In this document: piece by piece, positions 1 through 32,000 of the stretch
Layout of the letters: every line of letters begins with the position of its first letter
How positions within the stretch are numbered: the first letter of the stretch is position 1
NCBI GenBank assembly: GCA_042850255.1
Contig: AP031373.1
Coordinates: 240,001 to 272,000, forward strand
DNA: 32,000 bases
Reading direction: 5' to 3'
From: Nanobdellota archaeon
Lineage (GTDB): Archaea > Nanobdellota > Nanobdellia > Nanobdellales > Nanobdellaceae
The notes under the pieces: generated by a model
Database searches by the model: none
What the model was told of the DNA's origin: nothing
The model's input: the letters and a program-made list of their open reading frames with translations, nothing else
Program-made: the position numbers and the translations under genes

Positions 1-704
1 AATGCTAACCAATATTCTGTTAATGTATATACCTGAGGATGTAATACTTTTTTAGATCCAGTCAATAATCTTGCCTTTATTGCATTATCAGATATTATAC
101 TAATTAATTGCACCTTTAATTCTTCAAACGTATGTTGTTTTACATCTGTATCATCAATTACTACATATACATCTACATCAGAAGATTCAACACTTCTTCC
201 TTTAACTTGTGATCCTGCCAATACATATGCAACCACATATTTTTGTAATAGATCAATTATTAATTTTTTATGAACTGATGTTAATTTTATTATTTCTATA
301 AATCCTTTATCATATAATACATCTCCCAAGGCTAATAAATCAATTAATTCAAATCTGGAATCCATTGAAATATTTTTTATATCTTCTATTAATAATACAT
401 GTAACCATACGTCTAGTTTATTATTTCTTATTATATCTAAATATTTAGATATAAAATCTGTCTTTAATTTTACCTTTTCTTCAGGTTTTAAATCAAAATC
501 AGATAATATAACTATTAAATGTTTATATGTTTCTATTTCTCTTTTATATTTTTCAAATACATCTTCTTCCAATATAATATTACTATAATACATTAATCCT
601 TTTAATAATTCCAATATATTTTCCTTTTTTTCTCTAAATTCTACTATAGATAATACTCTATCCTTATATTCGCTATTTAATATATCATCCTTCAAATTTA
701 CCAT
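1..704 (-). CDS. Nucleotidyltransferase (Pol-beta superfamily) domain protein; N-terminus in the window, C-terminus runs off the left edge
   Basis: Own translation of the reverse strand from ATG (cat at 702-704): MVNLKDDILNSEYKDR...YVLAGSQVKGRSVESSDVDVYVVIDD... The G-S-x(n)-D-x-D signature is typical of minimal nucleotidyltransferases. The frame stays open to position 1. It is absent from the ORF track, presumably because it is truncated. Confidence 0.6.
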   Translation of the reverse strand, partial: MVNLKDDILNSEYKDRVLSIVEFREKKENILELLKGLMYYSNIILEEDVFEKYKREIETYKHLIVILSDFDLKPEEKVKLKTDFISKYLDIIRNNKLDVWLHVLLIEDIKNISMDSRFELIDLLALGDVLYDKGFIEIIKLTSVHKKLIIDLLQKYVVAYVLAGSQVKGRSVESSDVDVYVVIDDTDVKQHTFEELKVQLISIISDNAIKARLLTGSKKVLHPQVYTLTEYWLA

Positions 705-726
705 TTATATAAAATACTAAAAATAT

Positions 727-1239
727 TTAAATTCTTTTTTTAAACCATTCTTCGTAACTTTTATAATCTATTTTCTTCTCTTCTTTTTTCTCTTCTTTCT
801 TTTCTTGATTTAAATAACTTTGACTAAGTTTTATTAATTCATTTGTTACATAATTTTTTAATTCCTCTAAACTTTGTGGTTCTTCTTTAAATCTTTTTAA
901 ATAAAAATTAATATTATCATCTTTATATCTTGGAATAATACTAATTACTATATGTTTTGTAGATTGCTTAGTTTCTCCTGAATATAATATAATATTTATC
1001 CCATCAAATTTTAATTTATTTTTTAACACAAATGCTATATATTTTGATATAGTAAACATTTTCTGATTTATATCATCATCTAATATTGTATAATCTTCTA
1101 TATGTAACTTTGGAAAAACTAAAAATGTTCCTTTAGATGGGGGATAAATATCAAATACTGATATAATATCATTATCTTCGTAAATAGTATAGGAAGGTAT
1201 TTCCTTATTTGCAATCTTACAATATACACAATTATCCAT
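727..1239 (-). CDS. HIT (histidine triad) family protein with a degenerate triad and a Lys/Glu-rich C-terminal tail
   Basis: The N-terminus CVYCKIANKEIPSYTIYEDNDIISVFDIYP matches the HIT fold start (CxxC, then the IP..i.e.d....afld motif). The triad position reads KHIVISIIPR where HxHxHxx is expected. Confidence 0.75.
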   Translation of the reverse strand: MDNCVYCKIANKEIPSYTIYEDNDIISVFDIYPPSKGTFLVFPKLHIEDYTILDDDINQKMFTISKYIAFVLKNKLKFDGINIILYSGETKQSTKHIVISIIPRYKDDNINFYLKRFKEEPQSLEELKNYVTNELIKLSQSYLNQEKKEEKKEEKKIDYKSYEEWFKKRI

Positions 1240-1273
1240 AAAAATATAAATCCTTACTAACTATTAAATTTTT

Positions 1274-2248
1274 ATGACAAACTATCTAATAATTATAATA
1301 ACAACATTATTTCCATTATTAATATATGCATTCTTAATATATCTCTCAGAAAATATAATATTAAAATATATTTCCAAATATTCAAAATATTATTCTTCCT
1401 GGCCTGAACATTATTTATTGATATATACTGCAGGAATGGCTTCCGCATTGCAATCATTTTTACCAGCGTTAGCAGTAGTCCATCAACATCCAAGATTAGC
1501 ATATTATTTTCAATTATATAATGTAGTTCTAGATTATACAATAACATTAGGAACATTTATACTAGGTTTCAATTTTGATAAAGGTATAATTGACAGCAAT
1601 GTATTAGCTCTTATAACAATTGCATTAATATCTCAAATTTTTGCTTTAGTATTTAGACAGATAAATTTTTTAGGAGGAGCAATATTATATATAACTTTTC
1701 TTATTATATCCTTTTATCTATTTTATAGATATAGAAAAAGAAATGAAAAATATTTACCAGAAAAAAGTAGTGCTTATGAATATTTTAAAGCATCTGTATT
1801 TGCTTTAGAAGTTGCATTAGCAATTTCAATAATATATATAGGAGGGAATATATTAAATAATGTTGCAAATACATTACAATCCTTAGGATTATCTATCCCA
1901 CTAATAGGTTATGCAATTTCATTAATTTTATTTACCTTGCCAGATATTATGTATGGTCATATTTCTTGGTTTAAGAAGAAGAATCTTAATATAAGTATAG
2001 CATCCATAACTGGGGAAGAAATAACAGAATTTACATTATTTATTGGAATTCTTGCAATGATTCATCCAATAGTGTTTTCTTCTATTGATATAATACCAAT
2101 TGTTTCTTCAATGATTGTAATGTATACTTCAGTTTTGATATTATATATTTCTTCATATAAAAGGAAAATACCAAAGTGGGTTGGCTTTATTTTAATAGCT
2201 TTAGGTTTGATATTAGGATTTGTAAATGGAATAGCAAACTTATCATAA
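1274..2248 (+). CDS. Polytopic integral membrane protein, function unknown
   Basis: 324-aa ORF with many long hydrophobic segments. I recognise no family motif. Confidence 0.55.
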   Translation: MTNYLIIIITTLFPLLIYAFLIYLSENIILKYISKYSKYYSSWPEHYLLIYTAGMASALQSFLPALAVVHQHPRLAYYFQLYNVVLDYTITLGTFILGFNFDKGIIDSNVLALITIALISQIFALVFRQINFLGGAILYITFLIISFYLFYRYRKRNEKYLPEKSSAYEYFKASVFALEVALAISIIYIGGNILNNVANTLQSLGLSIPLIGYAISLILFTLPDIMYGHISWFKKKNLNISIASITGEEITEFTLFIGILAMIHPIVFSSIDIIPIVSSMIVMYTSVLILYISSYKRKIPKWVGFILIALGLILGFVNGIANLS

Positions 2249-2283
2249 TAATTTAAAAATATATTGATAACTTATTTTTTAAA

Positions 2284-2400
2284 ATGAGAAGAAGCTCTAG
2301 AAGGTGGAAAAAATATTTAAGATCAAGGTGGAAATGGCAAAGAAGAAGAATTAGAGAAGAAAAAAGATTAAGAAAACTAGCAAGATTGAGAGCTTTATAA
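2284..2400 (+). CDS. rpl41e: Ribosomal protein L41e (38 aa)
   Basis: Own translation: MRRSSRRWKKYLRSRWKWQRRRIREEKRLRKLARLRAL. It has the RSSRRWKK and RWKW motifs and the extreme Arg/Lys content characteristic of archaeal L41e. It falls below the ORF-track size cutoff. Confidence 0.7.
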   Translation: MRRSSRRWKKYLRSRWKWQRRRIREEKRLRKLARLRAL

Positions 2401-2408
2401 ATGATAAC

Positions 2409-2422
2409 CTTTTTAAATATTA
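2409..2422 (+). promoter_or_regulatory. Putative 16S rRNA promoter element CTTTTTAAATATTA (TATA/BRE-like)
   Basis: The identical 14-mer occurs upstream of the 23S gene on the other strand (13063-13076). It lies ~100 nt upstream of the 16S processing helix. Confidence 0.4.
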
Positions 2423-2443
2423 ATACAATTTATTCTATACATA

Positions 2444-2495
2444 ACCTGTATCATAAATCCTATGGATCAATGAAATAGGATTAAATGATACAGGT
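2444..2495 (+). other. 52-nt imperfect hairpin in the putative 16S leader, downstream of rpl41e
   Basis: ACCTGTATCATAAATCCTAT (2444-2463) pairs with ATAGGATTAAATGATACAGGT (2475-2495). This gives 8 bp, a 1x2 internal loop and 11 bp, with an 11-nt loop. Confidence 0.45.
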
Positions 2496-2515
2496 ACAAA
2501 TGTAGAGAAAATCTG

Positions 2516-2538
2516 AAAAGGGGATAATTGCAACGGAG
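2516..2538 (+). other. 5' strand of the 16S processing helix carrying a bulge-helix-bulge (BHB) motif
   Basis: AAAA-GGGG-[ATA]-ATTGCAACGGAG pairs with 4084-4106. See the findings entry for the full pairing. Confidence 0.7.
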
Positions 2539-2588
2539 ATAGCGGCCGTACTTCTCGGGTTTTGGCCCGCGGTGGGAAATCCCACCGA

Positions 2589-4074
<1,486 letters not shown>

Positions 4075-4083
4075 TAGTTTTAA

Positions 4084-4106
4084 CTCCGTTGCAATCCCCA
4101 AATTTT
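4084..4106 (+). other. 3' strand of the 16S processing helix (BHB motif)
   Basis: CTCCGTTGCAAT-CCCC-[AAA]-TTTT is complementary to 2516-2538. Confidence 0.7.
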
Positions 4107-4132
4107 ATTTCCCTTTTCTTTACTATATTATA

Positions 4133-5341
4133 ATGTTCGAAATAAAGTATAGAGATGGAGCTGGAAGAATTGGAATTTTAAAATATAAAAATAAAAAAAT
4201 AGAGACACCAATTTTATTACCAGTAATAAATCCTTATAAACAAACTTTATCTATAGAAGATATAAAAAAATATAATGTAAAAGCTATAATGACCAATTCT
4301 TATATCTTATATAGAAAAAAATTCTATGGAGATATTCATAATTTTCTAAATTTTGATGGTATAATAGAAACAGATTCTGGATCATATCAAATACTACATT
4401 ATAAAAAAGATATTGAAGTATCAAATGTAGAAATAATAAAATATCAAATAGAAATAAATTCCGATATAATAAATGTATTAGATTTGCCCACTGATATAGA
4501 TAAAAGTAAAGATGAAGCAGAAAAAGAATTATATATAACAATTGATAGGATAAAAGAAGGTATAGAAAACAAAGGAGATAAATTAATTAATGGAGCAATA
4601 CAGGGAGGAATATATATAGATTTAAGAAAAAAAGCTGCAGAAATTGTTAAAAATTTAAATGTAGATATATTTGCAATAGGTACTATTGTGCCTTATATGA
4701 TAAATTATAAGTTTGATAAACTATTTGAATTAATTATAGAACCAAAGATTTTATTACCATTTAATAAACCTGTCCATTTATTTGGAATGGGTCATACATT
4801 AACATTACCTTTAAGTATATATATAGGAGGCGATATATTTGATTCTGCTTCTTATATATTATTTGCAAAAGATAAGAGAATAATAACACCATATGGAACT
4901 TTTAGATTAGAAGAAGCAAAAAATATGTATTTAGAAACAAAAAATAAGTTATATCATATTGAAGAATTAAAAGATTTTAATAATAATGATTTAATAAAAT
5001 TAATTGCAGAACATAATCTATATACATTATTAAAGGAAATAGAAATAATAAAAGATGCTATAAAAAACCAATATTTAACAGATTTGGTTTTAATAAAAGC
5101 GCATACTCATTATTCTATATATAAAGCTACTAAATATATATTAGAAAAATATTATAATTATTTAAAGCATTTAGAACCAGTAAGAAAAAGATCTGGTATA
5201 TTTTATGGAGGAGAATTAAATGAAATAAGAATAGATGTAAAAAGGGCTTTAGAAAGGTTAAATGAAAGAGTAGATAAAAAAGATATTGAATATTTATATG
5301 ATTATATTTATCCATTTAATTCTTTAAGAAATATAAAATGA
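4133..5341 (+). CDS. tgtA: Archaeosine tRNA-guanine transglycosylase, catalytic domain only (402 aa)
   Basis: The sequence begins MFEIKYRDGAGRIG...ETP.L.PV and contains TNSYILY, ETDSGSYQ, the GIYIDLR region, LFGMGH, DIFDSASY and AEHNLY, all typical of the TGT family. It is shorter than the ~580-aa archaeal enzymes. Confidence 0.85.
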   Translation: MFEIKYRDGAGRIGILKYKNKKIETPILLPVINPYKQTLSIEDIKKYNVKAIMTNSYILYRKKFYGDIHNFLNFDGIIETDSGSYQILHYKKDIEVSNVEIIKYQIEINSDIINVLDLPTDIDKSKDEAEKELYITIDRIKEGIENKGDKLINGAIQGGIYIDLRKKAAEIVKNLNVDIFAIGTIVPYMINYKFDKLFELIIEPKILLPFNKPVHLFGMGHTLTLPLSIYIGGDIFDSASYILFAKDKRIITPYGTFRLEEAKNMYLETKNKLYHIEELKDFNNNDLIKLIAEHNLYTLLKEIEIIKDAIKNQYLTDLVLIKAHTHYSIYKATKYILEKYYNYLKHLEPVRKRSGIFYGGELNEIRIDVKRALERLNERVDKKDIEYLYDYIYPFNSLRNIK

Positions 5342-5835
5342 ATTTATATGAAAAATATACTAAAAGGGAAATAAGATTATCCAAAATGTTCAAAAGAAAT
5401 AAGGAAATAAATATAATAACTGTAGAAAGTAATACTAAAGATTTCGTAATGAATATAATAAATAATATAGATAAAAAATTTAATATGAATTTTAAAATAA
5501 ATTTAAATATGTATAAAAAGATTGAAGAAATAGAATTATTAAAAGATTCCGTATTAATTATTCCAATAGAAGGTGTTTTTTTATCATTTTTATTATATAA
5601 TTATTTAAAGGATGAAAAATATAAGTATTTTATTAGTAAAAAGAATAAATATTTTTATAATATAGGATATAATGTTTCTGAACTTTATATATCAAAAATT
5701 TACAATAAAGAACCATATTTTTTTACTGAAAATAAAGATATGTTAAAATTTATATATGATATATTATCTTTAAAAGAAAAATATGTTTTTGGATTAAAAA
5801 ATATGTTAGAATATTTCTCAAAATATTATTTATAA
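5338..5835 (+). CDS. Hypothetical protein (165 aa), translationally coupled to tgtA by an ATGA overlap
   Basis: Long ORF with a 4-nt overlap onto the tgtA stop. I recognise no motif. Confidence 0.5.
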   Translation: MNLYEKYTKREIRLSKMFKRNKEINIITVESNTKDFVMNIINNIDKKFNMNFKINLNMYKKIEEIELLKDSVLIIPIEGVFLSFLLYNYLKDEKYKYFISKKNKYFYNIGYNVSELYISKIYNKEPYFFTENKDMLKFIYDILSLKEKYVFGLKNMLEYFSKYYL

Positions 5836-5858
5836 ATATTATACGTAAAATATAGATA

Positions 5859-6269
5859 ATGCCAGAATTTATGATAAGAGGATATAAACTAGAAGAATTA
5901 AAAAATATGTCTATTGAAGAATTTGCAAAAAATGTAGCAAATTCTAGAGTAAGAAGGACTTTGTTAAGAAGATTAAAATTAGGATTTCCACCAGAATGGG
6001 AAAATTTTTATAAAAAATGTTATTTACAATTACAAGGAAAATATAAAAAGACTGTAAAAACACATGCAAGAGAAATAGTTATACTACCATTTATGGTTGG
6101 ATGTAAGGTTGGTATATATAATGGAAAAGAATATAATGAGATAGAAATAAAACCTGAAATGATTGGAAGAAGATTAGGAGAATTTGCAATTACAACTAAG
6201 AAAGTTCAACATTCTGCTCCAGGTATTGGTGCATCTAAATCTTCTAAGTTTATGAAAGCTAAAAAATAA
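5859..6269 (+). CDS. rps19: Ribosomal protein uS19 (S19p/S15e)
   Basis: The protein contains RGYKLEEL..MS.EEFA, THAREIVILPFMVG..VGIYNGKEY..IEIKPEMIGRRLGEFA and HSAPGIGASKSS. Confidence 0.9.
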   Translation: MPEFMIRGYKLEELKNMSIEEFAKNVANSRVRRTLLRRLKLGFPPEWENFYKKCYLQLQGKYKKTVKTHAREIVILPFMVGCKVGIYNGKEYNEIEIKPEMIGRRLGEFAITTKKVQHSAPGIGASKSSKFMKAKK

Positions 6270-6273
6270 TTTT

Positions 6274-7098
6274 TTATCCAAACAAGTTTATTATTATACC
6301 ACCTTTTGGAACTAAAGGAACTACAATATCAAATGTTATTATTACTAAAAATAAAAATATTAATATATATTTAGCTCCAGCTCTATAAGAATCATCGTAC
6401 ATCTTTCCCATTGCCAATCCAGCAAATATTGCTTGAATTATTGACATATAATACATAAGATTTGTAACAAAATTAATATTTATAGAAGATGTTTGACCTG
6501 GTAAAGAAATTTGTAAAAATGGTAATAAAAATATTTCAAATGTTATAATAATACCTAGGAAAAATATAAAAACTAAATATGAGTGTATTATATTTTCGTG
6601 CATTTCAGATTTTCTAGCTTCTTTTATCTTTCTAACTTCGACTATACTATTTATAATCGCTTCTAATCCTTCTTCTAAGTTTCCTCCTCCTTTATATATA
6701 TCTATCAATGATTTTATAGTTCTTTTTATCATATTATTATTACTCTCTTCTGCAAATTCATTAAAAGAATCTTCTACACTGATACCCCAATCTATTCTAG
6801 AAGATAAATTTTTTATTAAATAGTTTATTCTTCCATAATCATTATTTTCTATTTGTTTTAATGCTAAAGGTAATGATAATCCAGATTTTAATAAATCTAT
6901 TAAATCTAATGAAAACCTTATAAATTGTTCTTCCTTTTCTTTTTCTATTCTATTATTTATTTCTTGATAAATTAAATATGGAAATATCCCAAATATTATT
7001 CCAGTTACAATTGAATTTAACAAACCAAAATTAAATATATAATATAAAATAAAAATAATTGAAATTATTACAAAAATAGTAATTATTTCTATTCTCAT
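6274..7098 (-). CDS. Type II secretion system F-domain membrane protein (TadC/FlaJ C-terminal-half-like)
   Basis: An N-terminal TM pair is followed by a soluble T2SS-F-like segment (LDLIDLLKSGLSLPLALKQI...IDWGISVEDSFNEFAEES...IDIYKGGGNLEEGLEAI) and C-terminal TMs. An ATGA overlap links it to the upstream gene. Confidence 0.7.
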   Translation of the reverse strand: MRIEIITIFVIISIIFILYYIFNFGLLNSIVTGIIFGIFPYLIYQEINNRIEKEKEEQFIRFSLDLIDLLKSGLSLPLALKQIENNDYGRINYLIKNLSSRIDWGISVEDSFNEFAEESNNNMIKRTIKSLIDIYKGGGNLEEGLEAIINSIVEVRKIKEARKSEMHENIIHSYLVFIFFLGIIITFEIFLLPFLQISLPGQTSSININFVTNLMYYMSIIQAIFAGLAMGKMYDDSYRAGAKYILIFLFLVIITFDIVVPLVPKGGIIINLFG

Positions 7099-8477
7099 TC
7101 TTTTGACATATTATTAAAAGCTACTATAAAGCCTGTATTTATTAAAGGCAATAATACATAAGTTATTATTTCTAATATTCCCTCTATATTAACATTATAT
7201 GTTTGTTGAAGTACAGACATCAACATTATTCCTATAGATATTATTATCATTGGTAAAGTTAATACCATCCCAACGTATAAATCTGAAAAAGTTTTCATAA
7301 CCTGACTAACTTTTTTCAATAAATTATTATATCTTATCATTTCTTGTTGGGAATATAATATTAAAAATTCTGATATTTTTCTTCCAGACTTAATAGTTAA
7401 TATAAGTTCTTCAAAAAAATCTTTTAAATCTTTAGATACAGTTTCTGATGCAACTGATCTTAGAGCATCTGTCAAACTTTCTCCTAAATTTATTCTATCT
7501 AATACTTTTTCAAATTCCTTTGCTAAAAATCCATATTCTTCAGTTTCACTTATTATTTTAATTATATATTTTAATTCTATCCCTGCTCCGGCCAAAGAAG
7601 CCATATGAATTACAGCAAATGGTAAATTTTTTTCTATATTTTCCCTAATTACTTTTTTCCTATATTGGAAATAATAATAAATAATAAAAGTTAAAAAAGC
7701 AAAAGTACCAAGACCATATAATAAATATAGGAAATCATATAAATAAAAAGAAATAAATATTATAATAATAAGAAAAGAAAATAGGGCTAGAAATATTAAA
7801 GATATGAATTCTTCTGGTGATATATTATAATAAGACTCTTTTAACATAGATTTAAGACTAAAATATATTCTAGGATTACTATCTAAAATCTTTTTAGACA
7901 ATTTTCCAAATATTTTATATGAATATCCTATAATAATTTTCTTTATCTCTTCATAATAATTTATTTGTTCCTTTTTTCTTATTTTTATATTTATTTTCTT
8001 TTTTTCTCCTTTTTCTTTTTCCCTTTTTTTGAATATAACACTTTCAGCTTCAAAATATTTTTTCTCAAATTTTATTTCATCCTTTTTAAATATATCGGGA
8101 AATATTTGATTTATTTTATTTATATTTTCATTTATTCTATATTTATAATTTTCTATATATTTCTTTTCTTCTTCAGTTTTTTCTTCTAACTCATCTAAAA
8201 ATTTTATTATTTTTTCTGCATTATTTATCATATTTATAAGATCATATAAATAAGTATATTTTTTCTTTTCTAATTCTTCTATTTTTTTCTCAACTATCTT
8301 TATTCTTCTATTATATTCTTTTTCATCTAAATATCCTTCATTATATAACTTTTCTATATATTTAATAAAATTTTTTTCTTTTTTAATCTCTTTTACAATA
8401 TTTTCTACTTTTTTAATATGATTTTTTATTTTTTCTATATTTTCTTCTACATTTATTAAAACTTCTTTATTAATCAT
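7095..8477 (-). CDS. Type II secretion system F-domain membrane protein (TadB/FlaJ N-terminal-half-like) with a ~220-aa N-terminal coiled-coil extension
   Basis: The T2SS-F-like segment is LPFAVIHMASLAGAGIELKYII...EYGFLAKEFEKVLDRINLGESLTDALRSVA...IKSGRKISEFL, flanked by TMs. I moved the start to the internal Met (MINKEVLINVEEN, cat at 8475-8477). The track ORF start at 8642 would overlap the divergent ATPase gene by 123 nt. Confidence 0.7.
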   Translation of the reverse strand: MINKEVLINVEENIEKIKNHIKKVENIVKEIKKEKNFIKYIEKLYNEGYLDEKEYNRRIKIVEKKIEELEKKKYTYLYDLINMINNAEKIIKFLDELEEKTEEEKKYIENYKYRINENINKINQIFPDIFKKDEIKFEKKYFEAESVIFKKREKEKGEKKKINIKIRKKEQINYYEEIKKIIIGYSYKIFGKLSKKILDSNPRIYFSLKSMLKESYYNISPEEFISLIFLALFSFLIIIIFISFYLYDFLYLLYGLGTFAFLTFIIYYYFQYRKKVIRENIEKNLPFAVIHMASLAGAGIELKYIIKIISETEEYGFLAKEFEKVLDRINLGESLTDALRSVASETVSKDLKDFFEELILTIKSGRKISEFLILYSQQEMIRYNNLLKKVSQVMKTFSDLYVGMVLTLPMIIISIGIMLMSVLQQTYNVNIEGILEIITYVLLPLINTGFIVAFNNMSKE

Positions 8478-8519
8478 GATAAATATTTTATATATCCCAG
8501 GATATATTAATTTTATATT
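8478..8519. promoter_or_regulatory. 42-bp AT-rich divergent intergenic region between the membrane-protein operon and the ATPase gene
   Basis: GATAAATATTTTATATATCCCAGGATATATTAATTTTATATT has TATA-like runs facing both directions. Function is inferred only from position. Confidence 0.3.
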
Positions 8520-10013
8520 ATGATAAATATAAAATTCATTGATGAAATAAAAATAAATGTACCAAAAAATAAATTCGAGACAGATATAATTTATCCAATA
8601 ATAGAACCTTTTGCTTATGCGCATATTTATTTTGATAGACAATCTTATAATTTAATTTATGAAATTATAGAACCAAAATTATCAGAAAATGAAAGAAAAG
8701 TTTATCAGGATGTTATAATTTATATAGAGAGATTATTATACATAAAATTATCTGATATAAATAATATAAATGATGTAATAAATTATTTACAAAGATTATA
8801 TGACTTTGTTTTAAAAGATTTGGGTATTACATTAGGTAAGGATTCTTATGAGAAAATATTTTATTATATTTTTAGGGATTTATATGGATATGGAAAAATA
8901 GAACCTTTAATTAGAGATCCATTAATTGAAGATATAGAATGTTCAGGTGCAGATTTACCAATATTTGTTGTTCATAGGTATTTTGGTAATTTAAAAACAA
9001 ATATAATTTTAAATGATAAAGAAATAAGAGATGCTATAGAAAAATTTGCTTTAAGATCTGGAAAACATATTTCTTATGCAGAACCTTTATTAGATGCAAC
9101 ATTACCAGATGGTTCAAGAATAAATGCAACATATTCTCAAGAAATTACTACTAGAGGACCTACTTTTACAATAAGAAAATTTAGAGAGTCTCCATGGACT
9201 CCTATAGAATTAATAAGATTAGGAACTGCGACCCCGGAAATATTTGCATATTTATGGTTAGCAGTCGAATTTAAGAAAAATATAATAGTAATTGGAGGTA
9301 CTGCTTCTGGAAAGACTACAATGTTGAATGCTATAGCAATGTTTATTCCTCCAGAAGCTAGAATAGTATCTATAGAAGATACTAGAGAAATAAGATTGTA
9401 TCATCAAAACTGGGTTCCTTCTGTTGTAAGATATGCATCAGATAAAAGTAGAGAAATAGATATGTTTGAACTATTAAGGATGTCGTTTAGACAAAGACCT
9501 GATTATGTAATTGTTGGGGAAGTTAGAGGACAAGAGGCATATGTAATGTTCCAAGGTATGGCATCTGGTCATGCTGCTTTATCTACAATACATGCAGAAG
9601 ATACTAAATCATTAATAAATAGATTAGTTACTCCACCAATAAGTTTACCAGAATCATTAATAGAATTATTAAATGTTGTTGTAATAATGCAACATGATAA
9701 TTTTTTAGGAACTAATTTAAGAAGAGTAAAGGAGATTGACGAAATAATAAATTATAATAGATTTAATAAAGCATTTTTGTGGAATCCTTTTAAAAGAGAG
9801 TATTTAGAAAATAATAGAAAATATTTATTCAAATTGATAGAAAAAGATTTTGGAATAAGATATAGAGATTTATATGAAGAATATATTACAAGAGTAAAAT
9901 TATTAAAAAGACTTGCAGAATTAAATATATCAGATTTTCAAACATTTTCTAAAATAATACAAACTTACCATTATAATAAAGAATATGTATTAAATTATTA
10001 TAATATTAGATAA
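8520..10013 (+). CDS. FlaI/ArlI-PilB-type (VirB11 superfamily) secretion ATPase
   Basis: Walker A is GGTASGKTTMLNA. The Asp/Walker B region is SIEDTREI...RQRPDYVIVGEVRGQEA, the His box is GHAALSTIHA, and the PDGSRINAT motif is present. Confidence 0.9.
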   Translation: MINIKFIDEIKINVPKNKFETDIIYPIIEPFAYAHIYFDRQSYNLIYEIIEPKLSENERKVYQDVIIYIERLLYIKLSDINNINDVINYLQRLYDFVLKDLGITLGKDSYEKIFYYIFRDLYGYGKIEPLIRDPLIEDIECSGADLPIFVVHRYFGNLKTNIILNDKEIRDAIEKFALRSGKHISYAEPLLDATLPDGSRINATYSQEITTRGPTFTIRKFRESPWTPIELIRLGTATPEIFAYLWLAVEFKKNIIVIGGTASGKTTMLNAIAMFIPPEARIVSIEDTREIRLYHQNWVPSVVRYASDKSREIDMFELLRMSFRQRPDYVIVGEVRGQEAYVMFQGMASGHAALSTIHAEDTKSLINRLVTPPISLPESLIELLNVVVIMQHDNFLGTNLRRVKEIDEIINYNRFNKAFLWNPFKREYLENNRKYLFKLIEKDFGIRYRDLYEEYITRVKLLKRLAELNISDFQTFSKIIQTYHYNKEYVLNYYNIR

Positions 10014-10029
10014 TTTTTTATTAAAATTT

Positions 10030-10053
10030 GGGGTCTAGGAGGTATATAGTCTC
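10030..10053 (-). other. 3'-flank strand of the 23S processing helix
   Basis: AGGAGGTATATAGTCTC (10037-10053) is the exact reverse complement of 12964-12980. GGGG at 10030-10033 faces CCCC(C) at 12986-12990. Confidence 0.65.
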
Positions 10054-12963
<2,910 letters not shown>

Positions 12964-12990
12964 GAGACTATATACCTCCTTTCATCCCCC
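12964..12990 (-). other. 5'-flank strand of the 23S processing helix
   Basis: GAGACTATATACCTCCT (12964-12980) pairs with 10037-10053. Confidence 0.65.
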
Positions 12991-13062
12991 TCATATTAAT
13001 TATCAGGAATCCCTTACCTTACCATTTGGGTAAGGAAGTTCATTATATACATATACCATATA

Positions 13063-13076
13063 TAATATTTAAAAAG
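13063..13076 (-). promoter_or_regulatory. Putative 23S rRNA promoter element (reverse complement CTTTTTAAATATTA)
   Basis: It has the same 14-mer as 2409-2422 upstream of the 16S. It lies ~85 nt upstream of the 23S processing helix. The region is also divergent to proS. Confidence 0.4.
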
Positions 13077-13084
13077 ATATCTTC

Positions 13085-14779
13085 GTGTCTTTTACAATTA
13101 TGAACAAAAATAACAAGAAAAAAGAGGAGGATTTCTCTGAATGGTATAATTGGATTGTAAGAGAAACAAATATTATAGATGATAGATACCCCGTTAAGGG
13201 TATGCCTGTATACTTTTCCTATGGTTATATAATGATAAGAAATATTCTAAGAGCTTTAGAAGATGAATTAGATAAAAATGGATTTGAACCTTATTGGTTT
13301 CCTGTTCTAATACCATATGATATTTTTAAAAAAGAATCAGAACATATAAAAGGATTTGAAAAAGAAGTTTTTTATGTAACACCAGCAAAACCTATTGAAG
13401 AAGAAAAAAATTTAATTTATATATTAAGACCAACATCAGAAACCGAAATGTATTATATGTTTTCATTATGGATAAAATCCCATAGAGATTTACCATTATT
13501 AACTTATATGACAAATACTGTATATAGATATGAAACAAAAGCTACAAAACCATTAATGAGGGGAAGAGAAATATTATGGAATGAAGCACATACTGTACAT
13601 AAAGATATTGATGATGCTCAAAGAATGATTAAGAAATCTATGGAAATTTATTCAAAAATATTTTGGGATTTATTATCTGTACCACATATATGGGTGATGA
13701 GACCTAGTTGGGATAAATTTGCAGGTGCAGATTATACTTATGCTGCAGATACTATAATGCCTGATGGAAGATTTTTACAAATTGGTACTACTCATTTATT
13801 AGGTAGAAATTTCTCAAAAGCCTTTAATATAATTTTTGAAGATGAACATCCTTTTATAAAAATTGATAAAAATAAATTTGAAGCTTTTGATGAAAAAGGA
13901 AATAAATATGAAATAGAAATATATGAAAATAAAATTAAAATTTTGTATTATGAAAATAATGAAATAAAACATATATATGAATCTGATATAAAGTTTAATG
14001 GAGAAATATCTGAGGATAACAGAGAATTAATAAACTTATTACATGAGAAAATAAAAGAATTTTTTGGAGAAGTAAAATTAAAAAAAGAAAAATTTGTATG
14101 GCAAACATCTTTTGGAATAGCTATGAGAACCTTAGCTGCAGTAATATCTATACATGGTGATGATAAAGGTCTAATATTACCATTTTACATTGCTCCAATT
14201 CAAATAATAATAATTCCAATATATTATTCTGAAGAAGAAAAAAATAAAGTATTAGAATTCTGTGAAAAAATATATAATAAATTAAAAGATAAATATAGAG
14301 TAAAAATTGATAAAGATGATACAAAAAGTCCTGGATGGAAATTTAATCAATATGAAATGTTAGGAGTACCAATTAGGATTTCTATAGGAAAAAAGGAAAT
14401 TGAAGATAATTATATAACAGTATCCGTTAGAAAATTCAATGAAAAATCTCAAAGTTATTATATAGAACTTGAAAAAATTGATGATGAATTGGAGAATATA
14501 ATAGAAAATTATGAAAAAGAATTAAAAGAGAGGGCAAAAAAATATTTTGAAAGCAAAATAATAAAAACAGAAAAAATAGAAGATATAGAAAAAAATATTG
14601 ATAAAGGAGTAGTATTTAAGGTACCTTTCTGTATGAGAGAAGAATGCGCAGATAATATTAAGAAAAAATATAATATGGAAGTAAGAGGAACTGATATAGA
14701 ACCTGAAATATCTTCAGGAAAATGCATATTTTGCAATAATGAAGCAAAATATTATGTATATTTAGGTAGATCTTACTAG
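13085..14779 (+). CDS. proS: Prolyl-tRNA synthetase (archaeal/eukaryote-like class IIa) with an internal ~80-aa insertion
   Basis: Motifs include FSEWYNWIV...DRYPVKG, LRPTSET, YRYE, GREILWNEAHT, QIGTTHLLGRNFSKAF, WQTSFG, HGDDKGLILP, and a C-terminal Zn-like FCMREEC...CIFCN. The track start at 13085 is GTG; an ATG at 13100 (MNKNN...) is an alternative start. Confidence 0.9.
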   Translation: MSFTIMNKNNKKKEEDFSEWYNWIVRETNIIDDRYPVKGMPVYFSYGYIMIRNILRALEDELDKNGFEPYWFPVLIPYDIFKKESEHIKGFEKEVFYVTPAKPIEEEKNLIYILRPTSETEMYYMFSLWIKSHRDLPLLTYMTNTVYRYETKATKPLMRGREILWNEAHTVHKDIDDAQRMIKKSMEIYSKIFWDLLSVPHIWVMRPSWDKFAGADYTYAADTIMPDGRFLQIGTTHLLGRNFSKAFNIIFEDEHPFIKIDKNKFEAFDEKGNKYEIEIYENKIKILYYENNEIKHIYESDIKFNGEISEDNRELINLLHEKIKEFFGEVKLKKEKFVWQTSFGIAMRTLAAVISIHGDDKGLILPFYIAPIQIIIIPIYYSEEEKNKVLEFCEKIYNKLKDKYRVKIDKDDTKSPGWKFNQYEMLGVPIRISIGKKEIEDNYITVSVRKFNEKSQSYYIELEKIDDELENIIENYEKELKERAKKYFESKIIKTEKIEDIEKNIDKGVVFKVPFCMREECADNIKKKYNMEVRGTDIEPEISSGKCIFCNNEAKYYVYLGRSY

Positions 14780-15011
14780 GTGGCCGTAGGCCACTTTTAG
14801 TATATATTTTTCTTAGCGGATAACCTTGTGCCGTTAGGACACATTTCTCAAGGTGCATACCATCTCTCCAGGTTTGTCCGGAGTTGCCTCCGAACATTTA
14901 CCCTTCATCTTCATCAATGGTATGTCCTATATTTCTTTTTGTGTTGCCAGGGATTTCTCCCTCCGGATTAACCCGGTAACTTTACGGCAAGTGGACCTTC
15001 CCACGGCCACC
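14779..15011 (-). ncRNA. 233-nt structured RNA of unresolved class; SRP/7S RNA is the default guess but is not demonstrated
   Basis: GC-enriched island in AT-rich DNA. The termini pair over 9 bp (GGTGGCCGT 14779-14787 with ACGGCCACC 15003-15011). Read on the minus strand there are two GNRA-capped hairpins (GGGA-GAAA-UCCC at 14950-14961; GUUCGGAG-GCAA-CUCCGGAC at 14876-14895) and further long-range complementarity. A TATA-like TTATATAT sits at 15033-15040, which is -29 to -22 from the 15011 end. The ORFs predicted across it have rRNA-like junk composition. Confidence 0.6.
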
Positions 15012-15043
15012 TTTTTTATTTTTATCTTTCAAATATATAAGTT

Positions 15044-15205
15044 ATGCCAGAACAACAAACTCCATTATTTACCTATTTAGGATTATATAAATTTGGGAAA
15101 GAAAAATCAAAAATAAAATTAAATAGAAGAAATTTAATAATAATGGTAATTATTTTTGCGGCTTTAGTATATTTAGGAAATTTCCTATTATCATGTCTAG
15201 TCTAA
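15044..15205 (+). CDS. Small tail-anchored membrane protein, probable Sec61-beta (archaeal SecG) homologue (53 aa)
   Basis: Own translation: MPEQQTPLFTYLGLYKFGKEKSKIKLNRRNLIIMVIIFAALVYLGNFLLSCLV. It follows the GL.(R/K)(Y/F)...KI(K/R)(L/V) pattern and ends with a single C-terminal TM, resembling archaeal Sec-beta as I recall it. It falls below the ORF-track cutoff. Confidence 0.4.
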   Translation: MPEQQTPLFTYLGLYKFGKEKSKIKLNRRNLIIMVIIFAALVYLGNFLLSCLV

Positions 15206-15642
15206 CTCAAGATTTAGAATATAATAGAAGATTAAAAGAAGTTTTACATATATATAATGTATCCTTAAAAAATAATAAAGGATTAGAGACAATTAGGAAT
15301 TTTATTAAAGCTGTAGTGGACTATTATGATTATGTAATAGAAATATATTTGAAAAAGAAAGAAGAAGAAGGCATTATAGATAATATTCCGGAGACTCCAT
15401 TAAAAAGATATAAAAAATTTATAGAAATAATAGATAATAAAGAAATAGAAGAATTAACTAAATATTATCCAAATTTAAGAAGATGCTTAAATAATGAAAT
15501 AATAATAACTAACGAATTTAGGAGAACAATGATAATAAAATGTAAAGGATTAAATTTTGAATTTTCTATGGATATAAAAGTTTTGAAAGAAATAGCAGAA
15601 AATGTTAAAAAATTCTCTGAAATAATTGTAAAATATATATAA
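15193..15642 (+). CDS. Hypothetical protein (149 aa), helical and Lys/Glu/Ile-rich
   Basis: Long ORF whose stop overlaps the minD-like start (TAATG). No motif recognised. Confidence 0.5.
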   Translation: MSSLTQDLEYNRRLKEVLHIYNVSLKNNKGLETIRNFIKAVVDYYDYVIEIYLKKKEEEGIIDNIPETPLKRYKKFIEIIDNKEIEELTKYYPNLRRCLNNEIIITNEFRRTMIIKCKGLNFEFSMDIKVLKEIAENVKKFSEIIVKYI

Positions 15643-16397
15643 TGGCAAAAGTTATAACAATTTCTTCAGGAAAGGGAGGAGTTGGAAAAACATTTTTTTC
15701 AATAAATCTATCTAAAGCATTATCTTTACTAGATTTTAGAGTATTATTAATTGATTTCAATTTAACTACTCCAAATGTATCAATTAATTTAGGTCTTGGA
15801 AATGAAAAATATAATATACATAAATTTTTGAGAGGAGAGACAAGTATAATAAAATGTATTAAAAAATATGAAGATAATTTTTATATAATACCAGGAAGTT
15901 TGAACGTAGAAGATATAATAAATATATCTACAGAAAGATTACATGATGGTATATTTACAGTCTACAATAATTATGATTATATAATTATTGATTCTGCTGC
16001 AGGAATTGGAAAAGAAGCTACAGAAGCTTTGAAAAGTGCAGAAGAGGTTATAATTGTAACTAATTATGAAAAGTCATCATTAGTAGATGCTTACAGATTA
16101 ATAAAAGTTCTAAATAAATTAGATATAAATATATTGGGAATTGTTATAAATAAAGTAAGGAAAAGAATAGATTATGTAAAATTAGAAAGCTTTTTAGGAA
16201 AAGAAATAATAGGTATTATACATTATGATGAAAATGTACAAAAATCTATGGATAGTGGTATACCATTATTAGATTATAATATTAATTCTGTAGCATCTAA
16301 GGATATATTAGATATAGCTAGGAAAATTAGTGGAAGAGAATTTAAAGAAAAGGAAAATATATTAAGTAATATATTAAAAATATTTAGATGGAGATAG
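15642..16397 (+). CDS. MinD/ParA-family P-loop ATPase
   Basis: A deviant Walker A (SSGKGGVGKTFFSINLS) is followed by LIDFNL and the IIIDSAAG Walker B-like segment. Confidence 0.85.
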   Translation: MAKVITISSGKGGVGKTFFSINLSKALSLLDFRVLLIDFNLTTPNVSINLGLGNEKYNIHKFLRGETSIIKCIKKYEDNFYIIPGSLNVEDIINISTERLHDGIFTVYNNYDYIIIDSAAGIGKEATEALKSAEEVIIVTNYEKSSLVDAYRLIKVLNKLDINILGIVINKVRKRIDYVKLESFLGKEIIGIIHYDENVQKSMDSGIPLLDYNINSVASKDILDIARKISGREFKEKENILSNILKIFRWR

Positions 16398-16657
16398 ACT
16401 TTGAATTAGATAAAATATATGAAGCATTAGAGAAGAAAAAATATAAAAAAATATTATTACAATTACCAGATGGTTTAAAACCATATTCAAAGGAGATATA
16501 TGATAAAATAAAGGAAAAATATAAAGATCTAGAAATATATATATGGTTTGGAACAGACTTTGGTGGTTGCGACATACCAATATATTTGGATAAATATGGT
16601 TTTGATTTAATAATACATTTTGGACATGATAAATTCTATAAATTAAAACTAGAATGA
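16388..16657 (+). CDS. dph2: Diphthamide synthesis Dph2-like protein, N-terminal fragment only (89 aa)
   Basis: KKILLQLPDGLKPYSKEIYDKI...IWFGTDFGGCDIPIYLDKYGFDLIIHFGH matches the first ~95 residues of archaeal Dph2 (LQ.PEGL ... GACD ... DALIHLGH). The ORF then stops, and nothing downstream continues the homology. Confidence 0.6.
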   Translation: MEIDFELDKIYEALEKKKYKKILLQLPDGLKPYSKEIYDKIKEKYKDLEIYIWFGTDFGGCDIPIYLDKYGFDLIIHFGHDKFYKLKLE

Positions 16658-16881
16658 AAGATTATCTATTATTTTTAGGAATTTTGTTGGTAATAATAGG
16701 AATTTCATTAATAATGCTATATGGAATATTAAATTCTGGAAATGTAAAATATTCCGGAATTATATTAATAGGGCCAATACCAATAGTTATATCAAATTCT
16801 CTAGATTTGTTAATTATATCAATTATAATTCTATTGATTGTTATTATTCTTATTCTCCTCTTCTATAAAATAATTATATAA
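16654..16881 (+). CDS. Small conserved archaeal membrane protein (DUF131-like, GPIPIV motif)
   Basis: 75 aa with two TM segments and the central motif SGIILIGPIPIV, which I recall from the DUF131/TIGR00304 family. An ATGA overlap links it to the upstream ORF. Confidence 0.5.
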   Translation: MKDYLLFLGILLVIIGISLIMLYGILNSGNVKYSGIILIGPIPIVISNSLDLLIISIIILLIVIILILLFYKIII

Positions 16882-17511
16882 TTCCTTTAAATTTTTAAAT
16901 ACCATTGTAGCACCTGCAGATAACAATTCTTTTTTCTTATTTACTCCACTAGCCACCCCTATAACATTTATTCCAGCCCTTTTTGCAGAAATAATCCCAT
17001 AAATGGAATCTTCTATTGCCAATATTTCTGAAGGCAATAAATATAACATTTTTATTGCTTTAATATAACATTCTGGATCCGGTTTTTGTTCTTTTACATC
17101 ATCTCCAGTAATAATTATATCAAATAAATTTAATATATTTAGATGTTTTAATATTTCTATAGAAATTCTCTTTGAATTTGATGTTACTATACCTATTTTA
17201 TATTTCTTTTCCTTAAAATAATTTAGCAATTGTTTAGCACCTATATTAAATTTTATTTTATCTAAATATTCATTAATTATTAAATCTTCTACTTCCCTTT
17301 GTAAATTTTCAGGATCTAAATTTAGATTGTTTTTATTTATAACAGATAAAATTATTTCTTTTGGAGAAGAACCAAAATGATCTAGAGTACTATCTATTTT
17401 AATATTATATTTTTCAAATATTCTTTTATGTGCCTCATCATATATTTTTAGACTATCTATTAAAGTTCCATCTAGATCCATAATTACTCCTTTTAGATTG
17501 TACAATATCAT
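16831..17511 (-). CDS. HAD-superfamily (subfamily IA-like) phosphatase/phosphomutase
   Basis: Motif I is IMDLDGTLIDS, motif II is GIVTSNS, and motifs III/IV are K...AIEDSIYGIISAKRAGI. Confidence 0.8.
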   Translation of the reverse strand: MILYNLKGVIMDLDGTLIDSLKIYDEAHKRIFEKYNIKIDSTLDHFGSSPKEIILSVINKNNLNLDPENLQREVEDLIINEYLDKIKFNIGAKQLLNYFKEKKYKIGIVTSNSKRISIEILKHLNILNLFDIIITGDDVKEQKPDPECYIKAIKMLYLLPSEILAIEDSIYGIISAKRAGINVIGVASGVNKKKELLSAGATMVFKNLKELYNYFIEEENKNNNNQ

Positions 17512-17552
17512 AACTATATAATATTTAAAGAAAACTATAAAATTATTATAGA

Positions 17553-18590
17553 ATGAATATAAAAGAATCTATAAGAAAAATATTAATAGAAGAATATTTA
17601 AATAAAGATAAAGATCCATTTAATAATATAATAGGACAGGAAGATGCTAAAAGACAAATAATTGCATCATTAATATCTGGAAGAAATATTTTAATAATAG
17701 GACCCCCAGGAACTGGAAAAACAACCATAGCAAAAAATATTGCATCTTTATTACCTACTATAGATTTTCCAGAAGGAATTCCTTTATGGGCATATCCAGA
17801 ATTTCCTTTTGTATCTGAAGAATATAGAAAAAAGTGGGAAACTGGACCTTTTATAAAATTAGAAGGAGAAAAAAGATTTATAAGAATACAAGGTTCTTAT
17901 GACTTATCTATTGAAGATCTAATAGGAGATGTAGACCCTTCAAAAGCGTTAAAATATGGAATACACTCCTTAGAATCTTTTATACCTGGAAAGATATTTA
18001 GAGCCCAACATGGAGTTTTATTTTTTGATGAATTGAATAGAGCACCTCCAAAAGTTCAAAATTCTTTACTAGAATTATTAGAAGAAAAAAAGATAACAAT
18101 AGGTGCTTATGAATTCCAAATACCATTAGATTTGATATTTATTGCTACAATGAATCCTGAAAGTTACTATGGAACAGAAAAGTTATCTGATGTATTATTG
18201 GATAGATTTGATGTAGTATACTTGTCTTATCCAAAAGATATAGAAGAAGAAAAACAAATTATATTTAAATATGGAAAAAATTTAAATGTAAATTTCCCAG
18301 AAAAGTTAGTAGAATTATTTTTAAATTATATACAAGAATTAAGAAATGATGATAGATTAGAAAAGAAACCTTCTGTAAGATCTAGTATAGGAATATATGA
18401 AAAAGCACAGGCATTAGCAATAATTGATAAAAAGGAAAATGTAGAATTACAACACATATTTGAAGCTTTATTATCAATATTACCACATAGAATTAGATTA
18501 AAACCTTCTTATAGGATGGAGTATAAAGAAGAAGATTTTATTAAGAATACTTGGAATTCTTTTATAATTGGCAAAGGATTCCGGAGTTGA
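17553..18590 (+). CDS. AAA+ ATPase of the MoxR / Mg-chelatase ChlI-like type
   Basis: Contains IIGQEDAKRQI, Walker A IIGPPGTGKTT, Walker B GVLFFDELNRAPPKVQNSLLELLEE, then IATMNP and LLDRFD. Confidence 0.85.
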   Translation: MNIKESIRKILIEEYLNKDKDPFNNIIGQEDAKRQIIASLISGRNILIIGPPGTGKTTIAKNIASLLPTIDFPEGIPLWAYPEFPFVSEEYRKKWETGPFIKLEGEKRFIRIQGSYDLSIEDLIGDVDPSKALKYGIHSLESFIPGKIFRAQHGVLFFDELNRAPPKVQNSLLELLEEKKITIGAYEFQIPLDLIFIATMNPESYYGTEKLSDVLLDRFDVVYLSYPKDIEEEKQIIFKYGKNLNVNFPEKLVELFLNYIQELRNDDRLEKKPSVRSSIGIYEKAQALAIIDKKENVELQHIFEALLSILPHRIRLKPSYRMEYKEEDFIKNTWNSFIIGKGFRS

Positions 18591-19644
18591 AGTAGAGAAT
18601 TATATAAAAAGACAAGGAAGTACATTTAAGGAAGGAGAAAATAAAAATAATATATATGAAATAGTAGATAATTTAATAAAGGAAGGATATCCAATATTTG
18701 ATATAGATAAATATATTAATAATAAGGAAAAATATTCAAAATTATTATCAAAATTAACAGATTTTGAAGAAAAAAGGATTAGAGAAGATAAGGATGAAAG
18801 ATTTAAAAAAGAATTAAAGAAAGCATTGAATAAAGTAAAAGAAATATTAGTAAAAGAAGGATATATAGATGAAAAGGGAGAATTAAAGGAAAAAGGATTA
18901 AAATTATATTCTAAAGAAATAATAGGAAATATAGAAAAGGAAATATATGGAATTTTTGAATATGGAAAATATCAATCAAATTTAATAGGAAATGATGAAG
19001 AATTTTATAAAAAATATTTTGGAATAGGGGATAAATATTCAAAAATAGATCCAAAAGAAACTATAAGAAAATATTTAAAATATGGAGAAATAAGGTTCGT
19101 TGTAGAAGAAAAGAAAGAAAATAAAGGAGGTAGATATGTAGTATTATTAGATATATCTGGTAGTATGATAGGAGATAAAATATTTGAAGCTAAGAAAGCA
19201 TTAATAATATTAACTGAAAAAATATTAGAGGATCATAATTTACTGGATATAATTTTATTTAATGATAAAATATTAAAAGAATATAGGAATGTTAAAAGTT
19301 TTGAAGATATAATTGATATACTAAAGATTGTTCCAAATGGAAGTACTGATATTTCTATGGTACTTGAATACATATTGAATAATATAGAGGAAAAATCCCA
19401 TATAATATTAATAACTGATGCTTTACCTACTCATGGAGAGAAACCTGTATATAGAACATTAGAAACTGCAAAAAAATTGGGAAGTACTTGTTATATATCT
19501 ATAATAGGGATACAATTAAATAAAGAAGGAGAAGAGATAGCAAAACAAATAGTAAAATATGGAAATGGAAGGTTATTTATAGTGAAAAATTTAGAAGAAT
19601 TAAAAAAATTGGTTTTATTAGAATATGAATTGTCTAAACAATAA
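18568..19644 (+). CDS. von Willebrand factor A (VWA) domain protein (ChlD-like partner of the AAA+ ATPase)
   Basis: MIDAS motif VVLLDISGSMIG, followed by GSTDIS and ILITDALPT. The frame opens at 18568 (TTG) immediately after an in-frame TAA. There is no in-frame ATG for ~190 codons. Confidence 0.75.
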   Translation: MAKDSGVEVENYIKRQGSTFKEGENKNNIYEIVDNLIKEGYPIFDIDKYINNKEKYSKLLSKLTDFEEKRIREDKDERFKKELKKALNKVKEILVKEGYIDEKGELKEKGLKLYSKEIIGNIEKEIYGIFEYGKYQSNLIGNDEEFYKKYFGIGDKYSKIDPKETIRKYLKYGEIRFVVEEKKENKGGRYVVLLDISGSMIGDKIFEAKKALIILTEKILEDHNLLDIILFNDKILKEYRNVKSFEDIIDILKIVPNGSTDISMVLEYILNNIEEKSHIILITDALPTHGEKPVYRTLETAKKLGSTCYISIIGIQLNKEGEEIAKQIVKYGNGRLFIVKNLEELKKLVLLEYELSKQ

Positions 19645-20191
19645 GTTTTAAGATTTCTTCTTCTGGTTTATTTTCTCCTAGATATTTTTTATATTTTCCT
19701 GATAATTTTTTCCTAGCAACGTCTAAGTAAAAGTCTATCAATTTCATAAATTCTGGTTTATTAAAGTATATAGATAATACTATTTCTTTATAAAATACCT
19801 GAGCAGCTCTTGTATGTGGTTTTCCAAATGCTTGTCTCATACCTTGTGAAATTCTATCTGCTCCAGCACCATATACTAGAGAATGCTCTCTAACAACATG
19901 GTGAGGATATTTTCTAATAATAAATAAAAATTCCCCAACATCTTTTTCTAAATATTTCTGTAGATTAGTTCTTACAGATTCTAAAGCATAATCTGCAACT
20001 TGAACATTATGTAAAGATATCAAATGTCCCACATATTTCCAATTTTCCTTTGGAACATTTTTCATTCCCATTACTTGCATTCTTAATTTTGAAACTGGTG
20101 CTCCTGGTATTTTATTTTCCTTTTTACTATAAGAAAATCTTGTATAAGGTCTTTCTATTTCCTTGAATATTTTCCAAGGTCTCTTTGCCAT
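19634..20191 (-). CDS. rpl10e: Ribosomal protein uL16 (L10e)
   Basis: Contains RPYTR.., YPHHVVREHSLVYGAGADRISQGMRQAFGKPHTRAAQV. Confidence 0.9.
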   Translation of the reverse strand: MAKRPWKIFKEIERPYTRFSYSKKENKIPGAPVSKLRMQVMGMKNVPKENWKYVGHLISLHNVQVADYALESVRTNLQKYLEKDVGEFLFIIRKYPHHVVREHSLVYGAGADRISQGMRQAFGKPHTRAAQVFYKEIVLSIYFNKPEFMKLIDFYLDVARKKLSGKYKKYLGENKPEEEILKLIV

Positions 20192-20192
20192 T

Positions 20193-20663
20193 TTATATCA
20201 TTTTTCTTAGTAAAATATTTATATCTTTGCCATAGTATCCATATGCGCCTCCTTGATTATATGGTAATTTTATACCACCTCTAGGATATCCACCTGAAGG
20301 AGGTTTTAATCTAAAGAATTTTTTAATCTTTGGAATAGAATCTAATTCTAATTCAAAATTAAAGAATTTATTTACAAAATCATCAACAGATATATTTAAA
20401 TTTTGTTTAATATAATCTTCGGTTATTCTTTTATTTCCTTCCAATCTTCCTCTCTTTAATAATAATTCTTTAAATGTTTCTTTATCTATCTCTCCCCAAG
20501 CAATCCATGGTTCAACTTTTTTAATCATTCCTAAAATATCTGGAGAATTTTTTGTTATAATAGCATAATTGTTTTTTCTTAATCTTAATAGATATAATGT
20601 ATCTTTTATTTCTTGTTTTGCTTTTACTACTCCTTTAATTCTAATGATAGCAATTCTCTCCAT
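20193..20663 (-). CDS. rpl30: Ribosomal protein uL30 (L7e-like)
   Basis: Contains IAIIRIKGVVKAKQEIKDTLYLLRLRKNNYAII...VEPWIAWGE. Confidence 0.9.
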   Translation of the reverse strand: MERIAIIRIKGVVKAKQEIKDTLYLLRLRKNNYAIITKNSPDILGMIKKVEPWIAWGEIDKETFKELLLKRGRLEGNKRITEDYIKQNLNISVDDFVNKFFNFELELDSIPKIKKFFRLKPPSGGYPRGGIKLPYNQGGAYGYYGKDINILLRKMI

Positions 20664-20664
20664 T

Positions 20665-21429
20665 TTATGCTAATCCTATTTTTATTCCTGATATATCTTT
20701 GTATTCTAGCCTTATTCTGTATTCCAATGTTTTCTTTAATGCATCATATGTTGCCATTGCAAAGTTTATTCTTTTTCTAGTTTGTCCAAAAGACTTCATC
20801 CATAGATCTTTTATTCCTGCTAATTTTAATATCTTCTTTATTTCATCTGGAGCTACTAGTCCAACTCCTCTTGGAGCTGGAATTAATATTACTCTAACAG
20901 AACCAGATTTTCCTTCTACTTTAAATGGTAAAGAATGAGGTGTTCTAAAAGCACATTCCCAAGAACCACAACCTCTAGCAATTGGTATAATATTTAATTT
21001 AGCATTTCTTAATGCTTTTTGCATTGCTAAAGACAAGTCCCATGATTTACCAACACCAACTCCAATATAACCATTTTCATTACCAACAACAGCAACAGAA
21101 ACCCAAGAAGTTTTATTACCTTCTGCAGTTTTTCTTTGAACCATTTTAACTAATTTAGGTCTTCTATATTTTCCCTTTGATAATGATAATCTTATATAAT
21201 CATATTTTAAATCTGGGACTAAAGCATCTACAATTTCAGGTTCTAATATTTTATATCCATATAAGAATACTTGTTCTATAGATGTTATTTTTCCTTCTTT
21301 TACTAATTTGCCTAGTTTTGTTTTAGGATTCCAAGATTGTAAATCAAATTTTTCTGATTTTATTTTTTCTAAAGTTTCCTCTTCTTTTTTTGCTTCCTCT
21401 TTTTGATTTTCAATATTTTCTTCTACCAT
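20665..21429 (-). CDS. rps5: Ribosomal protein uS5 (S2e-like)
   Basis: Contains [39 protein letters not shown], and [16 protein letters not shown]. Confidence 0.9.
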
Positions 21430-21587
21430 TTTCTTTTAAATTTATAACTCCAAGCATAAGCCCTTATTTTTTTACTTTTACCAAATCCACAATGAGAACA
21501 ATATCCCTTATCTGGATTATAAGTTTGTCTACCGCATCTTCTGCATATAACATGATTTACTTTATTTACTCCTCCTAATACAGTCAT
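21423..21587 (-). CDS. rpl37e: Ribosomal protein L37e (54 aa, zinc ribbon)
   Basis: Own translation: [54 protein letters not shown]. It has the CxxC...CxxC ribbon and the GFGKSKK.R.Y.W tail typical of L37e. Its stop overlaps the rps5 start (ATGGTAG). Confidence 0.8.
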
Positions 21588-21626
21588 GTAATGATAATAT
21601 AAGAAAATATTTTTATAAATTATAGA

Positions 21627-22679
21627 ATGGTTGAATTATCTATTATAATCCCTACATTGAATGAGAAAGATAACATTAAAGAATTGATTGATAGAATAAA
21701 AAATAATTTAAAAGATATAGATTATGAGATAATTTTTGTAGATGATGGATCTAATGATGGAACAATTGAAGAAATAAATAAATATAAAAATAATAATATA
21801 ATTTTAATAGAAAGAGGAAGAAAAAAAGGTTTGGGATCTGCATTTTTAGATGGATTAAAAGTTTCTAGGGGAAAATATGTTGTTTTAATGGATTCAGATC
21901 TTCAACATCCACCAGAATTATTAAAAACAATGTATGAAAAAGTAAAAGATTATGATATTATTATTGCATCAAGATATGTAAAAGGAGGAAAAATTGAAGA
22001 TTGGAGTTTAATTAGAAAAATTATTTCAAAATCTGCAATATTTCTATCTCATTTATTATTACCTGAAACTAAAAAAATAAAAGATACAATGTCTGGATAT
22101 TTTATTATTAGAAAAGATTTATTAAATAATTTTAATATAACAGACCCTTTTGAGTATAAAGTTCTATTAGATATATTAGTTAAAATAAAACCAGAAAAAA
22201 TTTTGGAAATACCTTACAGTTTTAAAGAAAGAAAAAAAGGCAAATCAAAACTAAATAAAAAAATTATATTTATATATTTAAAACAAATAATAAAATTATT
22301 CTCCTGGGGACAATTTTTAAAATTTAGCATAGTAGGATTATCTGGAATATTTGTTAATTTATTTTCTTTATATTTATTATATATATTTTTACCATTTTAT
22401 ATATCATCATTCTTAGCAATTTTTATTTCAATTATCTGGAACTTTATATGGAGCGATATATGGATTTTTAGAGAAGAAAGAAAATATAAAAGCTTTTGGA
22501 GAAGATTTTTAGAATTTACTGGTGGAAGAGGATTACTATCAAAACCTGTACAATATTTTTCTTCTTTATTATTTTATTATATTTTCGGTATAAATTATAT
22601 AATATCCCAACTACTAGGTATTATTATTTCATCTATAATAAATTGGATATGGACAAAAAATTATGTATATTCAAGATAA
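21627..22679 (+). CDS. GT2 glycosyltransferase (dolichyl-phosphate mannose/glucose synthase-like) fused to a GtrA-like C-terminal membrane domain
   Basis: Contains [28 protein letters not shown] and four C-terminal TM segments. Confidence 0.85.
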
Positions 22680-23405
22680 TTTCTTTGCCACTATTGTAAA
22701 TCTTCCATCCCTATTCCTTTCAAAATCATTAAATGATAATGTTTTATATATACTCAATATTTCAAATTTTCCAGATAATAAATTTATGAAATCTTCTACA
22801 TAATATTTTCTAACCTTTATTTTTTCTTTACCAATAAATATTAAATCCTCTCCTTGTTTTTTATAGAATTTTTCATCAAAGAATAAAAATTTTGGATCTT
22901 CATCCTGTACAACTTTATCTATTTCTAATACTTCTTTGTAATTTAGTATGAATTCTCTATTAAATTCTTGTATATAAAAATTATCAAATTCTAATATTAA
23001 TAATCCATTATCCCTTAAATTTTCATAAAAATTATTTAATGTTTTTATATTGTCTTCATCATTAAAATATCCAAAAGATGTAAACCAATTTAATATTACA
23101 TCTACCTTTTTATTTAATTTAAAATCTCTCATATCTCCTATGAAATAATGATCTTCATACCCTTTATAATTATTTTTAGCGATTTCTATTAATTCTTTCG
23201 ATATATCTACTCCATATATGTCATAACCATATAATCTTAAATATTTATGTAATCTTCCATGCCCTGAAGGTATATCCAGAATTGTTTTATATTTTTCATT
23301 TAATTTCATGGACCAAAAGTTTATCAAACAATGTATATAATAACTTTCCTTTTCATTCCTTTTCTCTTGTACATCTATATGCCATCTATATATATCTGAG
23401 ATCAT
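22671..23405 (-). CDS. Class I SAM-dependent methyltransferase
   Basis: Motif I-like ILDIPSGHGRLHKYL, then YGVDIS and the post-I/II pattern. Confidence 0.7.
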   Translation of the reverse strand: MISDIYRWHIDVQEKRNEKESYYIHCLINFWSMKLNEKYKTILDIPSGHGRLHKYLRLYGYDIYGVDISKELIEIAKNNYKGYEDHYFIGDMRDFKLNKKVDVILNWFTSFGYFNDEDNIKTLNNFYENLRDNGLLILEFDNFYIQEFNREFILNYKEVLEIDKVVQDEDPKFLFFDEKFYKKQGEDLIFIGKEKIKVRKYYVEDFINLLSGKFEILSIYKTLSFNDFERNRDGRFTIVAKKLS

Positions 23406-23440
23406 GAAATATTTTTATTTTTAGAATTTATTAATTAATT

Positions 23441-23869
23441 GTGGATGAAAAAGAATTTATATTAAAAATATACTTAAGGACAAATAAAAAAGAAAGATTT
23501 TATATTAGTTTATTATCTTATATTATTCTAATTTTATATTTGATTTATACAATATTCATAAATATAAGGATTTTTATCTATTCAATTATTATATTAATAA
23601 TTTCATATATAATAAAAGAAATTGTTAAAAAAGAAAGACCAATAGATTTGTTTGATAATGAAAGAAATGTGTTTATTGATAATTATTCTTTTCCAAGTAT
23701 TCATACAATATTATCAATATTTTTATTTTTATCATTTATTAAGAATCCAATATTTTATCCAATATTAATAGTACCTATACTAAGGATATTATCTTTAAGG
23801 CATTGGATTTCTGATATTATTTATTCTTCTATAATATCTATATTAATATATATTATAACTATAGTTTAG
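23441..23869 (+). CDS. PAP2-family lipid phosphate phosphatase-like membrane protein
   Basis: KKERP (KxxxxxxRP-like), PSIHT (PSGH-like) and SLRHWISD (SRxxxxxHxxxD-like) sit within a 4-5 TM protein. The start is GTG. Confidence 0.6.
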   Translation: MDEKEFILKIYLRTNKKERFYISLLSYIILILYLIYTIFINIRIFIYSIIILIISYIIKEIVKKERPIDLFDNERNVFIDNYSFPSIHTILSIFLFLSFIKNPIFYPILIVPILRILSLRHWISDIIYSSIISILIYIITIV

Positions 23870-25143
23870 TTAGAATAAATTATTTCTTTTATTTTCTCCA
23901 AATTATTTATATCTATAAGAATTCTTTCTCTAGTTTCTCTATCTTGTAATGTCAATTTTCCCTCTTTTAATTCTTTTTCCCCTATAATTAATAAAAATCT
24001 TATATCTTTATCTGCACAATATTTTATTTGTTTACTAAAATCTCTTCTCATTAAATCTATATAACAATTTAAACCAATATTTCTTAATTTATTACAAATA
24101 TTCCAAGCTTCTTTGAATGTATTTTCAAAATATATTATTCCTAAATCTGTATAAGTTTTTCTTTTTATTTTAAATATTCCTAATTCCAAACCTGCATCTA
24201 TTAATCTTTCTACTCCAATACTCCCACCTACTGCAGGTATATCTCTATTAGAAAATAACTTCAATAAATTATCATACCTACCTCCACCAGATAAAGATCC
24301 TATTTTAGGTTCATTTACCACAGCTTCAAAAATCATACCGGTATAATAATCTAACCCCCTAACTAATGATAAATTTATCTCTATATTTTTCCTATCTATA
24401 ACTAAATCTAATATATTATTAAAATAATTAATTTCATTATTTAATTCTTCAAATTTTGATAAATAATCCATTATTTCATTATTTTTTAAACTTATTATTT
24501 CTAATATTTTTTCTACTTTTTCTTTATCTAATATATTTTCTAATTCTTTTCTTACTCCTTCAATACCAATTTTATCTAATTTATCTATTATAATATATAC
24601 TTTATTTATCTTTTCCCCTATATTCAAATTTTTTTCAAATATAAATCTCAAAAACTCCCTATTATTTAATATTATTCTATAATTATTAAATCCAAATTCT
24701 TCAAAAACTTTAATTACTACATTTAATATTTCAGCATCACTTTCTGGATATTTAGATCCTATTATATCAAAATCTGCTTGATAAAACTCTCTATACCTAC
24801 CTTTTTGGGGATTTTCATATCTATAGGATTTATCAATAACATATCTCTTAAACGGTAATGGAAATTGAAATCTAGAATAAAATCTTGCTAATGGAACTGT
24901 TTGATCATATCTTAAAGCATATTCCTTATCAGAATATGGTAATTTAAATCTCCATATTAACCTATTTTCTGCTTCTTCTCCATATTTACCCTTTAATATA
25001 TCCCAATATTCTATTGTAGGTGTTTCTATTGGATCAAATCCAAATTCTTTAAATATATTCTCTATTCTTGAAAATATTTGATTTCTCAATATTTTTATTT
25101 CTGGAGTAAAATCTCTTAATCCTGAAGGTGGATCTAATTGCAT
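23866..25143 (-). CDS. hisS: Histidyl-tRNA synthetase
   Basis: Contains PSGLRDFTP, RYDQTVPLARF, FKRYVIDKSYRYENPQKGRYREFYQADFDIIG, GGGRYDNL and GGSIGVERL. I moved the start to the internal Met (MQLDPPSG, cat at 25141-25143). The track start at 25197 would overlap the divergent rpl15. Confidence 0.9.
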   Translation of the reverse strand: MQLDPPSGLRDFTPEIKILRNQIFSRIENIFKEFGFDPIETPTIEYWDILKGKYGEEAENRLIWRFKLPYSDKEYALRYDQTVPLARFYSRFQFPLPFKRYVIDKSYRYENPQKGRYREFYQADFDIIGSKYPESDAEILNVVIKVFEEFGFNNYRIILNNREFLRFIFEKNLNIGEKINKVYIIIDKLDKIGIEGVRKELENILDKEKVEKILEIISLKNNEIMDYLSKFEELNNEINYFNNILDLVIDRKNIEINLSLVRGLDYYTGMIFEAVVNEPKIGSLSGGGRYDNLLKLFSNRDIPAVGGSIGVERLIDAGLELGIFKIKRKTYTDLGIIYFENTFKEAWNICNKLRNIGLNCYIDLMRRDFSKQIKYCADKDIRFLLIIGEKELKEGKLTLQDRETRERILIDINNLEKIKEIIYSN

Positions 25144-25185
25144 AATTATAAATTTAAAAATTGATTTAATAAAATAAATTCTATC

Positions 25186-25632
25186 ATGGTTGTCCATAGG
25201 AGAAAAAAGTATAGAAAATACCTTGGAAAAAGATATGCTAGAAGGGGATATAATGATAGAAATAGAGGTAAAGGAAACAAAGGAGGATCAGGATTCTCCG
25301 GATGGAGATTTAAGAAACAAAAGTATATAAAGTTAATAAAAGAGTATCCTGAAAGATTTGAAGATAAAAAAGGATTTACTAGTCCTAGATATTATATAGA
25401 AAAGTCCATAATTAATTTAAAAGATATAAATGAGTATTTTGATTATTTATTAGAAGAAAATATAATAAAACAAGAAGGAGATTATTATATATTAGATTTA
25501 GATGAATTGGGTATTGATAAATTATTGGGTACTGGGAATATTGATAAGAAAATAAAGATATATGCAAGAGAAGCGTCAGAAAATGCAATTGAAAAGGTTA
25601 AAAGTGTTGGAGGAGAAGTTATTATAAAATAA
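25186..25632 (+). CDS. rpl15: Ribosomal protein uL15 (L27a-e like)
   Basis: A basic Gly-rich N-terminus (RRKKYRKYLGKRYARRGYNDRNRGKGNKGGSGFSG) and a typical C-terminal KIYAREASENAIEKVKSVGGEV. Confidence 0.8.
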   Translation: MVVHRRKKYRKYLGKRYARRGYNDRNRGKGNKGGSGFSGWRFKKQKYIKLIKEYPERFEDKKGFTSPRYYIEKSIINLKDINEYFDYLLEENIIKQEGDYYILDLDELGIDKLLGTGNIDKKIKIYAREASENAIEKVKSVGGEVIIK

Positions 25633-26102
25633 TGGACCTATCATTACAAAGAAGATTAGCTGCAGAAATATTAAATGTTGGAGAAGATAGAGTATGGATA
25701 GATCCAAATAAATTGGAAGAGGTATCAAAGGCTTTAAGTAAACAAGATATAAAAGATTTAATAAATAAAGGAATTATAAGGAAAAAACAAGTTAAAGGAC
25801 AATCTAGAACATGGGCAAATTATATACATGAAAAAAGAAAAAAAGGAAGAAGAAGAGGATCAGGATCTAGAAAAGGAAGTAAGAAAACTAGAACTGATCC
25901 TAAAGAAGAATGGATGAAAAGAATAAGAGCATTAAGAAGATTATTAAGAAAATTAAGGGATGAAAAAATAATAGACAAACATTTATATAGAGAACTATAT
26001 ATAAAAGCTAAAGCTGGAGAGTTTAAGAATAAAAGACACATTTTACTTTTCCTTAGAGAAAAAGGAATATTAAAAGAAAATCAACAGGCATTAAATAAAT
26101 AG
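25632..26102 (+). CDS. rpl19e: Ribosomal protein L19e
   Basis: Starts MDLSLQRRLAAEILNVGEDRVWIDPNKLEEV and contains the GSRKG..KTR and RALRRLLRKLRD motifs. Confidence 0.9.
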   Translation: MDLSLQRRLAAEILNVGEDRVWIDPNKLEEVSKALSKQDIKDLINKGIIRKKQVKGQSRTWANYIHEKRKKGRRRGSGSRKGSKKTRTDPKEEWMKRIRALRRLLRKLRDEKIIDKHLYRELYIKAKAGEFKNKRHILLFLREKGILKENQQALNK

Positions 26103-26153
26103 ATTAGAATTTTTTTGGTTAAGGTTTATAATCTATTACTATAATATATTTAT

Positions 26154-26357
26154 ATGGCCATGCAATCTCCTTTAAGACAAGAAATAGAATCTAGATTCTC
26201 AAAAGGAGTAGGAAAAGATGAAGTAGAAAAAGTAGCAGAAGAAATTGCTAAGAAGACTCAAAAGAAAGCTGCAATAGTAAAAGCATTAATAACAAGATAC
26301 ATTAATAAGGGAATGATAAAGGAACAAGGTGGAAAATATGTTTGGGCTGGTCAATAA
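26154..26357 (+). CDS. Small hypothetical protein (67 aa); possibly winged-helix-like (speculative)
   Basis: The ORF has a TATA-like TTTATAAT about 25-30 nt upstream of the ATG. Its composition is less AT-skewed than the spurious ORFs. No firm motif. Confidence 0.45.
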   Translation: MAMQSPLRQEIESRFSKGVGKDEVEKVAEEIAKKTQKKAAIVKALITRYINKGMIKEQGGKYVWAGQ

Positions 26358-26412
26358 AAATTTTTTGATTGTTTTTGATTTACAAACTATTTTATAATAA
26401 TTATTTTATTTA

Positions 26413-26487
26413 TGCCCCCACCGGGATTTGAACCCGGGTCTCGGGGATGAGGACCCCGTATCCTAGACCTGACTAGACGATGGGGGC
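26413..26487 (-). tRNA. tRNA-Glu (anticodon CUC), contiguous, no intron, CCA not encoded
   Basis: Reverse complement: GCCCCCA-TC-GTCT-AGTCAGGTCTA-GGAT-A-CGGGG-TCCTCAT-CCCCG-AGAC-CCGGG-TTCAAAT-CCCGG-TGGGGGC-A. This folds as a cloverleaf with a 7-bp acceptor stem, a T-loop TTCAAAT, and CTC at positions 34-36. Confidence 0.9.
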
Positions 26488-26540
26488 TATGGTAATTTTA
26501 TTATATAAATTAAAAAATCTATAGAATTATTAAAATATAT

Positions 26541-29243
26541 TTAAATACTATGGTTTTTTACTTTCATATATTTATTTTCTTCTTTGATAGCTATAGGAAC
26601 AAGATATCCAGATACTTTTCCTTCTGGTATCCTCCATTCCCCAAATGCTTCTAAATAATGTGTTCCTCTAAACGATCCCAGATGATTAGTTTTGTCATCG
26701 CGCGCATCGTATGGTATCCCCATTGGTCCTATTATATTTAATTCTACTTCCGATTCTGAAAATCCATATTTTTCTCTTAATTTTTGTAAGAAATATAATG
26801 GAGCATTGTTAAGAGGTTTTGTATTAAATAATACATAATCTACATTTAATTTCCTTGCATAATCTATTATTAATTCGTAAACTTTTCCCCAATTCTTATT
26901 AAACCATTTTTCACTATCTGGGAAAAATAGTTTTGATCCCATCTCTACAGAATCTATTAACCAATATTTACTACCTTCAGAATCTTTTGCTATATATCCT
27001 ATTATTATTCCATCAATCTTTCCTTTTTTTCTGATAGAATTTATATCTACTTTATCAGTTACTGCAAATCCCATATAAACAATCCTTGGGTCTAAAACAT
27101 ATAATACACTTCCTAGACCATTCAAGAATCCTGGATTATTATCATCTATAGCTGGTAAATGAGAACAAGATCCTGTAGATTCCCAACTAAACATCATTGT
27201 AGGAAATCTTCCTGTAAATGCTACTACATATTTTCCTCCATCTACTTTTCCACTTTTTATACTAGAAACTGTAGTTAATATATCCATAAAACTTTCCAAT
27301 CCTTTTTTATTTTTACCTATATATTTTGTTCCTATTTCAGATAACCTTTTTATTATTTCTTCATAGTTTCCATTTTTCAATAATTCTATTAGTTCTTTAG
27401 TTTTTGGTTTTATTTCTTTTGGTAAAGACTGATAGAATCCTTTTGCATTATCTAATTTTTCTTTCCCTACTATTTTTTCTAAATAACTATTTCCCCATTC
27501 TACATTTTTAGGATCTCTAGATCCAATAAAGGAATAAAATAAAGCTTTAACAGTATCTTCATATGAGATATTTATCTCTTCTCCATCGTTATTCCAAATC
27601 TTCCATATCTTTTCTTTTAATGCTTCAATATTTATTCCTTCTTTTTGCATAATAGATAATATTTCCCTTATTTTTTCATCATTCCAATAGTTATAAAGGA
27701 CTTTAGCTGCATTTATTAATGTTTCTTTTCTTCCCTCATCTATAAGATACTTTAAAGAAAAGGCCAAATTTAAACTTTCTTTTATAGTATATTTAGATAG
27801 AGATAGTCCTGTTTTTTCTTCTAAATTATGAATTATTTTATTATAATTTATAGGACCATCTTCTAAATCAAAGTTGACACCTAAGTTATATTCTATTAAG
27901 TATTTTAATTCTAATTTTTCTATTTGAGTATCCAAATTATCTTTTGTATTTTTTATATATTTTATAACATCTAGTTTATTATCCCACATTAGTCTATTTA
28001 AGATATAAATATTCATACCAGCCTTTGTCAAATTAACAAATTCTTTTGGTACATCTTTCTCTAAAGCTAATAAAGAACTTATGATGAACACTAAAGCTGA
28101 TGATATATCTTTATCTAATAAATCTAATACTATGTTTTTGTATTGCTCAAATTGGTTATTTTTCATAAATTCTATAGAACTTTTTACGAAATATTCTATA
28201 TCAAGATTAGATATAGCTTTTTCTGATACTTTAGATAAAGCTAATATAAATTCTTCAGAAAGATAGTAGTTTAATACTTTATTTTCTATTGCTGATTCTA
28301 TATATCCTATATAAGTTTTTAATACTTCTATATTTTTGTTTAATAAATCTGATGCTTTGTCTATATAATCTTCCAATCTATTTCTATCGTATTTTAATAT
28401 TTTTAATATACTATCTGCAAACAATTTGGCGATATTTTTATCTTTTTCAAAAATTTCTAGATACTTATTTATAAATTCTTTATATATGATTCTCTTCTTA
28501 TCTATTGTATAGTCTATAGATTTTATCGCATTAGATACATCTGATAAAGATTTTGTGATTATATAAATATTATCTATATTTTCCTCTTTTTTTGCTAATT
28601 CTAATATAACATTTCTGTAGGTGTTCTCTTTTATTTCTTTTTCTAGTTCTAAAATATTTTTAATATTCTTTAAAAAGTTCGATAAAGATTGTCTGTCTTT
28701 AGTTCTTGTCCAGAGATTTATAACTAGATCTTTATATTCTTCAAACTTCCTAGTTTTCATAAATTCTATAGAAGTTTCTATAAAATAATTAGGTACTCCA
28801 TCATATTTTTGAATTAACTCTGCCAAAGTATTCAAAAACTCTGACCAAAGTCTTTTGTTTTCTTTAAATATATGTTTCCCATACTCAAAAGCTAATGATA
28901 CACTAGAAATAAATTCGTTTAACTTTTCTTTATTTTCATCTTTTATCGTTATTACTTGGTCTAAATATGGAGAAAATAAATTTTCTTTTATAAGCATTAA
29001 AGAGTTTCTTACAAATTTTTCTGCAATTTTTGTATCTTTTTTTGTTAATTCTATTAAATCATCTAATCTTAATGAAAATATATTCTCAAATTGATATTCA
29101 GTATATATTCTCATATTTATGGCCTCTTTAGCATATTTTCTAAATATCCTCGCAGCATCGCGATTTTTTCTATAGAGTACTATAGACTTAATATAAGAGT
29201 CTAAATAGCATACACTCTTATAGGCAATATCTTTAAGCTTCAT
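26541..29243 (-). CDS. Large (900 aa) orphan protein: N-terminal helical region with an internal duplication, and a C-terminal alpha/beta domain with GNAT-like features (speculative)
   Basis: Uninterrupted 2.7-kb ORF with no N-terminal hydrophobic segment. NYFIETSIEFMKTRKFEEYKDLVINL (aa 152-177) repeats as EYFVKSSIEFMKNNQFEQYKNIVLDL (aa 350-375). The C-terminal WGKVYELIIDYARKLNVDYVLFNTKPLNNAPLYFLQKLREKYGF resembles the alpha3-beta5-alpha4 part of acetyltransferase folds. Confidence 0.65.
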   Translation of the reverse strand: MKLKDIAYKSVCYLDSYIKSIVLYRKNRDAARIFRKYAKEAINMRIYTEYQFENIFSLRLDDLIELTKKDTKIAEKFVRNSLMLIKENLFSPYLDQVITIKDENKEKLNEFISSVSLAFEYGKHIFKENKRLWSEFLNTLAELIQKYDGVPNYFIETSIEFMKTRKFEEYKDLVINLWTRTKDRQSLSNFLKNIKNILELEKEIKENTYRNVILELAKKEENIDNIYIITKSLSDVSNAIKSIDYTIDKKRIIYKEFINKYLEIFEKDKNIAKLFADSILKILKYDRNRLEDYIDKASDLLNKNIEVLKTYIGYIESAIENKVLNYYLSEEFILALSKVSEKAISNLDIEYFVKSSIEFMKNNQFEQYKNIVLDLLDKDISSALVFIISSLLALEKDVPKEFVNLTKAGMNIYILNRLMWDNKLDVIKYIKNTKDNLDTQIEKLELKYLIEYNLGVNFDLEDGPINYNKIIHNLEEKTGLSLSKYTIKESLNLAFSLKYLIDEGRKETLINAAKVLYNYWNDEKIREILSIMQKEGINIEALKEKIWKIWNNDGEEINISYEDTVKALFYSFIGSRDPKNVEWGNSYLEKIVGKEKLDNAKGFYQSLPKEIKPKTKELIELLKNGNYEEIIKRLSEIGTKYIGKNKKGLESFMDILTTVSSIKSGKVDGGKYVVAFTGRFPTMMFSWESTGSCSHLPAIDDNNPGFLNGLGSVLYVLDPRIVYMGFAVTDKVDINSIRKKGKIDGIIIGYIAKDSEGSKYWLIDSVEMGSKLFFPDSEKWFNKNWGKVYELIIDYARKLNVDYVLFNTKPLNNAPLYFLQKLREKYGFSESEVELNIIGPMGIPYDARDDKTNHLGSFRGTHYLEAFGEWRIPEGKVSGYLVPIAIKEENKYMKVKNHSI

Positions 29244-29360
29244 AACAACTATTTTATGAATAAATTTTTAAATATTTCTATTATTACTACTATGCATCAG
29301 ATACTAAAATATAAAGAATATTTAAAAACTATCTAATAGTGGACTGAGATAGTATATAGT

Positions 29361-29398
29361 GGATTATATATAAAGGGATTATATATAAAGATATAAAG
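29361..29398. repeat. Tandem direct repeat GGATTATATATAAAG x2 plus a partial copy
   Basis: 29361-29375 and 29376-29390 are identical 15-mers. ATATAAAG is repeated again at 29391-29398. Confidence 0.7.
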
Positions 29399-29448
29399 AG
29401 GAAGAGAATATGTTTATAACTCTACGAATATCGCCTTGTTTAAATAAA

Positions 29449-29733
29449 CTATGGACCGCTTAAAATATATTCTGAACTATTTGTTATAACTATTATGTTT
29501 GTTCCATTATAATAACAGATTATATTTTCTTGTAGGCATAAATTATAATAAGTTTGATTTATTAAAAATGAATAATTTGGATATAATAATAATTTAACAT
29601 AAAAATCTTCTGCAATATATTTAGCAATATTTGGTTGGTAATAAAAGTTATTTTGCAATAAGGATAAGTAATATATTGTTATAAAAACTATTAAGACTAA
29701 ATATAATAAAATAAATTGAGATCTCATTTCCAA
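29449..29733 (-). CDS. Small N-terminally anchored, sequon-rich extracellular protein (pilin-like paralogue A, 94 aa)
   Basis: MEMRSQFILLYLVLIVFITIYY is a single N-terminal hydrophobic helix after a basic residue. There are four N-x-S/T sequons (NYS, NQT, NGT, NSS) and a CYYNG motif shared with paralogue C. Confidence 0.6.
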   Translation of the reverse strand: MEMRSQFILLYLVLIVFITIYYLSLLQNNFYYQPNIAKYIAEDFYVKLLLYPNYSFLINQTYYNLCLQENIICYYNGTNIIVITNSSEYILSGP

Positions 29734-30068
29734 TAAATATTTACATAATCTATTGAGCCATTGATAATATAAAACTCTTCTATACCTTGTGTTGCATTTG
29801 AAAGGGGCATATTATTAAATACTGTGATATTATTTATTTCTACATAATAATATGGGAATATATTTGTAACTATTTCATATAATGTTTGATTCAATTGTAT
29901 TGTATTATTTAAATCTAAATAATTTATTGAAATTAATGATGCCAATAAATCTTCCTTTACATATCCTCTCAAATATAGAGTATTATAATAATTTGTTGTT
30001 AATAAAAAATAAAGTATTATTATTGTAATTACTAATTCAAAAAATATTGTTATACTAAATGTTCTCAT
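29724..30068 (-). CDS. Small N-terminally anchored, sequon-rich extracellular protein (pilin-like paralogue B, 114 aa)
   Basis: MRTFSITIFFELVITIIILYF is the N-terminal helix, with an FFEL motif. There are five sequons (NNT, NQT, NIT, NAT, NGS). The gene overlaps both neighbours. Confidence 0.6.
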   Translation of the reverse strand: MRTFSITIFFELVITIIILYFLLTTNYYNTLYLRGYVKEDLLASLISINYLDLNNTIQLNQTLYEIVTNIFPYYYVEINNITVFNNMPLSNATQGIEEFYIINGSIDYVNIYWK

Positions 30069-30448
30069 GATATTAATACTTCTACTAAATATAAATTACC
30101 TTGATAATAACAAACTCTCCTAAATTCTATATAATTATTACTTACATTTTCTCCAAATGTTAATATTTCTCCATTATTTAAATTTTCATATATTATTTCA
30201 TATGGTCTACTTATATTTAAATTATCTAAAATGTTGGAATTAAAATCATTAGATGTTAAATTACATATAGGATTGGCATACTGTTCTGTTATTTCCTTCA
30301 TTATTATTCTTCCATCCATAAATTCATTAAAAAAATTTTCATATTTTGTATTTATAACATATATACTAGCAACCTTTTCCATAAGTAATAAAGTAATGAA
30401 AAATATTACAACAACGATTACTAATAATTCAAAAAATCTATCTAGCAT
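30065..30448 (-). CDS. Small N-terminally anchored, sequon-rich extracellular protein (pilin-like paralogue C, 127 aa)
   Basis: MLDRFFELLVIVVVIFFITLLL is the N-terminal helix, with an FFEL motif. There are three sequons (NLT, NIS, NVS), two Cys residues and a CYYQG motif. Confidence 0.6.
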   Translation of the reverse strand: MLDRFFELLVIVVVIFFITLLLMEKVASIYVINTKYENFFNEFMDGRIIMKEITEQYANPICNLTSNDFNSNILDNLNISRPYEIIYENLNNGEILTFGENVSNNYIEFRRVCYYQGNLYLVEVLIS

Positions 30449-30490
30449 ATACTAATATATCTTATAAAGCTTTTTATATATAAATCCTAA

Positions 30491-31066
30491 ATGGACTCTA
30501 AGTTAGTATCATTATTAAAGGAAAATAAAAAAATAGTTACTGTTACTGCTAGAAATTTACCTGTATCTAGAAAGGATTCTGAAGAAGTTGGTAGATTTAT
30601 CAAATATTTAACAATACCATTAGCAAAAAAATATTTAGAAATGGTGATTAATTATAAAATTGCAGTACCTTTATATAAATATCATAAAAAACAAGCTCAT
30701 CACAAAAATGTAATGGGAAAAATACCTTATGGAAGATATCCAATAAAAGTTTCTAAATATTTTATAAAATTATTAAATTCTTTAGAAAGTAATGCAAAAA
30801 ATTTAGGTTTAGATCCAAATAAAATAGTTATAATATCTGTAGATGCTTCAAAAGGAAATAAATTTCCTGGTAGATTAAGAGTAACAAAATTAAAGACCGG
30901 AGAAGGAGGAATTAGAAGAGTTTTATTTATTGCTCATAAAAAAGTTGCACATATTAAAATATATGGATTATATGTAGAAACTTTAGATACAACAAAAAAA
31001 TTAAAGAAAAAGGCTTTAAAACAAATTATTAAACAAATATTAAAGGAATGGCAGCAAAAAATATAG
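30491..31066 (+). CDS. rpl22: Ribosomal protein uL22 (L17e-like) with a basic C-terminal extension
   Basis: Contains ARNLPVSRKDSEEVGRFIK, GRYPIKVSKYFIKLLNSLESNAKNLGLD and KLKK-rich tail. Confidence 0.85.
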   Translation: MDSKLVSLLKENKKIVTVTARNLPVSRKDSEEVGRFIKYLTIPLAKKYLEMVINYKIAVPLYKYHKKQAHHKNVMGKIPYGRYPIKVSKYFIKLLNSLESNAKNLGLDPNKIVIISVDASKGNKFPGRLRVTKLKTGEGGIRRVLFIAHKKVAHIKIYGLYVETLDTTKKLKKKALKQIIKQILKEWQQKI

Positions 31067-31728
31067 AAGAAATAGTTAAAGAAAAAAGAATAGAAGCAGT
31101 ATTGGATAAGGTATTAAAAGATGAATTTAAAGGAAAATTAATTAGTAAAGTTGAATATTTAAAGATTTCTATGGGTACAAAAGTTATAATATATTGTGCT
31201 AGACCTAGATTAGTTTTAGGAAGATCAAATGAAAATTTAGAAAAAATAAAGAAAATAGTTGAAAAAATAACTGGAGCAAAAGATCCAATGATAGAAGCTG
31301 TTGCTGTAGAAAACCCATTATTAGATTCTGAAATTGTTGCAGATTTAATTGCATCCCAAATTGAAAAATATGGAAATAGAGCAATAAGAAGGATAATGCA
31401 AAGGACAATGGATTTGGTATTACAAGCTGGTGCATTGGGTATAGAAGTTAGAGTTACTGGAAAAGTTATAGGAGATAGATCTTCTACAATTAGAGAACAA
31501 AAAGGATATATAAAGAAATCTGGAGAATTAAATAAAATAATTGGAAAAAGTATTAGACATGCTAAATTACCTTCAGGAGTTATAGGAGTTCAGGTCAGGA
31601 TATTAAAATCTGGAGAGATATTACCAGATAGAATTAAAATAAAAGATATAAGTGAAATAAATCCAGAAGAATTAGAAAAAATAGATCCTTCTTTATTAGA
31701 AAAATTAACAAAGGAAGAAAATAAATAA
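31048..31728 (+). CDS. rps3: Ribosomal protein uS3
   Basis: A KH-like N-terminal part (VIIYCARPRLVLGRSNENLEKIK) is followed by IASQIEKYGNRAIRRIMQRTMDLVLQAGALGIEVRVTGKV. Confidence 0.9.
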   Translation: MAAKNIEEIVKEKRIEAVLDKVLKDEFKGKLISKVEYLKISMGTKVIIYCARPRLVLGRSNENLEKIKKIVEKITGAKDPMIEAVAVENPLLDSEIVADLIASQIEKYGNRAIRRIMQRTMDLVLQAGALGIEVRVTGKVIGDRSSTIREQKGYIKKSGELNKIIGKSIRHAKLPSGVIGVQVRILKSGEILPDRIKIKDISEINPEELEKIDPSLLEKLTKEENK

Positions 31729-31729
31729 A

Positions 31730-32000
31730 TTAAGAGCCATACATAATATACTTATCCAACTTATCTAAGAATATTTTTATAACATCAATTCCTTTTATTC
31801 TTCCCAAAGTTCCTTTTATACATTTTCTTTCTGAAAAGTTTTTCACAAATCCGTATCTAGAATTTTCACTATAAATTAATATGGGTACAGGATCTGATGT
31901 ATGTCTTCCTAATATTGATGAGGTAGAATGATCTCCAGTAATAGTTATTACATCAAATTCATCTTTTACCTTTTCTATTAACTCTTTATCTACTCTTTCT
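31730..32000 (-). CDS. apgM: Cofactor-independent phosphoglycerate mutase, archaeal type (ApgM); C-terminal part, N-terminus beyond the window
   Basis: Own translation of the reverse strand: ...DVITITGDHSTSSILGRHTSDPVPILIYSENSRYGFVKNFSERKCIKGTLGRIKGIDVIKIFL...MYGS*. GDHST...H..DPVP...F.E......G.LG is the ApgM C-terminal signature. Confidence 0.65.
   Translation of the reverse strand, partial: ERVDKELIEKVKDEFDVITITGDHSTSSILGRHTSDPVPILIYSENSRYGFVKNFSERKCIKGTLGRIKGIDVIKIFLDKLDKYIMYGS

What the first reader, a model, noticed from the sequence alone, without database searches (positions are those of the whole stretch)
14779..15011. 233-nt GC-rich structured RNA of unresolved class between proS and a Sec61-beta-like ORF
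**Seen in the sequence**
- In this genome every other GC-rich island is an rRNA or tRNA, so this island is almost certainly a structural RNA.
- The two ends pair over 9 bp (GGUGGCCGU with ACGGCCACC).
- Read on the minus strand there are two perfect GNRA-capped hairpins. One is GGGA-GAAA-UCCC (14950-14961). The other is an 8-bp stem, GUUCGGAG-GCAA-CUCCGGAC (14876-14895).
- The second stem contains a U-G pair that would be an A-C mismatch on the plus strand, which supports a minus-strand transcript.
- Nested long-range helices also fit the minus-strand reading. CUUGCCGU (14984-14991) pairs with ACGG-CA-CAAG (14824-14833). AGGACAUA (14921-14928) pairs with UGUGUCCU (14836-14843).
- A UGAUGA element lies at 14911-14916.
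- A TATA-like box sits at -29 to -22 from the 15011 end. This is about the spacing seen upstream of the tRNA-Glu, which suggests transcription starts at the first paired G.

**What it could be (inference)**
- The rod-like fold with paired 5' and 3' ends is reminiscent of archaeal SRP (7S) RNA.
- However, I cannot find the near-invariant helix-8 GGAA/AGCA signature in the expected order. The closest match is CCGGA-GGGAGAAAUCCC-UGGCAAC near the 5' end, which would imply an unusual or permuted arrangement.
- Segments AAAGUUACCGGG and GGACAAACCUGG resemble RNase P CR-I and CR-V, and their CCGGGUU and AACCUGG cores are complementary. But the AAG/CUU half of P4 does not covary, and that pairing crosses another strong helix.
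- It is therefore either a divergent or miniaturised member of a known class, or a new RNA.
Basis: partly seen in the sequence, partly recalled or inferred. Interest (0 to 1): 0.78.

Follow-up and report, generated by a model that had tools for sequence, protein, structure and literature searches.

The report
Minimal RNase P RNA lacking P2–P3
This GC-rich island is the gene for the RNA subunit of RNase P, the enzyme that trims transfer-RNA precursors, in a tiny symbiotic archaeon; the class is ordinary, but this version lacks two helices (P2 and P3) that, as far as I know, other cellular versions keep.

Summary
Window 14778-15012 (minus strand) is the RNase P RNA gene of Nanobdellota archaeon YN1. 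Rfam's archaeal RNase P model matches it end to end at 85.5 bits, just above the gathering score of 84 (E 1.6e-22). No SRP or other family comes close. The same 231-241 nt RNA lies between proS and a 53-aa ORF in 16 Nanopusillaceae-type genomes.

On a 15-sequence alignment, 64 proposed pairs are 96.9% paired and 47 show compensatory changes. Slid controls give 32-44%. RNAalifold recovers essentially the same fold on its own.

All five conserved regions (CR-I to CR-V) are present. So are P1, P4 with its bulged U, P5, P7-P12, two GNRA loops and a double K-turn-like module.

P2, P3 and P16/P17/P6 are absent in every homolog. P4 is therefore a simple nested helix, not a pseudoknot. P15 is a short hairpin.

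The SRP idea, the CR-I/CR-V assignment and two of the long-range helices are wrong.

The gene was already reported for Nst1 in 2013 as "short, not foldable". The P2/P3-less architecture appears undescribed, so this is a new variant of a known kind. Expression, activity and the set of protein subunits were not tested.

The parts
14778..15012 (-). RNase P RNA gene (235 nt); RNA index i = 15013 - window coordinate
   Evidence: RF00373 match at 85.5 bits (gathering score 84), E 1.6e-22, model positions 1-288. Homologs in 16 genomes.
15034..15041 (-). TATA-like box CTTATATA, -29 to -22 from the first paired A (15012)
   Evidence: A (C/T)TTATATA box is conserved upstream of all 15 aligned homologs, 21-39 nt from P1. 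Promoter function is inferred.
15004..15012 (-). P1, 5' strand (idx 1-9)
   Evidence: Pairs with 14778-14786. The inner 7 bp are 100% paired across homologs, with compensatory changes.
14778..14786 (-). P1, 3' strand (idx 227-235); overlaps the proS stop codon by 2 nt
14991..15002 (-). CR-I with the P4 5' strand AGG(U)CCAC (idx 15-22; bulged U18 = 14995). Only U10 separates P1 from CR-I, so there is no P2 5' strand and no P3
   Evidence: The CM alignment deletes model positions 10-34. P4 has 7 pairs, 100% paired, 3 with compensatory changes. RNAalifold predicts P4 on its own.
14786..14800 (-). CR-V ACUAAAAGUGGCCUA with the P4 3' strand GUGGCCU (idx 219-225 = 14794-14788)
   Evidence: AUAUAUAC-AAA-G is invariant or nearly so in 15 sequences.
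14986..14989 (-). P5, 5' strand (idx 24-27), pairs with 14829-14832
   Evidence: 4 pairs, 100% paired, 3 compensatory.
14977..14980 (-). P7, 5' strand (idx 33-36), pairs with 14833-14836
   Evidence: 4 pairs, all with compensatory changes.
14963..14976 (-). P8 hairpin (idx 37-50)
   Evidence: 5 pairs, 4 compensatory.
14949..14962 (-). P9 hairpin with GAAA (GNRA) loop (idx 51-64)
   Evidence: 5 pairs, 100% paired, 4 compensatory.
14940..14948 (-). P10/11, 5' strand (idx 65-66 and 70-73), pairs with 14837-14843
Evidence: 6 pairs, 100% paired, 3 compensatory.
14928..14939 (-). CR-II (J11/12, AAAAAGAAAUAU), T-loop region
   Evidence: Aligned to the model's CR-II at high posterior probability. AGAAA is conserved. 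T-loop geometry is inferred.
14852..14927 (-). P12 arm: proximal stem (idx 86-97 / 149-161), internal loop, P12.1 (110-112 / 141-143), P12.2 hairpin (118-137) with GCAA loop
   Evidence: 22 pairs; 19 have compensatory changes.
14904..14915 (-). Tandem GAUGAA-GAUGAA (idx 98-109) facing GGAGA (idx 144-148 = 14865-14869): double K-turn-like module, presumed L7Ae site
   Evidence: Nearly invariant. Nanobdella replaces G101.A148 and A102.G147 by A-U and A-U. L096 reads UGAAGA. It matches the KT2/KT3 description in PMC5499556. Protein binding is inferred.
14844..14851 (-). CR-III (UUGAGAAA, idx 162-169)
   Evidence: YUUGAGAA conserved.
14812..14828 (-). CR-IV: 3-nt J5/15 linker CAA (idx 185-187), P15 stub GG-UUAU-CC (188-195), CGCUAAG
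   Evidence: P15 is 2 bp here but 5 bp in L086 (CUCCC-GAAA-GGGAG) and L096 (UUCGG-GUAU-CCGAA). The model's 41-nt P15-17 insert is 4 nt here.

Best explanation
This is the RNase P RNA (RPR) gene of Nanobdellota archaeon YN1. It is probably transcribed from the minus strand, from a TATA-like box about 25 nt upstream.

The RNA keeps everything thought to do the work:
- the P1/P4/P5 stack, with CR-I, CR-IV and CR-V around the bulged-U P4 (the catalytic centre);
- the 3-nt J5/15 linker (the A-anchor);
- the P7-P10 cruciform;
- CR-II and CR-III (the T-loop anchor for the tRNA elbow);
- a long P12 arm with a double K-turn-like module (the L7Ae site).

It most likely removes 5' leaders from pre-tRNAs as a ribonucleoprotein.

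It differs from the described archaeal types A, M and T in having no P2 and no P3. P1 runs straight into CR-I, so P4 is a nested helix rather than a pseudoknot. Like type M, it also has nothing beyond a short P15 hairpin: no L15, P16, P17 or P6.

Shown here: family match, fold, covariation and conservation. Inferred: transcription start, protein partners and catalysis.
For: **Family match**
- Full-length RF00373 match above the gathering score on the minus strand only. All five conserved regions align.
- Relatives score 63.9-91.3 bits.

**Conservation and fold**
- 16 distinct homologs, 231-241 nt, 65-87% identical, always convergent with proS. ProRS identity in these genomes falls as low as 56%.
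- 64 pairs are 96.9% paired and 47 have compensatory changes. No shuffle out of 500 reaches this. Slid controls give 32-44%.
- RNAalifold finds essentially the same fold on its own: 65 pairs, 48 compensatory.
- P4 changes CCAC/GUGG to CCGC/GCGG to CUGC/GCAG, and AGG/CCU to AAG/CUU.
- P1 and CR-I are separated by one nucleotide in every homolog.

**Literature**
- Nst1 has an RPR plus the proteins p21, p29 and p30 (PMC3655853).
- In the M. jannaschii enzyme, Rpp30 contacts P2-P3 and Pop5 holds CR-IV (PMC6565675).
- POP5 was not detected in Nst1 (PMC4919917).
Against: - The score is only 1.5 bits above the gathering threshold.
- There are no expression or activity data.
- No RNase P protein gene lies in the window.
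- P15 is only 2 bp in YN1.
- CR-I departs from the consensus (UGGGAAGG versus GAGGAAAG).
- Podar et al. read the Nst1 RNA as partial degradation.
- A second, canonical RPR elsewhere in the 773-kb genome could not be excluded, because only 32 kb were available.
Confidence: 0.85

Rival explanations
1. It is a decaying relic of RNase P RNA, on the way to the complete loss seen in Nanoarchaeum equitans. It is still transcribed but no longer the tRNA 5'-processing catalyst.
For: - N. equitans has no RNase P, and Podar et al. described the Nst1 complex as partially degraded.
- POP5 was not detected in Nst1.
- P2/P3 and P16/17 are gone.
- No hit was found in the N. equitans proS locus.
Against: - A relic would not keep 96.9% pairing with 47 compensated pairs, nor invariant CR-I to CR-V, over 65% sequence identity and 16 genomes.
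- The upstream TATA-like box is also conserved.
- The losses are clean removals of whole peripheral modules, identical in all homologs, not scattered damage.
Confidence: 0.08
2. It is a canonical RNase P RNA whose P2/P3 exist but were missed. They could lie outside the called ends, or be supplied by a second RNA.
For: By my recollection, P2 and P3 are part of the accepted universal core. The transcript ends were not mapped.
Against: - Only 31 nt separate the RNA from the start codon of the divergent ORF, and that stretch holds the TATA-like box.
- P2 needs a 5' strand between P1 and CR-I, where there is a single U in all homologs.
- The 3' J15/4 segment is A/U-only, with no complementary partner.
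Confidence: 0.03
3. It is an archaeal SRP (7S) RNA or an unknown class of structured RNA.
For: A rod-like overall fold with paired ends.
Against: - No SRP family hit even at E <= 10.
- A full-length RNase P match with all conserved regions.
- The rod-like look is explained by P4 becoming nested once P2 is lost.
Confidence: 0.01

Closest known systems
RNase P RNA of Nanobsidianus stetteri Nst1 (Podar et al. 2013, PMC3655853)
   Same: It is the orthologous gene. L003/L017 carry it in the same proS position, 76.6% identical.
   Different: [quoted passage not shown] Here it is about 235 nt and folds into a covariation-supported RNase P core that lacks only P2, P3 and the elements beyond P15.
Type M archaeal RNase P RNA, especially the P8-containing variant of Archaeoglobus profundus, A. 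veneficus and Ferroglobus (PMC3579882)
   Same: No L15, P16, P17 or P6. A short P15 hairpin. A full S-domain with P8, P9, P10/11 and a long P12 carrying a double K-turn.
   Different: Type M keeps P2 and P3 and the P4 pseudoknot topology. In M. jannaschii, Rpp30 binds P2-P3. Both helices are absent here.
Type A archaeal RNase P RNA (consensus of Rfam RF00373)
   Same: CR-I to CR-V, P1, P4, P5, P7-P12, a GNRA L9 and a GNRA-capped P12.
   Different: It lacks P2, P3, L15, P16, P17 and P6. About 68 model-aligned positions are missing.
Type T RNase P RNA of Thermoproteaceae (RF02357)
   Same: It is another naturally minimised archaeal RPR from a thermophile, and it correlates with loss of one protein subunit.
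   Different: The pattern is opposite. Type T keeps the C-domain, including a 3-bp P2 and P3, and loses most of the S-domain together with Rpp21. Here the S-domain is intact and the C-domain periphery is lost.
Highly reduced mitochondrial RNase P RNAs of budding yeasts (from memory, not checked here)
   Same: As I recall, they are the only other RPRs described without P2/P3, keeping P1 and P4.
   Different: They are organellar, extremely AU-rich, and also lack most of the S-domain. The present RNA comes from a cellular organism and keeps a complete S-domain.

Membership tests
Archaeal RNase P RNA (Rfam RF00373, clan CL00002) | Full-length covariance-model match at or above the curated gathering score | tested here: met
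   85.5 bits against 84, E 1.6e-22, model 1-288, minus strand. Orthologs score 86.6, 91.3, 71 and 63.9 bits, so two fall below the threshold.
Archaeal RNase P RNA (Rfam RF00373, clan CL00002) | P4 helix formed by CR-I and CR-V, with a bulged U | tested here: met
   AGG(U)CCAC / GUGGCCU. 7 pairs, 100% paired in 15 sequences, 3 with compensatory changes. Predicted de novo. The topology is nested, not a pseudoknot.
Archaeal RNase P RNA (Rfam RF00373, clan CL00002) | CR-II and CR-III between P10/11 and P12 (T-loop anchor) | tested here: met
   Aligned at high posterior probability. AGAAA and UUGAGAA are conserved in all homologs. The three-dimensional T-loop fold was not testable.
Archaeal RNase P RNA (Rfam RF00373, clan CL00002) | CR-IV with a 3-nt P5/P15 linker and a P15 helix | tested here: met
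   Linker CAA. P15 is 2 bp in YN1 and 5 bp, with different sequences, in L086 and L096.
Archaeal RNase P RNA (Rfam RF00373, clan CL00002) | P2 and P3 helices between P1 and CR-I | tested here: not met
   Model positions 10-34 and the six positions of the P2 3' strand are deleted. One nucleotide separates P1 from CR-I in all 16 homologs.
Archaeal RNase P RNA (Rfam RF00373, clan CL00002) | P1 closing helix and the P5/P7-P8-P9-P10 cruciform with a GNRA L9 | tested here: met
   All helices are 88.9-100% paired, with compensatory changes.
Archaeal RNase P RNA (Rfam RF00373, clan CL00002) | K-turn(s) in the P12 extension that bind L7Ae | tested here: inconclusive
   A conserved GAUGAA-GAUGAA repeat faces GGAGA. 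The G.A positions switch to A-U pairs in Nanobdella. This fits the double K-turn description, but the geometry and L7Ae binding were not tested.
Archaeal RNase P RNA (Rfam RF00373, clan CL00002) | Mg2+-dependent cleavage of pre-tRNA 5' leaders | not testable with these tools
   Needs biochemistry.
Archaeal RNase P RNA (Rfam RF00373, clan CL00002) | Genome encodes RNase P proteins (Rpp21, Rpp29, Rpp30, Pop5, L7Ae) | not tested
   None lies in the 32-kb window. The literature reports p21, p29, p30 and L7Ae, but not POP5, for Nst1.
Type M archaeal RNase P RNA | Lacks L15, P16, P17 and P6; P15 is a simple hairpin | tested here: met
   The model's 41-nt insert is reduced to 4 nt. P15 hairpins are seen in L086 and L096.
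Type M archaeal RNase P RNA | C-domain made of P1, P2, P3, P4, P5 and P15 (PMC6565675) | tested here: not met
   P2 and P3 are absent.
Type T RNase P RNA (RF02357) | S-domain largely missing (no P11/P12) | tested here: not met
   P10/11, P12, CR-II and CR-III are all present and covary.
Archaeal SRP RNA (RF01857) | Covariance-model match, with the helix 8 and helix 5 motifs | tested here: not met
   No SRP family match at E <= 10 on either strand.

The most novel reading that the evidence does not exclude
Nanopusillaceae-type archaea (YN1, Nanopusillus, Nanobsidianus, Nanobdella) use a fourth architectural type of archaeal RNase P RNA. In this type the P2-P3 stack has been lost entirely, so the catalytic P4 helix is nested rather than a pseudoknot. 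The loss has co-evolved with a changed C-domain protein set: POP5 undetected and RPP30 divergent. The particle is nevertheless the active tRNA 5'-processing enzyme in vivo. This would be a natural experiment showing that P2-P3 and the pseudoknot topology are dispensable for a cellular RNase P.
Probability: 0.55. Interest if true: 0.65.

Novelty: new variant of a known kind. Interest (0 to 1): 0.5.

Why it matters
- **Classification.** By my recollection, P2 and P3 belong to the accepted universal core of RNase P RNA. In the M. jannaschii enzyme they are the docking site of Rpp30 and help form its dimer. A 2026 paper still lists only types A, M and T.
- **A testable model.** A conserved RPR without P2/P3 comes from three cultivable co-culture systems: YN1, N. 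acidilobi and N. aerobiophila. It offers a small (about 235 nt), pseudoknot-free, thermostable model for asking what the minimal C-domain is. It also lets one ask how proteins compensate for lost RNA.
- **An intermediate stage.** It fits between a full RNase P and the total loss seen in N. equitans.
- **Annotation.** Nst1 (71 bits) and Nanobdella (63.9 bits) fall below the Rfam gathering score. Threshold-based annotation pipelines would probably miss this essential gene in those genomes.

Tried and rejected
- **SRP RNA and other Rfam families.** Only noise above E of about 2.
Tested one at a time and rejected on covariation.
- **More distant ProRS loci.** Nanoclepta L004, L016, L087-L091 and N. 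equitans L018 have lost the synteny and hold no RPR. They say nothing about those genomes as a whole.
- **The 149-aa neighbour as a second anchor.** Only 14 relatives, all from the same clade. It yielded one new divergent homolog, L096.
- **RNase P proteins.** Not found among the window's ORFs. The contig downstream of S3 was too short and does not continue into an L29-Rpp29 cluster.
- **tRNA genes in the fetched loci.** Wanted in order to test for leaderless tRNAs; none present.
- **A custom covariance model.** Not built.
- **The bacterial promoter/terminator scan.** Not used, because it does not apply to archaea.
Full report
**What is there**

The window is an AT-rich archaeal genome, about 22% GC. 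Its GC-rich islands are the 16S rRNA (2589-4081, plus strand), the 23S rRNA (10043-12974, minus strand), tRNA-Glu (26413-26487, minus strand) and the island in question.

The flanking ProRS is 100% identical to a protein on a 773,326-bp contig of a 'Nanoarchaeota archaeon'. A neighbouring ORF is annotated YN1_2890.

**Class**

A scan of all 4227 Rfam families gives one hit over the island. It is RF00373, archaeal RNase P, on the minus strand at 14778-15012. The score is 85.5 bits against a gathering score of 84, E is 1.6e-22, and the match covers model positions 1-288. With permissive filters on 14600-15200, nothing else scores better than E of about 2, and no SRP family appears.

**Conservation**

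The same RNA lies just downstream of proS, convergent with it, and upstream of a 52-55-aa ORF. This holds in:
- Nanopusillaceae MAGs;
- two Nanobsidianus stetteri assemblies, including Nst1;
- Nanopusillus acidilobi;
- five Nanopusillus MAGs;
- Nanobdella aerobiophila MJ1;
- three more divergent contigs (L085, L086, L096).

That makes 16 distinct sequences, 231-241 nt long and 65-87% identical to the window. ProRS identity in these genomes falls as low as 56%. Rfam scores for relatives range from 63.9 bits (Nanobdella) and 71 bits (Nst1) to 91.3 bits, so some fall below the gathering score.

**Fold**

I took the helices from the Rfam alignment and added P4 by inspection. On the 15-sequence alignment A1:
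- the 64 pairs are 96.9% paired;
- 47 pairs show compensatory double changes;
- no shuffle out of 500 reaches the observed values;
- sliding the 3' partners by 1-3 columns drops pairing to 32-44%.

RNAalifold, run without any input structure, returns essentially the same fold: 65 pairs, 48 of them compensated.

The helices are listed below (RNA index i = 15013 - window coordinate).

| Helix | Positions | Note |
|---|---|---|
| P1 | 1-9 / 227-235 | inner 7 bp conserved |
| P4 | 15-17, 19-22 / 219-225 | bulged U18 |
| P5 | 24-27 / 181-184 | |
| P7 | 33-36 / 177-180 | |
| P8 | 37-41 / 46-50 | |
| P9 | 51-55 / 60-64 | GAAA loop |
| P10/11 | 65-66, 70-73 / 170-173, 175-176 | |
| P12 | 86-97 / 149-161 | |
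| P12.1 | 110-112 / 141-143 | |
| P12.2 | 118-125 / 130-137 | GCAA loop |
| P15 | 188-189 / 194-195 | short |

P4 covaries visibly. CCAC/GUGG becomes CCGC/GCGG and then CUGC/GCAG. AGG/CCU becomes the textbook AAG/CUU in two lineages. P15 has only two pairs in YN1. It is a 5-bp hairpin with unrelated sequences in L086 (CUCCC-GAAA-GGGAG) and L096 (UUCGG-GUAU-CCGAA).

Both strands fold well, with z-scores of -6.5 and -6.1. The strand therefore rests on the covariance-model match and on 39 G-U against about 10 A-C cells.

**What is kept**

All five universal conserved regions are present.

| Region | Sequence | Window coordinates |
|---|---|---|
| CR-I | GGGAAGGUCCAC | 15002-14991 |
| CR-II | AAAAAGAAAUAU | 14939-14928 |
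| CR-III | UUGAGAAA | 14851-14844 |
| CR-IV | CAA linker + P15 + CGCUAAG | 14828-14812 |
| CR-V | ACUAAAAGUGGCCUA | 14800-14786 |

The internal loop of P12 carries a nearly invariant GAUGAA-GAUGAA repeat that faces GGAGA. In Nanobdella, the positions I pair as G101.A148 and A102.G147 both become A-U. In L096 the opposite strand reads UGAAGA, the G-A-N-G-A pattern expected for two overlapping K-turns. This matches the KT2/KT3 'double K-turn' that binds two L7Ae copies in euryarchaeal RPRs (PMC5499556). The exact geometry here is my inference.

**What is missing**

In the Rfam alignment three parts of the model are deleted or shrunk:
- positions 10-34, which are the P2 5' strand and the P3 hairpin;
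- the six positions of the P2 3' strand;
- the 41-nt P15-P16-P17 insert, reduced to 4 nt.

In every homolog a single nucleotide separates P1 from CR-I. Upstream there are only 31 nt before the start codon of the divergent ORF, and the TATA-like box occupies them. There is no room for P2 or P3.

Without P2, P4 no longer crosses any helix. It is simply nested inside P1. It also explains why plain folding programs find P4 here.

From established knowledge of RNase P structures, P1/P4/P5 form one coaxial stack and P2/P3 form a separate one. Removing P2/P3 therefore leaves the catalytic stack intact.

**Comparison with known types**

A 2026 paper still lists three archaeal types, A, M and T (PMC13462272).
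- **Type M** lacks L15, P16, P17 and P6. Some Archaeoglobales variants of it keep P8 (PMC3579882). Apart from P2-P3, that is the pattern seen here.
- **Type T** is the mirror image. It keeps the C-domain, including a 3-bp P2, and loses the S-domain and Rpp21.

In the M. jannaschii cryo-EM structure, Rpp30 contacts P2-P3 of both RNAs in the dimer, and Pop5 holds CR-IV (PMC6565675).

For Nst1, Podar et al. (2013) found the RPR with Infernal, together with p21, p29 and a divergent p30. They called the RNA too short to fold typically and read this as partial degradation. Samanta et al. (2016) found no POP5 in Nst1 and guessed that the C-domain had been remodelled. The fold derived here makes that guess concrete: the remodelling is the loss of P2-P3 and of everything beyond P15.

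I found no paper in the held library that describes this architecture. That is an absence in one library, not proof of novelty.

**How it most likely works**

Shown here:
- family membership;
- a covariation-supported fold;
- conservation of every conserved region;
- a conserved upstream (C/T)TTATATA box at -29 to -22 from 15012.

Inferred:
- transcription starts at about 15012 or 15011;
- Rpp21-Rpp29-L7Ae assemble on the S-domain and the P12 K-turns;
- the tRNA elbow is held by the CR-II/III T-loops, and the first acceptor base pair by the J5/15 linker;
- hydrolysis takes place at the P4, CR-I and CR-V centre;
- the contact between Rpp30 and P2-P3, and probably the dimer, is lost or replaced.

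The main rival is a non-functional relic. It is hard to square with compensated pairs in every helix across 16 genomes.

**Limits**

- There are no expression or activity data.
- Only 32 kb of the genome were visible, so a second RPR and the protein inventory could not be checked.
- No RNase P protein gene lies in the window.
- The metagenome scan failed, so the alignment is limited to one family-level clade.
- More distant relatives have lost the synteny.
- The only tRNA available, tRNA-Glu, has a TATA-like box at -22 to -15 from its mature 5' end. That is too close for the usual spacing. Whether tRNAs in this organism carry leaders stays open.

**Verdict**

- The gene is not new.
- Its P2/P3-less, pseudoknot-free architecture is, as far as I can find, an undescribed variant. 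It will interest RNase P specialists and can be tested in three cultured systems.

Noticed in passing
window 2589-4081 (+) and 10043-12974 (-): The 16S and 23S rRNA genes are unlinked and on opposite strands. About 6 kb of protein genes lie between them: an archaeosine TGT-like gene, ribosomal protein S19, two T2SSF-like membrane proteins and a T2SSE/FlaI-like ATPase. No 5S rRNA is nearby.
   Followed up: partly
window 16388-16657 (+): An 89-aa ORF matches only the first 57 positions of the 302-position diphthamide-synthesis (Dph2) profile. It is conserved as a separate small gene in all syntenic relatives. This fits the split DPH2 gene reported for Nst1.
   Followed up: partly
window 26488-26560 (-), upstream of tRNA-Glu(CUC): A TTTATATA box lies only 15-22 nt upstream of the mature tRNA 5' end, 7 nt closer than the box upstream of the RNase P RNA. 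A second AT-rich box lies at about -59 to -52. Whether this tRNA is made with a leader, without one, or from the distal box is unknown. The answer bears on how much RNase P is needed.
   Followed up: partly
window 13085-14779 (+): The ProRS is 564 aa, against about 480 aa in most archaeal homologs. Those homologs align to it over only about 43% of its length in the best segment, which suggests a clade-specific insertion of about 80 aa in the middle. Its stop codon overlaps the 3' end of the RNase P RNA by 2 nt.
   Followed up: no
The 149-aa ORF overlapping its end has only 14 relatives among 5.8 billion proteins, all from this clade, and no Pfam domain.
   Followed up: partly
L003/L017 (Nst1) 4181-4418; L013 (Nanobdella aerobiophila) 4170-4400: The orthologous RNase P RNAs score 71 and 63.9 bits, below the Rfam gathering score of 84. 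Threshold-based annotation would probably leave the gene unannotated in these genomes.
   Followed up: yes
window 26541-29243 (-) and 29449-30448 (-): A 900-aa ORF and three consecutive small ORFs (93, 113 and 126 aa) next to the L22/S3 genes have no Pfam match at E <= 0.01.
   Followed up: no
A1 columns 42-46 with 147-151 (RNA idx 37-41 with 141-145): The P8 5' strand CCGRG is also complementary to CYYGG at the 3' side of P12.1. One position changes in step (A-U in 9 sequences, G-C in 5). This pairing is mutually exclusive with P8 and P12.1, both of which are better supported. It could reflect a single shared lineage split or an alternative conformer.
   Followed up: partly

Follow-up and report, generated by a model that had tools for sequence, protein, structure and literature searches.

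Solved archaeal pilins and archaellins have Ig-like β-sandwich heads. The stator proteins ArlF and ArlG are described as having a β-sandwich fold (PMC4425475), and PibD is reported to process leaders down to 3 residues (Ng 2009, quoted in PMC10117864). The archaeal type IV pili census of Makarova et al. found no prepilin peptidase in two nanoarchaea, nor the pilins that partner their pilus ATPases (PMC4858521). The structures through which Nanoarchaeota attach to other archaea and feed on them have no assigned protein parts (PMC11420986, PMC11104419). Here we describe a conserved cluster of three small genes from this lineage, which we tentatively read as a type IV pilin-like module, unusual in being nearly leaderless, whose products may form a filament.

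Three overlapping genes beside rpL22

The window, the whole stretch of DNA analysed, comprises 32,000 nucleotides (contig AP031373.1 of assembly GCA_042850255.1, forward-strand positions 240,001 to 272,000) and comes from the Nanoarchaeota (Nanobdellota) archaeon YN1, a hot-spring nanoarchaeon. The cluster and its upstream region have the following features.

30449..30490: divergent intergenic region of 42 bp, common to ORF1 and rpL22, with two A/T-rich TATA-like boxes
30065..30448, minus strand: ORF1 (YN1_3100), 127 aa, three sequons; N-terminus MLDRFFEL followed by a hydrophobic helix; ectodomain with invariant C62-N63-L64, R111 and C113
30065..30068, minus strand: ATGA overlap of the ORF1 stop and the ORF2 start, read from the sequence
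29724..30068, minus strand: ORF2 (YN1_3090), 114 aa, five sequons, no Cys; N-terminus MRTFSITIFFEL with an invariant intramembrane Glu (E11); conserved N-G-S/T near the C-terminus
29724..29727, minus strand: ATGA overlap of the ORF2 stop and the ORF3 start, read from the sequence
29449..29727, minus strand: ORF3 (YN1_3080), 92 aa from the ATG at 29727, four sequons; N-terminus M-R-S-Q-F (family consensus M-[KR]-[SA]-Q-F); invariant C64 and C71

The original prediction had described three consecutive minus-strand ORFs of 127, 114 and 94 aa that overlap by 4 and 10 nt. The arrangement, the first two lengths and the first overlap stand, but the third protein has 92 residues, since both the NCBI annotation (YN1_3080) and the length of all homologues (89-93 aa) place its start at ATG 29727 rather than TTG 29733. 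With this start, both junctions become 4-nt ATGA overlaps. Going by general archaeal promoter geometry, the 42-bp region may serve as the promoter of a leaderless or near-leaderless transcript of the trio.

All three ORFs are real genes. We compared the locus with those of Nanobdella (L001) and Nanopusillus (L003), with four loci from lineages that are only 31-40% identical (L004-L007), and with a further set (L008-L016); gene order, protein sizes (121-136, 111-116 and 89-93 aa) and 4-nt overlaps are constant throughout, and both junctions show the same 4-nt overlap in L001, L003, L004, L006 and L016. The trio is kept in Nanopusillus, Nanobsidianus, Nanobdella and uncultured lineages at only 31-40% identity, and this depth of conservation rules out spurious AT-rich ORFs. 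A viral or mobile origin is likewise ruled out by the fixed chromosomal synteny and the lack of a meaningful PHROG match. ORF1 has 66 homologues at 49-100% identity and 11 clusters in a representative set of 1.84 billion proteins, and the ORF3 family is 67-86% identical across genera; a narrower genome scan matched Nanopusillaceae only. The trio was undetectable in Nanoarchaeum equitans-type sequences in the 1.84-billion-protein search, so any role that it has would be specific to its lineage.

The divergent neighbour of the trio is rpL22-rpS3 in every lineage examined. This strict synteny, together with the putative 42-bp promoter region common to all lineages, would suit a housekeeping trio of bitopic membrane proteins, for example an FtsL/FtsB/DivIC-like divisome coiled coil or a secretion accessory, for which linkage to ribosomal genes would provide constitutive co-expression. 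A long helix continuing past the transmembrane segment and short C-terminal strands also fit such a role. We nevertheless consider it improbable: members of the family occur in a single nanoarchaeal lineage, no similarity to a housekeeping family was found, and its dense sequons turn over between positions, as is typical of exposed surface proteins.

Probable surface exposure and family relationships

Each of the three proteins has a single N-terminal hydrophobic helix, and the sequons lie in the remainder of the chain. Our recount confirmed three, five and four sequons in ORF1, ORF2 and ORF3. The three proteins together hold 12 sequons over 333 aa, or 3.6 per 100 aa, whereas the other ORFs of the window hold 24 over 7860 aa, or 0.31 per 100 aa, a ~12-fold difference. 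The original prediction had allowed that sequon frequency might simply follow from composition. When the ectodomains were shuffled at their own composition, the excess held for ORF2 (P = 0.006) and ORF3 (P = 0.007) but not for ORF1 taken alone (P = 0.2). The excess is kept across all homologues, with densities of 3.2, 5.1 and 3.7 per 100 aa in the ORF1, ORF2 and ORF3 families. Some sequon positions turn over, while those at N63 of ORF1, N103 of ORF2, and N57 and N74 of ORF3 are invariant.

The cysteines follow the predicted pattern, with two each in ORF1 and ORF3 and none in ORF2, in a window whose other 27 ORFs contain 0.33% Cys. Both pairs are invariant among homologues. Published work reports an AglB-type gene for N. 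acidilobi (Nps_01945) and aglBDE for Nanobdella, as well as labelling of Nanopusillus cells by WGA lectin. The trio shows what is expected of AglB substrates, namely sequons above compositional expectation and an oligosaccharyltransferase gene in the lineage. Because the conserved sequon excess, the invariant Cys pairs and the AglB-type gene in Nanopusillus and Nanobdella agree, the ectodomains very probably lie outside the cell and carry N-glycans, which upholds the surface exposure and probable glycosylation proposed from the window sequence.

Scans of the three proteins and diverse homologues against Pfam, NCBIfam and PHROG gave nothing meaningful. Extending Pfam to E = 10, and in NCBIfam, we found no pilin, archaellin or class III model (N_methyl, Class_IIIsignal, Pilin_N, Arch_flagellin etc.), and sequence-profile searches of the PDB returned only chance matches, none of them a pilin. 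An 'ocr' match at E = 0.06 was set aside as noise. As no arCOG was assigned to the trio genes in Wurch et al. either, the suggestion that they belong to an undescribed family is borne out.

Whether the genes form one family is a separate matter. The shared motifs on which the original prediction had based this idea are all present in the translations: FFELLVI in ORF1 and FFELVIT in ORF2, and VCYYQG, FYIING and ICYYNG near the C-termini. A relationship between ORF2 and ORF3 is supported, the two aligning by BLASTP at 32% identity over 77 aa (E = 2e-4), with shuffle z-scores of 5.4 at full length and 2.8 for the ectodomain, and with an hhalign E-value of 6.5e-4 although the probability is just 27%. 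For ORF1, in contrast, any resemblance to the other two is confined to the hydrophobic helix and a short hairpin motif, N-G-S, with no significant similarity elsewhere, and a paralogous family of three members was therefore rejected.

Predicted folds and N-terminal sequences

AlphaFold modelled ORF1 at a pLDDT of 85.9, with a helix at residues 2-56 and four strands at 83-126 joined by short loops; strand order in the models was taken from loop lengths. The predicted secondary structure is of the pilin-like lollipop type. The ORF3 model (pLDDT 84.9) consists of a transmembrane helix (2-26), a linker of low confidence (26-31), and then two helices with three short strands, and appears less classical, with a flexible linker and helical hairpin in place of a continuous pilin helix. 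Foldseek searches of the PDB and viral models with the ORF1 and ORF3 models gave no significant match and no pilin. The proposed search for a pilin-like fold in structure models was thus answered in part, by the ORF1 secondary structure but not by the ORF3 model or by Foldseek.

Matches to the ribosomal S3 C-domain appeared among the Foldseek results (8-15% identity, TM-score ~0.33, E ~0.03) and were rejected, as they share only a generic helix-on-sheet layout. That the rpS3 gene adjoins the trio is a coincidence.

The models also bear on whether the trio could be an accessory of an archaellum or pilus, stator- or anchor-like in the manner of ArlF and ArlG, with small monotopic proteins whose uncleaved archaellin-like helix would link the filament base to the S-layer. 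The trio proteins are of comparable size and are likewise anchored at the N-terminus. Members of the family were detected in archaellated terrestrial nanoarchaea alone, and none is among the NCBI-derived matches that would include the non-archaellated N. equitans. Furthermore, published gene lists leave room for such proteins, giving YN1 as FlaBDEHIJF without ArlG and Nanobdella as ArlBHIJ without ArlF and ArlG. However, the ORF1 and ORF3 models contain helices and a single small sheet with 3-4 strands rather than a β-sandwich, no archaellin or FlaF/G-type model matches, FlaF and FlaG are reported as already identified in Nst1, and in no locus examined does the trio adjoin arl genes. A stator role for the trio is accordingly improbable.

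The N-termini are short, as had been stated, but can scarcely be called basic, as MLDR carries no net charge and ORF2 and ORF3 begin MR. The original prediction had found no canonical class III cleavage site. This holds for ORF1, which starts MLDR-FFE or MK-VFE, has no G/A/S at -1 and offers no class III-type site. It does not hold for ORF3: every homologue compared, 5 diverse and 14 close, has M-[KR]-[SA] ahead of an invariant Q4-F5 and a hydrophobic run, and these first residues are a plausible 3-residue class III-type leader judging from their pattern. In ORF2, M-[KR]-[ST] (MRS or MKS) followed by F is found in Nanopusillaceae only, and members from divergent lineages begin MN[SP]I[LI]IFE without a basic leader. 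When ~86 kb from five loci were scanned with a relaxed pattern of [KR][GAS] plus a hydrophobic run, only members of the ORF2 and ORF3 families fitted.

A conserved polar residue accompanies the N-terminal helix in each family. The Glu of ORF1, found in 12 of 13 sequences, is close to invariant and always lies three residues past a K/R, being residue 5 in short forms (MKVFE, MKTIE) and residue 7 in long forms. The ORF2 Glu is invariant at residue 8 or 11, with E11 placed ~7 residues into the hydrophobic run. ORF3 has no Glu in its helix and carries Gln4 in its place.

A possible pilin-like module compared with known systems

The window holds genes for a FlaI-like ATPase and a split FlaJ, ~20 kb from the trio in YN1. 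The original prediction had connected the trio with these FlaI/T2SS-F genes at 6274-10013, but we found no genomic link between them: in every lineage examined the trio adjoins ribosomal protein genes, and the flanks (1-8 kb per side, depending on the contig, in L001, L003, L004-L007, L008 and L016) contain no T4P ATPase, platform, A24 peptidase or other secretion gene. Genomic linkage to FlaI/FlaJ genes was therefore rejected. No A24 prepilin peptidase is annotated in Nanopusillus (N. acidilobi). Two further observations count against a pilin: these genomes encode very many hypothetical proteins with a single TM helix, a high base rate, and the Nanopusillus orthologues were undetected in the published Nanopusillus proteome.

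We regard the main rival as a serious possibility. The trio would here be a static, signal-anchored surface complex, an uncleaved and glycosylated hetero-oligomer held together in the cytoplasmic membrane by its intramembrane Glu and Gln residues, acting without type IV filament machinery. It might, for example, anchor or organise the S-layer, form part of the cone or portal of the attachment organelle, or serve glycan or envelope biogenesis. The single N-terminal helix, the sequons and the disulfides all fit, as do the missing linkage to T4P genes and similarity to pilins, the flexible linker after the ORF3 transmembrane helix, the lack of an annotated prepilin peptidase in the lineage and the abundance of single-TM surface proteins; the attachment organelle and second appendage type of YN1 and Nanobdella, moreover, have no assigned components. 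A static complex leaves unexplained, however, why Q4-F5 is invariant right after [KR][SA] at the ORF3 N-terminus and why ORF1 is predicted to pack a continuous 55-residue helix on a small sheet, and the failure to detect the trio in N. equitans-type sequences among 1.84 billion proteins would narrow it to a lineage-specific role.

The pilin-like reading, which we prefer with reservation, draws on the Glu of ORF1 and ORF2, the M-[KR]-[SA]-Q-F start of ORF3, and the helix 2-56 with four strands of ORF1. The genes would be transcribed as one operon from the compact divergent promoter that they have in common with rpL22, with their translation coupled through the ATGA overlaps. Each product would be a small bitopic protein with its N-terminus inside and its C-terminus outside the cell, and with an ectodomain of 60-100 residues that may be stabilised by a disulfide (ORF1 and ORF3) and carry several N-glycans; together the three would make up a subunit set like those of minor pilins or pseudopilins. 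Their hydrophobic helices could bundle into a hetero-oligomer through the conserved polar residues, Glu in ORF1 and ORF2 and Gln4 in ORF3. A 3-residue class III-type leader might be cleaved from ORF3 (M-[KR]-[SA/ST]) and, within Nanopusillaceae, from ORF2, with none on ORF1. A FlaI/FlaJ-like machinery of the cell, and hence a T4P ATPase, would then extract or prime the bundle, giving a short glycosylated surface structure for envelope or host contact.

A bolder version of the pilin-like reading would make the trio the long-missing filament subunits of the nanoarchaeal type IV pilus-like machinery. Leaders of 0-3 residues would leave little or no need for a prepilin peptidase, and the part of the processed N-terminus would fall to Gln or to an internal K/R...Glu pair. 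The subunits would build or prime a surface structure of YN1 and Nanobdella that serves host contact, either the second type of appendage or the attachment organelle's tube or filament. We think this unlikely.

Being lineage-specific, deeply conserved, unannotated and both surface-exposed and pilin-like in appearance, the three proteins are concrete candidates for study in the co-cultures in which YN1 and MJ1 are grown. As filament subunits, they would reveal the extent to which a class III leader can shrink; otherwise, they would still constitute a new and conserved complex in the envelope of a minimal symbiotic cell.

The closest bacterial comparison is with the type IV minor pilins and pseudopilins (GspH-K, ComGD-GG, PilE/FimU-type). 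Like these, the trio consists of small proteins (90-130 aa) from consecutive overlapping genes, each with an N-terminal hydrophobic helix and two of three with a conserved Glu near the start; the member without Glu, ORF3, recalls Glu-less tip subunits. The predicted ~55-residue helix of ORF1 with a disulfide-bearing four-stranded sheet resembles type IV pilins as well. Unlike them, the trio has no Gly at -1 and no canonical leader, its Glu lies at position 5, 7 or 8-11 from Met1 instead of strictly at +5, and there is neither an N_methyl/pilin-model or Foldseek match nor an adjacent ATPase, platform or peptidase gene.

Among archaeal class III proteins, the PibD/EppA substrates such as the Methanococcus EpdA-C minor pilins and the Sulfolobus pilins with 3-residue leaders, the nearest likeness is in ORF3, where M-[KR]-[SA] is followed by Gln-Phe and a hydrophobic run, and a 3-residue leader would lie within the range reported for PibD. 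The heavy N-glycosylation predicted for the trio is also a trait of archaeal pilins and archaellins. In contrast to class III proteins, ORF1 has no site, ORF2 has one in part of its family, and no A24 peptidase is annotated in the lineage; in contrast to archaeal pilins and archaellins, the ORF1 and ORF3 models show no Ig-like β-sandwich.

With the ArlF/ArlG (FlaF/FlaG) stator proteins the trio would have in common a small monotopic build, an uncleaved N-terminal helix and an extracellular domain directed toward the S-layer, but its models have no β-sandwich, and neither sequence models nor linkage tie it to the arl system. Finally, the trio resembles the 'hypothetical external' single-TM proteins of Nanoarchaeota (Jarett et al. 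2018), a category of lineage-specific proteins with a TM helix at the N-terminus and presumed surface exposure. It differs from those fast-evolving proteins in being far more conserved in sequence, gene order and overlap.

Organisation and conservation of the trio

The three genes encode products identical to YN1_3100, YN1_3090 and YN1_3080 of 'Nanoarchaeota archaeon' YN1, a cultivated thermoacidophile and ectosymbiont of Sulfurisphaera (PMC11420986). They and the features downstream are:

30065-30448, minus strand, ORF1 (127 aa)
29724-30068, minus strand, ORF2 (114 aa)
29449-29727, minus strand, ORF3 (92 aa)
29361-29390, perfect tandem 15-nt direct repeat (GGATTATATATAAAG twice) in the 205-bp gap that separates the ORF3 stop codon from the start of the 900-aa ORF
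26541-29243, minus strand, 900-aa ORF with no Pfam, NCBIfam or PHROG match
26413-26487, minus strand, tRNA-Glu(CTC)

The gene positions of the original prediction were confirmed on the window sequence; the motifs it quoted were correct, as were its counts of N-x-S/T sequons (3, 5 and 4) and cysteines (2, 0 and 2) in ORF1, ORF2 and ORF3. The 4-nt overlap at ORF1/ORF2 also held, but not the 94 aa given for ORF3 or its 10-nt overlap with ORF2. We prefer the ATG at 29727, giving 92 aa, because the NCBI annotation agrees and all homologues are 89-93 aa long; both junctions of the trio are then ATGA overlaps.

Database homologues of ORF1 number 66, at 49-100% identity, and come from Nanopusillus acidilobi, Nanobsidianus stetteri, Nanobdella aerobiophila and from metagenomes; searching 1.84 billion representative proteins with a profile brought in just eight further, more distant clusters (33-42% identity). 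None of the loci examined departs from the gene order, sizes or 4-nt overlaps of the trio: this holds in Nanobdella (L001), Nanopusillus (L003), divergent lineages (L004-L007) and further loci (L008-L016), with rpL22-rpS3 always the divergent neighbour. The trio is thus an old module, inherited as a unit and confined to this nanoarchaeal lineage. In the homologue tables (P0003, P0023, P0036, P0064 and P0070) the automatic JGI names, among them RNA polymerase subunit N, ABC permease, YqiK, YukJ and LptD, conflict with one another and are evidently spurious, and several database entries are N-terminally truncated calls starting at internal Met23.

The trio had been taken for one paralogous family. 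This stands for ORF2 and ORF3, which share 32% identity in an alignment of 77 residues (E = 2e-4), with shuffle z scores of 5.4 (full length) and 2.8 (ectodomain) and an hhalign E of 6.5e-4 (probability 27%). ORF1, however, shares with them just the hydrophobic helix and a short strand-N-G-S/T-strand motif.

Downstream, the interval 26413-29243 is a variable insertion hotspot. The 900-aa ORF and tRNA-Glu gene sit between the trio and rpL19e/rpL15 in YN1; the same position is empty in Nanobdella and holds a 67-aa ORF in N. acidilobi, a 221-aa ORF in L008 and 158-aa and 103-aa ORFs in L016. Each copy of the 15-nt repeat holds a TATA-like palindrome, and the pair may be a duplicated promoter element.

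Genomic setting and the FlaI/FlaJ region

The window has a G+C content of ~22%, and its remaining genes are housekeeping, except for a FlaI-like ATPase and a split FlaJ at 6274-10013. The FlaJ/TadC platform is divided over two genes, one product matching the N-terminal half of ArlJ models and the other the C-terminal half. At 388 bits the ATPase falls under the FlaI model cut-off of 550 and is therefore a FlaI paralogue. On the opposite strand, a 515-aa ORF overlaps the ATPase gene by ~120 nt from its listed TTG start, which is probably too far upstream. The structural RNA genes are:

2589-4081, 10043-12974 and 14778-15012, 16S and 23S rRNA genes and RNase P RNA

The two rRNA genes are unlinked, on opposite strands and of 55-61% G+C against ~22% for the genome. 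The RNase P RNA, which adjoins the end of the prolyl-tRNA synthetase gene, scores 85.5 bits, barely at its gathering score of 84. A 149-aa ORF without a family match overlaps the start of a MinD/ParA-type ATPase gene by one nucleotide (15193-16397); FleN/MinD ATPases are found beside some archaeal type IV pilus and archaellum loci. At 16388-16881, an 89-aa ORF, which matches the 302-position diphthamide synthase (DPH2) model over positions 1-57 only, is followed by a very hydrophobic 75-aa ORF. The DPH2 gene may be split or truncated here, as is familiar among other nanoarchaeal genes.

Predicted surface features of the trio

Sequons number 12 in the 333 aa of the trio and 24 in the 7860 aa of the other 27 window ORFs, a ~12-fold difference. 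The frequency thus lies above background; in shuffles that kept each ectodomain's own composition P was 0.006 for ORF2, 0.007 for ORF3 and 0.2 for ORF1. Homologues keep 3.2-5.1 sequons per 100 aa, with fixed positions at ORF1 N63 and ORF3 N57 and N74, and at ORF2 N103 except in the most divergent lineage; other positions turn over. Cysteine is indeed otherwise rare in the window (background 0.33%), and the pairs in ORF1 and ORF3 are invariant among homologues. An AglB-type gene is annotated in N. acidilobi (Nps_01945), whose surfaces bind WGA lectin, and Nanobdella carries aglBDE, with 735 of its 736 CDSs transcribed.

The N-termini are also conserved. ORF1 begins M-x-x-[KR]-x-[FLY]-E, or M-K-x-[FI]-E in short forms, with the Glu nearly invariant, and in ORF2 an invariant Glu lies some seven residues inside the hydrophobic run. 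The trio is very probably one operon whose three bitopic (N-in/C-out) products, with ectodomains stabilised by disulfides and N-glycosylated, act together; in favour of joint action are their strict co-inheritance, the coupled translation of the genes, and polar residues conserved within the membrane helices.

Comparison with type IV pilins

No sequence match to a curated family or solved structure was found for the trio in Pfam, NCBIfam, PHROG or PDB. Wurch et al. list the Nanopusillus orthologues Nps_03350/55/60 (Nst1_208/207/206) as uncharacterised, single-TM and without arCOG, in genomes where small single-TM hypothetical proteins are common, and their proteome did not detect them. The papers drawn on here for context do not discuss the trio. 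The family is undescribed and a pilin-like reading of it is new.

That reading, proposed in the original prediction, gains from the ORF1 model and the ORF3 leader but not from sequence models, Foldseek similarity or genomic linkage, none of which connected the trio to pilins; we therefore do not file it as type IV pilins. The AlphaFold model of ORF1 (pLDDT 85.9) has an unbroken helix (2-56), a loop bearing C62 and four strands with short loops, C113 sitting in the third, a predicted secondary-structure layout that is a type IV pilin's. ORF3 (pLDDT 84.9), with a transmembrane helix, low-confidence linker, helical hairpin and three short strands, is modelled as less pilin-like.

No class III site had been evident earlier, but ORF3 carries a plausible three-residue leader, M-[KR]-[SA], before invariant Gln4 and Phe5; PibD reportedly processes leaders down to three residues (Ng 2009, as quoted in PMC10117864). 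In Nanopusillaceae the ORF2 leader is M-[KR]-[ST]; the homologues of divergent lineages, which start MNSILIFE or MNPIIIFE, have no basic residue there. When ~86 kb from five loci was scanned with a relaxed class III motif, ORF2 and ORF3 family members alone matched. An A24 prepilin peptidase was not recognisable in two nanoarchaea (Makarova et al., PMC4858521) and none is in the N. acidilobi annotation.

The main rival, a static anchored surface complex without filament machinery, is a real though somewhat doubtful possibility. Besides archaella, YN1 and Nanobdella have a second type of appendage and a cone/portal/tube attachment organelle to which no proteins are assigned. ArlF/G-like accessories and a housekeeping bitopic complex are further readings, both unlikely. 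On architecture and context, we tentatively favour reading the trio as type IV pilin-like proteins of an unusual kind, with almost no leader, which can be likened to sets of minor pilins or pseudopilins: the trio is built like type IV pilins, and may work like them.
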